Shown: positions 1 to 64,000 of the stretch, in pieces
Layout: each line of letters begins with the position of its first letter
Numbering within the stretch: position 1 is the first letter of the stretch
DNA from: Candidatus Latescibacterota bacterium
GTDB taxonomy: Bacteria; Latescibacterota; UBA2968
Assembly: GCA_965205975.1 (NCBI GenBank)
Contig: OZ242195.1
Location: forward strand, 5,184,001 to 5,248,000
Direction: 5' to 3'
DNA length: 64,000 nucleotides
Made by a program: the position numbers and the translations under genes
Notes under the pieces: generated by a model
What the model saw: only the letters and a program-made list of their open reading frames with translations
Database searches by the model: none
Told to the model about the DNA's origin: nothing

Positions 1-2
1 TA

Positions 3-1331
3 CAGTTTTTTGTGCGGGATGATGAAGCAGAGATGAATTTTGAGACGTTGCCAGCCTCGACGGAGGATGGGGGGAGTTATTTGTTCGATCTGGATGGCCG
101 GGTGTACGCGTGTAGCTACCATCAGGATCGGACTGCGAGAGCGTGGGACAATGTAGCAGGTGCCTGGCGGGTGGATGAGAGTTTTGGCGTGGGTGAGATG
201 GTGAGTGGCGAGGGCAAGATGCGGGTTGGGGGGAAGGTGCTTCAGTTTAAGGGGGGTGAGGCGTGGTGTGATGGGGAGCGGGTTCTCTCCAAACCGGTGT
301 CGGGATATTATCATCATTTTTATTACGCGCTGGGGTATTTGACGTTTTTCTATAAGAACGAGGAGGTGGGACAGCCGTACACGAGATTGTACGCGGTGCC
401 CTATGTGCCGGGAGATGGGGCGGTTGATCTGGAGAAGGCAGTGGTGCTCGATCTGAAGTATGATCGGGAGACGCCGTTTGCCATTGGGCAACTGGGGAAT
501 GAGATTGTAAATTCGTCCAATATGGGCGGGATATATGCGTTTGACGGGTCGAGGTGGAAGGTGTTGCGCGCATCATTGGAGGGGGTGAGTTTTCAGCTTT
601 ATTCGATGCTGAACTGGTATGATAAGCTGTTGATGGCGCAGTATCCAACGGGCAATTTGTTTATTTACGATGGGGCGGAGGTTCGCCATATAGAGGATTG
701 GCCGCCTGTGATGCCGGGTGTGTCGGATAGGGTGCGAGAGGCGCAAACAACGGGGTTTTACGGCGGGGATCTCTATGTGGGCGTTTGGCCGTGGTCCGAG
801 TTGTGGCGGTACGATGCGTACAGGGATCACTGGCAGTTTGTGAAGCGGATGTTCCGACGTCCGTCAATTACGGATGAGATGAATCACCCGTGGGAAGATC
901 GGGTTGTGGCGTATAATGAAGATCACGATGGCGATATCGTGATCAATGAGTGGGGGCAGCGCGTGACGGGGTTGGCTCCGATGGGGGACGCGCTCTATCT
1001 TTCCGTGAGTGCCAAGGGGTGCCCCGAGCGCGATATGCGGCTTGCGTTTTTGCACGATGACGAGGTGTGGAATGAGTACCGCGTGGTGCATCGGTTGAAA
1101 AAGCCGGGTCATGTTTCTGTTCCGGTTGCGTGGCGCGAAGAGCCGACGACGCTGTTGTTCACAGTTGGCGAGGCGGAGATCAGTATCAGGCAGGATGGGA
1201 AACTTCTGGGGACGGCACCCGTGCGACGGGAACAGGCGGAGCGGGTGGTGAGGGATGCTGAGGTTCAGTGGGAATACGGGATGTATGGACCGCTGCGAGC
1301 GGGGTTGCTGTCAAAGAGGGTGGAACGGTAG
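3..1331 (+). CDS. Hypothetical beta-propeller-like protein (5' partial)
   Basis: Frame is open to the window edge; repeated Gly/aromatic beta-strand motifs (GGIYAFDG, GNLFIYDG, GDLYVG). Confidence 0.6.
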   Translation, partial: QFFVRDDEAEMNFETLPASTEDGGSYLFDLDGRVYACSYHQDRTARAWDNVAGAWRVDESFGVGEMVSGEGKMRVGGKVLQFKGGEAWCDGERVLSKPVSGYYHHFYYALGYLTFFYKNEEVGQPYTRLYAVPYVPGDGAVDLEKAVVLDLKYDRETPFAIGQLGNEIVNSSNMGGIYAFDGSRWKVLRASLEGVSFQLYSMLNWYDKLLMAQYPTGNLFIYDGAEVRHIEDWPPVMPGVSDRVREAQTTGFYGGDLYVGVWPWSELWRYDAYRDHWQFVKRMFRRPSITDEMNHPWEDRVVAYNEDHDGDIVINEWGQRVTGLAPMGDALYLSVSAKGCPERDMRLAFLHDDEVWNEYRVVHRLKKPGHVSVPVAWREEPTTLLFTVGEAEISIRQDGKLLGTAPVRREQAERVVRDAEVQWEYGMYGPLRAGLLSKRVER

Positions 1332-1381
1332 TTCGTGCAGGGACGGCCATTTGCACACATATTCTAATTCTGGAGGGACTC

Positions 1382-2431
1382 ATGGCTGTTACACGGGAGG
1401 ATTTGCAGGCTGCTATCGATCGGTTTCCGCGTACGGAATTGGCGGATTTGCCGACGCGGTTGGACGATTGTCCGCGGTTTTCAGAGGCGCTGGGTGGGAA
1501 GGTTCGGGTGATGGTGAAGCGGGATGATTTGACAGGGCTGGCTTTTGGCGGGAATAAGACGCGAAAGTTTGATCTGGCGCTGGGAGATGCGGTGGCGCAA
1601 GGGGCTACGGCGTTGATCACGGGCGCGGCGTCACAGTCGAATCACGCGCGGCAGGCGGCGGCAGCGGCTGCCAGGCTGGGGATGAAGTGCGTGCTGGTGA
1701 ATCGGCACGATCACCGCAGCCAGATGGGTATTCAGGGCAATCAGTTGCTGGATAATATTCTGGGGGCGGATGTGCGGCTGGTGGTGGATGGCGTGAATCA
1801 GAATGAGGTGAAGGAACGGGTTGCGGAGGACCTGACGGCGCAGGGAGAGAAGCCCTATCTGATCGGGCAGCGCGCGGTGGTGCTGGGTACGGTGGCTTAT
1901 GTGGGCTGTGTGCTGGAGGTTGTGGCGCAGCTTGAAGCGATGGATGCACGGGCGGATTTTGTCTGTACTGCATCCGGGCACGGGACACATGCGGGGCTGG
2001 CTTTGGGGGTGAAAGCGCTGGGGTTGCCGATTCAGACGCAGGGGTTTTCGCCGAGCAAGGGGGATGAGGCGCAGCGGAGGGCGAGGCTGGCGGAGGTGGG
2101 CAACGAGGCGGCAGAGCTTTTGGGGCTGGATGTTCGATTGTGGGCAGAGGAGTTGGAGAATACAGATGCGTACGTGGGTGAGAATTATGGGATTGTGACG
2201 GAGGCGGGATTAAATGCACTGCATTTGCTGGCGCGGACAGAGGGGATTTTGCTCGATCCAGTATATACGAGTAAGGCGATGTCGGGGGTGATTGACCGGA
2301 TTCAGACGGGGGAGATTCCAGAGGGATCTACAGTGGTGTACGTTCATACGGGTGGGAATCCAGCACTGTTCGCGTATGCGCCAGAGTTGATTTCACATGG
2401 AGATTATCGGCAAAATCTCGTGACGAGTTGA
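1382..2431 (+). CDS. D-cysteine desulfhydrase / ACC deaminase family PLP enzyme
   Basis: KRDDLTGLAFGGNKTRK, QSNHAR, EGILLDPVYTSKAM, HTGG motifs; ATG 1382 preceded by GGAGG. Confidence 0.9.
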   Translation: MAVTREDLQAAIDRFPRTELADLPTRLDDCPRFSEALGGKVRVMVKRDDLTGLAFGGNKTRKFDLALGDAVAQGATALITGAASQSNHARQAAAAAARLGMKCVLVNRHDHRSQMGIQGNQLLDNILGADVRLVVDGVNQNEVKERVAEDLTAQGEKPYLIGQRAVVLGTVAYVGCVLEVVAQLEAMDARADFVCTASGHGTHAGLALGVKALGLPIQTQGFSPSKGDEAQRRARLAEVGNEAAELLGLDVRLWAEELENTDAYVGENYGIVTEAGLNALHLLARTEGILLDPVYTSKAMSGVIDRIQTGEIPEGSTVVYVHTGGNPALFAYAPELISHGDYRQNLVTS

Positions 2432-2458
2432 GGGAGGCTCTGGGACTGGAGGCGAATT

Positions 2459-2782
2459 ATGAGCAAGAAAATTGAATTTGAAAAGAGTTCGGGCAATGTG
2501 TTCAGAGACCTGGACTTGCCAGATGCGGAAGAATTATTTGTCAAGGCAACGCTTGGATTTGAAGTGTTTCAGATTATAGAAGAGCAGAAGCTGACGCAGA
2601 CAGAGGCATCGGACATTTTAGGCGTGAAGCAACCTGAAATATCCCGGTTAAAGAATGGGAATTTTAATCATTACAGCGTTGCGCGATTAATGACATTCCT
2701 CAACCGGCTAAATCGCGATATTGAGATCCGCATTATTCCTTCAAAAGATAGAAAGGGACAACAGCGAGTCGTTGCTGTTTAG
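2459..2782 (+). CDS. XRE/HTH_37 transcriptional regulator, HigA-like antitoxin (orphan)
   Basis: SSGNVFRDL N-terminus and LTQTEASDILGVKQPEISRL helix-turn-helix; GGAGG RBS. Confidence 0.85.
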   Translation: MSKKIEFEKSSGNVFRDLDLPDAEELFVKATLGFEVFQIIEEQKLTQTEASDILGVKQPEISRLKNGNFNHYSVARLMTFLNRLNRDIEIRIIPSKDRKGQQRVVAV

Positions 2783-3100
2783 TCCCTGATTCGACACGGG
2801 CGTATCTTTTACTCTAAGCCTAATATCCATTCTAATATCAATAGCATTTATATAAGCCAGGAGGTCTCGAAAGTGGACATTCTGGATTTCTGACATTTCA
2901 AAGGCTAAAACCTGGTCTTCTGTCCATCCGAGAATGTTGGCGATATCTTCTTCTGTGCGCCCGGAATCAATCCGGAGAATCTGCAACTGTCTTAACATCT
3001 CAGAGCACCTTTTCCATTGCTCAAATTCGCGAGCAGCATCCTCTCCAACCGCCTCGTTCCATTCTTTTTGGAAAGTTTCATAATCAACCATTGATAGCAC
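2741..3100 (-). CDS. XRE-family helix-turn-helix protein
   Basis: LRIDSGRTEEDIANILGWTEDQVLAFE HTH pattern; GAGGGAG upstream. Confidence 0.65.
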   Translation of the reverse strand: MLSMVDYETFQKEWNEAVGEDAAREFEQWKRCSEMLRQLQILRIDSGRTEEDIANILGWTEDQVLAFEMSEIQNVHFRDLLAYINAIDIRMDIRLRVKDTPVSNQGLNSNDSLLSLSIF

Positions 3101-3136
3101 TCCCTCTAAGCACTTTTCTTCGATGTTCGCTTATGG

Positions 3137-3439
3137 TCATAGACCAAAAACCTTTTTTATGAATTGACGCCGTTCTTCTTGATATAGAGAAACACTGTCT
3201 TCGTATTTTTCAATGTCCTGGAGAATGTCACGTACAATTACAGCTAAATCGCTCAGTGCGTCTTCCCAGCTGTCATTGCTACCGCCGATAATATTGGGGC
3301 AGTCCTCAAAAAAGATTGCCCATGATCCGTCTGCAAATTCTTCAAAAACAGTAACGCACGTCTGACCGGGAAATGGTAAGTCAACGCTAATCGTTTTTGT
3401 TTTATCAAGCATTTTCCAATCCAAATTGGGCAATCTCAC
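3137..3439 (-). CDS. HicB-like antitoxin-fold protein
   Basis: DGSWAIFFEDCPNIIGGSNDSWEDALSDL resembles the HicB N-terminal fold. Confidence 0.55.
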   Translation of the reverse strand: MRLPNLDWKMLDKTKTISVDLPFPGQTCVTVFEEFADGSWAIFFEDCPNIIGGSNDSWEDALSDLAVIVRDILQDIEKYEDSVSLYQEERRQFIKKVFGL

Positions 3440-3474
3440 AAGGCCTGTAAATTTGTATTGGGTTTGTCTGTTTC

Positions 3475-4170
3475 TTATTGGTAGATACCATCGATAAGCG
3501 TCTTTCCAAATTCTGCGACAAACAAAAGAAAATCGCTAATACTTATTGTTCCATCAAAATCTAAATCGCCATGTTTCGCCCTGAAAAGAGAGTCTTGTAC
3601 CGCGGTAAAAATAGGAACTGTGCGGTTCGGGTCACTCCACACGCCCTTGTTTTGGGCCTTTGCTTCCTCTTGTGCTGATACGAACTCATTTCGCTTTTCG
3701 TATTCGTGTTCAACGTCTGCTACGCCATATCCCAGCCTTACCAATTCAAGGTTAAACAAAACGCCGTCCAAATACACGTAAACGAGCAACCTGTCGAAAG
3801 CGTCTTTTTGCTGGTGGTCAAAAGATAATGTTACTTTTTTTTCGTACAGTCTTTGTCGTGTGTATTCTTTCGCTTCAGGACCGTAAAAACCAACGGGTTC
3901 GAATGGGTGATTTGTCTCTGGCGTATCTACTCCTAACAAGCGCACGGTCACTGTGTATTCTAAATGCGTAACGTCTATTGTATCGCCGTCTTTCACGTCG
4001 GTTACTGTAAAATACACGTCGTCAAGGTCAACGCATCCAGAAGGCGCATGGCAATGGTAGGTGTTATTCGATGTGTCAAAATGACCGCCCTGTGAATCTT
4101 GCCCGCCTCCGTGGGCAATCGCTAATGAAGAAAAACAAAATAAGCTGCCAAATATCAAAACCTTTTTCAT
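3475..4170 (-). CDS. Secreted thermonuclease (SNase) with N-terminal YHYH motif and C-terminal dockerin/EF-hand-like tag
   Basis: Signal peptide; HGGGQDSQGGH..YHCH; DGDT, VRLLGVDTPE, D.FDRLLVYVY; DLDFDGTISISDFLLFVAEFG. Confidence 0.85.
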   Translation of the reverse strand: MKKVLIFGSLFCFSSLAIAHGGGQDSQGGHFDTSNNTYHCHAPSGCVDLDDVYFTVTDVKDGDTIDVTHLEYTVTVRLLGVDTPETNHPFEPVGFYGPEAKEYTRQRLYEKKVTLSFDHQQKDAFDRLLVYVYLDGVLFNLELVRLGYGVADVEHEYEKRNEFVSAQEEAKAQNKGVWSDPNRTVPIFTAVQDSLFRAKHGDLDFDGTISISDFLLFVAEFGKTLIDGIYQ

Positions 4171-4200
4171 GTTTCTACTCGCCTTTGAAAAATAGCAATT

Positions 4201-5727
4201 CTAAGCGTTTATTTCGCCTTTTAACCTCAGGCCGCGGGATACAAACACGCGCTCGAACAACTCAAATAGTCCCTGTACAATGAGCGCGAGCAATGCCGCG
4301 GGTACGGCGCCTTGTAAAATTAGACCGATATCGTCTAATCGAATCCCAGTTAAAATGGGTTGCCCATATCCCCCGGCGCCAATTAATGCGCCCAGAGTCG
4401 CTGTGCCCACATTGATCACAGCCGACGTTTTAATGCCCGCCAGGATTGACCGCGAGGCCATGGGTAGGGTTACCAATCGGAGTTGTGCCCAGTCGGACAA
4501 CCCCAATGCTGTAGCTGATTCTCGTATCCCCACTGGAATATCGTGCAGTCCCGCGTATGTGTTTCGCACTATGGGCAGCAAACTGTACAAAAATAGCGCG
4601 ACAATCGCAGGTGCCCCGCCAATACCCAATAACGGAATCATAAATACCAGCAGCGCCAGGGAGGGAATGGTCTGGATAATGCCCACCAATCCCAAAATAA
4701 TCTGTCCACCTCTTGCCCATCGGAATGCCACAATTCCCAGGGGAATTGACACTACAATCGCCCCGAAAAGAGAAATTCCCACCAGGGTCAAATGATCCCA
4801 TGTGTGCCGCCAGAATCGAGCGCCAGCAGTTTCTTGTTTTATTTTTACCTGTACATTGAGGTTCTCAGCCAGAAAATCAGCCGCTACCTGAGCTTCTGGC
4901 TTTTTCTCCAATTTGACCTGTGCATTCAGGACCATCATTTTTTTTTCTGAGATCAGCCCTTCTAATTTTAAAATTTCTCTCACCACTTGAGGTGCTCGAT
5001 CTATCAAATCTACCCGATAGACAATGACGGCATTGTAAATGGGGAAATGCTGCAGGTCATCCACCAGCGACCGCAACCCGTAATACTGAATCTCGGCATC
5101 TGTTGAATACATATCCATTACGTCAATTGTACCGCTCTCCAACCCGCGATAGGCCAGGTCGTGGTCCAATCCATTCACATTCTGATGCGGGAGCACATAC
5201 CGGTTCTGCAAACTCGGCCACCCATCTCCTCTGTCCATAAACTCATTGCCAAATCCCAACTTCAAGTCTGGGTGCTTCTTTAAATCCGAAATCGTCCGAA
5301 TCCCCAGTGCTTCAGCCCTTGTTTCCACCATGCCCAGTACGTATGTGTTGTTGAATCCCAAAGGGCGACTCATCACAAGGCCCATCTCCGCCAGCCGGGC
5401 GCGAATATCCGCTTCATTACGCAAATTTTCCCCCGCCAAAATCTCCCGACTCAGGGTACCTGTGTAATCCGGATAAAGATCAATATCGCCCGCAATCAAT
5501 GCATTCCACAACACCCGCGTTCCTCCCAACTCGCGCCGATGCGTAACCGATGCGTTTACACTGCGGCCGATATGAGATAGTACTTCACCCAAAATGACCG
5601 ACTCAGTGAACTTCTTTGATCCCACGACAATCTCTTGTGCCTGGGTTGAGGTACAGAACAAAAAGCAAAATAGAATACACAGGGCGGTGAACTTGGCTGA
5701 CGTTGTGGTGTTGGGCGTGCGCGTCAT
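4201..5727 (-). CDS. Glycine betaine/osmoprotectant ABC transporter, fused substrate-binding protein and permease
   Basis: VGSKKFTES, YPDYTGT, GFNNTY (OpuAC-like) followed by QTIPSLALL and EAA-like loop. Confidence 0.9.
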   Translation of the reverse strand: MTRTPNTTTSAKFTALCILFCFLFCTSTQAQEIVVGSKKFTESVILGEVLSHIGRSVNASVTHRRELGGTRVLWNALIAGDIDLYPDYTGTLSREILAGENLRNEADIRARLAEMGLVMSRPLGFNNTYVLGMVETRAEALGIRTISDLKKHPDLKLGFGNEFMDRGDGWPSLQNRYVLPHQNVNGLDHDLAYRGLESGTIDVMDMYSTDAEIQYYGLRSLVDDLQHFPIYNAVIVYRVDLIDRAPQVVREILKLEGLISEKKMMVLNAQVKLEKKPEAQVAADFLAENLNVQVKIKQETAGARFWRHTWDHLTLVGISLFGAIVVSIPLGIVAFRWARGGQIILGLVGIIQTIPSLALLVFMIPLLGIGGAPAIVALFLYSLLPIVRNTYAGLHDIPVGIRESATALGLSDWAQLRLVTLPMASRSILAGIKTSAVINVGTATLGALIGAGGYGQPILTGIRLDDIGLILQGAVPAALLALIVQGLFELFERVFVSRGLRLKGEINA

Positions 5728-6482
5728 TTCGCTATCTCTCCAGGTGCCATACTTTCCAACGGACTTCTCTGCGCATGAATAAACTGCGTCACAAATTCAT
5801 GCGCCGGGTTCTGTATCAGATTTTTCAAGCTTCCAATCTGAACGATCTTCCCTTCCCGCATCAACACAATCTGATCCCCGAAAAATCCCGCTTCGCCCAT
5901 ATCGTGTGTCACCATTACGACTGTTTTGCCCAATGTCTGAAAGATCGAACGCAAATCCGATTGCAAATCCGCCCGAATCATCGGATCCAGGGCACCGAGC
6001 GGTTCGTCTAATAGCAATACGTCGGGGTCCAGCATCAATGCCCGCATCAACCCCACGCGCTGTTGCTGTCCACCTGACAATTCCCCTGGAAATCGGTCCA
6101 ATCCATCTGCTGGAAAATGCGTTAAAGTTGCCAATGTCTCGATCCGAGAGTCGATCCGATCCTCTGCCCAACCCAGATAATTTGCCATCAACGCTACATT
6201 TTTTCGCGCTGTTAAATGCGGAAATAAGCCCCCCTCTTGTATCACATAACCCATCTTCTGCCGCAGCGACAACACATTTGCTGGCGTCAGGTCTTGTCCT
6301 GCATAAGTCACCGTGCCCTCGTCGGGCCAGATTAGTCCCACCATCAATCGAATTAAGGTTGATTTGCCACATCCACTCGGCCCAATTAATACCGTCGTCT
6401 GTTTAGCCTGTACGCTCAGGTCAACTTTGTGCAGCGCCTGCAAATCGCCAAATGTTTTCGATACACCTGTCACCTCAAACAT
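5724..6482 (-). CDS. Osmoprotectant ABC transporter ATP-binding subunit
   Basis: GPSGCGKS, LSGGQQQR, LLLDEPLGALD; ATG 6482 with GGAG RBS. Confidence 0.9.
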   Translation of the reverse strand: MFEVTGVSKTFGDLQALHKVDLSVQAKQTTVLIGPSGCGKSTLIRLMVGLIWPDEGTVTYAGQDLTPANVLSLRQKMGYVIQEGGLFPHLTARKNVALMANYLGWAEDRIDSRIETLATLTHFPADGLDRFPGELSGGQQQRVGLMRALMLDPDVLLLDEPLGALDPMIRADLQSDLRSIFQTLGKTVVMVTHDMGEAGFFGDQIVLMREGKIVQIGSLKNLIQNPAHEFVTQFIHAQRSPLESMAPGEIAK

Positions 6483-6493
6483 AACGTCTCCGT

Positions 6494-7450
6494 TCACACG
6501 TGGTTTCTCAACATCAATTCCATGGGGTATGGATTTAAGTAGGTTTGCTCGTGTACCCAATCTGGTACGCGGTTGCGGTTGAGATGGTGTTTTAATAATG
6601 TGATTGGCACGATGAGAGGGAGCAGTCGCTGGCGATAGGATTCGAATACGTCGAGCAGTTCTTTTTTGTCCGCGGTGGTCAGTTCATTTTTTATAAATCC
6701 CATCAAGTGCATCAATACGTTTACGTGTTTGCCCGGTGTGCTCATTACTTTCAGGCCATCCATCAGCAATTTGCCGTATTGAAGCGCTATATCTTCGCGG
6801 GAAGATCCAGCCTGGGCGACCAGTTGGCCCAACTCGCTGTAGTGTTTTGGGCTGTGTGATAGAAGGCTCATTTTGATTCCGGTGTGAAATTTTACCAGGC
6901 TACCGGGTGCTGGATTATGGGTCAACATTTGCTGCCATCGGTAATACATAAATACGCGTTCGATAAAATTTTCCCGCAAGGGCAGATCATTTAGCCGACC
7001 TTCTTCTTCGATGGGCAATAAAGGGAACCGGGCTGTCAATGCTTTTGCAAATAGTCCGCGACCATTGCGCGAGGGTATCTGCGTTTTTGTGTTAAATATC
7101 CTTACGCGAAATAATCCACAACTCGGCGAGTCCTTTTTGAGTATATAACCGTGTAAGTTCAGGTCTGTCAGTTCGTTGAGCCGTTTTTCTGCCCATGTCT
7201 GCATGCCAGCGGTGTGATCTATGCCCGATTTTGGTGCAATGAGCCGCGGTGATTCCGCGTCGCCTTCGAGCCGGATGGTCTCGCGCGGAACGCCCATCCC
7301 CATTTCTACTTCTGGACATACTGGCACCCATTCGACGTAATTGCCCAATACGGTTGTCAAAAATGGCATGTGTTTGTGCCCGCCATTATACCGCACTTCT
7401 TCGCCGAGCAAACACGCACTGACGCCGAGCCTCAGTTTTGATGTTTGCAT
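6494..7450 (-). CDS. DUF523 (TudS thiouracil desulfidase-like) + DUF1722 fusion, YbgA family
   Basis: GVSACLLGEEVRYNGGH, VCPEVEMG, KDSPSCG, EEEGRL, YLNPYP; ATG 7450 with GAGGAG RBS. Confidence 0.9.
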   Translation of the reverse strand: MQTSKLRLGVSACLLGEEVRYNGGHKHMPFLTTVLGNYVEWVPVCPEVEMGMGVPRETIRLEGDAESPRLIAPKSGIDHTAGMQTWAEKRLNELTDLNLHGYILKKDSPSCGLFRVRIFNTKTQIPSRNGRGLFAKALTARFPLLPIEEEGRLNDLPLRENFIERVFMYYRWQQMLTHNPAPGSLVKFHTGIKMSLLSHSPKHYSELGQLVAQAGSSREDIALQYGKLLMDGLKVMSTPGKHVNVLMHLMGFIKNELTTADKKELLDVFESYRQRLLPLIVPITLLKHHLNRNRVPDWVHEQTYLNPYPMELMLRNHV

Positions 7451-7464
7451 TCTGGCCACTCTCC

Positions 7465-8493
7465 TCACACACCCACTGTGCTCGATGCGAGCCACAAATG
7501 GGGATGTGTTTCCAGAATCAGATCTGCCACCTTTTGTACCGCTTTTTTTACTCCCCAGGTGGGGCGCGGCTGACCCATTGGTGCCAGTTTGACCAATAGC
7601 TGATTGTTTTTGCGAAATAAGAGGGATATGCCGAAGTACTGGGCGAGTTCTCCTTCGCGTACCATGACTGAGATGAGGCCGTGATTGTCGGGCAATTGGC
7701 AGTAGATGTCTGTCATTTTGATCACGACCTGCATATTCCGATGGGTTTCGCGCCACACCTGATCTGTGGCATGTTCGATAAGTTTCAGTATTTCTTCGCG
7801 TTGGTATGCACCTTCTAATACGATATTTGGCATTTTCCCGACCTTTTGAATGTGCGTTTCGACTGATGGTTCCGATTTTTGACGCCAGACAAAATAGTGA
7901 ATGGGCACGCCCGTATCTATGGCTTTTTGTTCGTATTTGGTGGGGGTGCGTCCGGGTAATTGGTGAACAGATGGGGTGTTGTAAATGGATTGCAGGTGCG
8001 ATTGTCGCGATAGCACGTCGGTGATCCACGTTGCGTAATCTGCGTGGTCTGTCGCTATGGTTACTTCGCCGCCTGGCTTTAATCGCTCGGCCAGTATTTT
8101 TATAAACGCATCTTGAATGAGACGCCGATTGTGGTGTCGCTCTTTGGGCCATGGATCTGAAAAATTGATCCATATTTCCGATAGGGATTGCGGGGCAAAT
8201 ACGTGTTGTAATAAGAATGCGGCATCGCCCTCTATTGCGCGCACATGATTTAATTTCAGGGCGTTTAACCGCTTAAACAATCGGCGCATGGATCCCCAGG
8301 CGCGTTCGATTCCGACAAAATGTGCATCGGGACGCGACGCTGCCATATCGGATAGGAAATGGCCATTGCCAAATCCGATTTCGAGGATGAGGTCGCCTGG
8401 CCGATCAAAAATCTGTGGCCAATCTATCGGCCAATCCAGTTGCAGCCATGGGACTGTGTATTTTTGGATTTCCTCGCTCAGCGGTAGCGACAT
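7465..8493 (-). CDS. trmB: tRNA (guanine-N7)-methyltransferase with C-terminal extension
   Basis: LEIGFGNG, FSDPWPKERHHNRRL, ATDHADY, TKYEQK. Confidence 0.92.
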   Translation of the reverse strand: MSLPLSEEIQKYTVPWLQLDWPIDWPQIFDRPGDLILEIGFGNGHFLSDMAASRPDAHFVGIERAWGSMRRLFKRLNALKLNHVRAIEGDAAFLLQHVFAPQSLSEIWINFSDPWPKERHHNRRLIQDAFIKILAERLKPGGEVTIATDHADYATWITDVLSRQSHLQSIYNTPSVHQLPGRTPTKYEQKAIDTGVPIHYFVWRQKSEPSVETHIQKVGKMPNIVLEGAYQREEILKLIEHATDQVWRETHRNMQVVIKMTDIYCQLPDNHGLISVMVREGELAQYFGISLLFRKNNQLLVKLAPMGQPRPTWGVKKAVQKVADLILETHPHLWLASSTVGV

Positions 8494-8496
8494 GAT

Positions 8497-9327
8497 TTAC
8501 CTGCGGATTTCGGTAAAGCGTTTGACCTGAGCCGTCATTGCCACTTCCGTCGGCAGGCGTTCCATTGAACTGGCGCCGTAAAAGCCATCGACTTCGGGGA
8601 CCCGTTCGAGGATATAAGAGGCGTCTTCTGGTTCGGCAATTGGCCCGCCGTGGCAAAGCGTGATGACATCGTCCCGGATTGATTTGCAGGCATTGCAGAT
8701 TGCCTTTACTTCTTCCACACAGTCATCGAGTGTTTTTGCCGTGTGTGCGCCGATTGTGCCCTTGGTTGTCAATCCCATGTGCGCTACGACGATATCGGCG
8801 CCTGCTTCTGTCATGAGTTGTCCTTCTTGGACATTGAACGCATAGGGCGTTGTGAGCATGTCCATTTCATGGGCAGCCGCGATCATTTCTACTTCGAGGT
8901 GGTAGCCCATTCCGGTTTCTTCCAGATTGGCGCGAAATAATCCATCAATGAGTCCCACGGTTGGAAAATTTTGGATTCCCGCGAAGCCCAGGTCTCTCAA
9001 TTCCCGCAAGAAGTGATCCCGCAACATGAATGGATCTGTCCCGTTCACCCCGGCGAGTACGGGCGTGTGTGTTACGGCTGTGATGACTTCATAAGCCATT
9101 TCTTTTACGATCTCGTTGGCATTGCCATAGGCCAGGACGCCCGATAGCGACCCTCGCCCCGCCATGCGATAGCGTCCCGAATTGTAAATTACGATTAGAT
9201 CAATGCCGCCCGCTTCTTCGCATTTCGCCGAGATTCCCGTGCCCGCACCGCCACCGATGAGCGGCAGTCCATCTGCAATTTTTTTCCGCAAGCGTTCTAA
9301 TATTGATGTTCGGCTCTCTGCCGCCAT
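8497..9327 (-). CDS. Phosphoenolpyruvate hydrolase-like TIM-barrel signal transduction protein
   Basis: [61 protein letters not shown]. Confidence 0.9.
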
Positions 9328-9344
9328 TGTTGTCTCCTTGTGGT

Positions 9345-10550
9345 TTACCGTATTTCCTGGAAACTCGCCACCAGTGCTGCTGCAAATTCCGGGTCGTTGA
9401 TATTGTTCGCCAGCCGTTTGATCTGGCGATTTTCCGTTTGTTCGATTTGTGCTTCCAGAGTTTCAAATAATGCCTTATCTGCATCTGGGTCGTGAAAGGG
9501 TTGTCCTTCGTCATCGATTAACGATACGCCGTTTTCCGGAATTAGTATTTGAATTGGCACTGTTGATCGGTTCAATTTGTTCGCTATCCATTCGGCAAAT
9601 TGGCGGTTTTCGTCCGCTGTCGTCCGCATCAATGTGACCTGTGCGTTGTGTACGTGAAGTGTGCGGTTTTTAAATTGTTCGGGGACGGTTTCCTCCGCGC
9701 CAAAATTTACCATGTCGAGCGCACCCAGGCTTACGACATAAGGTATTTCGCGTTCGAGAATGCGATCCATTCGCTCAGGTCCAGCGGGAAATACACCGCC
9801 CACGACTTCGTCGGCGACTTCGGTTGTGGTAATATCCAGAACGCCGTCGATCATCCCGCTTTCGACCAGTTTTTCCATTGCCTGTCCACCCGTCCCTGTG
9901 GCGTGAAATACCAGGCAGTCATATCCGTCTTTTTCCAGTGCTTCGCGGACCATGGTTACACACGGCGTTGTTACGCCAAACATGGTCATTCCAAGCGTGG
10001 GTTTGTCTTCGGCTTCAGTAACAGTATTTACGACCATCCCCGCTATTGCATGCGCTGCATTGCCCAGTACTTGCCGAGATACGCGATTGATTCCGGCTAC
10101 ATCTACTACGGAATACATCATGGCAATATCACAACACCCCACATAAGGCTCGGTGTTGCCACTGGCGACGGTGGATACCATGACTTTGGGTACGCCAATG
10201 GGCAATGCCTGCATTGCCGGCGTGATGAGTGCTGTGCCTCCGCTGCCTCCTATGCCAATAATACCTGCCACGTTGCCTTTGGCGTATTCTTGCAACAAAT
10301 AGGCGCATAATGCTTCTCCCATCGCTGTGACGGCTTCGCCCCGGTCCGTGTGTCCGATTACGGCGCCCGTTCCGCCCGCGTGATAGGCGGCTATGGTTTC
10401 TCGCGATACATCCGGCGCTCCCTGTGCGTCGCTCTGTGTGCCTACATCTATGACTGTTACTTCTGCGCCCGCGTTTCGGATGCATTCGGCGACATACCCG
10501 ATTTCTTCACCTTTGGTATCCATTGTCGCAATTGCGTAAATACGGCTCAT
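9345..10550 (-). CDS. Tm-1-like ATP-binding domain protein (UPF0261)
   Basis: [51 protein letters not shown]. Confidence 0.9.
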
Positions 10551-11419
10551 TATAATCTCCTTGATTTTGCGTACGGCGATTGCCGTGGGGGTATTGGCTG
10601 AATAATTTTTCTCTGTTCAGGGGTTAATCGCGCCAGTAATTCTTTTGACGGGACGTAGTGAAATCGCGTGCGGATGAACCGCGGGGAATACCGATAGACC
10701 ACTGTGCGGCGATAGCCTTTGTTCGTGCGCTCGGCTGATCCATGTGAGATTGCGTCTGTGAAGAATAGCGCGTCACCCGCTTTCATGTACATTTCTTTCA
10801 TGCCTGCGGCAGTTCCAGCGGGTTCTTTCCCATAACTCACTTTTCCGTCGCCATCTACCAACAATCTGGGATGTACTTCTGTGCTTTTATGGCTGCCGGG
10901 TATCAGGACTGTTGGTCCGTCTCCGGGTTCTATATCCGTCAATGCGACCAGTACATTGATCTGGCCCACCATCCAGGCGCCTGTGTTGTGTTGCCGAAAG
11001 GTGAGATAACACAAGGGTGCGTGACCGCCGCAGTGGATGTTGATGAATCCGCCAGGTCCACGTACGGTTAAAAAGTTTTCGTGGATCGATATGCCGTTTA
11101 CTTCGGCGTTGATGTAACGCCTGGCCAGGTCAATCCACGATGGATGATCAATTAATCGCTCGAATACCGCGCCAGCTTCAATGATGTTCTGAAAGTTCAA
11201 TCCGTCTTTTTCGCCGTAGGTATGCGTTTCCACATGGCCGATCCACGTGCCCGTATCATTACTCGCACCCCGACGCCTTTTGCCATGCACGTATTCCCAA
11301 TGGTCATCTACCCATTGGTTCATTTCGCGGACATCCTCCTGGGATACCGCGTTTTTCAGGTGCAGATAGCCGTGCAGATCAAATAAATAATCCTGTAATT
11401 GCTGGTCAGAATTATCCAT
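10550..11419 (-). CDS. PhyH family Fe(II)/2OG oxygenase, HxG variant
   Basis: YLFDLHGYL, IHCGG, GPTVLIPGSH, AGDALFF..ISHG..RR. Confidence 0.88.
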   Translation of the reverse strand: MDNSDQQLQDYLFDLHGYLHLKNAVSQEDVREMNQWVDDHWEYVHGKRRRGASNDTGTWIGHVETHTYGEKDGLNFQNIIEAGAVFERLIDHPSWIDLARRYINAEVNGISIHENFLTVRGPGGFINIHCGGHAPLCYLTFRQHNTGAWMVGQINVLVALTDIEPGDGPTVLIPGSHKSTEVHPRLLVDGDGKVSYGKEPAGTAAGMKEMYMKAGDALFFTDAISHGSAERTNKGYRRTVVYRYSPRFIRTRFHYVPSKELLARLTPEQRKIIQPIPPRQSPYAKSRRL

Positions 11420-12230
11420 AGGCCCCCTTCTCATGCCGTCCCAATAACCGCTGCATGCGCGGGTCTGTTCCCGTCCAGACGTATTCTGGCATGCGGTAAT
11501 CAATGAATGGATATAATCGCTGGGCAATGATCCGCTGGCTGTACACGACGGAGCCTACATAGCGCACTTGATCGGATTTGTTTTGCGATCCCCGATGCCA
11601 CACTTGGTTGTGGAACATGCACAGATCGCCCGGGTCGGCAATCATGGATACGGGTCCCTGTCCATCGAATTCGGGGGCTTCCGTTTTGTCCGGTCGCCTG
11701 CCCGCATAATGGCTGCCGGGGACCACTTCTGTGACGCCGTATTCGATGGCGTCGGCCCGGCTCAGCGGGAATAAGACGTTTAATACAAAACAGGGCAATG
11801 GGATTTTTTTGTTGTGCTGGGGAACATTGTCTGGCAATGGAAAGAGTATGCGGTCGTCCAAATGCCATCCACCGCCCTGACCGGGTTCATAACGCAGGGC
11901 ATTTTGCGACATCATGTGGCAATCATCACCCAGGATCGCTTCTGCCAGGCTCACAAATGGCTCCCGCGCGATCAGGTCCCGGAAGTTGATGTCATACTCA
12001 AACATCCGCATCATACTGATGCCCCGAATATGGTCTCCTTCGGCTTCGTGCATTTTCGGGTCCTGATATTTTCGCTCCATTGTCTCCCGCAGTGCGCGTA
12101 CTTCTTTTTCGTTTAATACGCCTTTTAAGAATAAATACCCATCCCGCTGAAATTGTGCGACCAGATCCCGGGTTTTGTCCGGGCTATAAGGTTTGGCGTT
12201 TTTGTCGATTACACTGTTTGTGGTGTACAT
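11412..12230 (-). CDS. PhyH family Fe(II)/2OG dioxygenase
   Basis: FQRDGY, WHLD (HxD), VVPGSH, VWHRG..N..R. Confidence 0.9.
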   Translation of the reverse strand: MYTTNSVIDKNAKPYSPDKTRDLVAQFQRDGYLFLKGVLNEKEVRALRETMERKYQDPKMHEAEGDHIRGISMMRMFEYDINFRDLIAREPFVSLAEAILGDDCHMMSQNALRYEPGQGGGWHLDDRILFPLPDNVPQHNKKIPLPCFVLNVLFPLSRADAIEYGVTEVVPGSHYAGRRPDKTEAPEFDGQGPVSMIADPGDLCMFHNQVWHRGSQNKSDQVRYVGSVVYSQRIIAQRLYPFIDYRMPEYVWTGTDPRMQRLLGRHEKGAYG

Positions 12231-12237
12231 TGCTATC

Positions 12238-13701
12238 TCACTTCATTAACCCCAATATGTCCTCATACACGGCAAGGCCTCCAAAATAGGTAAAGGCGAG
12301 GCCCGAGATGAGATTGAGCGCGACGAGGAACCAGCCCATTTGCAATGGGGGTGGGACGAATTTGCGGTCGATATAGATCATCGCAAAGCACCAGGGTCCA
12401 GCGAGGAGTACCCCGGTGATGTGTAGTGGGATTGTCATAATCGAAATTGGGTTCCAGCCGATGCCATTCGGGTCCTGCGTGGCTGTCCACCAGGCGTATA
12501 TAACCAGTGCGCTACCCGCAATAGCGGTGTATCCCAGTGTCCATTTTCGCACGTCTTTCAATGCCAGATTGCGCCATTTGGGGGTTATTGCGCGTATGCT
12601 TTCATGCGCGGTACGGACGTATAATTCATACGCGCCGTACACGGTGCCAAAAATTGCGAAGAATACGCCGAGCTTGTACAGTCCCGAGAGAAATGTTTTG
12701 ACGCCCGCGCTTTCGTGCAATGCGGTTAAAAATACGACCTGGTGGTTGTAGAGGTCCATACCGGATGGTACGATTTCTCGCGGATGCAAGAGGGCAGCAC
12801 CCAGGATCAAAAAGGCTGCTGTGAATAATAATACACTGGCAAATGATACGAGTGTATCGACCAGTGGTGCTTTTAACCACGCTTTTCCCAATTTGAGATT
12901 TTCTGGGGTTTCCGAGATGATTTCTTCTCCATTGCTGCGTCGGCCAATCATTCCCCACACCTTTTCTCGCAATATGCCCACATATCCCACATAGTCCTGC
13001 ACTCCGCCACCGATTACGCCCATGTACGCGACCATTTCGACAATTAATGTTCGGTCTGCAAATAGCGGATTGCGCGATACCCATTCTGGATATACCGGGA
13101 ATGTGGGGACTACCGCGCCCATTAGCGCGGCGATCCAATCGGGGTTTGCCGCTACTGTCGCTATTAACATGACCAGCAACATCAGTCCCACGAGTGAGGT
13201 TTGCGCCTTTTCCAATAATCCGTAACTCTGTTTCAGGGTTAGCAGGATTAAAAATGCGATAAATACCAGGGCGATTAAATGCGGATATCGCGCCGGGTCG
13301 TCAAATAATATCCACGATGAGATCGTGCCGAGCATGATGGGCAGGCTGGAGAGATAAAATGGGAAGCTCACGACCATGACCACGCCTACAACTGCTGGGC
13401 ACAATCCCCTCGGTCCGGGTAATTGTGCCCAGCGTTCCATGGGGTGCTCGCCGGTTAGTGTCATATATCGCGCTGCGGAATACACTTGAACGACTTTTGT
13501 GATGCAAAACAGGCTGAATGCCCAGAACATCGCATAGCCAAAGATCGCCCCGCTGCGCGATGCCCACACGGTTTCCCCACTTCCGATCGTTACAGATGCG
13601 ATGATCGCGCCGGGTCCAAAGAATTTCAAGAAATCGCCGATCTTCCGCGAACGCAGTGCTGCCGCCAGTTCCGGAAATTCCAATTTTTTTGTTTCTGCCA
13701 T
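12238..13701 (-). CDS. Nramp-like (APC superfamily) membrane transporter
   Basis: FGPGAIIASVTIGSGE motif; about 11 hydrophobic segments. Confidence 0.8.
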   Translation of the reverse strand: MAETKKLEFPELAAALRSRKIGDFLKFFGPGAIIASVTIGSGETVWASRSGAIFGYAMFWAFSLFCITKVVQVYSAARYMTLTGEHPMERWAQLPGPRGLCPAVVGVVMVVSFPFYLSSLPIMLGTISSWILFDDPARYPHLIALVFIAFLILLTLKQSYGLLEKAQTSLVGLMLLVMLIATVAANPDWIAALMGAVVPTFPVYPEWVSRNPLFADRTLIVEMVAYMGVIGGGVQDYVGYVGILREKVWGMIGRRSNGEEIISETPENLKLGKAWLKAPLVDTLVSFASVLLFTAAFLILGAALLHPREIVPSGMDLYNHQVVFLTALHESAGVKTFLSGLYKLGVFFAIFGTVYGAYELYVRTAHESIRAITPKWRNLALKDVRKWTLGYTAIAGSALVIYAWWTATQDPNGIGWNPISIMTIPLHITGVLLAGPWCFAMIYIDRKFVPPPLQMGWFLVALNLISGLAFTYFGGLAVYEDILGLMK

Positions 13702-13716
13702 GATTTCTCCTATTTT

Positions 13717-13745
13717 ATCCGCAGATGGACGCAGATGAAAAAGAT
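13717..13745. repeat. CGCAGAT-core ~9-bp tandem repeat element (copy 1)
   Basis: atccgcagatggacgcagat matches the reverse complement of 41505-41524 at 19/20 positions. Confidence 0.6.
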
Positions 13746-13780
13746 GGGCGGGGAACGCTATGGAGGGATGGGCCGCGGTG

Positions 13781-14719
13781 CTATTTTACAGCTATTGGAT
13801 TTCCCGGAGAACCCGTGCCGCCTTTCAGGCGCAATGGCGAAAATACAAATGCAAATTCATATACCTGATCTTTTGCCAGTTCTTCCAGGTCCAGGTTTTC
13901 TAAGATGTAAATCCCGTGCTGGGCGATGAGCAGTTGATGTACGGGAAAAGCCAGCGAGGCATCCTCTCCGGGTACGACTTCCAGGCCCCAGGTATCGCCT
14001 GCGACCATTACTATTTTTTTATTTACGAGCCACTGGCCCACAGCCATTCCAATACCCGGCTGGCCTTTGTTGAATGTTTCGTTGTCTTTCATCCACAGGG
14101 TGCCGTGTCCCGTGCGAAAGATTACCACATCGCCTTCTCCCACGGATACATTTTGTTTTTTGAGCGCGCCCTCGGTATCGGCTACTGTGATTACGTATCC
14201 GACTTCTAATCGCTCGACACCTTTGTATCCCGCGATGTCTATCAGTACGCCGCGCGTGAAAAATGACCCCGCCTTTTCCACACCCAATTTTTCCAGGCCA
14301 TAAGGTTTGCTAAAGTTCGAGCTTTTGAAGCCATTGTAATACACATCCTCGTTTCCTACCCGCGTGCCAATATGCCCCAATCCGTCGAATTGTGTACCGA
14401 TTTGACCGATTTCACCACTGAACATTTCATCGTACCATACGAGTTTGTTTTCTCCGAGCGGTCCACCACTTGGGTTGCCCACGATTGTCAAACTGTAGTG
14501 CCGGGAGCCAAATAGCGGTATTCCGTGTTCATATACTTTTCCCAATTGATAGACTTTGCCGGTTTTGATCAATTTGGTCGCTTCCAGGACTTTGGCTGGT
14601 GTCAACCGGTTCGCGGCACCCCGTTCATCTTCGGGACCCCACTCCGATGGCGGTTGCTGGGCATATACTGGCACCAGCATCAAATTGACCAGTAGTGTTA
14701 TAAACAGTATGCGTTTCAC
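13781..14719 (-). CDS. Exported cyclase family (kynurenine formamidase-like) metal-dependent hydrolase
   Basis: Signal peptide; WGPEDERGAANRL, GTQFDGLGH, TRGVLID, GIYILENL, GGTGSP. Confidence 0.85.
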   Translation of the reverse strand: MKRILFITLLVNLMLVPVYAQQPPSEWGPEDERGAANRLTPAKVLEATKLIKTGKVYQLGKVYEHGIPLFGSRHYSLTIVGNPSGGPLGENKLVWYDEMFSGEIGQIGTQFDGLGHIGTRVGNEDVYYNGFKSSNFSKPYGLEKLGVEKAGSFFTRGVLIDIAGYKGVERLEVGYVITVADTEGALKKQNVSVGEGDVVIFRTGHGTLWMKDNETFNKGQPGIGMAVGQWLVNKKIVMVAGDTWGLEVVPGEDASLAFPVHQLLIAQHGIYILENLDLEELAKDQVYEFAFVFSPLRLKGGTGSPGNPIAVK

Positions 14720-14747
14720 GATTTCCCTCCTTTAAAAAGATACCGAT

Positions 14748-15623
14748 TCATCGCGTTTTCTCATAAAGCGCGATGCTTACCTGTGTGCCGGGGAATAGTG
14801 TAGATGGATACACCCACATGTCGTCTTCTCGAATGTACACCCGTTCATCTCCCGAGCGAATATGTAAACGCCCGCTGTTTTCCTGACAAATTTGTTTCAC
14901 AATGTATAGACCCAGTCCCCGTGTATCGCCCCGCGAGACGGTTTTCTGAATCGCCATTTTTATTGCCTGTCCGTGCGACCAATGCGCTGTATCGTGTCCT
15001 GTTGATAGGCTCTCGCGAATGCCAATGCCCAGGTCGCATACGCCGATGATTGCAAATTTTCTGTTCAATCTGTGATTGGTATAGCGCTGTGCGACCACAA
15101 ACCCTTTATCTCCGCTGTGGTCCAGGATATTGTGACACAATTCGGCTACGACATTTTTAAATCCCGTAATTTCCCGCACGGTATAGTGTAACTCTTCACT
15201 CAAGATGGTGCCGACCCGCGATTCAATTACGCCCAGAACTTGCTCGATATCGCTCCGCTGTTCGATGGTCGTAATTTCCAGCAGGCTTTCGTTGCGGGTT
15301 CGCGGCTGTCCCGTTTGCGGTACGCGCGCTACTGTTACATAAGTCTTCAGGGCGTCAAATACTTTCATCCGCGTCAAATAGCGCTCGACATCTGAATTTT
15401 CGGGCAGTCGGCACGTAATATCCCAGTATTTTGCACTCAGATGTCGGCCTATCAAACACAACATCCCCATCCCATAAGGATCGACAAAACCCAAATTTGA
15501 CAGATCCAGAACGATGTTGTCTTCGTCTCGTCTGGTCCAGAATGTCTCGAGATCGCGCAGTACATTATCACACGAGACAGCAGACAAATTCTGTTCCGCT
15601 ATCGCCAGCGTGTTGTTATCCAT
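14748..15623 (-). CDS. STAS-like + HATPase_c (anti-sigma kinase-like) fusion protein
   Basis: VLDLSNLGFVD STAS-like segment; ELCHNILDH N-box, DLGIGI G1 box, GLGL G2 box. Confidence 0.8.
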   Translation of the reverse strand: MDNNTLAIAEQNLSAVSCDNVLRDLETFWTRRDEDNIVLDLSNLGFVDPYGMGMLCLIGRHLSAKYWDITCRLPENSDVERYLTRMKVFDALKTYVTVARVPQTGQPRTRNESLLEITTIEQRSDIEQVLGVIESRVGTILSEELHYTVREITGFKNVVAELCHNILDHSGDKGFVVAQRYTNHRLNRKFAIIGVCDLGIGIRESLSTGHDTAHWSHGQAIKMAIQKTVSRGDTRGLGLYIVKQICQENSGRLHIRSGDERVYIREDDMWVYPSTLFPGTQVSIALYEKTR

Positions 15624-15631
15624 GTGATCGT

Positions 15632-18064
15632 TTAGTTGCGTACGCGGAATATGGAACGGCGTTTGACATTTTTCTTTTCGTGCAAATCCGTTACCGCGAC
15701 CTCGAGTTTATAAACGCCGCGTGGCATTTTGGACAGGTCAATTTCTAGGAAGGTGAAGTCGTCGGATTTGTCGCCTGCATATACCGAACTGATCGATGTG
15801 CGGCTTTGCTGCCCGGCTCGGCGCAGTTCTTCGACTGACTCGGCCATCAGGTTGCGTTCGGCTGGCATGTATTGCACTTCAAAATCCACAGTTTGGGCTT
15901 TGAGATCTTCTTCACCGCCGGTCATGGCATCGCCCACCAGGTCTTCCTGATCTTGCATTTCACCTTCGGCAGTTTCGACATCTACACCGTCGAGCGCGTC
16001 GCCTGTAGCGAGAATGTCACTACTGGAGCGCTCATCTGCTTCCGCTTGCGCCAATTCTTCAGCTGTTGGTACAATTAGCAATCCGCCTACCTTTTTGAGG
16101 GCTACGGCGCCAAACATCGCGGGATTGACTTCCCGCTGATCGGGAACGCCGATGGTGTAGGTGATTTCATATTGGGTGCGTCCAAATTCGTCTTTTTTCA
16201 GGTTGTAGATTTCCAGATATACAGATGCCGATTCCCCGGTGCGATAAGCGCGGAGCGGATTGGGTGCAATGCGCAAATCCATTCGCGATTCGGGAAAGGG
16301 TTTGACCCGTTCAATTTTTTTGGCGAGCAACAGATCGCTCATGTCCAGGCGCGATTCGGATACAGAAAAAAGGCGTTCTGCTCGGAATGTGCCGATGGAT
16401 CCGCTGTGCCTGTCTCCCACTTCGACCACGATATTATACGTGCCCTGGGGAAGTTCCAAGGGGCGTTGGCTCAACAAATACTGCGGTGCATTGCCCCCTT
16501 TGGGTTTTTCTTGCGCAATTGGTCGGATATTGCGGTAGATATCTTGCCATCGGTAGTCGAACATAAACAATCCTTCATCCATGACGATCATCCGGTCGTC
16601 GTTTGCTTTTAATTTGCCCGTGGGAATGGCATAGGCGATTTCCACGCGCATATTTTTTCCCGAGCGGAAGGCGGTGATCTGGTGTGGCATGGAGTATTTT
16701 CTGTTCTGGAATGGATCGACAAAGCGCGCTTCTTTTTCTTTGAACGCCGCGCGATTTTGTATTTCAAAATACTCTTCGCGCATTTTGTCGCTCGCCCATT
16801 GCGGGTTAGTAGATTTTCTGAAGAGCGTTTGCGCTACCTGTGTTGCATCCACATTGCGCGTTCTCAGCGCGTTGGGGTCTCCGCCTATGATATCTACCGT
16901 GCTGCTGGGTCCCACTTCGCCTGCAAACCCCCAACCGTCAACGCCGTTCACACTTTGAAATGTGAATCTGTATCCGCCATAATACCATGTTTCCTTGAAC
17001 ATGGGAAATACACCCGTTGTGCGGCGCAGGTATTTTCCGTATTTGATGTAGGTTTGTCCGCGAATGGTTTTCCAGCCTTCGATGTTCCGCGCAGGTACGC
17101 TAAAGCGCAGATTCGCATAGGCCACGCGACCGTAGTGTTCCATGCGCCGCTCGTTGTGATCAGTCAGAAATAGCGGATCGTTCTTGTTCCAGAATTGCGT
17201 CAATGCCGCAGAATCCTTCCACTCGCCATCGTCACCGACTTGCATGGCTTTTGCGATGCGCGCACTGTCTTCTTTTGATGCGATGATATCTACCGATTCC
17301 ATCATTTTGCGCTGTTCGGGGTCCATGGCTGCGATGGCTTTTTCATACAATTTGTTCGCCTCTAAAAGCTCTCCCTGAAGCTGGTGCGAATAGGCCATGA
17401 ACAATTGCGCGTTGATGTCGCCAGGGAATCTTCGCATCATTCGCCGCATCACCCGTTGCATGGCGGGGATTCTTCTGTGTTCCAGATGCGCCAGTCCCAA
17501 TAGATAATAGGAGTCCTGATAGTCTGGATCGGTCTCCAGGCTCTTTTCAAATAGCATCACGGCTTGATCGTATTCGTTCTTGGCAAAAGTTCGAATGGCT
17601 CGCCGCTGCGGTATTACCCGGTCTCTTGTGATCATGTATTCGCCGAATATATGGCGACCAGCATCGTAGGCTGCTACGGCTGCATTGGGAAATTTTTCTA
17701 TGACTTTTTCGTAATGCGCTTTTGCTTCGCGCTGGAATCCCCTGTTCCACAATGCCTCGCCGTGTAAGAGTTGATATTGCAAATTTTCCGGTTCAATCCG
17801 AATGGCCTTTTCGCTTGCTTCTACTGCCCGGCGTCGAAACTCGGGTGTGTCCAGGCGAATGTAGAGGCGGGTCAGTTGTGCAAGTGCCGGGGCGTGTTTG
17901 CTGTTTTTCTTCAGGACTTGCTTAAATTCTTCCACGCTTTCTTTGGGTTCAATTTCGTTCATGCGCGAAAGGGCAGTGTGATACAGCGAATCTACTTCAC
18001 TTTGTGCAGCCCATGCCGGTGCTGCGAGCAGACAGGTGAGGATCAAAAGCGAGAGGGCTTTCAT
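15632..18064 (-). CDS. Exported TPR + GWxTD-domain protein
   Basis: Signal peptide; TPR-like helices; FWNKNDP..NER..EHYGRVAYAN..GWKTIRGQTYIKYG..ETWYY; AAGGAG RBS before ATG 18064. Confidence 0.85.
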   Translation of the reverse strand: MKALSLLILTCLLAAPAWAAQSEVDSLYHTALSRMNEIEPKESVEEFKQVLKKNSKHAPALAQLTRLYIRLDTPEFRRRAVEASEKAIRIEPENLQYQLLHGEALWNRGFQREAKAHYEKVIEKFPNAAVAAYDAGRHIFGEYMITRDRVIPQRRAIRTFAKNEYDQAVMLFEKSLETDPDYQDSYYLLGLAHLEHRRIPAMQRVMRRMMRRFPGDINAQLFMAYSHQLQGELLEANKLYEKAIAAMDPEQRKMMESVDIIASKEDSARIAKAMQVGDDGEWKDSAALTQFWNKNDPLFLTDHNERRMEHYGRVAYANLRFSVPARNIEGWKTIRGQTYIKYGKYLRRTTGVFPMFKETWYYGGYRFTFQSVNGVDGWGFAGEVGPSSTVDIIGGDPNALRTRNVDATQVAQTLFRKSTNPQWASDKMREEYFEIQNRAAFKEKEARFVDPFQNRKYSMPHQITAFRSGKNMRVEIAYAIPTGKLKANDDRMIVMDEGLFMFDYRWQDIYRNIRPIAQEKPKGGNAPQYLLSQRPLELPQGTYNIVVEVGDRHSGSIGTFRAERLFSVSESRLDMSDLLLAKKIERVKPFPESRMDLRIAPNPLRAYRTGESASVYLEIYNLKKDEFGRTQYEITYTIGVPDQREVNPAMFGAVALKKVGGLLIVPTAEELAQAEADERSSSDILATGDALDGVDVETAEGEMQDQEDLVGDAMTGGEEDLKAQTVDFEVQYMPAERNLMAESVEELRRAGQQSRTSISSVYAGDKSDDFTFLEIDLSKMPRGVYKLEVAVTDLHEKKNVKRRSIFRVRN

Positions 18065-18101
18065 GATGGTCTCCTTGTGAAGGGGTTTTTTGCGAGTGGT
18101 T

Positions 18102-19175
18102 TTAAAATCTATAAAAGGCCTTTGCATTTTCGTAAAGAATTTTTCCCAGTAATGCATCCGATAAGCCTTTGGGGATTGCGTCTATTGGCTCGTCGAAATG
18201 ATAGTGTGGATAGTCTGTGGAAAACATCAGCATGTCATCCGAGTCCAGATGGTTCATAACTTGCAATAGATGTTCGGCTTCGGGCGGGGCGTCCAGGGGC
18301 TGTAGTGTCATCCGAATGTGTTCGCGGATGTATTCCGAAGGCGGGCGTTTGACCCACGGGATATCGCGTCGCAGTCCTTTCCACTCCTTATCTATGCGCC
18401 ACATCCATGCGGGCATCCAGGTCCAGCCGCCTTCGATGAGTGCTATGCGCAATTCTGGAAACCGATCAAACGCGCCTTCTACCACCAGGCTCATGACTTG
18501 AGACTGAAATATTTGCGCCATACCGACCATTTCTTCAGCGTAGGTCGCAGGCCAACCAACGGGCGTGGGCGGTAGGCTTGATGCACCGCCGTAGTGTATC
18601 CCGATAGCGAGGCCGCGTTTTACCGCTGCTTTGAATAATGGGTCGTACACGCGCTTGCCATAAGGTTGATATGATCTGACCGGTACTATGACCTGCACAA
18701 AGCCTGGATGGTCGCCAAATTTTTCGATCTCTCTCGCGGCGAGTACTGGATTTTGACTGGGTACTACGAGAGAGGCGCGCAATCGATGGTCTTTGTTTAA
18801 CCACGCGTCGATTTGCCATTGGTTGACCGCGGTTGCAAGCGATGCGGATAAGTCTTCGTTGTGTACACTTTGCACGCGATAAGCACAGGTTAAGATCCCG
18901 ATTTCGACATCCCAGGCGTCCAGTGCCTGTTTTTTTAGCAATTCAAAATCAGATCCCGGTGGACCATTTTTCGGCTTTGTCCCTTTTCGTGCAGATGTGG
19001 GTGCCCGTGCGGGATAATCATTCGCATTGGGTCCCACAAATGCCGATTCGTTGATGTATGCAACCCAGTGTTCTTCCAGATATGGAATCAGTGTTTTCAG
19101 ACTGGGCAGTTCATTGTGAATATCACAATCGATGATGGGGTGATAAAAGGGGTTGTCAGGTGTATTGCGCGGCAT
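18102..19175 (-). CDS. Amidohydrolase family 2 protein
   Basis: IIDCDIH, GIHYG, EGAFDRFPELR..IEGG, MFSTDYPH. Confidence 0.9.
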   Translation of the reverse strand: MPRNTPDNPFYHPIIDCDIHNELPSLKTLIPYLEEHWVAYINESAFVGPNANDYPARAPTSARKGTKPKNGPPGSDFELLKKQALDAWDVEIGILTCAYRVQSVHNEDLSASLATAVNQWQIDAWLNKDHRLRASLVVPSQNPVLAAREIEKFGDHPGFVQVIVPVRSYQPYGKRVYDPLFKAAVKRGLAIGIHYGGASSLPPTPVGWPATYAEEMVGMAQIFQSQVMSLVVEGAFDRFPELRIALIEGGWTWMPAWMWRIDKEWKGLRRDIPWVKRPPSEYIREHIRMTLQPLDAPPEAEHLLQVMNHLDSDDMLMFSTDYPHYHFDEPIDAIPKGLSDALLGKILYENAKAFYRF

Positions 19176-19177
19176 GG

Positions 19178-19990
19178 TTAATATCCTGCACCGCGACAAT
19201 ACTGGTACATTTTGGCACTTCGGGTCGCTTCATTTATCGCGTCTTCGCCTTCGTAAGCTGGCGCGCCGGGACAGGCTGTTACCCACCGGTCATATCCCGT
19301 GTCTTCAAGTACGTTTGCCAGGTCGGGAAAGTCCAGTGCTTCGCCGACGCCTACAGAGACCCATTGGGGCGTGAATCGTCCCTCTGCATCCCGCGTGATG
19401 TTCTCATCTGCCCAGTCCTGCAAGTGTACGTAGTTGAGCTGGTCTTGAAAGTCGCGCAACGATTGGGCGGCGTCATAGTCCCAGAGTTGGGCGTGTGATA
19501 CGTCGATACACAGTTTTGCTTTTTCGAGGTGTTGCATGTACAGCGTCCAGTCTTCTTTGGAATCTACCAGTAGATTGGTGTGGATGTGATAACTCAATTC
19601 CAAATTGTATTGCGCTGCGTAATCAGCCCAGTTGTCCGCTGCTTCAGCCGCCTGTTTGATGTCGTCTTCGGTGATGTCCCGGTCTTTGGGTTTGGGACCG
19701 CTCATGTACATGAAACAATCCACTTCCATTTCGGCGGCAAAATCGATTCGCCGTTTGTTGCGTTCCTGGTGTTCCCAACCAGATATTTCGGGCGATCCCT
19801 GCGCTGTGTACACCGCCATGGGCAATCCCACATTGTCACAGATTTTCCGAACTCGACCCGCTGGTCCCAACCAATCCAGCGGCAACCGACATTCCCAGCC
19901 GTCCCAGCCCGATTTTTTGAGGGCTTCAAGGGCGGGTTCCAAATCCGGATTTCTCCATCGCAATGCACAGTATCCAAGTTTAAATGCCAT
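19178..19990 (-). CDS. Sugar phosphate isomerase/epimerase (xylose isomerase-like TIM barrel)
   Basis: GWDGWE, YHIH, CIDVSH, YVHLQD, VGVGE. Confidence 0.8.
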   Translation of the reverse strand: MAFKLGYCALRWRNPDLEPALEALKKSGWDGWECRLPLDWLGPAGRVRKICDNVGLPMAVYTAQGSPEISGWEHQERNKRRIDFAAEMEVDCFMYMSGPKPKDRDITEDDIKQAAEAADNWADYAAQYNLELSYHIHTNLLVDSKEDWTLYMQHLEKAKLCIDVSHAQLWDYDAAQSLRDFQDQLNYVHLQDWADENITRDAEGRFTPQWVSVGVGEALDFPDLANVLEDTGYDRWVTACPGAPAYEGEDAINEATRSAKMYQYCRGAGY

Positions 19991-20001
19991 GATGATCTCC
20001 T

Positions 20002-21240
20002 TTATCCAAATAATTCCCGATATTCTCGTTCAAATGCGTCCGTTCCGTCGTCCAGTTTTAATTCCAGGCGGATGCCCGGTAGAAAGCCCGTTAGTCGGCC
20101 CGCCAAAAAGTCTTCGCGATAGCTTCCGTCCGGATAATGGGTCTGTCGTCCGTCGGGCCAGCATATTGTGTGAATTTGTCGTTTTTCTTCGAGTTTGAAA
20201 TCGGGGTCAACGCGATAGTGCTCAATGACGTCCCAATGGAGTTCAATGCCCAATCCCGGCGCATCGGGTACGCGTATATGCCCGCCTTCCACTTTAAAGT
20301 CTTTGACGAGTGGATGCGTCCAGATGTTCACGCAGGGGATCGCGGGCCAGCGCGCGTGAGATAATACAGCGCCCAAATGCACGCTCCACATGGTGGTCAA
20401 TCCCGATCCCACCAGTTGTAGCCAGAATGGCATGTTGGCTTCTGCTGCGAGGGTGCCCTGTTTCATGACGCGACTCGCGCCACCACCTACGACAAATCCG
20501 TCGCATACGCCCTCGCGCACGGCTGTCATAAAGGGCGGGTTGCCAAAGTGCATGGCAATGGGGCTGGCGATTTTTTGCCGCAACAGGGCGTTGCCCGCTA
20601 CGTCGTTTTGCGGGATTGGCGTTTCGACCATTGCCAGTTGGCTATACGTGTCTTCTAACCGTCGGATCAAGGGTGCGGCGTAATCTTCGCCGAGCAATAG
20701 GCCATTGAAGTCTGCATCGATTTTGAAATAATTCGGTACAGATTTTTTTATGGCTTCAAATTGTTCTTCGGGATAAAACCAGGGGCGAGCCTTGACTTTC
20801 ATTGTGGTGAATCCGTGGTCTATCGCTGCCAGTGCTTCCATAACCCATTCTTCGGGGGTGCGGTCCTGCGACCACCACGATACGGGGCATGTTTCTCGAT
20901 ATTGTGCGCCCAGTAGTTTGTGACACGGTACGCCGAGTGTTTTTCCCGCTGCGTCGAAGAGTGCCATTTGCAAGCCCGCGCCCAGGCTGTCATCCCACAA
21001 ATGATCGAATATGTTCTTTCCGCGCACGCGGGCGAATTGTCTCTCATTTGATTGCCCCCACGTATATCGCGTCAGGGTTTCGCCATATCCGGTTACGCCC
21101 GCAGAGGTCGTTATTTTGCACACATCTACAAGTGACCAAAACGGTACCCGAGTTTGTTTTACTTTTGCACACCGCGGATGAAATGGGACGTGCAGAAGGA
21201 TGTGTTCAATATCCGCAACTTCGCAGTCTTTGGAGGTCAT
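20002..21240 (-). CDS. Mandelate racemase/muconate lactonizing enzyme (enolase superfamily)
   Basis: GYGE, ALFDAAGKTLGVP, KVK, DADFN, VETP, VPDAPGLG. Confidence 0.85.
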   Translation of the reverse strand: MTSKDCEVADIEHILLHVPFHPRCAKVKQTRVPFWSLVDVCKITTSAGVTGYGETLTRYTWGQSNERQFARVRGKNIFDHLWDDSLGAGLQMALFDAAGKTLGVPCHKLLGAQYRETCPVSWWSQDRTPEEWVMEALAAIDHGFTTMKVKARPWFYPEEQFEAIKKSVPNYFKIDADFNGLLLGEDYAAPLIRRLEDTYSQLAMVETPIPQNDVAGNALLRQKIASPIAMHFGNPPFMTAVREGVCDGFVVGGGASRVMKQGTLAAEANMPFWLQLVGSGLTTMWSVHLGAVLSHARWPAIPCVNIWTHPLVKDFKVEGGHIRVPDAPGLGIELHWDVIEHYRVDPDFKLEEKRQIHTICWPDGRQTHYPDGSYREDFLAGRLTGFLPGIRLELKLDDGTDAFEREYRELFG

Positions 21241-21331
21241 TTTGATCTCTCTTTCTCGGATGGTTAAATACCTGTATTTTCAGCGTAGCAATTCTCCGCG
21301 CTAAGTGGTTTTTCAAAGACGAAAGGCGGTT

Positions 21332-21364
21332 GTCATTGCGGCATGGTGTAAGCCGCAATCCAGA
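21332..21364. repeat. Palindromic REP-like element GTCATTGCGG..CCGCAATCCAG (copy 1)
   Basis: Near-identical to 59477-59509 and related to 55205-55258; internal hairpin ATTGCGGC/GCCGCAAT. Confidence 0.75.
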
Positions 21365-21381
21365 AGGGTTTTTCCGTTTTT

Positions 21382-21960
21382 TTAAGCCTTTCCAACGAGC
21401 CTTTTGAATTGCAGACTGCCTCTGGCAGGCGCGTTGATTTTTAGCATGCGTTCGGGAATGTCATGCTGACCAGATTTTGGCTCTATCAGCGTTTCCCGTT
21501 TTGCTACCCCAATATTTTTTATGCTGATAAAACGCTGTTGGTAATTCTTTTTTTCGAGAAATGCCGACTCTTGCCAGAATTCCTGACCAATGGCGCGACA
21601 ATAGGCAACAAGGCATTGTGCCCCGCGCAATTGTTGCGCAACTTCTTTTTCCGAATCGCCTTTGCCACTTTTCATTTCAATGTGAACAATCCAGTTTGTT
21701 CTATCATCACTGGCGATGACCACATAATCGGCTCGCTTGCATTCTCCATTGTTGTTTTTGAAAATATTGTTTGGAGGCGGGAAAGCATCCGCTTTGAACG
21801 CGATAATATCATCCGGCACGTTGCGTATTTTCAGAGAATACGCTGATTGTGTTTGATTGCCGGGTTCCTCCAGCACAATAATTTTTTTGTTGTATTCATA
21901 CTCAATTGAGGCCAATGCTTCAGTTTTAATCAGGTCTTGCAATATGTCAAAATCATTCAT
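21382..21960 (-). CDS. Hypothetical protein, PD-(D/E)XK nuclease-like
   Basis: KRADYVVI..IVHIEMKS..QL pattern; overlaps the ATPase stop by 8 bp. Confidence 0.6.
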   Translation of the reverse strand: MNDFDILQDLIKTEALASIEYEYNKKIIVLEEPGNQTQSAYSLKIRNVPDDIIAFKADAFPPPNNIFKNNNGECKRADYVVIASDDRTNWIVHIEMKSGKGDSEKEVAQQLRGAQCLVAYCRAIGQEFWQESAFLEKKNYQQRFISIKNIGVAKRETLIEPKSGQHDIPERMLKINAPARGSLQFKRLVGKA

Positions 21961-23359
21961 CCCCGCCCCACACAATGGCTTCCTGAATCTCATTCATTTT
22001 GTTGATGGTCTTGTCGAAACTGCGTGCCTCAATCCCCAGTTCTGGATCTATCCTGGCTGGCACAAGTGTTTGATGTCGGCTTCGCCTACTTCTGTTTTCC
22101 AACTTCATCAATGCTTCCTCTGCGATATAAACCCTGATTTTGTCAGCAGATATAAGCTCTTCGGTTTTGTAGCCTTCCTCTTCTGCGATTTGTTTGAGGT
22201 AGGGCTTGTCCTGATTCAGCATAATCAGGGTGTTGAGTTCCTTGACAATATAATCGCTGTGCGTAGTCACGAAGACTCGGATACCCAGATTTACCAAACG
22301 CGCAAAGAGCCGGGCCATGCGGCACTGGTTTTCCGGGTGCAGGTTTAATTCTGGCTCATCTATCATCAGCAGGTCACCGGGTTTTGCGACATGGCGCAGA
22401 TAAAAGCCAATGTCCAATAGGGAACGCACTGCGCTGGAACTCTCGTCCATTGTCAGCTTCTGTTGTTTGCCTGCGGGTTTGAAATAGATCGTGTCATTAC
22501 TTTCCGCGATATACTCACCGCCGATAATATCGGCAAAATCATTCAGGATTTGTGGATGGTGTTCAACAAGAAAGCTGTCTTCCCTACCAATATTCTCAAG
22601 CCTTCGGATAAAATCTACATTGACTTTGACGGGTAGAGGGTAGTCCTGATAGGATTTAAATAACAATTCCATCGGATCAAATTCGCTGCTGTCTGCTTGA
22701 CTCATTTCTTCCAGCAAGCGGTTTCGAGCAAAATTCAGTTCTTGGCGAAAAATTGCCGCGCCAGTGCGCTCTGCACTGGCGATAAAAGATCGGGGGAAAA
22801 ATGGGTCAAAGAGTAATTTAATAATTCCGTTTGATATTACTTCGCTAATCACTCTGGTCATGCTGGTGGGCAATACGCTCATCCTCTTATCCATGAGCAA
22901 TGAAACCACCAAGTCCTTTTCTCCTGCTTCCTTAAACAACGAAAGAAAATCGTCTTCAGCGGATCGCATTCTATGATCAAAAGCGCGGCTTTTTATAGAT
23001 GACATCGTTTCTTGTACAAGAGATACTTGAAAAGTCGTATCTTTGAAGTGGTTTGACTTCGCAGCAAAGATTCTCGGCAGTTCCATAGCGTATTTTCGGC
23101 AACCCCATCTAAGGATGTCATCTGCTTTTAGAGCATAAGGCTCAATATCAATCCGCGTTACACCATCCTTCAGTAAAGCATCGATAGTTTGATTGGGAAT
23201 TTCGACTTCCAGTAAGCTTTCCCAATGCTGTAAAAAGCCAAAAAGGGCATACGTAGCATAGGTTTTTCCCGTATTATTGCCGCCGCAAACAAGGGTCAGT
23301 CCGCCCAGTTCAAATTCCGCCTGTTTTAGGACACCCAGATTTTTCACGTTTATTTTCAT
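21953..23359 (-). CDS. AAA_15/AAA_21 ABC-type ATPase (AbiEii/RloA/AriA-like)
   Basis: GGNNTGKT, AERTG, SSSAVRSL, IDEPELNLHP, TTHS. Confidence 0.85.
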   Translation of the reverse strand: MKINVKNLGVLKQAEFELGGLTLVCGGNNTGKTYATYALFGFLQHWESLLEVEIPNQTIDALLKDGVTRIDIEPYALKADDILRWGCRKYAMELPRIFAAKSNHFKDTTFQVSLVQETMSSIKSRAFDHRMRSAEDDFLSLFKEAGEKDLVVSLLMDKRMSVLPTSMTRVISEVISNGIIKLLFDPFFPRSFIASAERTGAAIFRQELNFARNRLLEEMSQADSSEFDPMELLFKSYQDYPLPVKVNVDFIRRLENIGREDSFLVEHHPQILNDFADIIGGEYIAESNDTIYFKPAGKQQKLTMDESSSAVRSLLDIGFYLRHVAKPGDLLMIDEPELNLHPENQCRMARLFARLVNLGIRVFVTTHSDYIVKELNTLIMLNQDKPYLKQIAEEEGYKTEELISADKIRVYIAEEALMKLENRSRRSRHQTLVPARIDPELGIEARSFDKTINKMNEIQEAIVWGGDE

Positions 23360-23449
23360 ATCGTCACCTTTATTGATGGTATTATCTGGTTCTCCTGTCT
23401 CCTTGATAGAAATTTCGACGGATTTGGCGATCCAGCAGGCGTCTAAAAC

Positions 23450-24121
23450 TTATACAATCAACCGACCAATATCGCAGTTGTGCGCGTCGCAATACCACAG
23501 GATGCCGTCGTGGCTGGTCATGCCGTGGACTTCGTCGGGTGCTTCTACGCGGATTACGTCGTACACACGGCCATCTGCTGTGCCCAGTAAGTTTACCGTG
23601 CCTGCGGATGTGTCCGCTACCCATAGTTTGTCGTCTTGCCAGGCCAAGCCGTGGTTGCGGAGGCCAGGTGTTCGAAATGCGTGTTCTTCTGTCCAGGTTT
23701 CGGCATCTACCACATGTACAAATTGGGAGGGGGGGGACGCAATGTATATTTTGCCGTCGCGCCATTCCAATCCGTGTGCGCCGGTTTCTGAGGCTCCTTC
23801 CATGCCTTCGCGCCAGGATGCGACGCCAACGCCGGGAGAATCGTATTTTGCAATGGTTTTGCCGGTTTTTATATCGAGTTTTGCTATTTGTAATTCAAAT
23901 GTGGATGCGATCCACACATATCCGCCACCGATTGTAATTCCACTGGAATGTTCTGTGTCTGTTTGCGCCTCAAATAGTACGTCGCCCGTGTCCCAATCTA
24001 CTTTGTAAATTTTCAGATCTACCTGGTCGATAATCCACAGGCCATCCGGCGCGGCTTGCAATCCATTTGGCTGCGGTCCCGGACTCTTGAAACGCTTTTC
24101 GACCTTTGCTATTTTTATCAT
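23450..24121 (-). CDS. Small beta-propeller protein (glutamine cyclotransferase/Vgb-like)
   Basis: Repeated (P/A)xGLxxxxGxLW blades; AGGAG RBS. Confidence 0.65.
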   Translation of the reverse strand: MIKIAKVEKRFKSPGPQPNGLQAAPDGLWIIDQVDLKIYKVDWDTGDVLFEAQTDTEHSSGITIGGGYVWIASTFELQIAKLDIKTGKTIAKYDSPGVGVASWREGMEGASETGAHGLEWRDGKIYIASPPSQFVHVVDAETWTEEHAFRTPGLRNHGLAWQDDKLWVADTSAGTVNLLGTADGRVYDVIRVEAPDEVHGMTSHDGILWYCDAHNCDIGRLIV

Positions 24122-24304
24122 GGTATGGCTCCTGTTTGTTAGTGGTCGCCCGCTGACTCAACCTTTATTGGCATTATTGCGGTACTGACGTTGTGCTCCG
24201 CGTCCAGAGGGCAGTTCCCCTCCTTCTACTTATCCTAAAACCACGTATGACGTAATGTAATACATCTTTTGCTTGAAGCAAGACATTGTACTACTACATT
24301 TTCT

Positions 24305-24333
24305 TTGACTTGCCGACTTTCGAGTGCCATTTT
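24305..24333 (+). promoter_or_regulatory. Candidate sigma70 promoter for a leaderless transcript
   Basis: TTGACT-17 nt-CATTTT with TG extension; ATG 24341 lies 7 nt after the -10 and has no SD. Confidence 0.45.
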
Positions 24334-24340
24334 GTTTTAC

Positions 24341-25195
24341 ATGATTCGATTTCCCGAAAATATCAAGGCAGTGTTTTTCCATTTTTGCGCGCGTTTTCAA
24401 CGCTGGCTCGAAGATGTACGTGTGGCTTTGCGTCGCATAAGGTACCTGCGTCCGTTGGCAGTGACGCTGCTTCTGGTAGTCCTGATCGGTGCAGGTGTTG
24501 TCTGGAGCGAATACCATACCAATTGGTTTGCGCGACGCCTTGGAGTTTTTTTGCTTTCGACCAATGCTTTGCGCCCTGAAAGTGGTGCAATCTGGAAGGA
24601 TATTCAAGCACAGGCGCGAACTCAGCAAGCTATTGATACAGCCGATCCTTTGCCTGTGCCACGAGTGGGTTTGCCCGATGCTGTTTCATACAGTCGTTTT
24701 GAAGGTTCGCGTGTGCCCGAATCTGGTGTTCCGGGCTATGTCGCGATTTACAAGATCCCTTTGCCGGGTGTTGATCTCAATACCAGACCTCTCGGCGATG
24801 TGATCGCCAGTTTGCGCGTTTATCGTCAGGGGCTTGCGATTGTCAAATCATTGCATTTGCCGGATGTGCATTTCCACGCAGAGGTACGCAAACAGATTGA
24901 TTACCTGTATGATCAAGTGGGCGATATTGAGGCTGTCGCGCCAGATAGCCTTGGGGTGGTTGATCCCGATTCGCTCAAGGCTGCTGTTTTTTTCGAACTC
25001 GCCACCGAGGTTATTCCCGATTTGAGACTGCGAGAGAAAGAGGCTCTGATTGAGGCTTATGAAAATGGAGAGATTGCGCAAATTTTCTTGTATCGCGATC
25101 TCGGTCGTTTTCGCGGTGAGCTTTTCCGCGAGGGAAGTCGGGCACCTGTTGTTTTTGAAATTGAGGCGGGTGCTGTTTCCGAAATTGTGGAGTAA
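24341..25195 (+). CDS. Hypothetical membrane-anchored protein
   Basis: Long ORF with one N-terminal TM helix; stop overlaps the PBP start (TAATG). Confidence 0.7.
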   Translation: MIRFPENIKAVFFHFCARFQRWLEDVRVALRRIRYLRPLAVTLLLVVLIGAGVVWSEYHTNWFARRLGVFLLSTNALRPESGAIWKDIQAQARTQQAIDTADPLPVPRVGLPDAVSYSRFEGSRVPESGVPGYVAIYKIPLPGVDLNTRPLGDVIASLRVYRQGLAIVKSLHLPDVHFHAEVRKQIDYLYDQVGDIEAVAPDSLGVVDPDSLKAAVFFELATEVIPDLRLREKEALIEAYENGEIAQIFLYRDLGRFRGELFREGSRAPVVFEIEAGAVSEIVE

Positions 25196-27261
25196 TGGCG
25201 CATCTTATGAATTTAATCTCACATCGCGGTCTTTTCCTCATCATTTTGCTCATTGCCGATGTTTTGCTCATTGTGTTGGGCGCGGCCTGCTGGCTCATTA
25301 TGACATTGCCGAGGTTGCCCGATGATCCCGATAGCTTATTGGCGGAGTCCGGTATTAATATTTATGCAGCTTCTGGGGAGTTGCTCTATACGGTTAATCA
25401 GCGCGTGGGGCGCGTTGGTTTCGATGAGGTGCATCCGCATTTTGTTCAGGCTGTGCTATCTATTGAAGATGCGGATTTTTATCATCACCGCGGGTATAGT
25501 ATTAAGGGTATGGTCGGAGCTTTTTTTAATAATATTAGACACTGGGGCAGGGTGCGGGGCGGCAGCACGATCACGCAGCAGATTGTGAAAAATATATTTC
25601 TCACGCGAGAAAAGTTTTATGTGCGAAAGCTAAAAGAAATTCTTCTTGCTACGCAACTCGAAGCTCTTTTTGAACGTCACTACGGTGCGGGCTATAAAGA
25701 CCGATTGTTCGAGATTTATATCAATGGCAGTTTTTACGGTGCCAATGCTTATGGTATTGCCGATGCAGCGCAGACCTATTTTGGCAAGCGCGCTGCGGAT
25801 CTTACACTTCTCGAATCTGCAATACTTGCCGGGCTTCCCAATGCGCCGAGTGTGCTCAATCCCTTTCGCAAAGACCAATCGCGCGTTCTGGCGCGTGCCA
25901 GGCTTGTCTTAAACCGCATGCAGGCATTGGGTTTTATTAGTTCAGAGGAAGTACAGAATGCGCTGGCCTCGGAATTGCAACTCGTTTCGGAACGTATGCC
26001 CCAGAATCGAACGCCGTACTTTGTCGAGACGATTAAAGCGGAGGTTACACGCTTGTGGGGCGCTCAGGCGCTGAGTTTTGGCGGTCTGAATATTTATACG
26101 ACGCTCGATTTGTCTATGCAACAGGCTGCCGAGCGTGCCGTAGCCAGGGGTTTGGTCGATCTGGATGCGCGTTTGGGGTTTTCGGATTATGGCAGTGCGT
26201 CATCTGAACAGCGTGCCGATTATGTACAGGGTGCGTTGATTTGCCTGGATCCGCGCACTGGATATGTCAAAGCTATGGTGGGTGGGCGCGATATTTTTAT
26301 CAGTTATTACAACCGCGCCACGCAGGCGCAGCGTCAACCGGGTTCGAGTTTTAAGCCTTTTGTCTATTTGGCGGCTTTTGAGAGCGGTACTTTTTCGCCG
26401 GTTTCTCTTTTTCATGATACGTTGCGTACCTATCGCGTGAACGATGAGGACTGGACGCCTAAGAATTTTGCGGATAAATATCTGGGGCTTACGACTGCGG
26501 CGAATGCACTGGTCAAGTCGGCAAATGCGACGAGTGTGCAAATTGCAATGGATATTGGTCCCGAACGCATTGTCGATCTGGCCCAACGTCTGGGTATTCA
26601 GAGCAAGCTCAAACCGTATCCCAGTATTGCCCTGGGCGCGCAGGAGGTTACGTTGCTCGATATGGCGGTTGCCTATGGCGCGATTGCCAGTTATGGTTTT
26701 CGTGTGATGCCGACGTTTATTGCGCGGATTGAGGATACTACAGGGGAAATACACTATGAGCATCGGCCAAATCCCAGGCTTGTTATCGATCCCGAACAGG
26801 CGGTGATTATGGTCAATTTGATGCAGCATGTTGTTAATCGCGGCACGGGTCGCGCGATTCGCGCGTTTGGGTTTCAGGGTGCTGCCGCGGGGAAGACCGG
26901 TACGACAAATGACAATACGGATGCCTGGTTCACGGGGTTTACACCCGATCTGGTTGCGAGTGTTTGGATTGGGTTTGACAACCGCGAGGGCGGCCGTCGG
27001 CTGATCGAGAAGAGGAGCAGACGCCAGATTACCGGCGGGAGTGGCGCTGCACCGATATGGGCAGCGTTTATGAAGAGTGCAGGTAAACCCTCGCGGGACT
27101 TTATTACGCCTACAGGCGTTGCCGCACATACTGTGAATTTGCGGAGCGGTATTGCCGATACTTCTGATGGGGCTGTGACCCTCGTCCTGCCCGAAGGTGT
27201 GGTGCCCAATACACCGGCGGATACGTTGCGGTTTTTTAAAGAAATGGATATGAAACAATAA
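25195..27261 (+). CDS. Class A penicillin-binding protein (PBP1A family)
   Basis: EDADFYHHRG, GGSTITQQ, RKLKE transglycosylase motifs; SSFK, SAN, KTG transpeptidase motifs. Confidence 0.93.
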   Translation: MAHLMNLISHRGLFLIILLIADVLLIVLGAACWLIMTLPRLPDDPDSLLAESGINIYAASGELLYTVNQRVGRVGFDEVHPHFVQAVLSIEDADFYHHRGYSIKGMVGAFFNNIRHWGRVRGGSTITQQIVKNIFLTREKFYVRKLKEILLATQLEALFERHYGAGYKDRLFEIYINGSFYGANAYGIADAAQTYFGKRAADLTLLESAILAGLPNAPSVLNPFRKDQSRVLARARLVLNRMQALGFISSEEVQNALASELQLVSERMPQNRTPYFVETIKAEVTRLWGAQALSFGGLNIYTTLDLSMQQAAERAVARGLVDLDARLGFSDYGSASSEQRADYVQGALICLDPRTGYVKAMVGGRDIFISYYNRATQAQRQPGSSFKPFVYLAAFESGTFSPVSLFHDTLRTYRVNDEDWTPKNFADKYLGLTTAANALVKSANATSVQIAMDIGPERIVDLAQRLGIQSKLKPYPSIALGAQEVTLLDMAVAYGAIASYGFRVMPTFIARIEDTTGEIHYEHRPNPRLVIDPEQAVIMVNLMQHVVNRGTGRAIRAFGFQGAAAGKTGTTNDNTDAWFTGFTPDLVASVWIGFDNREGGRRLIEKRSRRQITGGSGAAPIWAAFMKSAGKPSRDFITPTGVAAHTVNLRSGIADTSDGAVTLVLPEGVVPNTPADTLRFFKEMDMKQ

Positions 27262-27282
27262 CCCCGATGCAAAGGAGACACC

Positions 27283-27653
27283 ATGGAACCCTGGTCTTTT
27301 CTTCATATCTGCGATATGCAGCCCGGTTCGCCCCGGTCTTTTCGCTTTAATCAGCGAAATATGGACAATTGGCAGACGGCGTGTCCATTGTCCTCAGCGG
27401 ACATATTCACTGCCGCCGTCCGCCCCAGGTTGTTGAGGGTATTTCTTTTTACCGCTGCGCGGGTATAGCGATGCCCCAGGGGGCTGACCGATGGGACGAT
27501 GGCGATCCCACGTTGGGGTTCTATCGTTTTGACGTGACAGACGCTGATATAACCCCTACATTTATTCCTCTGATTGAGGAATCGCAATCCAACGAGGGTT
27601 ATGGTCCAGGGGGTCATCCCAGGCCTGAGGAACGCGATTATTCTCTCGCGTAG
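27283..27653 (+). pseudogene. Calcineurin-like metallophosphoesterase with internal deletion and frameshift
   Basis: AAGGAG RBS + MEPWSFLHICDMQPG in one frame and VLSGHIH..GFYRFDV in another; central GD and GNH motifs missing. Confidence 0.7.
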
Positions 27654-27671
27654 GAAAAATAGGAGTGTCTT

Positions 27672-29414
27672 ATGTCTGTTTTACATATTACGTCACCTGT
27701 TGCCCCTCCTGAGTGGGCACTTTTGCAACGGGAACTTATGCGCGCGCAGGCTACGGCGTGCGAGGTTTTTTATCACCGATATTTCGACGTCCGGGGGTAT
27801 CTCAAGTGCATTCCACGGTGGGGGGGTAACGATGGGCCAGATGATGCGATAGAAAATCTTACCGGGTATTCGATGGTGCATACGCTGGGTGGGCCAAAGC
27901 TTATGCTCGATCTTTACAAGCAGGCGTGGGAAGGGCATATTGAACAGTATTCCGAGGCGAAAACCGAGGTTGTGCCCATTGGACGCGATGGTATGTATTA
28001 CAAGGAGTTTCCCGCGTGTTTCGATTGGTTCCACCACGGGGAGTCGCTTACCATTTTTAATTTGCAGGGGCTGTCCGATCCGCATGAGGTTACTTTTGGT
28101 CATCGCGTGCGTCGGTACGCTGGTTTTTATATGGACGAAGATCCCCAGGCGAAGAATTATGATCCCGAGCATAAAGTAATCCGTAGTCTTTTCAATGGCA
28201 GCCGGGGACCTTTGTTGAGAAAAGCTACGGGTCTTGATTGGGCAGGGGATCCCTTTGAGGTTGAGGGGCGTTTTCCCGCGCCGCGCCACGGTGAGCGCAA
28301 TTTTGAAGAGATGCTTATGCATTTTGAAGATTATACCGATGTGATTGGCGATCATCCCCTGAATTTGGCGGCTACTACACTGGGTATCAATGCGTTTGCG
28401 CTGGCTGGTGAGGAGAAATACCGCTCATGGTTGCTGGGATACGTGGATGCGTGGGCTGAGCGCGCGGCTGAGAATAATGGTATTCTTCCGTCCAATATCG
28501 GTCTTGACGGTGCGATTGGCGGTGCGTGTGATGGCAAGTGGTATGGCGGCTGTTATGGCTGGGGATTTACTGTGGTTGTTCCGCAAACAGGCGCGCTTTC
28601 CAATCGCAATTCCATAGCCCGCGGCATTGCGGGGTTTGGCAATGCCCTGCTTCTGACGGGTGATTCCAAATATCCTATTGTCTGGCGCACTATGATCAAT
28701 GCGGTGAATAGCAATAGCAAGGATGTCGATGGGAAAGTACAATATCCGCATATGCACGGGGATGATGGCTGGTATAGCTATAGCTCCCAGCCCTTTAATC
28801 AGGGGGCGCTCGATGTGTATTACTGGACAATGGATGAGGCCGATCTTCAATACATTTCTTCAGATCCATGGATAGACTATCTCCGCGGGAATAATCCCGA
28901 CCATCCCACACGCACGTTGCGAAATGCTTTGAGCGCGATCCGCGGGAAGATGGAAAATGTGCGCAATGATACGTCTTCTACAGATACCCGCTTGTCCGAT
29001 GATCCATTGCCGTATAATCCAGCAACTACTGTGAATGCGCTTATACAGCTCCAACTGGGTGGTTTGGCGCCGCGTCACGGCGAACCCTTGCATTGTCGCG
29101 TGCGTTATTTTGATCCCGAGAATCGCCGTACTGGATTGCCGGCGGATGTGGCTGCTCTCGTCGAATCGTTGAGCGCGGATAGTGTTGTGCTGTCACTCGT
29201 GAATGTCAATCAGACCGAACACCGCGATCTCATTATACAGAGTGGGGCTTATGCAGAACACCAGATTACTGCCGCTGAGGTTGATGGCAGTATATCTGAT
29301 CTCGATGCATCGTGGATGTCCGTTCGCCTTGGTCCCGGTTGCGGCGCGCGACTTGCACTTAAAACAGAACGCTATGTCAATTCGCCCACTTTTGCGTTTC
29401 CATGGGAGAGATAG
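27672..29414 (+). CDS. Conserved hypothetical protein (possible alpha/alpha-barrel, lyase/glycosidase-like)
   Basis: 580-aa ORF with AGGAG RBS; Trp/Gly-rich motifs (DWFHHGE, GKWYGGCYGW). Confidence 0.7.
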   Translation: MSVLHITSPVAPPEWALLQRELMRAQATACEVFYHRYFDVRGYLKCIPRWGGNDGPDDAIENLTGYSMVHTLGGPKLMLDLYKQAWEGHIEQYSEAKTEVVPIGRDGMYYKEFPACFDWFHHGESLTIFNLQGLSDPHEVTFGHRVRRYAGFYMDEDPQAKNYDPEHKVIRSLFNGSRGPLLRKATGLDWAGDPFEVEGRFPAPRHGERNFEEMLMHFEDYTDVIGDHPLNLAATTLGINAFALAGEEKYRSWLLGYVDAWAERAAENNGILPSNIGLDGAIGGACDGKWYGGCYGWGFTVVVPQTGALSNRNSIARGIAGFGNALLLTGDSKYPIVWRTMINAVNSNSKDVDGKVQYPHMHGDDGWYSYSSQPFNQGALDVYYWTMDEADLQYISSDPWIDYLRGNNPDHPTRTLRNALSAIRGKMENVRNDTSSTDTRLSDDPLPYNPATTVNALIQLQLGGLAPRHGEPLHCRVRYFDPENRRTGLPADVAALVESLSADSVVLSLVNVNQTEHRDLIIQSGAYAEHQITAAEVDGSISDLDASWMSVRLGPGCGARLALKTERYVNSPTFAFPWER

Positions 29415-29442
29415 ATTTAGAAATCAATAAAAGGAGTTTCTT

Positions 29443-30393
29443 ATGTCCAGGATTAATGTCGGTCTTGCTCGCCGCGAAAATCGCCGCCAGAATGTGTTTG
29501 GTACTCTCGATCTCATCCGCGATGATGTGGTTCCCAAACTGGCTGAGCAGGTGATGCTCAAACCCAATTTTCTTTCGTCTAAAAATCAACTGGCGTCTTC
29601 TCATCCCGATGCGATGCGAGGGGCGATTGATTTTTTGCTTACTACGCCCAAGCCACCGGATGAGATTCTCATTGCCGAGGGGGGTAACGAAGATATTCCG
29701 GGAGAGGCGTTTGATAACTTTGGGTATCGCGCTTTGAAAGAAGAATACGATGTTCCCATTCGACTTATTGATCTCAATTCTGAGACCCGGTGGGAGACTG
29801 TGCCGATTTTTCTCGATGACCGCACTGAATACGTTATACATATGCCCAAGACCGTGCTGGAGTGTCCCTGCACGATTTCAATGGCGGTTGCTAAGACACA
29901 CGATGTTACGGTTGTTACGCTCGCGCTCAAGAATATGATTATGGGTACGATCCGGAAAGAAGACCGGGTTAAGATGCACGGGTTTCCCTCGCATCCAGAA
30001 CGCCTGCGTCCCAATGAGTCCAAACGGCTCAATGTCAATCTCATTCGGCTCGCCAAATATCTGGCACCGGATATCGGCGTTATTGACGGTACTGTCGGTT
30101 TGCAGGGCAATGGTCCCGGGGGGACGGATTCGGTTGATCTGGGCGTTGCCGCGGCGAGTGTAGATGTTTTTGCTGTGGATGCGGTTATGACCAGTGTTAT
30201 GGGTTTTGAACCCGCGAAGCAGGGGTTGCTCTATTATGCCAATCAACTCGGCATTGGTGTGACCGATCTCAACAATATCGATATTCTCGAAACCGCTATC
30301 GAAGATGTCGCTATGGCGTTTAAGCCGCACAAGTGGATCGAAGAACAACGCCAGTGGCACGAACCAAATGCCATGGCTGATATTTTTGCGTGA
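29443..30393 (+). CDS. DUF362 domain protein
   Basis: LKPN, IAEG, KTH, TLALKNMIMG, IDG..GLQGNGP, AVD. Confidence 0.85.
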   Translation: MSRINVGLARRENRRQNVFGTLDLIRDDVVPKLAEQVMLKPNFLSSKNQLASSHPDAMRGAIDFLLTTPKPPDEILIAEGGNEDIPGEAFDNFGYRALKEEYDVPIRLIDLNSETRWETVPIFLDDRTEYVIHMPKTVLECPCTISMAVAKTHDVTVVTLALKNMIMGTIRKEDRVKMHGFPSHPERLRPNESKRLNVNLIRLAKYLAPDIGVIDGTVGLQGNGPGGTDSVDLGVAAASVDVFAVDAVMTSVMGFEPAKQGLLYYANQLGIGVTDLNNIDILETAIEDVAMAFKPHKWIEEQRQWHEPNAMADIFA

Positions 30394-31481
30394 TAGTACA
30401 GGAGCTTTTCTTGCCTACTATTGTCCTCATTGGCGGCGGTACCGCAGGGCATGTTACGCCCAATATCGCGCTGTTGCCCGCTTTGCGCGATGCTGGATAC
30501 GATGTGCATTATATCGGTACGCGGGACGGTATTGAGCAAGAACTGATCGCGCGGGAGGGCATTCCCTATTACGCGGTTCCCGCAGGCAAACTCCGCCGCT
30601 ATCTGGATTGGCAAAATTTTACCGATCTCGCCCGCATCAAGTTTGGGTTTCTCAAGTCGCTGTTGCTTCTCGCCCGTATTAGACCCGATATTGTTTTTAG
30701 TAAGGGGGGATTTGTCACGCCGCCTATTATCTGGGCTGCGTGGTTGCTGGGTATTCCCGTGGTGTGTCACGAATCAGATCTCACGCCGGGGTTAGCCAAC
30801 AAGCTGTCTCTCCCATTTGCAAAGCGCATTTGCTATGCTTTTGCGGAGACAGCTAAATATTTGCCTGCTGAGAAGGCGGTTCATACGGGTATCCCGGTTC
30901 GGACAGAACTGGGAGATGGAGATGCCCAGAGAGGGCGGGATTTGTGCGCGTTTGCGTCTGGGAAACCCGTTATTCTCATTATGGGGGGGAGTCTGGGGTC
31001 GCGTGCGATTAACGCGGCAGTTCGCGCTGCTCTCCCCGAGTTGCTTGTCGATTACCAGATTTGTCATTTGTGCGGACAGGGCAATCTCGATTCGGATTTC
31101 GAGCAGACCGAAGGCTACGCGCAGTTTGAATATGTCGCGGATGACTTGTCTCATATTTTTGCGGCGGCCGATTTTGTTGTTTCTCGCGCAGGTGCTACCG
31201 CGCTCTTTGAATTTCTCTCGCTTCAAAAACCCGCGCTTTTGATTCCCCTTTCCCTGCAAGCCAGTCGCGGAGACCAAATCGAGAATGCCGAAGCTTTTCG
31301 AAATGCCGGTTATAGCCACGTCCTCTCAGAAGAGGGGCTTACGCCCGATAGGCTTTGCAAAGCCATCCGCGATCTGAGCGATCAGTGTGACGCGCTCCGT
31401 CAATCCATGTCCGATTGGCGCAGGCGCGATGCTGTTGCGGAAATTCTCTCAATCCTCGCCGAGTATCTGAATAAGAATTGA
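30390..31481 (+). CDS. murG: Lipid I N-acetylglucosaminyltransferase
   Basis: GGGTAGHV, KGGFV, HESD..GLANK, GGSLGS, SRAGA, DQIENA. Confidence 0.93.
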   Translation: MIVQELFLPTIVLIGGGTAGHVTPNIALLPALRDAGYDVHYIGTRDGIEQELIAREGIPYYAVPAGKLRRYLDWQNFTDLARIKFGFLKSLLLLARIRPDIVFSKGGFVTPPIIWAAWLLGIPVVCHESDLTPGLANKLSLPFAKRICYAFAETAKYLPAEKAVHTGIPVRTELGDGDAQRGRDLCAFASGKPVILIMGGSLGSRAINAAVRAALPELLVDYQICHLCGQGNLDSDFEQTEGYAQFEYVADDLSHIFAAADFVVSRAGATALFEFLSLQKPALLIPLSLQASRGDQIENAEAFRNAGYSHVLSEEGLTPDRLCKAIRDLSDQCDALRQSMSDWRRRDAVAEILSILAEYLNKN

Positions 31482-31486
31482 TTACT

Positions 31487-33457
31487 ATGGCACAAGAAAG
31501 ACATCTATCTGTTGAACCCACCCGGTTTGTAAGAGAGGCCGTTACGCTGAAGTCCATTCTGGTGGGCATTGTGGTCATTCTGCTATCCGATGTCTATATC
31601 ACCTGGGGCATGGTGCATCTGGCGTCTCGTATGAATAAGTCCTATCTGCCGATGGGGCTGTTTTTTGTGTATGTGGTTCTGGTGTTGGTAAATATCGCGT
31701 TTGACCGGGCAAAGAGCAGGTGGGCACTTTCGCAGGCTGAGTTGCAAGTTGCGCTCGGTATGGGGTTGATTGGGGCGTTTTTCCCATTTTTTGGTCTGGC
31801 GAGTTTTTTGCCTACGGTGATTGCGGCGCCCTTTTATCTGGATACGCCGGAGAATGGCTGGCGCGAGCTTTTGCACGAGCATATTCCCAGGTGGATTGTT
31901 TTGCACAATGAAGATGGGGCGGCTACGCTGTTTTACGAGGGGCTTGCGCCACATCAGCCGATTCCGTGGGGTGCGTGGGTGGTGCCGCTTTTCTGGTGGG
32001 GATCATTGATCTGCGCTATTGGATGGCTGACGTTGTGTATTATGGTGATTTTGCGGAAGCAGTGGGTGGAGAATGAGCGGTTGGAATATCCGCTGATGAA
32101 TGTGAGTATTAAGATGGCTGCCGGGTCAGATGATGCGGAGGGGATTGCGCACATGGTTCGGCAGCGTGGGTTTAAGGTTGGTTGTTTTCTGGGTGCTATA
32201 GCTGTTTTGTGGAATATTGTGACGTTTTTTTATCCTTTGATACCGCGTTTGCCCACGACGCCAAATGCCGCCAGTTGGTTGCGCTGGATGGAGGGCGCGC
32301 CGACGTTCTGGGTGCAGATCAGCATTTATATTATCGGCTTTGCGTATTTTGCGCGGGTGGAGGCGCTGTTCAGTTTTTGGGTGTTTTTTGTTTTGACGGG
32401 TATTGAGATGTCTGTGTTTGACCGTCTCGGTGTGGGGTCTTCTGTTGGTCAGGGGGGATTGGAGGCGGTTCGGTCTCAGAGTTTTGGCGCGTTTGTGATG
32501 ATTGTGCTGGTGAGTTTGTGGATGTCGCGGGGGCATTTGAAGGCGGTATTTCGGAAGGCATTTAAGGGTGATGCCGAGGTCGATGATTCTCGGGAGGTGT
32601 TGTCTTATCGGACAGCGGTGTTTGGTCTGGGGATTGGGCTTCTTTTTGTGGGGGGATGGTTGCATTTGGCGGGTATGGAATTGAAGGTGCTGGTGCTTTA
32701 TATGTTTTTTGCTGTGGTAGCCTATATCGGCTTGTCGCGGATTGTGGCTGAGATGGGGTTGCCCTATGCAAATATTTCGGATACGGCACTGAATTTCGCG
32801 CCTATTTATATTTTGGGGTCGCGTGCGATTTCAGCACCTTCTATGGTGAGTCAGGGTTTTATTTATGCGCTTTTTGCTACAACGCGCGGGTTTCTCGGTC
32901 CGCCTCTGGCGCAGACGCTGAAGTTGACGAGTGGGTTGAAGTTTCGGAGGAATCGCTTGATCGGTGCGATTGCGATTGCATTGGTGTTGGGGTTTTTCGT
33001 ATCTATCGGTGATACGGTTTACACTGCTTATCGGCACGGCGGATATAACCTGGGGGGGTTGACGAGGGTGGCGGGCGTTCGGAATAATTATCAAAGAGCT
33101 GTGACGTGGATCCGCAATCCAAAACCGCCGGATTGGGACAGGCTCACGTTTGCCGGGTCTGGGATGGCGATTGTGTTGCTGTTGACCTTTTTGCGCTATA
33201 ACTTTATCTGGTGGCCTTTGCCCGCTGTTGGTCTGGCGCTACAGGGTATGTATATGGCGCGTCGTCTGGTGTTTCCGGTTTTTATGGTGTGGGTCTATAA
33301 GTCGCTTATTCTGAAGTTTGGGGGCGTTGGGATGTACCGCAGGGGGCAGCCGTTTTTTATCGGTTTGATGGTGGGCTATGCTTTTGCGGTGTTTTTTTCA
33401 ACTTTGATCGATCATCTCTTTTTTTATGGGCACGGTCATGTTGTGCATGATTTTTGA
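31487..33457 (+). CDS. Polytopic membrane protein (DUF6785-like putative transporter)
   Basis: Many TM helices; IPWGAWVVPL, LRKQWVENERLEYP, WWPL, PFFIGL motifs. Confidence 0.75.
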   Translation: MAQERHLSVEPTRFVREAVTLKSILVGIVVILLSDVYITWGMVHLASRMNKSYLPMGLFFVYVVLVLVNIAFDRAKSRWALSQAELQVALGMGLIGAFFPFFGLASFLPTVIAAPFYLDTPENGWRELLHEHIPRWIVLHNEDGAATLFYEGLAPHQPIPWGAWVVPLFWWGSLICAIGWLTLCIMVILRKQWVENERLEYPLMNVSIKMAAGSDDAEGIAHMVRQRGFKVGCFLGAIAVLWNIVTFFYPLIPRLPTTPNAASWLRWMEGAPTFWVQISIYIIGFAYFARVEALFSFWVFFVLTGIEMSVFDRLGVGSSVGQGGLEAVRSQSFGAFVMIVLVSLWMSRGHLKAVFRKAFKGDAEVDDSREVLSYRTAVFGLGIGLLFVGGWLHLAGMELKVLVLYMFFAVVAYIGLSRIVAEMGLPYANISDTALNFAPIYILGSRAISAPSMVSQGFIYALFATTRGFLGPPLAQTLKLTSGLKFRRNRLIGAIAIALVLGFFVSIGDTVYTAYRHGGYNLGGLTRVAGVRNNYQRAVTWIRNPKPPDWDRLTFAGSGMAIVLLLTFLRYNFIWWPLPAVGLALQGMYMARRLVFPVFMVWVYKSLILKFGGVGMYRRGQPFFIGLMVGYAFAVFFSTLIDHLFFYGHGHVVHDF

Positions 33458-33479
33458 GAGAAATCGATAGGAGGGAATA

Positions 33480-34376
33480 ATGGGAAAGAAAAGGATTAAC
33501 AGATGTATCGAGCTTCTCGAGCAGGGCGAGTATCTCTATTATACGGGTGCTGGCCCTCTTACGTATGAGAATGGGAAGAAGCAGGCAAAGACGTGGGCGG
33601 ATTTTTTGATGGTGGATTACGAGCACAATCCGTTTGATGTGGTTGGTTTGCGCGCTTTTATGAAAGGGCTGGTGGATGGCGGTCCCACAAATTCGGGGCA
33701 CCGCACGCCGACTGTGTTTGCGACGCTGCCGTCCAATTGTCGCACTGTGCATGAGGTTCGCGCCAATGCGTGGCAGGTCAGGCATGTTTTGAGTTCGGGG
33801 GTACACGGTATTTTGCATACGCATGCGCGGCAGGCCGATGCGGTGAGGGCGTTTGTCGAGGAGTGCAGGTATCCGTTTCAGACGGCGGGACTGGATCGCG
33901 GTTTGGTGCAGGGTCAGCGCGGGGCGGGCGGTCAGGGATATGCCGCGGGTATCTGGGGGCTTAAAGGACCGGAGTACACGCAGGTAGCGGATCCATGGCC
34001 TCTGAATCCAGATGGGGAGTTGATGCTGGGGCTTAAAATTGAGGACAGGGAGTGCGTTGCGAATGCCGAGTATATATGCAAGGTGCCGGGGCTGGCATTC
34101 GCGGAGTGGGGACCGGGAGATATGGGCATGTCCTACGGTTTTGCGGATGCACACGATCCGCCGTATCCGCCGGTTATGGAGGAGGCGCGAAGTATTGTGA
34201 AGGGTGCGTGCGATGAGAATGGGATTCATTTTTTGTGTTCGTGGAAGGATTCTTCAAAGAGTGCGGAGGAAAATATTCGGTTTTTGATGGATTGGGGCGT
34301 CAGAATTCTCTCTGGCGGCGGAGAAGATCAGGCGCGTATTGGTCGCGCGATTTCAGGTAGGAAGATGCCTGTGTGA
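33480..34376 (+). CDS. HpcH/HpaI aldolase/citrate lyase family protein
   Basis: DYEH, GQRG, KIED, EWGPGDMGMS. Confidence 0.8.
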   Translation: MGKKRINRCIELLEQGEYLYYTGAGPLTYENGKKQAKTWADFLMVDYEHNPFDVVGLRAFMKGLVDGGPTNSGHRTPTVFATLPSNCRTVHEVRANAWQVRHVLSSGVHGILHTHARQADAVRAFVEECRYPFQTAGLDRGLVQGQRGAGGQGYAAGIWGLKGPEYTQVADPWPLNPDGELMLGLKIEDRECVANAEYICKVPGLAFAEWGPGDMGMSYGFADAHDPPYPPVMEEARSIVKGACDENGIHFLCSWKDSSKSAEENIRFLMDWGVRILSGGGEDQARIGRAISGRKMPV

Positions 34377-34404
34377 GTGTATTCAACCTATTTTAGGAGG
34401 AACT

Positions 34405-35400
34405 ATGGCAGAGTCAACCGAACAACCTGTAGGCGGAGAACCGACCATTACGCGACAGCTCTCGTTTCACGGTCGGGGCGGTTCTTTATTTGGCATTCAT
34501 ATCGTGAATATTTTGCTCGCGATTATTACGCTGGGCATCTACTATTTCTGGGGCAAAGTCAGGGTTCGAAACTACATGCACAGCCAGACCGAATTTGAAG
34601 GTGACCGCTTTGCATATCACGGAACTGGCAAAGAACTTTTTATCGGCTGGCTGAAAGCAATGGGTTTTATGATTGTGATCGTTGGAATCTCTTTTGGCAT
34701 ACAGCTTTTCGGTAAAAGCCTTACCTCGCAGATCATCGGTACACTCATCTTGTATGTGGGTATCCTCTTTTTGCTTTTCCCCGTTGCCATTGTCGGTGCC
34801 TGGCGTTACAAGTTGAGTCGTACGTCGTGGCGGGGGATTCGCTTTTCTTTTAGAGGCCATACGCGCGAATTTTTCCGCATCTATTTTCCCGGCATGCTGC
34901 TTACTCTGATCACATTGGGCTTTTACAGTCCCTATTTTGAAGTGCGCCTTCGAAAATTCCTGGTCAATCAATCTTATTTTGGCAATGCCCAATTCCACTT
35001 TGATGGCAATGGTCGAGATTTGTTTTGGGGCAATTTTTGGGCCATTGTCCTGGCCATTCCCACGCTGGGGATTTATCCTTTCTGGTATGCTGCCACCCGA
35101 CACAGATATTTCTGGTCACGCACGACATTTTCAACAGCGCAATTTCGCTCCACCATGTTGGGTGGTGATCTTTTTGTGTTTCACCTCGTCAATGGTCTGT
35201 TGCTTATTTTCACGCTGGGATTGGCACAGCCCTGGGTGCTTGTGCGCAGTGCGCGATTCACTTTTGAACGGATTCTTCTCGAAGGGGATCTCGACCTCGA
35301 TGCCATTGAGCAAGACGCACGGGATGCCTCGGCTACTGGAGAAGGCATGACTGATTTTCTGGATACGGAATTTCTGGATATCGATTTGGGGCTCTTGTAG
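34405..35400 (+). CDS. YjgN/DUF898 membrane protein
   Basis: FHGRGG, TLGIYYFW, F.YHGTGKE, TSWRGIRF, TLGLA.PW; AGGAGG RBS. Confidence 0.88.
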   Translation: MAESTEQPVGGEPTITRQLSFHGRGGSLFGIHIVNILLAIITLGIYYFWGKVRVRNYMHSQTEFEGDRFAYHGTGKELFIGWLKAMGFMIVIVGISFGIQLFGKSLTSQIIGTLILYVGILFLLFPVAIVGAWRYKLSRTSWRGIRFSFRGHTREFFRIYFPGMLLTLITLGFYSPYFEVRLRKFLVNQSYFGNAQFHFDGNGRDLFWGNFWAIVLAIPTLGIYPFWYAATRHRYFWSRTTFSTAQFRSTMLGGDLFVFHLVNGLLLIFTLGLAQPWVLVRSARFTFERILLEGDLDLDAIEQDARDASATGEGMTDFLDTEFLDIDLGLL

Positions 35401-36506
35401 TGGACACATTGCGACAGGACAGATGGGATGGTCGCTATTTCGACGGGTATAGTACGAATCCCCATCGTGTTTCCATCACCATTTCCAATGCGGGACTTGA
35501 GATTGCAAAGACTGATGGTACTGTTTTCCACTGGTATTTTCATCAGATCCGGCTGTCTCAGGGGGCTTATACAGGTGAGCAGGTGCGCCTGGAAAAAGGG
35601 GATGAAATGCTCGTTGTTGACGATCCCGTTTTTCTTCAGGCTATTCACTATATTGCACCGAATCGCAGTCGTTTTCACAATCCGCGTTTCCGCAGGCACA
35701 GAACGGCACTCACAGTGCTATCTGCTGTGGCAATCATTGTCATCGGTCTGGTGCTCTATTTTCGTGGCATTCCAACGCTAACGGATCTTGTGGTGGTTTA
35801 TTTACCCGTCCGCTGGGAGGAAGAACTCGGTGCTCAGGTCGTTTCATTACTCGCTCCCGAAAATAGGCGAATTGACGATCCAAATTGTCAGAAAGCCATT
35901 GAACGTATTGCCGATTCGCTCATGGAAACCGAACAGTCATCCCCCTACCGTCTGCATATTATTTTAAAGCGAGATCCAATTATCAACGCCTTTGCAGCAC
36001 CTGGGGGATATATTGTCATACACGATGGATTACTCAAAAAAACCAAATCGCCCGAGGAACTCGCCGCTGTGCTCGCACACGAAATTCAGCACATCCTTCA
36101 GCGCCATTCAACGCGGGCAATTCTCCGCGAATTGTCAATTGGCATGCTCCTCTCTGCCCTGTCGGGGGATGCGGGCGGGCTGCACTACGCGCTTGAAACA
36201 GTGCATACATTGGGCGGGTTGCGCTTCCGACGTCAAGATGAAGTCGAAGCTGATCAAAAAGGCATGGAAATGCTTCAGAAGGCCAAAATTGATCCCAAAG
36301 GCATGGTTGTGTTTTTTGAAACACTAAAAAAAGAAGTGGGAGATATTCCCCGTTTTTTGAGCTATGTATCAACCCATCCTCGCACCGAAGAACGCATTGA
36401 AAGGTTGCAGCAGATAGCCGACCAGAGCGATTACGAATCTGTTGCCCTCTTACCAGACACTGACTGGTCAGAGATTCAGAAGGTGTGCGCCAGAAGGCCA
36501 AAATAG
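35400..36506 (+). CDS. M48 family zinc metallopeptidase
   Basis: INAFAAPGG, LAHEIQH, EVEAD, STHP; usual partner of YjgN. Confidence 0.9.
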   Translation: MDTLRQDRWDGRYFDGYSTNPHRVSITISNAGLEIAKTDGTVFHWYFHQIRLSQGAYTGEQVRLEKGDEMLVVDDPVFLQAIHYIAPNRSRFHNPRFRRHRTALTVLSAVAIIVIGLVLYFRGIPTLTDLVVVYLPVRWEEELGAQVVSLLAPENRRIDDPNCQKAIERIADSLMETEQSSPYRLHIILKRDPIINAFAAPGGYIVIHDGLLKKTKSPEELAAVLAHEIQHILQRHSTRAILRELSIGMLLSALSGDAGGLHYALETVHTLGGLRFRRQDEVEADQKGMEMLQKAKIDPKGMVVFFETLKKEVGDIPRFLSYVSTHPRTEERIERLQQIADQSDYESVALLPDTDWSEIQKVCARRPK

Positions 36507-36578
36507 GAGACACATGGGGAGATTGTGGATCAGCTCAAAGCGGTCGTTTTGGACCATCGCGCCGGTTGAGGTCTATAG

Positions 36579-37835
36579 ATGAGCGAAGAGACAGAGATAT
36601 TGATTGTTGGCGGTGGGGCAATCGGTGTTTGCTCGGCTTATTATTTGAATGCTGCGGGTAGAGATGTCGCGCTGGTTGATAAAGGCGATATTTGTTCGGG
36701 GTGTTCGTATGGGAACGGGGGGCTTGTTGTGCCGAGTCACAGCATACCTCTGTCCGCTCCGGGAGTGGTGTCTCAAAGTCTGAAGTGGATGTTGAATCCC
36801 GATAGTCCGTTTTATATTAAGCCGCGACTGGACCGGGATTTGATTTCCTGGTTGTGGCATTTTCGCCGTGCGTGCAATGAGACGCATGTTGCGAGGGCTA
36901 CGCCTGTTATTCGGGCGATGAATATGGCGAGTGTGGCGTTGTTTGAAGAAATGGCAGCGATCGAGGGCATGGATTTTGGGTTTGAGAAGCGGGGGACGAT
37001 TACGGCGTATAGAACCGAGAGGGGTTTGGCAAAGGCGGTTAAAGATGCGGATTTTTTGTCGGAGGTGGGAGTTGAGACACGGGTTCTCGATGCGGATGAG
37101 ATTGTGGGATTAAATCCCGGGGTTCGGATACGGGCGATTGGGGGGATATTTTTCCCCGAGGATGCCCATCTCGTGCCGCATCGCTTTGTGCGTGGGCTGG
37201 CGGAGTACGTCGGTGGAAAGGGCGTTCGCATTCACAGGGAAACAGAGGTTCTGGGGTTTGAGATTTCGCACGGTCGCGTGCTTGCTGTGAAGACGACTCG
37301 GGGTGATTTCCGGGCTGAGCATATCATTTTGGCGAGTGGGTCGTGGTCGCCTGTGATTGCCAGGGATCTTCATATCAATCTGCCTATTCAACCTGCCAAG
37401 GGGTATAGTATTACTTTTAAGCGGCCTGATGTTTGTCCGACAACGCCATTTTCTCTGGGGGAAGCAAAGGTCGGTATTACACCTATGGGTGATATGCTGC
37501 GGTTTGCGGGTACGCTCGAATTGGCAGGTCTCGATTTTTCGATCAATCAGCGGCGCGTGCAGGCTATTCTCAAGGCTGTGCCCGACTATTTTCCCGATTT
37601 GAGTCCCGATTATCTCGATATGATAGAAATTTGGTGCGGTTTGCGGCCCTGCACGCCCGATGGGGTGCCATTTCTCGGTCGCGCTTCCGGGTTTGAGAAT
37701 GTGATCGTGGCTGCAGGTCATGCGATGATTGGCATTTCTCTGGGGCCTGTTACAGGGAAGTTGGTGGCAGAACTGGTTTCCGATGAAGTACCTTCTATTG
37801 ATCTGTCTGCACTGAAAGTGGATCGGTTTAGATAG
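36579..37835 (+). CDS. D-amino acid dehydrogenase family FAD oxidoreductase
   Basis: GGGAIG, CSYGNGG, PAKGYS, WCGLRPCTPDG, GHAMIG..GPVTG. Confidence 0.88.
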   Translation: MSEETEILIVGGGAIGVCSAYYLNAAGRDVALVDKGDICSGCSYGNGGLVVPSHSIPLSAPGVVSQSLKWMLNPDSPFYIKPRLDRDLISWLWHFRRACNETHVARATPVIRAMNMASVALFEEMAAIEGMDFGFEKRGTITAYRTERGLAKAVKDADFLSEVGVETRVLDADEIVGLNPGVRIRAIGGIFFPEDAHLVPHRFVRGLAEYVGGKGVRIHRETEVLGFEISHGRVLAVKTTRGDFRAEHIILASGSWSPVIARDLHINLPIQPAKGYSITFKRPDVCPTTPFSLGEAKVGITPMGDMLRFAGTLELAGLDFSINQRRVQAILKAVPDYFPDLSPDYLDMIEIWCGLRPCTPDGVPFLGRASGFENVIVAAGHAMIGISLGPVTGKLVAELVSDEVPSIDLSALKVDRFR

Positions 37836-37862
37836 GCTGTGTTATTTTTTGAGAGGTGAAAT

Positions 37863-39632
37863 ATGGTAAAGATGTTGCTGCGAGATGTTGCGATGTCCGA
37901 TCTGGCGGAGATTTACGAGCGAAATGCAGATCGGTCCCCCGCGCCGTATCTCAAAGATGCAGAGGCGGTGGAGCGGGCGAGGGGATTGGCGAAGAAGAAT
38001 GGGGTGTGGGATGATTTGAACGAAAATCTGGATGGGAGCCGGGAGATTCCCGTGTTGAAGCGGTCGGCTTTCCGCAATTATCAGCGGGTTGGAGATCGCA
38101 ATTTGCCGCAGACTGTAGCGGGTAATCGCAGGCGCGAGTTGGAGCGGGCAGCGATGGCTTTGTGGCTGGGACATCCCAATGCCGATGTGGATTATTTGCA
38201 GGATTTGCTCTGGGCGTATTGCGATGATCATACCTGGGTGATGGCCGCGCACGAAGGTCGTGCTATTGATCTGGGATCGGCTGCGTTGGGCGCTGCGTTT
38301 GCAGAAATTTTGCATGTTCTGGGTGATCAACTGGAAGAAGAAGTGGTAGCGCGCGTTTCGCGGAAGATTGAGGAGCATATTTTTGAGCCGTTCTGGAATT
38401 ATAGGCATCTGGATTTCTGGAAGACCGTGCGGATGAATTGGAATCACGTTTGCAATGGCGAGATTATCCGCGCTGCGCTTTATCAGATTGAGGATCCCGT
38501 GGTGCTGGCGCATATGACCCACGCGGCGATTGTGAATTTGACGTATGCGCTGGATGGCTTTACAGATGATGGCGGGTGCGAAGAGGGGCCGGGGTATTGG
38601 GAATACGGCTTTGGGCATTTTTTGTACGTTGCCTATGCGCTGTATTTGAAGACCAATGGAGAACTGAATTTGATGGTGGATGAGACCGGCAAGATTCATC
38701 GGATATGCGAGTACCCGCTTGCGGCGCATATTCGGGGTGCGTTGCGCTCGACGTTTGCGGATTCGAGTCACGGATATACGGGTGCGCGGTCTGCTATGAT
38801 TGTCAATGCGTTTTTTGATATGCCCGAGCTATACGCCCTGTGTGATAAGCATTCGGATAATACTTTGAAGGTGCGGGATATGCACAGCATGGCGATGTAT
38901 TCCGGGTTTGAGGTGGAGATAGAGGCGGATGATCGGGATTATGTTTTGCCCGATTTGGGACAGGCGAAGTTGCGAGGGGTGCCAGGGAAAGAGCAGTTGA
39001 CGCTGATGTGTCTGGCGGGGAATAATGGGGTGCCGCACAATCACAACGATATCGGCAGTTTTATTGTGCATCGCGGGGATGCGCTCTGGTTGACGGATCC
39101 CGCGGGTCCTGCTTATAGTCGAAAAACTTTTGGTCCCGATCGCTACGATATTCTGTTTTGCAATGCGCTGGGTCATTCTGTGCCCGTGATCAATGGGCAG
39201 TTGCAGCAGCCCGGCGGCGAGTATTTTGGTACGCTGGAGGTGGAGAATTTAAATGGCGAGGGGGAAAAACGCGCGGTGATAGATATGACGCATGCGTATC
39301 CCGAGGGTACGGTGAAGAGTCTGACGCGCACTTTTGTGCTGAATGGAAATGTGCTGACGATGGAAGATCACTATGTGTTTAACGGTGTGCCGCAGACGCT
39401 TGAGGAGGGGTTTATTACGTTTGAGGATGTGCAAGTTGCCGGGGATTTGGTTCAGATTGGGCCCGAAGGCGAGGGTCTTACACTTTCTGCGGTGGATACA
39501 CCGGGCACATTTTCGGTCAAGCGATTTGAAGAGGAGTCAAAAGAGGGACGTACAGATGAGGTGGTTACTCGCGTGATTTTTACGCCCGCAGAGCTATCGC
39601 AAGACTTCTGTTTGCGGTTTGCGATGGGGTGA
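37863..39632 (+). CDS. Heparinase II/III-like polysaccharide lyase family protein
   Basis: NWNHVC, DGGCEEGPGYWEYG, FAD, HNHNDIGSF, GHSVP. Confidence 0.8.
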   Translation: MVKMLLRDVAMSDLAEIYERNADRSPAPYLKDAEAVERARGLAKKNGVWDDLNENLDGSREIPVLKRSAFRNYQRVGDRNLPQTVAGNRRRELERAAMALWLGHPNADVDYLQDLLWAYCDDHTWVMAAHEGRAIDLGSAALGAAFAEILHVLGDQLEEEVVARVSRKIEEHIFEPFWNYRHLDFWKTVRMNWNHVCNGEIIRAALYQIEDPVVLAHMTHAAIVNLTYALDGFTDDGGCEEGPGYWEYGFGHFLYVAYALYLKTNGELNLMVDETGKIHRICEYPLAAHIRGALRSTFADSSHGYTGARSAMIVNAFFDMPELYALCDKHSDNTLKVRDMHSMAMYSGFEVEIEADDRDYVLPDLGQAKLRGVPGKEQLTLMCLAGNNGVPHNHNDIGSFIVHRGDALWLTDPAGPAYSRKTFGPDRYDILFCNALGHSVPVINGQLQQPGGEYFGTLEVENLNGEGEKRAVIDMTHAYPEGTVKSLTRTFVLNGNVLTMEDHYVFNGVPQTLEEGFITFEDVQVAGDLVQIGPEGEGLTLSAVDTPGTFSVKRFEEESKEGRTDEVVTRVIFTPAELSQDFCLRFAMG

Positions 39633-39651
39633 GTTCCTGGGAGGATTCGTT

Positions 39652-40467
39652 ATGTATAGAGCTTCTTATGATGGTAGCAATAAGAAGGTGATGTGGCAGG
39701 AGATGTGGCGGCATGAATTTGAGGACGCTTTGGAGCGCGATCCCGTGGTGATTGTGCCGGTGGGATCTGTGGAGCAGCACGGGCCGCATTGTCCGATGGA
39801 TGTGGATATTTCGGCGCCGTTCTATATGGCGGTGGCTGTGGCGCAGCGCGTGGATGATTTTCCCGTGATTGTCGCGCCGCCGGTGTGGTCGGGGTTTACG
39901 CATTATAATATGGGATTTCCCGGTACGATTAATTTGCGTTTGGAGACGTTTCAGAATTTGCTGGCGGATATTTTTCGCAGTATTTATGCCAATGGGTTCA
40001 AGCGGATTATTTCCGTGAATGGACACGGGGGCAATGCCGCGCCCTGTCGCGCTGTTTCGTGGCAGGTGGCAGAGGAGAATATTTTTACGCTGTCATTTAG
40101 CTGGTGGGATATGGTGGATAAGGAGTTAAGGGAATGGAGTGCGACAAATGAAGGCGTGGGGCACGCTGGGGAGTGGGAGACGGCTGTTCAGCTTCATTTG
40201 CGCGAACATCTCGTCGATAAGAGCCGTATTGATAGCGATTTGACGGGGACGAGGCCGTTTAGCGATGAACTATCGTTTGCGGAGTTTGCCGAGCGGAGGC
40301 GGGATACGAAAAAGGATACGGGTATTATGGGCGATGCGTTTGCCGCGAGCGCGGAAAAGGGTGCGCGCATTTTTGAACTGGCCTGTGAGCGCCTGGAAAA
40401 GCTGGTGCGCGAATATCACGAGTTGCCCGTGCGAGAATACCGGGAGTTCGGGTCTCACTGTATTTGA
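39652..40467 (+). CDS. Creatininase family protein
   Basis: PVGSVEQHGPH, FPGTI, NGHGGN, HAGEWET. Confidence 0.9.
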   Translation: MYRASYDGSNKKVMWQEMWRHEFEDALERDPVVIVPVGSVEQHGPHCPMDVDISAPFYMAVAVAQRVDDFPVIVAPPVWSGFTHYNMGFPGTINLRLETFQNLLADIFRSIYANGFKRIISVNGHGGNAAPCRAVSWQVAEENIFTLSFSWWDMVDKELREWSATNEGVGHAGEWETAVQLHLREHLVDKSRIDSDLTGTRPFSDELSFAEFAERRRDTKKDTGIMGDAFAASAEKGARIFELACERLEKLVREYHELPVREYREFGSHCI

Positions 40468-40483
40468 AAGAGGGAGTACGACG

Positions 40484-41431
40484 ATGTCAGAGCTAAGAGT
40501 GGGGATTATCGGTGCAGGGGGTCACGCACAGAGCCACTTCAGGATGATCCAGGACGAGCCGGAAATGGCGTTGGTTGCGGTTGCAGACCTGGATCCAGAA
40601 AGACTGGCGCACACGCGAGAGACGCACGGCGTGACGTCCCTTTTTACGGATTATCGGGAGATGATCGAGAAGGTGCAATTGGATGTGGTCTATGTTGTGA
40701 CCTTTCCGGGGCCATTGCCCGACATTGTGATTGACTGTCTGGAGGCAGGGCTGCACACTTCGGTAGAGAAGCCGCCGGGCATCAGTTCGGATCAGACCCG
40801 ACGGATGATGGAGGCAGAACGGCGATCCAGCGCCAGGGCGATTGTTTCGGTGAACCGGCGGTACATTCCAGAAGTGTTGGCGATTCGGGCCATGCTGCAA
40901 GATCGAGGCGGACCCGTTCATGTGGCGGCGACGTACAACAAGCCGCATATTGGGGACAAGGTCCGGGATGTCGGACATCTTATCCGATTGGACGCGATCC
41001 ACCATGTGGATCTGTTGCGATGGCTGGCAGGTGACGCTGTCGAGGTTTACTCAGAGGCGTGGTCTGCGCCTTCCCACCCTGCCGAGATGCGCCACAATGC
41101 TGTGATCAAGTTCGAAAGCGGATGCCGGGGTGTGATGATGAGCCACTACGCTGTTGGATACCGCATTCAGCGGTTTGAAGCGCATGCGGAAGACTTCAGC
41201 GCGTATGTGGATCTCACGAGTGGCCCCAGGTGTGAGATCTATGCTGACGGAGGGCCGTTCGAGGGCGAGTTAGATCTGGAATCGGTCGGCGGTCCCGACT
41301 TTAACGAGACCCGGCATTTCGTGGCGTGCATACAAAACGATACGCAGCCGTGGAGCACGCTTGAGGATGCGATCAAGACGATGATGTTGTGCGAAGCGAT
41401 TGAGGCGGGACATAAAGGTCAACTGGAATGA
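40484..41431 (+). CDS. Gfo/Idh/MocA family oxidoreductase
   Basis: GIIGAGG, EKP, NRRY, IHHVD. Confidence 0.9.
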   Translation: MSELRVGIIGAGGHAQSHFRMIQDEPEMALVAVADLDPERLAHTRETHGVTSLFTDYREMIEKVQLDVVYVVTFPGPLPDIVIDCLEAGLHTSVEKPPGISSDQTRRMMEAERRSSARAIVSVNRRYIPEVLAIRAMLQDRGGPVHVAATYNKPHIGDKVRDVGHLIRLDAIHHVDLLRWLAGDAVEVYSEAWSAPSHPAEMRHNAVIKFESGCRGVMMSHYAVGYRIQRFEAHAEDFSAYVDLTSGPRCEIYADGGPFEGELDLESVGGPDFNETRHFVACIQNDTQPWSTLEDAIKTMMLCEAIEAGHKGQLE

Positions 41432-41454
41432 TTTTTTGGGCCAGGAATAGATGT

Positions 41455-43632
41455 ATGAAAAAAGCAGTTCTTCATTTTCCGCCTTTTGCCTTTTATCTGT
41501 GTATATCTGCGTTCATCTGCGGATGCTTTTCTTCTGTCAGCTATGCTTCTTCTCCATACGAAGACATGGGGGCACGCGATAATCTGTACGCTGCCGCAAA
41601 GCAAGCATTAAATGTGGGCGAACCGCGTACTGTGCGAATGATCTACTTTTTGCCGAATGACCGCCCGTTTCAGCAAGCAGTAGTTGATTCAATGAAAGTG
41701 ACAATTCGCCAGATACAGACGTTTTATGTCGATCAGATGGAGGCACATGGCTATGGTCGCAAGACCTTTCGCTTTGAAACCGATGCACAGGGCGGTCCAG
41801 TGGTCCATCGCGTGGATGGGCAGCATCCCGATAGTCAGTATCTCGACAATACATTTAACACTTTATTTGCCGAGATTGGACAAGCGTTTGATGCCACACA
41901 GAATATTTATTTTATTGTTGTTGACAATAGTACGAATCGAATTGGGCAGGCGGCCGGTAGTGCAAGACTGATGGGAAAAAATGGTGGCATTTGCTTCGTG
42001 CCTATCGGATTTCACTGGACAACGGCGGCCCATGAACTCGGACACACTTTTGATTTGCGTCACGATTTCAATGATGATACGTACATTATGTCGTATGGTC
42101 GCGAAGGACGATATCAATTATCTGCGTGCCATGCGGAATTTTTGTCTGTGCATCCCTATTTCAATCCCGATATACCAACTGAAGAGGCGCAGCCACCAAC
42201 TATCGAACTCGTTTCGCAGACTGGATATCCAGCCAGTTCAAAGAGCGTTTCTATCCAACTCAAAGTCAGCGATGCGGATGGGCTGCATCAAGTGATCTTA
42301 TTTATTACAACAATCCCCCCTCATTCTGCTACTGGATCTTATGAAGTGAAGTCGTGTCGTGGATTGGCAGGTGAAAGAGATGCCATTGTTGAATTTGATT
42401 ACGATGGCGTTATTCCATCTGATAGCAGCACGAGTCTTTCTGATCCTGTCGAGCATCGGATTTATGTCGAGGCTGTTGATTCTTTTGGGAATGCTGGCAA
42501 TACGCGTTTTGAGCTATTTGATATTTCGACTCAGCGCAATCACATCGCTACCCTTGAAGAACATACGGGGAATGTCTATTCGGTGACGTTTTCACCTGAT
42601 GGCACCACTCTCGCTTCTGGGTCAGGGGATCCCTCTATCAAGCTATGGGATGTTGCGACACGGACAAATATCGCCACGCGTACACGATTTACGAGTAGCG
42701 TTTATTCAGTGGCGTTTTCACCCGATGGGGCCATTCTCGCTTCTGGGTCAGGGGACACGGTTACTCATCTGTGGGACGTTGCTACGTGGGCAATAATTAC
42801 CACGCTCCAAGGACATACGGAGGCGGTCAATTCAGTGTCATTTTCACCCGATGGGGCTATCCTTGCTTCCGGGTCAGAGGATCGCACAGTCAAGCTGTGG
42901 GATGTTGCGACACAGACAAATTTTGCCACGCTTGAAGGACATACGGAGGCGGTCAATTCAGTGTCATTTTCACCCGATAGTGCCATCCTTGCTTCTGGAT
43001 CAGGGGATCGCACAGTCAAGCTGTGGGATGTTGCGACACAGACAAATTTTGCCACGCTTGAAGGACATACGAGTGGCGTTTATTCAGTGTCATTTTCGCC
43101 CGATGGGGGTATCCTCGCCTCCGGGTCATGGGATGACACAGTCAAGCTGTGGGATGTTGCGACACAGACAAAAATTGCCACACTTGAAGGGCATCGGGGT
43201 AACGTCTATTCAATATCATTTTCACCCGGTGGCAGAATCCTCGCTTCTGGGGCAGGGTCATGGGATCGCACAATCAAACTTTGGGATGTTGTCACGGGGA
43301 CAAACATCGCTACGCTTACGGGGCATAGGGGTATGGTCCGGTCAGTATCATTTTCGCCCGATGGGGCCACCCTCGCTTCTGGGTCATGGGATGACACAGT
43401 CAAGCTGTGGGATATGTCTCTGTATATCACCTCTCCTACGCCAGCCTCTGCATCCGACTTTGATGGTGATGGTACTGTTGGCTTTGCTGATTTTTTGCAG
43501 TTTGTGGAACTGTTTGGGTTAAATCAGGAAGATGAGGCGTATCAAGCGCGATTCGACTTGAATGGGGATGGTGTGATTGGGTTTGGGGATTTTCTGATTT
43601 TTGTCAACGCCTTTGGTGAGAAGGTGTCATGA
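41455..43632 (+). CDS. Secreted metzincin-like peptidase + WD40 propeller + double dockerin/EF-hand tag
   Basis: HELGHTFDLRH and YIMSY Met-turn; 7 GH..SVSFSPDG..LASGS.D.TVKLWD repeats; two DxxGDG..GFxDFLxFV..FG motifs. Confidence 0.85.
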   Translation: MKKAVLHFPPFAFYLCISAFICGCFSSVSYASSPYEDMGARDNLYAAAKQALNVGEPRTVRMIYFLPNDRPFQQAVVDSMKVTIRQIQTFYVDQMEAHGYGRKTFRFETDAQGGPVVHRVDGQHPDSQYLDNTFNTLFAEIGQAFDATQNIYFIVVDNSTNRIGQAAGSARLMGKNGGICFVPIGFHWTTAAHELGHTFDLRHDFNDDTYIMSYGREGRYQLSACHAEFLSVHPYFNPDIPTEEAQPPTIELVSQTGYPASSKSVSIQLKVSDADGLHQVILFITTIPPHSATGSYEVKSCRGLAGERDAIVEFDYDGVIPSDSSTSLSDPVEHRIYVEAVDSFGNAGNTRFELFDISTQRNHIATLEEHTGNVYSVTFSPDGTTLASGSGDPSIKLWDVATRTNIATRTRFTSSVYSVAFSPDGAILASGSGDTVTHLWDVATWAIITTLQGHTEAVNSVSFSPDGAILASGSEDRTVKLWDVATQTNFATLEGHTEAVNSVSFSPDSAILASGSGDRTVKLWDVATQTNFATLEGHTSGVYSVSFSPDGGILASGSWDDTVKLWDVATQTKIATLEGHRGNVYSISFSPGGRILASGAGSWDRTIKLWDVVTGTNIATLTGHRGMVRSVSFSPDGATLASGSWDDTVKLWDMSLYITSPTPASASDFDGDGTVGFADFLQFVELFGLNQEDEAYQARFDLNGDGVIGFGDFLIFVNAFGEKVS
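41495..41524. repeat. CGCAGAT-core tandem repeat element (copy 2, inverted) inside the signal-peptide coding region
   Basis: Reverse complement is atccgcagatgaacgcagatatacacagat. Confidence 0.6.
42560..43420 (+). repeat. ~126-bp tandem DNA repeats encoding WD40 blades
   Basis: gacatacggaggcggtcaattcagtgtcattttcacccgat recurs 126 bp apart (near 42812 and 42938). Confidence 0.85.
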
Positions 43633-43689
43633 TTTGCGCCTTCTGGGGTTAGGCATTTGAATCCAGGTCTTTGATAAAGGAGATTTTCC

Positions 43690-44601
43690 ATGCGTCGCTT
43701 CACGCGTACACCTTACTACAGTGGGCCGGATGATCCGGCTATTGGCGAGGTGCGGGGTACGCTTGCCCTGGGTGAAACCGTTGTTATTGAGACGATTGGT
43801 GGAGCCGACAATGATTTTGAGGCTGCTGGTGAGGTTCGTGCGGGGATGATTACTTCTGGAGAAAGCCACCGCCGATACGCCCGTCGTGGTGGTCCTTTTC
43901 GCATTGAGGGAATTGCGCCGGATGACTGGGTTGCTATTGAGATTATCGATATTGAGGTGGGGCCTTACGGTTTTTATCGCAACGGAGGGCCGAACTGGGG
44001 CAACTGGCGTTGCGTGGCGCCTGTGCGGGATGGGTTGATCCATTTTCCGCCGGATTTTGTGGTGCCGGTGCGTCCCATGGTTGGCGTGGTTCAGTTGGAA
44101 CCGTGGGCTGCCCATTCGATTGACCACGGCGGCAATATGGATTTTAATGCGATTCAGCCAGGTAGTACTGTGCATATTCGCGCCCAAAAGCCCGGGGGGT
44201 TGCTCTCTCTGGGCGATGTTCATGCGCGGATGGGCGATGGCGAGTTGACTGGTGCTGGTGTGGAGATCGATGCGGCGGTTACTATAAAGGTGGATCGCTC
44301 TCCCGGGTTTCCCAATAGCAGTCCGGTGGTGGAGACGACTACGGTGGTAGAAGCTGCTGAGGAGTATCTGACCAGTGCCCGGGCGACTGAGTGGGGCGAG
44401 GCTCTCAGGCTGGCATGGCTGGAGATGGTGGCGCTGATTATCGATCGCTACGATACGACGTACGAATACGCCAATATGATTGTGGGCACGATTGGCGATG
44501 CGCGGCCCGGCTTTGCTACGGGCTATATGGGTAGCTATGTCACATGTCAGATTGCAGTGACTAAGGAATTGCGGCGCACCGGGATGCCGTATGAGGCGTA
44601 G
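43690..44601 (+). CDS. Acetamidase/formamidase family protein
   Basis: GPFRIEG, PMVG, HGGNMD, LGDVHARMGDGE. Confidence 0.85.
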   Translation: MRRFTRTPYYSGPDDPAIGEVRGTLALGETVVIETIGGADNDFEAAGEVRAGMITSGESHRRYARRGGPFRIEGIAPDDWVAIEIIDIEVGPYGFYRNGGPNWGNWRCVAPVRDGLIHFPPDFVVPVRPMVGVVQLEPWAAHSIDHGGNMDFNAIQPGSTVHIRAQKPGGLLSLGDVHARMGDGELTGAGVEIDAAVTIKVDRSPGFPNSSPVVETTTVVEAAEEYLTSARATEWGEALRLAWLEMVALIIDRYDTTYEYANMIVGTIGDARPGFATGYMGSYVTCQIAVTKELRRTGMPYEA

Positions 44602-44639
44602 GGGTTTTGAGGTTTACAACATTTATGAAAGGATTTGCT

Positions 44640-45413
44640 ATGTATTTGTACGGGATTCGCAATGCGAGTTTGAATATGGATTGGGGAAAAGACGCTTTTG
44701 CCACAGCAGGGGATATTGGGTTTGATGGGGTAGAGATTGTGCTGCGAGAGGAGGAGCGGTTGGATTGGCTTTTGAGCGCGGCGGGTCGGGAGGAGGTTGG
44801 GCGATGGGTTGAGGAGACGGGTGCGCAAGCGTGTTCTATCAGTTTTGCTCTGTTTCGAGAATACAAGGGGAATGAGGAAGATAAGGCTGTGCGCGACCGC
44901 GTAGTGGAGCTTGTGCAAAAGGGGATTCGCGCATGTAAGGGAATGGGCGGTGTCGGTATTTTGCTTCCGTATTTTGATGCGGAGAATCTCGATATGTCGA
45001 GCGTGCATGCAGAATTGCTGATTGAGGACATGAAGCGATGCGCCCCTGTCGCTGAAGACGAGGGTATTAAAGTTGCTCTGGAGACGAGTTTTTCACCGGG
45101 GTTGTTGAGGACGATTTGCGATGGCGTGGGGTCTGAGATGGTGGGGGTGTATCAAGATACGGCCAATGCGCTGCAATACGGGTACGATTCGGTCGATATG
45201 CTCGTTGATTTATCTGAACACACACAATTGATTCATATTAAAGATACGCGGCGTTCTGATCTGGGCGAGGGCGATGTGGATTTTCCCGCGTGTCGAGATG
45301 CGATTGCACAGATCGGTTATGAGGGTTGGCTGATTTTTGAAACGCCAGGGGGGGCTGACCCTGTGGCATCGGGTAAGAAGAATTTGGTGTTTGCAAAAGA
45401 GATGTTTGGGTAG
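44640..45413 (+). CDS. Sugar phosphate isomerase/epimerase family protein
   Basis: GFDGVE, ALET, DTAN, IHIKD, LGEGDVDF, LIFE. Confidence 0.85.
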   Translation: MYLYGIRNASLNMDWGKDAFATAGDIGFDGVEIVLREEERLDWLLSAAGREEVGRWVEETGAQACSISFALFREYKGNEEDKAVRDRVVELVQKGIRACKGMGGVGILLPYFDAENLDMSSVHAELLIEDMKRCAPVAEDEGIKVALETSFSPGLLRTICDGVGSEMVGVYQDTANALQYGYDSVDMLVDLSEHTQLIHIKDTRRSDLGEGDVDFPACRDAIAQIGYEGWLIFETPGGADPVASGKKNLVFAKEMFG

Positions 45414-45415
45414 GC

Positions 45416-45508
45416 TGGCAGAGGGAGGGGGACTCGAACCCCATGCGAAAATTCGCACGCGGGCTTGTGTTTTGCTGCCCGCGGCCCACCTTGGACCGTT
45501 CACCCCCT
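45416..45508 (-). ncRNA. tRNA-like RNA A (8/4 allo-tRNA-like cloverleaf, 12-nt pseudo-anticodon loop)
   Basis: AGGGGGTG AA CGGTCC AAGGT GGGCCG CGGGC AGCAAAACACAA GCCCG C GTGCGA ATTT TCGCAT GGGG TTCGAGT CCCC CTCCCTCT G CCA. Confidence 0.8.
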
Positions 45509-45527
45509 GCATTGATGCTGTTATTTT

Positions 45528-45613
45528 TGGCAGAGGGCGAGGGACTCGAACCCTATGCGGTTGCCCGCACCACCGACCAGTGTCGGGCGGCCCCCTTGGA
45601 CCGTTCGCCCCCT
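45528..45613 (-). ncRNA. tRNA-like RNA B (8/4 allo-tRNA-like cloverleaf, 4-6-nt pseudo-anticodon loop)
   Basis: AGGGGGCG AA CGGTCC AAGG GGGCCG C CCGAC ACTG GTCGG TG GTGCGG GCAA CCGCAT AGGG TTCGAGT CCCT CGCCCTCT G CCA. Confidence 0.82.
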
Positions 45614-45653
45614 ACCTATCTATTTTGACAGAGCTACGCGCTCAAGAGTTTCT

Positions 45654-46625
45654 TCAAAGATGAGGACGCAGTTCGCCCAGGGATTGTTCCCCGGGTTGGA
45701 TATATTCTACGGCTGGGCTTTCGACGCGTCCATAGGCATTCCATACTTTGAATCCGAGTAAAGAGAGAAGGTCGGGCGATGCCTCGGCGAGGACTTCGGG
45801 TGCCGTGCCTATGGTAAAATTTTCCTGTGGGCGGAACTGGGGACCACAGAATGTGGTGAGTATGGCCCAGCGCAGTTGGTCGCTTATATTGGCTCCCGTG
45901 CCGTGCCAGATGCGTCCGTCGAGGAATCCAACTGTGCCGGCTGGACCTTCGAGGGCGACTGTTTCGATGGCGTTGTCGTCGGGGTTGTCTGGGCGTCGTC
46001 CCCACAGGTGGCTGCCGGGGACGATGCGGGTGCCGCCGTTTTCTGCTGTGAAGTCGCCGATCATCCATACTACGTTGATGACGACGCGGGGCCAGATGGA
46101 TGCGGCATCGGGTTCATCTGTTTGCTCTCGGGTGATAGAGCCTGCGGGTAGATGCGTTCGGTTCGGGCGCGTTGGCATGGGCATCCACCATTGGTCTGTG
46201 TGCAGGCGCATAGGAACGCCGCCGGGTTTGGCGATGTTGGCCGAATGGCTCGATAACAGATAATCATTGCCCAGTGCGTGATCTATGATGTTGCGAACCC
46301 CTGAGTGTAATAGCATGTCTTGAAATACCCGACCTTTGTTGATCAGCATCCACACGCGCTGGTTGACGCCTCCTGCCGATTGTGTAAACGCCCCTGCGCG
46401 TACATGCCCGTTTTTATTTTTAAAATCCCCCCAGTTCTGTTTTGCACCCCCGTCTTCAAATGCAAGCCCGCGTTGTTTTTCGGCAATGGCCTGTTCTTTT
46501 AGACGGGTTTTAATTTTTGAGAGGTCTTCCGCATTGAGCGCGTTGGCGAGCAGGCCATAACCACAGGTGTCGAGTTGGGTTTTGACCTGTGCGAGATTTT
46601 CGGTTGGTTGTGGAAGTTCAGACAT
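45654..46625 (-). CDS. PhyH family Fe(II)/2OG dioxygenase
   Basis: LHTD (HxD), DFTAENGGTRIVPGSH, RIWHGTGAN..R, RPQEN. Confidence 0.9.
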   Translation of the reverse strand: MSELPQPTENLAQVKTQLDTCGYGLLANALNAEDLSKIKTRLKEQAIAEKQRGLAFEDGGAKQNWGDFKNKNGHVRAGAFTQSAGGVNQRVWMLINKGRVFQDMLLHSGVRNIIDHALGNDYLLSSHSANIAKPGGVPMRLHTDQWWMPMPTRPNRTHLPAGSITREQTDEPDAASIWPRVVINVVWMIGDFTAENGGTRIVPGSHLWGRRPDNPDDNAIETVALEGPAGTVGFLDGRIWHGTGANISDQLRWAILTTFCGPQFRPQENFTIGTAPEVLAEASPDLLSLLGFKVWNAYGRVESPAVEYIQPGEQSLGELRPHL

Positions 46626-46637
46626 GCGTATTCCTCA

Positions 46638-47936
46638 TTATCGGGGTAAGATGCCATACTGGCGCAGGGTGCTTTCCAATGTGGGGCGACTAAGGCGGAT
46701 TCGGTCGTCGTTTAGCAAATAGGAGAAGACATATCCGAGGCCGAGCATAAAGATCCCGATTAAGAAGCAATATATGACTGCGCGGTCGGGGTATTGGTCT
46801 TTCAGGTACCCCACGTAGAGTGGGCCAAAGATTCCCGCTGCTGCCCAGGCGGTTAGAATTGCCCCGTAGATGTTGGACATTTTTTTGCTGCCAAAGACGT
46901 CGAGAACAAAAGATGGCATTGTGGCAAAGCCGCCGCCAAAGCACAAGAGGACATAACAGACGAGCGCGGAAAAGATCCAGGGGTTGCGCTCTGTCATTAA
47001 GATGCCGAAGACGATCATCTGGCTGGCGAGTAAGATTCTGAAGACGCCAACGCGACCGATGCGATCCGATAGCAATCCCCAGAAGAGCCGCCCCACGCCG
47101 TTGCACAGGGAACTGACGGCGATGAGCGTGGCGCCGTACTCGGCGAGTGTTACCGGTTCCAGGGATGGATCCGCAAATCCCCAAACTTCTTGCAGGAGTT
47201 CCGACTGAAAGCTGATGACGGAGATGCCCGCGGCGATGTTGAAGAAGAATACGATCCACATGAGGATAAATTCAGAAGACCGAAGATAGGGTGCGACTGT
47301 GTCTTCGTATTCCAAGGGGTCATCGTCAGCAACGGGTACAACGGCGGCCTTGGGATCGCTCAGCACAAAGCTGGAGGGCAAGAGGATACAGGCAAATACA
47401 ATGCCGAGCCATAAGAAAATGAGGGTCAGGTCCGACTCTGTTCGCAGCACGAGAAAAGGTGCCAGCACTTTGCTCAAGAGAAATGCACCTACGCCGAATC
47501 CCATCACGACGATGCCTGTCACCAGACCCTTGCGATCTGGAAACCACTTTGCCGCGGTTGCAACTGGCGTTACATAGCCAAGCCCAATTCCCGCACCGCC
47601 GATAACGCCGTATCCCAGGTAAAAGAGTGGGATAAAGTCTATGTGAAGGGCGAGGCTCGCGATCATATAACCACCGGAAAACATGACGCTGCCCGCGACT
47701 GCGAGTTTGCGGGGTCCGAATCGCGGTAGCGTCGCGCCTGCCCAGGCCGCGGATGTGCCGAGGGAAAAGATCGCGATACTAAAAGCCCAGGCGGTTTCTG
47801 TGAATGTCCAGCCGAGTTGCCTGACCAGAAGCGTTTGAAAGAAGCTCCACGCGTACACGGTGCCGAAACAGAGTTGCAGGAGCGTGCATAAGAGCGCGAT
47901 GACTGAACGCGGAATCTGTATTTCTCGGTTTGGCAT
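46638..47936 (-). CDS. OFA (oxalate/formate antiporter) family MFS transporter
   Basis: GTVYAWS, GLGYVTP..KWFPDRKG..TG..GFG, NGVGRLFWG..SDRIGR, FGGGF. Confidence 0.88.
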   Translation of the reverse strand: MPNREIQIPRSVIALLCTLLQLCFGTVYAWSFFQTLLVRQLGWTFTETAWAFSIAIFSLGTSAAWAGATLPRFGPRKLAVAGSVMFSGGYMIASLALHIDFIPLFYLGYGVIGGAGIGLGYVTPVATAAKWFPDRKGLVTGIVVMGFGVGAFLLSKVLAPFLVLRTESDLTLIFLWLGIVFACILLPSSFVLSDPKAAVVPVADDDPLEYEDTVAPYLRSSEFILMWIVFFFNIAAGISVISFQSELLQEVWGFADPSLEPVTLAEYGATLIAVSSLCNGVGRLFWGLLSDRIGRVGVFRILLASQMIVFGILMTERNPWIFSALVCYVLLCFGGGFATMPSFVLDVFGSKKMSNIYGAILTAWAAAGIFGPLYVGYLKDQYPDRAVIYCFLIGIFMLGLGYVFSYLLNDDRIRLSRPTLESTLRQYGILPR

Positions 47937-47953
47937 TTTTATGTGTCCAGTGG

Positions 47954-48056
47954 CGAATCAACGAATCAACGAATCAGCGAATCGAAGCTCGTAGTGATTT
48001 GGGGTGGCTGGGCGGGATTCGTCTATTCGTCTATTCGTCTATTCGTCTATTCGTCT
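47954..48056. repeat. Inverted pair of 8-bp tandem arrays: (CGAATCAA)x~4 ... (ATTCGTCT)x5
   Basis: Arrays at 47954-47983 and 48017-48056 are approximately complementary. Confidence 0.85.
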
Positions 48057-48750
48057 CTTTACCCTCAGAAACATAGAGGAAGAGGTTGGCGAGGTGTCCG
48101 ACCTCGTCGTCGCGCGATAGCAGTTTGTCGTCCGAGGCTCCATTTTCACCGCGTGCGCGACCCACTGCATAAGCGAGGAGATCGCCGAGGGGATTCGCCG
48201 CGAGGTTGACGAGCCATATCGCAGCAAAGAAGCCTACCACGAGTATGATGCAGATGAGATAGACCTGTCTTCCGATTGCTCTTTGAATTTTTAGCGCAAT
48301 CAGCCCCGTGTCCATGCCTACGTGAACCGTGCCGGCGATTCCTGCCAGAATCGGACTGCCAACCTCTACGAAATCGCCCATTCCAGGCAGATTGCGTTCT
48401 ATGGCTTCTGTCTTGAATGGGTCGTCTGTTCGAATGACTTCGGGAATGCCGGGCACGAATGTGTGGGCGAGAAATTCACCTGATTCATCTGTAATATAGA
48501 TGTATTTGATGCTCTGGATTTCGACAAACTGATCGATGAGAGACTGCAAAGCCGCGAGGTCCCGATTTAAGAGAATATCGACACTGGAGTCGGCGATGGT
48601 CTTCGCGATGTTTTTGCTGTTGTTCTCGTATTCTTCTGACAGGTGTGTATCGACTGTGTAAATACACAGGGCGGATGTTGACAGGCTGATCACACCAAAT
48701 AGCGCGAAGATTCCGAACCGCGTTTTTTGAAAGAGTTTTTTGATTTTCAT
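48031..48750 (-). CDS. Two-TM membrane sensor with HAMP-like segment and no output domain
   Basis: TM, periplasmic domain (YIYITD..LAHTF..GTVHVG), TM, then RDDEVGHLA; stop codon lies inside the repeat. Confidence 0.75.
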   Translation of the reverse strand: MKIKKLFQKTRFGIFALFGVISLSTSALCIYTVDTHLSEEYENNSKNIAKTIADSSVDILLNRDLAALQSLIDQFVEIQSIKYIYITDESGEFLAHTFVPGIPEVIRTDDPFKTEAIERNLPGMGDFVEVGSPILAGIAGTVHVGMDTGLIALKIQRAIGRQVYLICIILVVGFFAAIWLVNLAANPLGDLLAYAVGRARGENGASDDKLLSRDDEVGHLANLFLYVSEGKETNRRIDE

Positions 48751-50108
48751 TTTATGCCAAACCTGTCTTCCCAGTTATCCAGCGTGACAAAACGGCCGTT
48801 TTCGACAACGGTGTAATAGACTCGCTGTAGCCCCTGTCGTCGGTCTGGACCAAAAGAGACCTGTTCCCCGATGCCCAGATCAAAATCTCGAATGCTGAAG
48901 ACCGCGTCTTCGAGCTGGCTTCGCTGCGGGTCGTCGCCGAGGCGGCGCAGAATTTCAACCATCAATTTGGCGTTGAGAAATCCCTCGAGGCTGACAAAAC
49001 TTTGCGCAAAGGGTGTGTAGTCTTCTTTCACCAGTTCTTCGGGTGGTTGAGGGGCGTATTGTTGCATCATTTCGCGGTACTCTTTGACAGCTGGCGTGGA
49101 TGTTTCTTCGTAGCTGGGCACGACCTGGGAGTTTACGAGCAGTTGCGTGTATGAGTCGCTGTTGTCCTGTCCTTCGGTGAGAAGTTTCAAGAGGTTTTCA
49201 CTTCCGACAAAGGACAGGTTGGCAATTGGAACCCGCAGGCCCAGGTCAACGGCGTCGCGTGCAAAGGCCGCACATGCCGCATAGGCTCCTATGCAGATCA
49301 CCGCTTCTGGGTCTGATGCTTTCAGTATTTCGACCTGTTTTCGCATGCTGCCGGTGAATTTTTCTCCGCGGCTGTACGTCGCTTCGCCCACTATTTGTTC
49401 TCCGTGCTGCTTCAGGGCACTTCTTACGCCTGCCCATCCACTGCGACCATAAGCATCGGCTTGATAGAATACGGCAATGCGTTTTCGGTTGATGCGAACA
49501 AAATTATCCACGAGACCAGCGGTTTCCTGGCGGTAGGAAGCGCGCAGATTAAAGGCGAAGTCGCCATAAGGCGGTTCTCGCTGGGGTTGCGCGCCAGTGA
49601 ATGGAAAGAATAAGAAGATGTTTCTGTCCTGGAACTTTTTGAGCATGGGGAGCACGCGGGTTACGGTGGGCGTTCCGACATAACCGAAAAGCAAAAATAC
49701 TTCGTCTTCCAACATCAATTTCAGGGTGTTTTTGACGGAGGGATCGGGCTGGTAGCCGTCGTCATAGGTTTTGAGAACGACTTTGCGTCCCGATATGCCT
49801 CCCTGCTGATTGATGTGTGTGAAATACGCACTGGCACCGCGATACAGTTCAATGCCCAAACCCCGGGATGGGCCGGAGAACGCTGCGGATATGCCGAGTA
49901 TAATCTCGGTGTTGGTCACGCCAGATGATGTCTGTGTCATGGTGTGCCTCCTTGTTTGTGGTTCAAGCTGGCCGGTGTTGGCGACCGCTATCAGAGTTTT
50001 CAACCATGGGGCGATCGCGCAACAGGCAAGGCCGGAACGGATGAGTGCTCTTCTCGTTATTGGTTTCATACGGGATGTGCTCTTTCGCTGACGCCCGGAC
50101 CTGATCAT
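48747..50108 (-). CDS. Branched-chain-amino-acid-type periplasmic binding protein (start uncertain: 50108, 50069 or 49940)
   Basis: GISAAFSGP, GGISGRK..YDDGYQP, GYVGTPT, RASY..E, SLEGF. Confidence 0.85.
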   Translation of the reverse strand: MIRSGRQRKSTSRMKPITRRALIRSGLACCAIAPWLKTLIAVANTGQLEPQTRRHTMTQTSSGVTNTEIILGISAAFSGPSRGLGIELYRGASAYFTHINQQGGISGRKVVLKTYDDGYQPDPSVKNTLKLMLEDEVFLLFGYVGTPTVTRVLPMLKKFQDRNIFLFFPFTGAQPQREPPYGDFAFNLRASYRQETAGLVDNFVRINRKRIAVFYQADAYGRSGWAGVRSALKQHGEQIVGEATYSRGEKFTGSMRKQVEILKASDPEAVICIGAYAACAAFARDAVDLGLRVPIANLSFVGSENLLKLLTEGQDNSDSYTQLLVNSQVVPSYEETSTPAVKEYREMMQQYAPQPPEELVKEDYTPFAQSFVSLEGFLNAKLMVEILRRLGDDPQRSQLEDAVFSIRDFDLGIGEQVSFGPDRRQGLQRVYYTVVENGRFVTLDNWEDRFGIK

Positions 50109-50905
50109 TCTTCAAGCGTTGGGCGATTTAGCCGCGTGTGATAGGGCGGTTCCATGACCGCGCGCTGCCGTTCGTTTGCCCATTCGGGTATGTCATAGGC
50201 GCGTACATACGCCATGTTGCCGGCGGTGTAGCGGGTGAGCGTTGACCGCCGTGGATGATCCGCTTTCCAGGGCAGGGTGCCGTGTGTGACGGCTTCGGTG
50301 AAGATGATTGCGTCGCCTGCCTTACAGGTGATCTGGCGGATGTGTTCCAGGTGGTTCTGGTAGAGACGCATTTCTTGTGGGCAGGGATAATTGCTTTTGT
50401 GCGATCCGGGTATGAGAGAGAGACCGCCATCGCCTGCGTTGACATCTGTGAGTTGGATAGAGACGACGGTGAGGCCGTTGTGCATTTTGCCATCTTTGAA
50501 TATGTAATACTGGTTGGGGTCAAATCCGGGTCCAGAGGAGCCGTGAAACCGATGGCCTTCGGCGCCTTTGTCCATCCAGAGCAGAAACATCTGGTGATCG
50601 ATGCGAAAGCCTTTGCCGAGTATTTCGTTGAGATAGGGCACAATGCGGGGATGCGCCAGCATGTCGCGGAAGGGATTGCACCAGGGTTCATCCCAGTGGA
50701 TGAGGCTGCCGAGTTCGCCGCGACCATGCGTGCCTTCAAGCGCGGGTGAGTCGCCGTCGAGACGTTGTTCTCTCGGGCGAACACGCCCTTTGTCGAGGTG
50801 GCGGTCAACCGCTTCGTTCGCCAGGGCGAGTTCGTCTTTGGTCAAGACGTTTTCAACGACGAGATACCCGTTGAGGTCAAAGAGATATTTTTCGTCTTCG
50901 TTCAT
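50105..50905 (-). CDS. PhyH family Fe(II)/2OG oxygenase, HxS variant
   Basis: YLFDLNGY, FHGSS, LIPGSHK, AGDAIIFTEAVTHGT..RR. Confidence 0.88.
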   Translation of the reverse strand: MNEDEKYLFDLNGYLVVENVLTKDELALANEAVDRHLDKGRVRPREQRLDGDSPALEGTHGRGELGSLIHWDEPWCNPFRDMLAHPRIVPYLNEILGKGFRIDHQMFLLWMDKGAEGHRFHGSSGPGFDPNQYYIFKDGKMHNGLTVVSIQLTDVNAGDGGLSLIPGSHKSNYPCPQEMRLYQNHLEHIRQITCKAGDAIIFTEAVTHGTLPWKADHPRRSTLTRYTAGNMAYVRAYDIPEWANERQRAVMEPPYHTRLNRPTLEE

Positions 50906-50930
50906 GGTGTTAGGCTTCTTGTTTTAGGTT

Positions 50931-52376
50931 TTAATTTATCAGACTCGCATATGCCTCTCGCCCTTGGCGGAAGAGGTCTTTGACTTCGTCGCGTTGCTGG
51001 TCTGTGTTGTAGCGGCCATAGGTGTCGATCCATTTGAGCGCGTCTTCGATGCCGTTGAGAAAATACTGCGCAGATTCGTTGCGTTCGGCAGGTGGGCGTC
51101 CGCAGGCAAAATAAACCGGGCTGCTGTGTGCGTAGATCGATTGGTCAAAGCTGTCGCGCTGGTTGCCCCAGAGCCGGGCTACGACCCAGCCGTCGCGGTC
51201 GATATTTACCCGATGGCGAATGGCGCCCTCGCGTTTGCCTTCGGGATAGTTTTCCCTGTGAATGATGTGCCCATTCATCGCGATTTCGGCGCAGTGAATG
51301 GGGTAATAGGATGTGAATGTGGATTCTATGTCGAGCGAGCCGCCTGAAGGCAATTCAACTGTGGCACCCATGGGGTGATCGTTTGCGTTCAGGTCAATGG
51401 CGGGACCATTGGTGATAAAGGTGTTGCCCGATTTCATACCGGTTATCCAGTTTTCGTAGGAGAATGCACCTTTGGTGTTGACATAGACGCGGTTGTTGGA
51501 GCAGACGAACCAGTCGGTGCCGGTGGAGGCGGGCAAGGCGATGCCGCAGTTGAGCAGTTTGTACCACAGGTCGTATTCGGGGTCCATCCAGAAGGGATCG
51601 AACAGGTTGAAGGCGTCCAGTTTGCCCAGTGCCGCAGCAATAGGGGCTTCCATGCCGCGACCGTTGTGACACCATATTACAATACCACCTTGATCGCGGG
51701 CTTCGTCACAGCAAAAGCACAGGGGGGGATAGTCGGGGTCGAATTGCGCTGTGAGGATGTGGCCGCGGCTGACGGGTTGGATGAGGTTGCGGATGTTGAG
51801 GAACATGACGTGCCCATATCCGAACCCCCAGGGCGAGTTTTCGCCGTAGTGGCGGTTTTCTTCGCCGATGTCGAGTACGTGATGTGCGGTGGTAAATTCG
51901 TTCATTACGCCGATGGGATATTTGTTGCTGGCGTAGGGGAGTTGCCTTCTGTCGAGGACGCTTACGACGGTGACGTTGTAGCCTTCCACGCTGCAGTCAA
52001 TGGATAGACGGTCGTCGGGGCGGGTTTCTTTTTCGTCGTAGTGGATGTGCGTGTTGCCCGGATACCAGTTGTTTTCCTGGGGGATATACCAGCGGTTGAG
52101 GGTGATTTCGACGTCTTTGACGCCGTTTTCGGGCATTTCGACCACGGTGCGGATGGGTTCGTATTCCGTGCCGCGTTCGACCAGTATGTCGGTGCGCCCG
52201 CGTGAGGCTTGAACTTCAAATTCGCCATCGCAAAAGAAGAAGGGCGTGCCGGGACCGCGCTTGAGCATGGCGTCGCGCGGGTGGCAAAAACGACCGTTGG
52301 CGGTCAGGACGTGTACTTTGGCGTTGATGTGTTCGCCTGTGGTGCTGTCGATAATATGTCCGTGCAGGGTGCCCAT
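50931..52376 (-). CDS. CehA/McbA family (PHP-like) metallohydrolase
   Basis: GNTHIH, EENR, GHV, WCH, WYKLLNCG..ASTGTD, FITNGP, AHSSPVY. Confidence 0.82.
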   Translation of the reverse strand: MGTLHGHIIDSTTGEHINAKVHVLTANGRFCHPRDAMLKRGPGTPFFFCDGEFEVQASRGRTDILVERGTEYEPIRTVVEMPENGVKDVEITLNRWYIPQENNWYPGNTHIHYDEKETRPDDRLSIDCSVEGYNVTVVSVLDRRQLPYASNKYPIGVMNEFTTAHHVLDIGEENRHYGENSPWGFGYGHVMFLNIRNLIQPVSRGHILTAQFDPDYPPLCFCCDEARDQGGIVIWCHNGRGMEAPIAAALGKLDAFNLFDPFWMDPEYDLWYKLLNCGIALPASTGTDWFVCSNNRVYVNTKGAFSYENWITGMKSGNTFITNGPAIDLNANDHPMGATVELPSGGSLDIESTFTSYYPIHCAEIAMNGHIIHRENYPEGKREGAIRHRVNIDRDGWVVARLWGNQRDSFDQSIYAHSSPVYFACGRPPAERNESAQYFLNGIEDALKWIDTYGRYNTDQQRDEVKDLFRQGREAYASLIN

Positions 52377-52460
52377 AGAGAACTCCTGATTTAGGTGTAT
52401 CTAAACAGAAAATGATCGGCTCAGGAATTGGATGATGGACTTGATAAAGAGATGAGTCAT

Positions 52461-53447
52461 CTATATTTCTTGGTCAAACTTGTCAACGATTTTTTTTGCG
52501 AGAGATTGAAAGTCCTCAAAGCAACTCCTGACCGCCTTTTGTTGCGCGCCGATAGCACCGTCTGCTGGTTTCAACATGAACATAGGTTTTTTTCCCTCTT
52601 GTGCATAGGGCATGAGTGAACGGTAGTCTTTCAAGTGCGCCAAAAGATATTTATCGGTATCTATCGTCGGTGTTGTGGAGTTGCTTTTTTCCAGGACAGA
52701 TTCCCTGTATTCCACAGGTATCTTGTCAATCCATCTTTGGAAGGCTTGTACCGGACGATCTAGTCTGATGGTGTGTCGCATGACAATGTAACCGAGAGGT
52801 TTCATGTCGCCGCTGGGTAGGCTGATATCCATATCTACCGGTTGCTCATTAATGCGTTTTTTCCATGCCGATCTCCATTCTCTCAAAATCTCTCCTACAT
52901 TTCCTAAGCCTTGCAAAGAGAACAGGTCGGGCGCAAGTGGGATAATAATATGGTCGCTGGCTATCAGCGCAGCTCGGTTAATAGCACCGAGATTCGGCCC
53001 GACATCTAACAATGCCAAATCGGCTTCAAATTGTTCACCGGCACTGGCTATCAGCCGCGCAAAGGCAGTTGTTACGCGAAAGGCGCGTTCTTCTCCGTCC
53101 AAACACTTTGACCATCGCTCTGAGAGTTCTCCTTCGCGCTTGGAAAGAGCAAGGTCGCCGACCAACAGGCCGATCCGTTCATCGATTTTTTCTATATGAG
53201 GTTCCGCGGTAATGTCGCCTGTTCCTTTGAACAAGGGTGCTATGTCTCCATCAATGGTTTTTGGCGGGGTCTGCCAAATTTCTTCCAGTCTGTTTTCTCT
53301 TAGAAACATCCCGCTCAGATTGGCTTGGGGATCCAGGTCGGCTGCGATGACGCGATGCCCGACTTCATTGAGCATCCATGCGAGGTGATAAACAAGGGTA
53401 GTTTTACCTACGCCACCTTTATTGTTAAAAAACGCGATGGTTTTCAT
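52461..53447 (-). CDS. ParA/Soj-like (AAA_31) ATPase
   Basis: FFNNKGGVGKTT, DLDPQANL, DVGPNLGAINR, PDLFSLQG. Confidence 0.88.
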   Translation of the reverse strand: MKTIAFFNNKGGVGKTTLVYHLAWMLNEVGHRVIAADLDPQANLSGMFLRENRLEEIWQTPPKTIDGDIAPLFKGTGDITAEPHIEKIDERIGLLVGDLALSKREGELSERWSKCLDGEERAFRVTTAFARLIASAGEQFEADLALLDVGPNLGAINRAALIASDHIIIPLAPDLFSLQGLGNVGEILREWRSAWKKRINEQPVDMDISLPSGDMKPLGYIVMRHTIRLDRPVQAFQRWIDKIPVEYRESVLEKSNSTTPTIDTDKYLLAHLKDYRSLMPYAQEGKKPMFMLKPADGAIGAQQKAVRSCFEDFQSLAKKIVDKFDQEI

Positions 53448-54643
53448 TGACGTTTCCTTATTTCCGCAAGGATGACCGTATCCTCAACTTCAAATTTCAA
53501 CTCAGGGTTGCCATTTTCCTCCAATGCTTTGTACGCTGTCGAAATGCCTATGCCAAAACGTTGCATAAATCCCATATTCTTCATTGCTTCGGCGATGGTG
53601 GGATTGCGATATGCAGTAATATTTAGCGTCCTAAAATTTTCAAAATTCTCTTTTGTTACTTCGCCATAAACCGAACCCGGACTGATAATTTCTACTCTGT
53701 TGGCAAACCAATAAATTCGCACAGGCGTATTGGTGCTGTCGTAGTTTCTGTGGATTACCGCATTTCGGACCAACTCGCGCAGTGCCTCGTACGGATAGTC
53801 TGGCTCTTCAATATGTGTTTCTCCACGGGTGTTCAGAGCAATAGCGATATTTCGTTTCAGCAGGCTGTCTATTTCGCGTAATTGATCCGGTAATGGGCCA
53901 GAGATTACAGTCTGATCGAGAATGGGATCCGTCACCTGATTTCCTGCATAACGGACAAACTGAATATATGCACCCGGAAACCAATAGGATGGCTCTTTAC
54001 CCAACATGAGTATTGCCGTCACTGTTGGCGTTCTGTCTTGAGTCGTCAAACGGAGTGCTCGCAATTGTGCTTCACGGTCACGGTCATTGGCTTCCATCAC
54101 CTCGGGTGGTATAGCAGAGGGCAGGTATTCATTTTCAAATTTCCATATATCCAGATCTTCTTCTATAGATGTGTTTTTCACCCCTTGCATATCAAACGGC
54201 AAATTTCCCCATTGTCTTTTCTCCGTTAAGCGACGCTCTTCATCAGATGTTGCCTGACCGCGTCTTGGGCCAATACGTATCCAACATCTACCATCAACCT
54301 TCACTGGAGGATTATCGGATGGTTTGACCTGTATCACGGCGATTTCGCAACCATTCAGAATTTTCTTGTCAACTTCCATAGATGGAAAGGGGAGAATTTT
54401 GCCGTCATTTCGCAAACCACCGAGTGTCTGTAATAATTGATCATCAATCGTCAAGCCTGCACAACTTCCGTCATCTTTGATGCCAACAAAGATCAGGCCT
54501 GGCTTCCTGTGATCGGGCATGTCGTTGGCAAAGGCGCAGATCGCTTGACGAAATTTATCGAAATCTGTGGTTGCTTGGGTAAATTCCACCCGGTCACTTT
54601 CCCCTCTCTGGATTATCGCAGACAGTTTGTTGTCACTCAGCAT
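53444..54643 (-). CDS. Schlafen/AlbA_2 domain + HATPase_c_4 (RecG-C-like) protein
   Basis: GESDRVEF, ICAFAND, IFVGIKDDG; YPYEALRELVRNAVIHRNY, SPG, RNP, GIGI. Confidence 0.85.
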   Translation of the reverse strand: MLSDNKLSAIIQRGESDRVEFTQATTDFDKFRQAICAFANDMPDHRKPGLIFVGIKDDGSCAGLTIDDQLLQTLGGLRNDGKILPFPSMEVDKKILNGCEIAVIQVKPSDNPPVKVDGRCWIRIGPRRGQATSDEERRLTEKRQWGNLPFDMQGVKNTSIEEDLDIWKFENEYLPSAIPPEVMEANDRDREAQLRALRLTTQDRTPTVTAILMLGKEPSYWFPGAYIQFVRYAGNQVTDPILDQTVISGPLPDQLREIDSLLKRNIAIALNTRGETHIEEPDYPYEALRELVRNAVIHRNYDSTNTPVRIYWFANRVEIISPGSVYGEVTKENFENFRTLNITAYRNPTIAEAMKNMGFMQRFGIGISTAYKALEENGNPELKFEVEDTVILAEIRKRQ

Positions 54644-54676
54644 TATATGCTCCAGATTGTATTATAGGGCTGTTTA

Positions 54677-55096
54677 TTATAGATCGAGCTTGTCTGCAAA
54701 TGCCAGCATTTTTGCTTCAACCTCCTGGGCAATCGGTTGTAGTGTTTCCTGATTGATCTCGATCTGCTGAATCCTTTCATCCACATTTGTCGAGAGACAA
54801 AAACGCAGGTTGTGTGTCAGATCGTGCATCGCGTGCTCAATATGGTCTCGAACCGTCCCAGGAGGGTACATCCACTGTCTTGCCCGGGTCTGTTTCAGGT
54901 TGATGTGGCAATGACCTTTCCCGCCGTGTTTTTTTGCCTCGCCAAAACAATCCAGACGCAAAACTTCCTGATTGTAAGCATATACAGATGCTGCGGGTCC
55001 GTAACCGGCGCGGTCGTTCCGCCAATAGACTTCCAGCCGCACATCGTCTTGTATCGGATATGTAGTCCGATCTTGTCTGCCTGGTTGTGTGTCCAT
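54677..55096 (-). CDS. Hypothetical protein
   Basis: 139-aa ORF with AAGGGAG RBS; EVLRLDCF..GHCH motif. Confidence 0.65.
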   Translation of the reverse strand: MDTQPGRQDRTTYPIQDDVRLEVYWRNDRAGYGPAASVYAYNQEVLRLDCFGEAKKHGGKGHCHINLKQTRARQWMYPPGTVRDHIEHAMHDLTHNLRFCLSTNVDERIQQIEINQETLQPIAQEVEAKMLAFADKLDL

Positions 55097-55204
55097 GTCA
55101 TTTCTCCCTTATTGTGACCTGTTACGGTCTGTGAGCAGCATGGTGGATGGCGTATTTTGTGATAGTGCATCGAAAAAAAAGCCATTGATATCGATCTTGA
55201 GCTT

Positions 55205-55258
55205 GTCATTGCGACATGGTGTTGAGCCGCCACGCGGCAAGCACAACGAAGTAATCCA
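55205..55258. repeat. Palindromic REP-like element, extended variant (copy 2)
   Basis: gtcattgcgacatggtgttgagccgc...gaagtaatcca shares its 5' part and AATCCA end with 21332 and 59477. Confidence 0.65.
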
Positions 55259-55291
55259 AGATGCATCAGATTTTGAACATGTCAATGTAAT

Positions 55292-55855
55292 TCATGAAGT
55301 GATTGCATGTTCTGATAGTTTGCCGACAAATTCATTAGCCGGTAAAATTTCGACCTCATCGACAATTTCGCGTGATAAAGCACCTTTCAGTTCATTGGAT
55401 AAAGGATCTTTCAGATTGCGAAAAAATCTTGCATCCCTTGTCGAATATCTGCCACTAACCACGAGCCAGAACTTGTAATTTTTTGCTTCCAGCAGTTCTT
55501 TCGCGTCTTCGCATACCGCAGATAGGCGACATAATACGAGCATTGATCCATAAGCTTTTAGTCGGTTTTCCTGGCGGATGTACCTGTCGATAAATTGCTT
55601 TTGATCGGTACTTTCGAGATAATGATATTCGTTTTGCAAATTCCTGTGCTGATCTATGAGTCTGGTTTCTTCGATCAAGATAATAGTATCGTCCTTGCTG
55701 AGCAGAAAATAATCACAGCAATTACAAGAACCTAAACCAACATCTTTCCGCATATCAGGTTGCGGCGATTCGCCATCCATGCGGTATGCACGGTGGTCTG
55801 TAAGAGGTGTACCAGCAAGTTCAATCGGTTCGAGGAATTTTTCGAGATCAATCAT
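55292..55855 (-). CDS. Hypothetical protein, degenerate PD-(D/E)XK-like
   Basis: CCDYFLL..IILIEET..K pattern; ATGA overlap with the ATPase. Confidence 0.55.
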   Translation of the reverse strand: MIDLEKFLEPIELAGTPLTDHRAYRMDGESPQPDMRKDVGLGSCNCCDYFLLSKDDTIILIEETRLIDQHRNLQNEYHYLESTDQKQFIDRYIRQENRLKAYGSMLVLCRLSAVCEDAKELLEAKNYKFWLVVSGRYSTRDARFFRNLKDPLSNELKGALSREIVDEVEILPANEFVGKLSEHAITS

Positions 55856-57234
55856 ATCCCCTCAATGTACAGATCAGAGAAGGGCTTGGTTAATTCGTGC
55901 ATGATCTTTCCCATCTTTGTTTCAAAATCCTCTTTGACTTTATCTCTGTTGATAGGAAATTGGTTGAGCGCAATGAGTTGCTCATCGTCCGGGTTCTTCT
56001 TTACATGAACGTCCAGCCATTGGAGGATATCTACACTGTGTGTGGCAATCACGACATTTACACCCTGGCGGGACAATTCGAAGAGGCTTTCTGCCATGGC
56101 GACCTGCCATGCCGGATGCAGATGTGCTTCTGGCTCGTCAATAAAGAGAAACGTCCCTTTGTCCAGTACCTTGCGCTCAATCAACAATGCCAGGATGCCG
56201 AGGTTGGCGATTCCCATAGCGGTGACAGACAATGAGAAATTGTTGCCATTTTCCTGGAAAGATAAATTGCCGGTTGTTTCGGAAATTGCAATCTTTCCGC
56301 CTATGACATTTTTTCCGATCAACTTTGCATATACATCCGGGAAAGCCATTTCTCCGGTATATTCATACTTCAATTCTCTAGCAAGATCATAGAAATATTC
56401 AGGAACGCCACTGAGTCTTTCTCTATCTCCGAAATGCACAGGGTAATCCCGTATGTCTTCCAACGCAGTTTTCAATTTCCAGTAAATAGGTGATTCGAGG
56501 TAGATTGCTCTGGAATAATCTTGTAGTTGTCGAAGATCGAAATGTTCATTGCTAAAATAAATACGGTTGCCATTCTCAAATGCAAAACTGCCAATATTAT
56601 CAATATCAACTTGAGACTCGCTTACTTGCAGTGTTCTGATATGTGAAAGATTAGGCACTTGAAAATTCTGAATCAAATTTTGAGAAATCCTGTCCTGTAC
56701 ACCATGTATAAGAAACTGATTGACACCTATTTCTTTAATATTTTCGAATAGTTCGCTTAGTTTCCTCAATAAACTTTCTATACTCTCTTTTTCTTTTTCA
56801 AAGCCTGTAGGCATGATTCTGGCTGGCGATAACCATCTTTGTTCAAGCACCTCATATAATTCATGCATTTTGTTTACAGAATTGACGGCAATCTGAGACA
56901 ACCGCCATTCAATTTTTTCAGAAGAATCAATAGAAAAAGACCTGGCTATATCTTCAACTTTGCGAATCTCATCGTCCAGTAGCGGTAGTAGCGAATCTTC
57001 ATCCTTATAACCTAAGGCCTCTATCCTACCCAAACTCCGTCGCAGCGAATTTAGCAGACTGTTGACGTACACTATGGCATAGTCCGCGTTCATTGCGTTA
57101 AATATTGAATAGAGGAGTTTTGATACAAAACTTTTGCCCGTATTGTTTGGTCCAGCAAACACAGTGAACTGGCCGATGCAGACTTCTGAATCTTCGAGTT
57201 TACCGATATTCTTGATTTTTACTTTGAAAGCCAT
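55852..57234 (-). CDS. AAA_15/AAA_21 ABC-type ATPase
   Basis: GPNNTGKS, TAMGIANL, IDEPEAHLHP, ATHS; AT-rich coding sequence. Confidence 0.85.
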   Translation of the reverse strand: MAFKVKIKNIGKLEDSEVCIGQFTVFAGPNNTGKSFVSKLLYSIFNAMNADYAIVYVNSLLNSLRRSLGRIEALGYKDEDSLLPLLDDEIRKVEDIARSFSIDSSEKIEWRLSQIAVNSVNKMHELYEVLEQRWLSPARIMPTGFEKEKESIESLLRKLSELFENIKEIGVNQFLIHGVQDRISQNLIQNFQVPNLSHIRTLQVSESQVDIDNIGSFAFENGNRIYFSNEHFDLRQLQDYSRAIYLESPIYWKLKTALEDIRDYPVHFGDRERLSGVPEYFYDLARELKYEYTGEMAFPDVYAKLIGKNVIGGKIAISETTGNLSFQENGNNFSLSVTAMGIANLGILALLIERKVLDKGTFLFIDEPEAHLHPAWQVAMAESLFELSRQGVNVVIATHSVDILQWLDVHVKKNPDDEQLIALNQFPINRDKVKEDFETKMGKIMHELTKPFSDLYIEGI

Positions 57235-57334
57235 GGCAGGTTTGATTGATAAGTTGGATGTATGCTTTGTGTTGTTTGTTCAGGGTACTGCCAGAATTCC
57301 ATAAAGTTAAGATACATATCTCAGGATACAAAGA

Positions 57335-57377
57335 AAAGCCCCGCTTTGACCATTGTTTTTTTGAGCGGGGCTTTTTG
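57335..57377. terminator. Probable bidirectional intrinsic terminator
   Basis: aaaagccccgct...agcggggctttt just after the 57392 stop. Confidence 0.65.
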
Positions 57378-57391
57378 TATTTGAGCGCTGG

Positions 57392-58975
57392 CTATTGGTT
57401 GCCCGTCTGGGAATGAGATCGTATCCCGCATTCTATGTGATCGACGACGATATCTTCTTCGATATTCTCCGCGGATTTTGCAATGGTCAGGCCCAGGTGG
57501 TTGTCGCCATAAATAAATGGCGGGTTTGATAATGCGATTGTACATGATGGGGATTGGTCGTCATTGGGCCAGGTCCATTTCAGATCTTGAGATGGGATTT
57601 TGGTGCCGTTGATGTCAACTGTGAGTGCGTCGTCTTTTGACAAGCCCTGTACAAAGAAAGTGAGGGTGTTTTCTGAAGGGATGGGTTCTGAGGGGAGATG
57701 TTCACACAGGCGAAATCTGAAGGTGTCTCGTTGTCCCATTTTTTGACGAGAGAGGACGAGTTCTTCTTTTACATAAACCTCGCCCAAACTTTTGCTATTT
57801 GCCCAGAGTGAACGGAACGTGTAGTGTCGATCTGGACCGATGCTTTGCGGGTCTTTTAATTCTTTGAGGTCGTTCATCGCCGCTGGATACATTGCGGGGA
57901 TTTTTGCGCCATTAGTTCCCGGGGGTTCAAACTGAGGTCCCCAGTGAAAGAAGTAATTTTGGGTCGAAAAGCCATCGGCACCTGCGGCGTAGAAGTTTTG
58001 CAATGCGGCGCGGTATTGGGGCATGTCCATGAGAAATTCTGTATCGATACTGAGTCTGGGTTGTACCTGGGGATAGACATAACAGTTGTGTTGTCGGGCT
58101 ATTGATACAAAGTCTTCGTATTTTTCGTTGAAGTCAGTGAATCCAAAATCCCCAGGTGCGACATAGTCGATCAGTCCCTCTTCGATCCAGGTGGGGACGT
58201 CTAAGCTCAGGTTTTTGCAGCCCGCCATTTGCTGGGGTACGCGTACGCCGAGGATGAGGTTCCGTTCTCTGCCTGTTGGGGAATGGGCATTGTCCAGCAT
58301 ATTGCGGACTTGTCGGATAAAGCCGGTCATGGTGCTGTGACTGTGTGATAGTTCAGCTCTGGGAAAACATTCTGCGAGACGGGTGAAGTTAAATTCTATG
58401 CCGTCTATGTCGAAGCGATTGGCGACTTCTTCCATGATGGCGAGGAGAAAGGCGCGTACTTCGGGTATGGCGTAGTTTAAGGAGCATCCGTATTTGCGGC
58501 TTTCGGGCGATGCGCGTCTTGTGGAGGGTTTGTATTCTCTGAGTACCCATTCGGGTTTTTCGTCGCAGAGTTTTTTGAAAAATTCCGTGTGGTGGCCGTG
58601 GCGGTCGTTCATTCGAAAGCCAGCGATAAATTCCATGCCCTGCTTATGGCATTCGTCGATATAGACTTCGACGGGCATGATTCCGCTGTCCATGATGGGT
58701 ATCAGGCGCTGGTGCTGGTGCCGGATGTCGTAGGGGCATTTGTCGGTTCGCCAGAACATGGTCATTGCTTCGGCGAAGATTTCCTGTACGAGGGTGTCGA
58801 TACTTCCCGCAGAGGCGTAATTGCGAACGATCTGACGCAGTTCTTCGGGTTTGGCCGCAGGGACGACGCTGAGGTGGCTGGTGGTGTTTGAGGGGTCGCT
58901 GACGTAGATGAGACGGCGTGTGCCACGGGGTTGCAAGTGGCCCAGGTGCGGAGATGATGTTTGTGGAGTTGGCAT
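57392..58975 (-). CDS. Glycosyl hydrolase-like 10 (GHL10/DUF187) TIM-barrel protein
   Basis: GFRMNDRH, LNYAIPEVR, FDIDGIEFNF, DVPTWIEEGLIDY, GADG..NYF. Confidence 0.75.
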   Translation of the reverse strand: MPTPQTSSPHLGHLQPRGTRRLIYVSDPSNTTSHLSVVPAAKPEELRQIVRNYASAGSIDTLVQEIFAEAMTMFWRTDKCPYDIRHQHQRLIPIMDSGIMPVEVYIDECHKQGMEFIAGFRMNDRHGHHTEFFKKLCDEKPEWVLREYKPSTRRASPESRKYGCSLNYAIPEVRAFLLAIMEEVANRFDIDGIEFNFTRLAECFPRAELSHSHSTMTGFIRQVRNMLDNAHSPTGRERNLILGVRVPQQMAGCKNLSLDVPTWIEEGLIDYVAPGDFGFTDFNEKYEDFVSIARQHNCYVYPQVQPRLSIDTEFLMDMPQYRAALQNFYAAGADGFSTQNYFFHWGPQFEPPGTNGAKIPAMYPAAMNDLKELKDPQSIGPDRHYTFRSLWANSKSLGEVYVKEELVLSRQKMGQRDTFRFRLCEHLPSEPIPSENTLTFFVQGLSKDDALTVDINGTKIPSQDLKWTWPNDDQSPSCTIALSNPPFIYGDNHLGLTIAKSAENIEEDIVVDHIECGIRSHSQTGNQ

Positions 58976-58996
58976 TTGGTCCGTCCTTGTTTGCGT

Positions 58997-59431
58997 TTAT
59001 GCTGTGTGTTGCGGTTGTGCGCCATCGGGTAGTGGGGGAACGTCGATGCCTGCCTTCGGCAGGGTGCCAATCATTTCCTGCTGCGGGTGTGCTACAAAGC
59101 CAGCAGCACAGCAGTAGATCATTTTTAGGGGTACATTGCCCGTGTTGGTGAGTTGATGATATTCTCCCGGGGGAATGTACACGGCTTGACCGGCTTTCAG
59201 GGTTTGTTTTTCAGTGCCGAGGCACATTTCGCCTTCGCCTTCGATGACGAAGTAGATTTCTTCCTGTGCCTGATTGTGCCAGGGTACCTGCCCTCCGTTG
59301 GGTTCGAAGGTGACGAATCCAACGGAGAATTCCTCTGTGGGGATGGGGGTGCCAGTGCCTGCAACAGGCTGTGTTCTTCTGCGTGCGGGAAATTGTCGGC
59401 CTTCAATCTCGCGCAGGTCTGAGATGGTCAT
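58997..59431 (-). CDS. Cupin domain protein
   Basis: PWHNQAQEEIYFVIEGEG, GQAVYIPPGEYHQL.N; GAGGAG RBS. Confidence 0.85.
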   Translation of the reverse strand: MTISDLREIEGRQFPARRRTQPVAGTGTPIPTEEFSVGFVTFEPNGGQVPWHNQAQEEIYFVIEGEGEMCLGTEKQTLKAGQAVYIPPGEYHQLTNTGNVPLKMIYCCAAGFVAHPQQEMIGTLPKAGIDVPPLPDGAQPQHTA

Positions 59432-59476
59432 ATACTTACTCCTCGTCATTACACGACAAGGTGAATCTACAAAGCC

Positions 59477-59509
59477 GTCATTGCGGCATGATGTTAGCCG
59501 CAATCCAGA
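59477..59509. repeat. Palindromic REP-like element (copy 3)
   Basis: gtcattgcggcatgatgttagccgcaatccaga; 2 mismatches to 21332-21364. Confidence 0.75.
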
Positions 59510-59510
59510 G

Positions 59511-59571
59511 GTTTTGGGTGGTTGGGCAGGGTTCGTCTATTCGTCTATTCGTCTATTCGTCTATTCGTCTA
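59511..59571. repeat. (TTCGTCTA)x5 array with a flank shared with the 48.0-kb element
   Basis: Five units at 59532-59571; flank ttttgggtggttgggcaggg resembles tttggggtggctgggcggga at ~47998. Confidence 0.85.
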
Positions 59572-60159
59572 ATCGGCTGCGACTGTTTCGCGGGTTTTTA
59601 TTTTTTCGCGCTCTGCGATGAGCAGGTTCATCCAGTGTTTCATATACTGTCCGTGGTCGTTCCACACGCGGCCGCTGACCAAATTGCCGTCAATGACGCA
59701 CGGTTCATCGACGAAGATGCCGCCGCAGACTTCGAGGTCAAATTGGCATTTCCAAACGCAGGCCATGCGTCGCCCTTTGACTACGCCTGCGCGACACGGG
59801 ATTTCAACGCCGTGGCAGACGCTGGCAACGGGTTTGTTGTGTTCAAAGAAATAGCGCGTGATGCGAATGAGGTCGGGGTCGTCGCGAATGTATTCGGGGG
59901 CGCGACCGCCAGAGAAGAAGATGCCGACATATTCGGAGGGGTCAACGTCTCGAAAGGCGATGTCTGCGTTGATCGAATACCCTTTCCATTCTTCGGTGAT
60001 GTCCCAGCCAGGGGAGATTTCGTGGAGTACCATTTGATAGCGCCGCTTGTCTGGTCCCGCGACAACGGGGGTGAATCCGTCTTCCTGTATTCTGAGAAAT
60101 GGGTATAGCGTATCGACGGTTTCTGTGGCGTCTCCAACGATGATGAGAACTTTGTCCAT
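59569..60159 (-). CDS. DJ-1/PfpI family protein
   Basis: GDATE, SGGRAPEYIR, SVCHG, DGNLVSGR; AAGGAG RBS. Confidence 0.9.
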   Translation of the reverse strand: MDKVLIIVGDATETVDTLYPFLRIQEDGFTPVVAGPDKRRYQMVLHEISPGWDITEEWKGYSINADIAFRDVDPSEYVGIFFSGGRAPEYIRDDPDLIRITRYFFEHNKPVASVCHGVEIPCRAGVVKGRRMACVWKCQFDLEVCGGIFVDEPCVIDGNLVSGRVWNDHGQYMKHWMNLLIAEREKIKTRETVAAD

Positions 60160-60245
60160 GACGGTCTCCTTTAAAAGGTGATAAGGTACCGGGTAAATTA
60201 GCCTCTTAAAAATAGAAATCAAACGGTTTTTATTGCAATGTTCAA

Positions 60246-60330
60246 AAATAAAAAAGCGACCGGGGGCAAAAGCCCAGGGTCGCTTAAAATATAAGATAAA
60301 CACAGTGCCTGCCAAATGGCAAGCACTGTG
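60246..60330 (-). terminator. Intrinsic terminator downstream of ino1, preceded by a second hairpin
   Basis: aagcgacc...ggtcgctt stem with a U-tract on the minus strand; cacagtgc...gcactgtg hairpin at 60301-60330. Confidence 0.7.
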
Positions 60331-60343
60331 CAGGAGAGAGGTT

Positions 60344-61429
60344 TTACTCTTTTAAGCCGTACTGGCGAATAAAATCACTCGTCATTTCGCGAGCTTGATC
60401 GTCGCTGAATTGTTTGGGAGGCGATTTCATCAGGTAAGACGAGGGTCCCATCAAGGGGCCTTTGAGGCCGTGGTTGAGGGCGAGTTTGCAGAGCCTGACT
60501 GCGTCGATGACTACGCCCGCTGAGTTCGGTGAGTCCCAGACTTCGAGTTTGAGTTCCAGGTTGAGTGGTACGCCGCCAAAGGTTTCGCCTTCCATGCGGA
60601 TATGACACCATTTGCGGTCTTCCAGCCAGGGGATGTGATCGCTGGGACCAACGTGAATATTGTCTTCTCCCAGGTCGTAATCGAGTTGAGAGGTGACGGC
60701 TTGTGTTTTGGAGATTTTTTTCGATTCCAGGCGTTCGCGTTCGAGCATGTTGTAAAAGTCGGTATTGCCGCCAAAATTGAGTTGATACGTTTTGGTGAGT
60801 TTGACGCCGCGTTCGCGGAACAGGCGGGTGAGCACGCGGTGGGTGATGGTGGCGCCGACCTGTGATTTGATGTCGTCGCCGATGAGGGGCAGGCCGCGTT
60901 TTTCAAAGCGCTCGGGCCAGTGTCCGGCACTGGCGATAAAGACGGGCATGCAGTTGACAAAAGCACATCCGGCTTGGAGGACTTGTTCCACATACCACTT
61001 CGTGGCCTGTTCGCTGCCCACAGGAAGGTAATTGACGACGACATCTGTGCGCGTGGCTTTGAGGACTTCGGCAATGTCAACGGTGTCGCCTTCGGCTTTT
61101 GTGATGACTTGATCGAGATATTTGCCCAGTCCATCGTGGGTCATGCCGCGGTAAACGGGAATGTCGAGGTGGGGGACATCGGCAAATTTGATGGTGTTGT
61201 TAGGGTGTGCAAAGATGGCTTCGCTCAAGTCTTTGCCCACTTTTTCCGCGTTGACGTCAAAGGCGGCAGAAAATTCAATGTCGCGGATGTGATAGCCGCC
61301 CAGGTTGGGGTGCATCAATCCGGGGATGAAATCATCTTCAGAAGCGTTTTTGTAGTATTCGATGCCCTGTACAAGGGAGGATGCACAGTTGCCTACACCG
61401 ATGATGGCGACTCGGACTTTGGAGGACAT
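60344..61429 (-). CDS. ino1: myo-inositol-1-phosphate synthase
   Basis: [54 protein letters not shown]. Confidence 0.95.
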
Positions 61430-61525
61430 AATTCTTCTCCTTGCGTGAAAAGAGTTCATAAAATATTGTCGGACAAATGTCTGTGATTTTTTCTTATTAG
61501 ACAAATCAATAATTGCTATATTATA

Positions 61526-61542
61526 TATAGATAAAATCTATA
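61526..61542. promoter_or_regulatory. Putative LysR binding site (T-N11-A palindrome)
   Basis: TATAGAT-AAA-ATCTATA between divergent ino1 and LysR genes. Confidence 0.6.
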
Positions 61543-61568
61543 GATTCCATTCTGGGTTGGAGCGAGAT

Positions 61569-62492
61569 ATGAATCTTTATCATTTGCGTTATTTTTTGTC
61601 TGTTGCACAAACCGGGAGTTTTAGCCAGGCAGCACGGGAGATGCATGTGACTCAGCCAACGGTGAGTAGTGGTATTGCTGAATTGGAAAAGACTATGGGG
61701 GTGAGGCTTTTTAACCGGGGTGGCAAGCGCGTGGCGTTGACAATGGAAGGGCGCACGCTGGTGAATTATGCGATGCAGATTCAGGATCTGGTCGAAGAGG
61801 TAGAAGACCACTTGCAGCGGCGCGATGTGTTGCCGGGGGAGGGGTTTCAGTTTGGCGCGATTGATGCGGCTGTGACGTATTTGTTGCCGGATATTTTGAA
61901 GGATTATATGCGCGCTTATCCCAGTGTTTTTCTGTCTGCACAGGTGGCACCGTCGCGTTATCTGGTAGATGATCTGCTGATGAATCGCTCAGAGTTTGCG
62001 GTTATTTCACTGCCTTATGATCATCCGCGTGTGGAGACGGTGTCGATTTATCGGGATTCTATGCCGCTTGTGGTTGGGGCATCTCATCCTTTTGCTGTGC
62101 GAGAAAGCGCGACTTTGCAAGAGGTGGTGCAAGAGCCTTTGATTTTGTTTCACACCGATTCCATATCGCGCAAAATCGTGGATGAGCGATTTGCAGAAGC
62201 AGGTGTGTCTCCCGGCGTGGTGATGGAGATGCGAAGCCCGGAGGCGATGCGAAAGCTGGTGGAGGTTGGTGTTGGGATTTCGTTTTTGCCTATGCTAACT
62301 GTGCAGGAGTCTCTGGATGCCGGGGCGTTAAAGGTGGTGGATGTGGAGGGGGTGGCATTTAGCCGCGAGATCGGGGTGGCGTGGCGGCGAGGGCGCTATT
62401 TTAGTGCGGCGATTCGGTATTTGATTGAGGCGATTTTTGAAGCATACCAGGGGCTGGAGGTCTGGCAAGAGAAGGTGGGAGGTGCAAAATGA
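61569..62492 (+). CDS. LysR family transcriptional regulator
   Basis: LRYF..GSFSQAA..TQPTVS..LE..LFNR..LT.EG; VGVGISFLP. Confidence 0.93.
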   Translation: MNLYHLRYFLSVAQTGSFSQAAREMHVTQPTVSSGIAELEKTMGVRLFNRGGKRVALTMEGRTLVNYAMQIQDLVEEVEDHLQRRDVLPGEGFQFGAIDAAVTYLLPDILKDYMRAYPSVFLSAQVAPSRYLVDDLLMNRSEFAVISLPYDHPRVETVSIYRDSMPLVVGASHPFAVRESATLQEVVQEPLILFHTDSISRKIVDERFAEAGVSPGVVMEMRSPEAMRKLVEVGVGISFLPMLTVQESLDAGALKVVDVEGVAFSREIGVAWRRGRYFSAAIRYLIEAIFEAYQGLEVWQEKVGGAK

Positions 62493-62497
62493 GTATG

Positions 62498-63667
62498 CTA
62501 AAACTTGAATGTTTTGCGTTCGGTTTGTTCAAGGGTTTGTTCGATGAGGGGGGCGAGGTCGAGCTTGGATTCGATTTCGCGGACTTTTTCCAAATTGGCG
62601 CGCGTTTCGGGGTGTTTGGGTACAAAGACAGAACAACAATCCTCGTAGGGTTCGATGGAGATTTGATATGTGCCAATGCGCCGTGCTTCGTTGATGATTT
62701 CTTCTTTGTTGTCACCGGCTAATGGACGCAAGATGGGTAGCGGGGTAACATCTTCGATGGCGCGCATGTTCGACAGGGTCTGCGAGGCGACCTGTCCGAC
62801 GTTTTCGCCTGTGACAAGTGCGAGGGCATCGACTTTTTGGGCAATGGCTTCTGCAATGCGCAGCATGGCGCGGCGGTAGAGAATGACGCGATAGCTCGCA
62901 GGCGCTCGCATCATGATGTGGCGTTGAATTTCGACAAATGGCACCAGGTACAGGTCCGATACGTATTGATGCCGGGTGAGGAGTCGCACGAGGTCTTCGG
63001 TGTTGCGCTGGGAATTGCGATTGGTATAGGGCTGACTGTGAAAATGCACATAAGTCAGTTTGACACCTCGTTTCATAATTTTGTAAGAAGCCACAGGTGA
63101 GTCAATTCCCGAAGAGATGAGGCTTACTGCGCTTTCATTGGATCCGACGGGTAAACCCCCTGGTGCCGGAATTTTTTCGGCGTAGATAAATATGCGTTGT
63201 GGGGCAATTTCAATAAAACAGGTGAGGTCTGGATTGTCCATCAGGACGCGGGCACCCGACAGGGTTTGAATATGCTTGCCCACATCCCGGTTGATTTGAT
63301 CCGAATTGAGGGGAAAGGTTTTGTCGCCACGTCTGGTGACAATTTTGAATGATTCGAAATCGGTTTTTTGTGCAAGTGCCCAGGTAGTTTCTCGAATGGC
63401 TTCGATATTGCGTTTGGCCACGACTGCTTCGGAAAAGTTGGCGATGCCAAAGACTGTTGAGAGTCGTTCTCGGATAACATCTATCGGCGATTCTGAGGTG
63501 AGTGAGAGCATCATGCGGCCCGATAGGCGCTCGAGTTTTCCACAGGGCACGTCTTTGAGTGCGCGGTTGATGTTGGTCATCAGACGCCGTTCAAATTTGC
63601 CCCGGTTTTTGCCTTTGAGGCCAATTTCGTGATAGTGTATGAGTATGAAGCGGGCGTTGGTCGTCAT
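62498..63667 (-). CDS. thiI: tRNA 4-thiouridine synthase (THUMP + PP-loop, no rhodanese domain)
   Basis: HEIGLKGKNR, GGLPVG, SSGIDSPVA, TGENVGQVASQT, RPL..K.EI, EDCC. Confidence 0.93.
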   Translation of the reverse strand: MTTNARFILIHYHEIGLKGKNRGKFERRLMTNINRALKDVPCGKLERLSGRMMLSLTSESPIDVIRERLSTVFGIANFSEAVVAKRNIEAIRETTWALAQKTDFESFKIVTRRGDKTFPLNSDQINRDVGKHIQTLSGARVLMDNPDLTCFIEIAPQRIFIYAEKIPAPGGLPVGSNESAVSLISSGIDSPVASYKIMKRGVKLTYVHFHSQPYTNRNSQRNTEDLVRLLTRHQYVSDLYLVPFVEIQRHIMMRAPASYRVILYRRAMLRIAEAIAQKVDALALVTGENVGQVASQTLSNMRAIEDVTPLPILRPLAGDNKEEIINEARRIGTYQISIEPYEDCCSVFVPKHPETRANLEKVREIESKLDLAPLIEQTLEQTERKTFKF

Positions 63668-63675
63668 GAGATGGG

Positions 63676-64000
63676 TCAGGAGTTAAGGGCTAAATCGCGC
63701 TGGAGTATAACGAGGGTTATGTCGTCGGTGCGCCGCGCTTTGCCAATAAAGGATTTGACATCGGCTACGAGGTCGGCAATCAGGTCTGTGGGTGTCCGGT
63801 CTATGGATGCGCGTTCGAGACAACGGACAAATCGGTCGTCGTCAAAGAAGTTGCGTTTGGCATTTTGGGCTTCGACAACACCATCGGAGTAGAGCACGAG
63901 GCGATCACCGGGCGCGAGTGTTAAATGTTCAACGCGATAGGGAGTTTGGGGGCGTATAAGTGCCGGGATGCCAAGGGGATATCCCGCTAGGTCGATAAAT
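63676..64000 (-). CDS. PP2C/SpoIIE serine phosphatase, C-terminal part (5' partial)
   Basis: GYPLG..GDRLVLYSDGVVEA..DDITLV. Confidence 0.85.
   Translation of the reverse strand, partial: FIDLAGYPLGIPALIRPQTPYRVEHLTLAPGDRLVLYSDGVVEAQNAKRNFFDDDRFVRCLERASIDRTPTDLIADLVADVKSFIGKARRTDDITLVILQRDLALNS

Follow-up and report, generated by a model that had tools for sequence, protein, structure and literature searches.

The paired tRNA-like RNAs described here belong to a real, conserved and lineage-restricted family of non-decoding allo-tRNA derivatives, which, from its sequence features, appears to descend from an (8/4) allo-tRNA of the tryptophan type. The pair was found in a 64,000-nt stretch of DNA (the window) from a Candidatus Latescibacterota genome consisting of one contig of 5.56 Mb (G000). 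The acceptor ends of these RNAs may be read by a tryptophanyl-tRNA synthetase paralogue of tryptophan starvation (TrpRS2), a reading that we put forward tentatively and to which we give somewhat less than an even chance. No description of the family was found in the open-access literature (subscription papers and bioRxiv supplements lay outside the scope of this search), and the fit to the Trp identity set, a family member with a CCA loop (type C) and the domain-less TrpRS paralogue are new relative to the sequence-only reading of the window from which this analysis started.

Both RNAs are encoded on the minus strand. The first is 86 nt long (45613-45528) and was defined by sequence and fold, orthologues and covariation; the second, which is the downstream member in the direction of transcription and was labelled copy A in the sequence-only reading, is 93 nt long (45508-45416) and was defined by sequence, fold, an Rfam match and orthologues in G004, G005, G008, G009 and G016. 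According to the folds and the covariation each forms a cloverleaf in which the 12-bp acceptor branch is split 8/4, with an 8-bp acceptor stem carrying A1-U72, G2-C71 and G3:U70 (and a U-U mismatch at pair 7 in the 93-nt RNA), a 6-bp D stem with a loop of 4 or 5 nt, a 6-bp V arm (closed by a GCAA loop in the 86-nt RNA), a 4-bp T stem with the loop TTCGAGT, G73 and CCA. Neither offers a readable three-base anticodon: the 86-nt RNA has a 5-bp stem with a 4-nt loop (45581-45578, minus strand), 4 nt long in all orthologues displayed, and the 93-nt RNA has a 12-nt A/C-rich loop at this position (45476-45465, minus strand). The location and anatomy of the pair, its allo-tRNA-like body and the loss of a usable anticodon, all proposed from the letters of the window, were borne out by the sequence, the folds, the covariation and the retention of the 4- and 12-nt loops in orthologues. 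The two copies are 72% identical (E-value 4.5e-6 in a within-genome search), and their fold z-scores were -2.4 and -1.9, with 2/200 and 8/200 shuffled sequences, respectively, being equally stable.

It had also been expected that standard annotation would miss the pair, and this proved correct, since ARAGORN reported nothing in the window and the sole Rfam match was tRNA-Sec on the 93-nt RNA at 31 bits against a cut-off of 47. The genome carries 48 ordinary tRNA calls (including tRNA-Trp, tRNA-Sec, four tRNA-Ser and three tRNA-Ala) and a tmRNA; the pair therefore fills no decoding gap. RNase P RNA is also present in the host. Metatranscriptome contigs from RNA runs of four studies (4 of 23 listed), which may hold DNA, covered the RNAs and their flanking genes alike and showed no mature RNA ends.

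Covariation was assessed using a hand-written structure on a MAFFT alignment of 22 distinct homologues, which are related by descent, with the anticodon arm excluded. In this alignment 97.9% of the stem cells paired and 12 of the 24 pairs changed on both sides, a level reached by none of 500 shuffles, and registers slid along the alignment paired at 50-59%. The D-loop GG and the T-loop U-U-C-R-A, as expected for a tRNA elbow, were invariant. The arm at the anticodon position stays paired even though the length of its loop varies between 4 and more than 50 nt among the one to five family copies per genome. A normal 7-nt loop is possible in at most two of 47 members according to the aligned loops, both of them type C-like. 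The 4-nt-loop type was found in 17 of the 20 other genomes of the genus (in one with an insertion; a further match, in G018, was a tRNA-Met and was removed from the count), the 12-nt-loop type in five and a 6-nt-loop type in four, in arrays of one to three copies whose order varies. Normal 7-nt loops in close relatives had been named in advance as the sign of recent decay, and the persistence of the 4-nt type speaks against them; on these sequence comparisons the window pair is not a product of recent decay.

A related view sees in the RNAs the remains of allo-tRNA genes that had their toxic anticodon inactivated and persist by drift or as DNA landing sites; it draws on three observations. In the closed genomes G011 and G018 the gene for the convergent neighbour of the pair is present and the orthologous site holds no trace of the RNAs, from which the family must be considered dispensable; several copies are broken (a 26-nt T-loop insert in G020, G007 and G012, truncations in G006, G015 and G016, loss of CCA in G045); and gene turnover around the type C locus is fast. 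We nevertheless regard this view as highly unlikely. The compensatory changes in the D, V, T and acceptor stems together with the invariant G:U wobble indicate selection at the RNA level, and the 4-nt-loop type has lasted across 17 of 20 genomes. Among 71 flanking proteins scanned there was no integrase and one IS605-type gene beside a single copy (G017), so that no mobile-element gene is a fixed associate of the family, and G000 contains no lone 3' duplicate of the RNAs.

The family is narrowly distributed. An exact pattern search of 185,579 species genomes returned 25 loci, of which 24 are titled Latescibacteria or Latescibacterota and one "bacterium", and the same search of JGI metagenomes returned 13 loci. 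A covariance model detected members in 23 of 132 genomes of the class, and a broader model applied to 39 chosen genomes added G013, giving 24 RNA-bearing genomes, all within two families of one order of Ca. Latescibacterota and 19 of them within one genus. No member was found in 76 genomes of family f4 (model search), in 30 genomes of other classes (pattern search) or in plasmids (family pattern). All searches were anchored on the acceptor end described above and members with other ends would escape them. The following matches were excluded: those in G041 and G026 and one each in G043, G021 and G052, which are tRNA-Ser; those in G033 and G086, whose 5' ends are not tRNA-like and which were dropped unfolded; and two classical allo-tRNAs with G1-C72, one in G043 (L224:128-221, with a 7-nt loop containing GAC) and one in G021 (L227:1501-1588, with an 8-nt loop). 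The last two extend the classical allo-tRNA class to Latescibacterota. A subtype with a D stem of 4-5 bp and a long D loop (L006:1615-1709, L017:1276-1369 and L165:465-553) lacks an encoded CCA and has A3-U70 in two of its three members.

The genomic context of the pair is variable. A PhyH-family dioxygenase gene (45654..46625, minus strand; Pfam) lies upstream, and a gene for a xylose-isomerase-like TIM barrel (44607..45413, plus strand) converges on the pair, its stop codon lying 2 nt from the CCA end. Because the RNAs start 40 nt after the phyH stop codon on the same strand, and one metatranscriptome contig (X4), which may be DNA, spans phyH through both RNAs, the cloverleafs might serve as RNase P/Z cleavage sites by which the mRNA upstream acquires its 3' end, a role that the sequence-only reading had listed. 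This role lost most of its appeal upon comparison and is now barely credible, since the RNAs are retained where phyH has been deleted (G005) or has given way to another gene (G001 and G017), so that phyH is not a fixed partner, lone copies are followed by their own terminator-like hairpins (in five of seven 3' flanks examined, strong and similar to those after host tRNA genes), and a cutting signal has no need for synthetase-type bases. No such hairpin follows the window pair or the type C gene of G000. In other genera unrelated genes flank the RNAs.

The stretch upstream of the 86-nt RNA (45614..45653), identified by comparison across the genus, ends in G(-2) U(-1) and is kept in G001 and G017 despite the different upstream gene. 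A scan for promoter consensus elements found one promoter-like site further upstream (0.6 expected), which is a candidate only. The leader of the 93-nt RNA is the 19-nt A-rich spacer (45509..45527) and ends in G(-2) C(-1). Every one of the 39 copies that combine A1, G73 and CCA carries G(-2)Y(-1), as do 18 of the 48 host tRNAs; we therefore read it as a favoured RNase P leader, and a 10-bp acceptor stem starting at G(-2) was set aside for the same reason.

A third family member in G000, found by a descriptor scan (type C; G000 C1 690167-690063, minus strand; L021:8064-8168), is 105 nt long and combines the acceptor end of the pair with a longer V arm and carries U-CCA-A in a loop of 8 nt. Type C matches, some of them broken, occur in 13 of the 20 other genomes of the genus. 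The loop reads U-CCA in 10 of 12 aligned members and U-UCA in the other two, which points to a Trp-type ancestor, and most loops are enlarged to 8-9 nt, although the loop alignment allows L164:1501-1594 to be read as a plain 7-nt UUCCAAA loop. The CCA anticodon in a 7-nt loop and the 7/5 branch of ordinary tRNA-Trp are absent from the window pair, and type C keeps its CCA mostly in an enlarged loop. Reading the type C loop as a quadruplet (UCCA) or as Gly (UCC) was rejected, since the base ahead of it is not always U. A 161-bp stretch spanning type C and its upstream region is the same in five species-level genomes, and genes near the locus are shuffled like cassettes.

The tryptophan reading of the family rests largely on its acceptor end. 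In the table of bacterial identity elements in PMC9976931, the Trp set comprises G73, A1-U72, G2-C71, G3-C70, G4-C69, G5-C68, A9 and a CCA anticodon, the Ala set A73, G2-C71, G3:U70, G4-C69 and G20, and the Ser set G73, C72, G2-C71, R4-Y69 and a long V arm. Among 47 distinct family members (one partial match was dropped, and the counts lean high as the models were built on these features) we counted A1-U72 in 45, G2-C71 in 47, G4-C69 in 46, G5-C68 in 47, A9 in 44 and G73 in 46. Measured against this published table, the family carries six of the seven non-anticodon Trp elements, the seventh, G3-C70, being replaced by G3:U70 in 45 of 47 members, among them every one of the 41 that encode CCA, and by A3-U70 in the remaining two. 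Neither G4-C69 nor G5-C68 is present in the tRNA-Trp of the host itself. In 50,697 phage records the sole match of the pair was the 3' end of a tRNA-Trp. In the allo-tRNA table of PMC5389517 (731 rows) there is no row for the UGG codon and none with the family's 5' start, and allo-tRNAs with A1-U72/G73 and other anticodons are listed in the same source.

The family also matches the chief element of the Ala set and the chief elements of the Ser set, and the sequence-only reading had suggested these two amino acids. Its observations on G3:U70, the V arm and G73 stand, and it overlooked the fit of the acceptor end to the Trp set. Housekeeping synthetases could attach Ala to the RNAs by way of G3:U70, or Ser by way of the V arm and G73, and the RNAs would then act as off-ribosome carriers or EF-Tu ligands, with type C possibly placing Ala or Ser at Trp codons under Trp shortage; we consider this possible but doubtful. 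The G3:U70 pair is nearly universal, L176 has shifted to the full Ala set (G1-C72, G3:U70, A73), the V arm is held at about 6 bp by compensatory changes, the genome encodes a single intact AlaRS and SerRS, and according to the E. coli experiments described in PMC5389517, allo-tRNAs with G3:U70 inserted Ala and Ser (Ser only with G73). On the other hand, A1-U72 and G73 are kept despite departing from the Ala set (A73), as is U72 despite departing from the Ser set (C72), in the form given by PMC9976931. As for possible recipients, G000 encodes a DUF2156-like transferase and no FemAB-like, Leu/Phe-transferase or CDPS gene, and the DUF2156 protein (5/5) and RqcH (53/53) were found in RNA-negative genomes alike; a search for lantibiotic dehydratases matched none of its controls and carries no weight. 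The T stem keeps G-C pairs and a full T loop, which, if the comparison is apt, differs from the EF-Tu-evading staphylococcal tRNA-Gly covered in PMC9976931. A stand-alone DUF2156-like protein is encoded beside a BpsA-like gene and near a CCA-adding enzyme gene at L258:6224-8093.

A Pfam search of G000 identified a third class Ic synthetase gene, which encodes the TrpRS paralogue (trpS2; C1 about 2470710-2471650, minus strand; L190:8711-9650) and whose closest solved relative is Deinococcus TrpRS II. An in-frame deletion has stripped the G000 protein of its anticodon-binding domain and of the larger part of the KMSKS loop, and given the role of this loop the protein may be incapable of charging. 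Structure prediction of the deleted form gave a pLDDT of 74 from a 5-row alignment and nothing beyond the alignment. All 21 genomes of the genus have trpS2: ten are full length (all among the 19 RNA-bearing genomes of the genus), nine share the same deletion, and G011 and G018 have other deletions. The border of the domain loss is the same in the nine genomes and different in G011, G018, G044, G045 and G046, and deleted or degenerate forms also occur in G021, G055 and six g6 genomes. Full-length and domain-less alleles are 95-97% identical and are mixed on the trpS2 gene tree, which would most simply be explained by one deletion event that was spread by recombination. With dN/dS ratios of 0.047 in seven of the nine deleted alleles and 0.07 in eight full-length ones, the catalytic part is, by this sequence measure, under purifying selection with or without the domain.

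Regulation of trpS2 by tryptophan is suggested by a leader peptide with two or three tandem Trp codons, found in 21 of 37 loci scanned with a filter that misses some loci. The leader is accompanied by a terminator-like hairpin, which together indicate control by attenuation. In G000 the peptide has three Trp codons followed by PPP. No Trp leader peptide precedes trpS1 of G000, and no T-box was found near the trpS genes. An operon of trpS2 with a GNAT gene was rejected because the genes are convergent and the GNAT gene also occurs without trpS2. TrpRS2 degenerates without the HIGH motif keep the leader and a C-terminal motif, suggestive of a Trp-regulated pseudo-enzyme.

The link between the RNAs and TrpRS2 is circumstantial. 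We found trpS2 in 23 of 24 RNA-bearing genomes and in 15 of 108 genomes without the RNAs (15 of 32 when family f4 is set aside), counts that omit 33 weaker matches and the extra weak matches of two f4 genomes and that are not independent, since 19 of the 24 positives come from one genus. The exception among the RNA-bearing genomes is G052, where trpS2 was not found in an assembly that is 88% complete; RNA-bearing G045 and G046 have a TrpRS2 without the HIGH motif. Four RNA-negative genomes (G023, G051, G053 and G043) have a full-length trpS2, and degenerate forms keep the leader and some motifs in RNA-negative lineages, so TrpRS2 also exists independently of the RNAs. Within the genus, loss of the TrpRS2 domain does not track loss of the type C RNA. 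Family RNAs had no match in 15 trpS loci scanned and are never adjacent to trpS2; in G000 the pair and trpS2 lie about 2.8 Mb apart.

Taken together, we propose for the tryptophan reading that RNase P would cut the RNAs at A1, that their 3' ends would be the CCA, and that the products would fold into an L shape unable to decode. Their acceptor end would be read, though this step is less sure, by a tryptophanyl-tRNA synthetase, most likely TrpRS2, which the Trp attenuator would switch on when tryptophan is short and whose anticodon-binding domain has been lost repeatedly. The RNAs would then act off the ribosome, as ligands or substrates buffering TrpRS activity or tryptophan during starvation, and type C would be the least changed form. 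A precedent for such reading by TrpRS2 is the 8/4 selC* tRNA (A1:U72) with its domain-less CysRS* in the part of PMC5389517 that treats it. The stronger proposal of a dedicated non-translational system, in which the starvation-induced domain-less TrpRS charges the anticodon-free RNAs with Trp or an analogue and the CCA-bearing G3:U70 sister puts Ala or Ser at Trp codons, is unlikely as a joint claim. If true, this would be an extant example of aminoacylation by an acceptor-stem code alone, and charging by a private enzyme would offer a starting point for orthogonal tRNA-synthetase pairs. The loss of the anticodon with a base-exact acceptor kept shows that something besides decoding selects on tRNA shape, and the natural variants (loops of 4 to 50 nt, TrpRS2 alleles) make acceptor-stem-only recognition testable in vitro.

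The range of loop sizes across one to five copies per genome would also suit a panel of uncharged, tRNA-shaped decoys baiting tRNA-cutting or tRNA-modifying toxins. HepT-like/MNT and BrnT genes (G052) and a PIN gene (three array loci) occur near some copies, and PMC5389517, where it discusses inactive allo-tRNAs, ties them to such systems. This is decidedly unlikely, as toxin-antitoxin genes are absent from most flanks, bait for an anticodon nuclease should keep a 7-nt loop, which these RNAs lack, and the base-exact acceptor end would be left unexplained. Counter-defence baits would be expected on viral contigs, yet the strict pattern had no match there, and the 37 loci matched by a loose viral pattern were without exception interpreted as ordinary 7/5 tRNAs or chance joins.

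Compared with known systems, bacterial Y RNAs (YrlA) and the tRNA-like domain of tmRNA share with the family tRNA mimicry without an anticodon, and tmRNA also has G3:U70. However, no Ro60/TROVE gene was found in five of five genomes and there was no Rfam match to Y RNA/YrlA, and the tmRNA of G000 is a separate gene. The tRNA-Sec model (RF01852) shares the 6-bp D stem, long V arm and G73, whereas the window match is below its cut-off, the branch has 12 rather than 13 bp, a UCA loop is missing and G000 has a separate tRNA-Sec. As presented in the main account and table of PMC5389517 (Mukai et al. 2017), (8/4) allo-tRNAs share the 8/4 branch, the Sec-like long D stem with a short loop, the long V arm and G73, in some members G3:U70 or A1-U72, and arrays of irregular tRNAs. 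They are tabulated there by three-base anticodon (figures with possible loop variants lie outside this comparison), and the window RNAs differ from them in their 4- or 12-nt loops, their Latescibacterota hosts and the absence of a transposase tied to the locus. The selC* tRNA-Cys and CysRS* of Desulfobacterales, in the passages of PMC5389517 and PMC9437257 devoted to them, share the 8/4 fold, A1:U72 and a class I paralogue without an anticodon-binding domain, which G000 likewise has in TrpRS2. Their genes, however, are adjacent and the tRNA, which has U73 and a UCA loop of 7 nt, is a decoding one, whereas the window-type RNAs are unlinked to trpS2, non-decoding and only putatively paired with it. 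The Bacillus cereus tRNA-Other, as portrayed in the part of PMC3399842 used here, is likewise outside translation, a dispensable pseudo-tRNA with a Trp anticodon and a reported effect on trpS1 expression; it is single-copy, lies within a larger RNA and acts through T-box control, in contrast to the window copies, which have no anticodon and whose host has no T-box near trpS.

Some further features of the genome were recorded. The 26-nt T-loop insert of three copies (L018, L073 and L074) is a hairpin element, similar elements occur at about 40 sites in G000 in REP-like hairpins, and it may be the trace left by a small mobile element whose targets are hairpin loops. At 52461-57234 of the window, consecutive genes for a ParA-like ATPase, a Schlafen/AlbA protein and an AAA_15/AbiEii-like ATPase resemble a defence-type island. 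A copy of the 3' part of tRNA-Val(TAC) at C1 5314563-5314670, 4.5 kb from the gene, is likely an integration scar.
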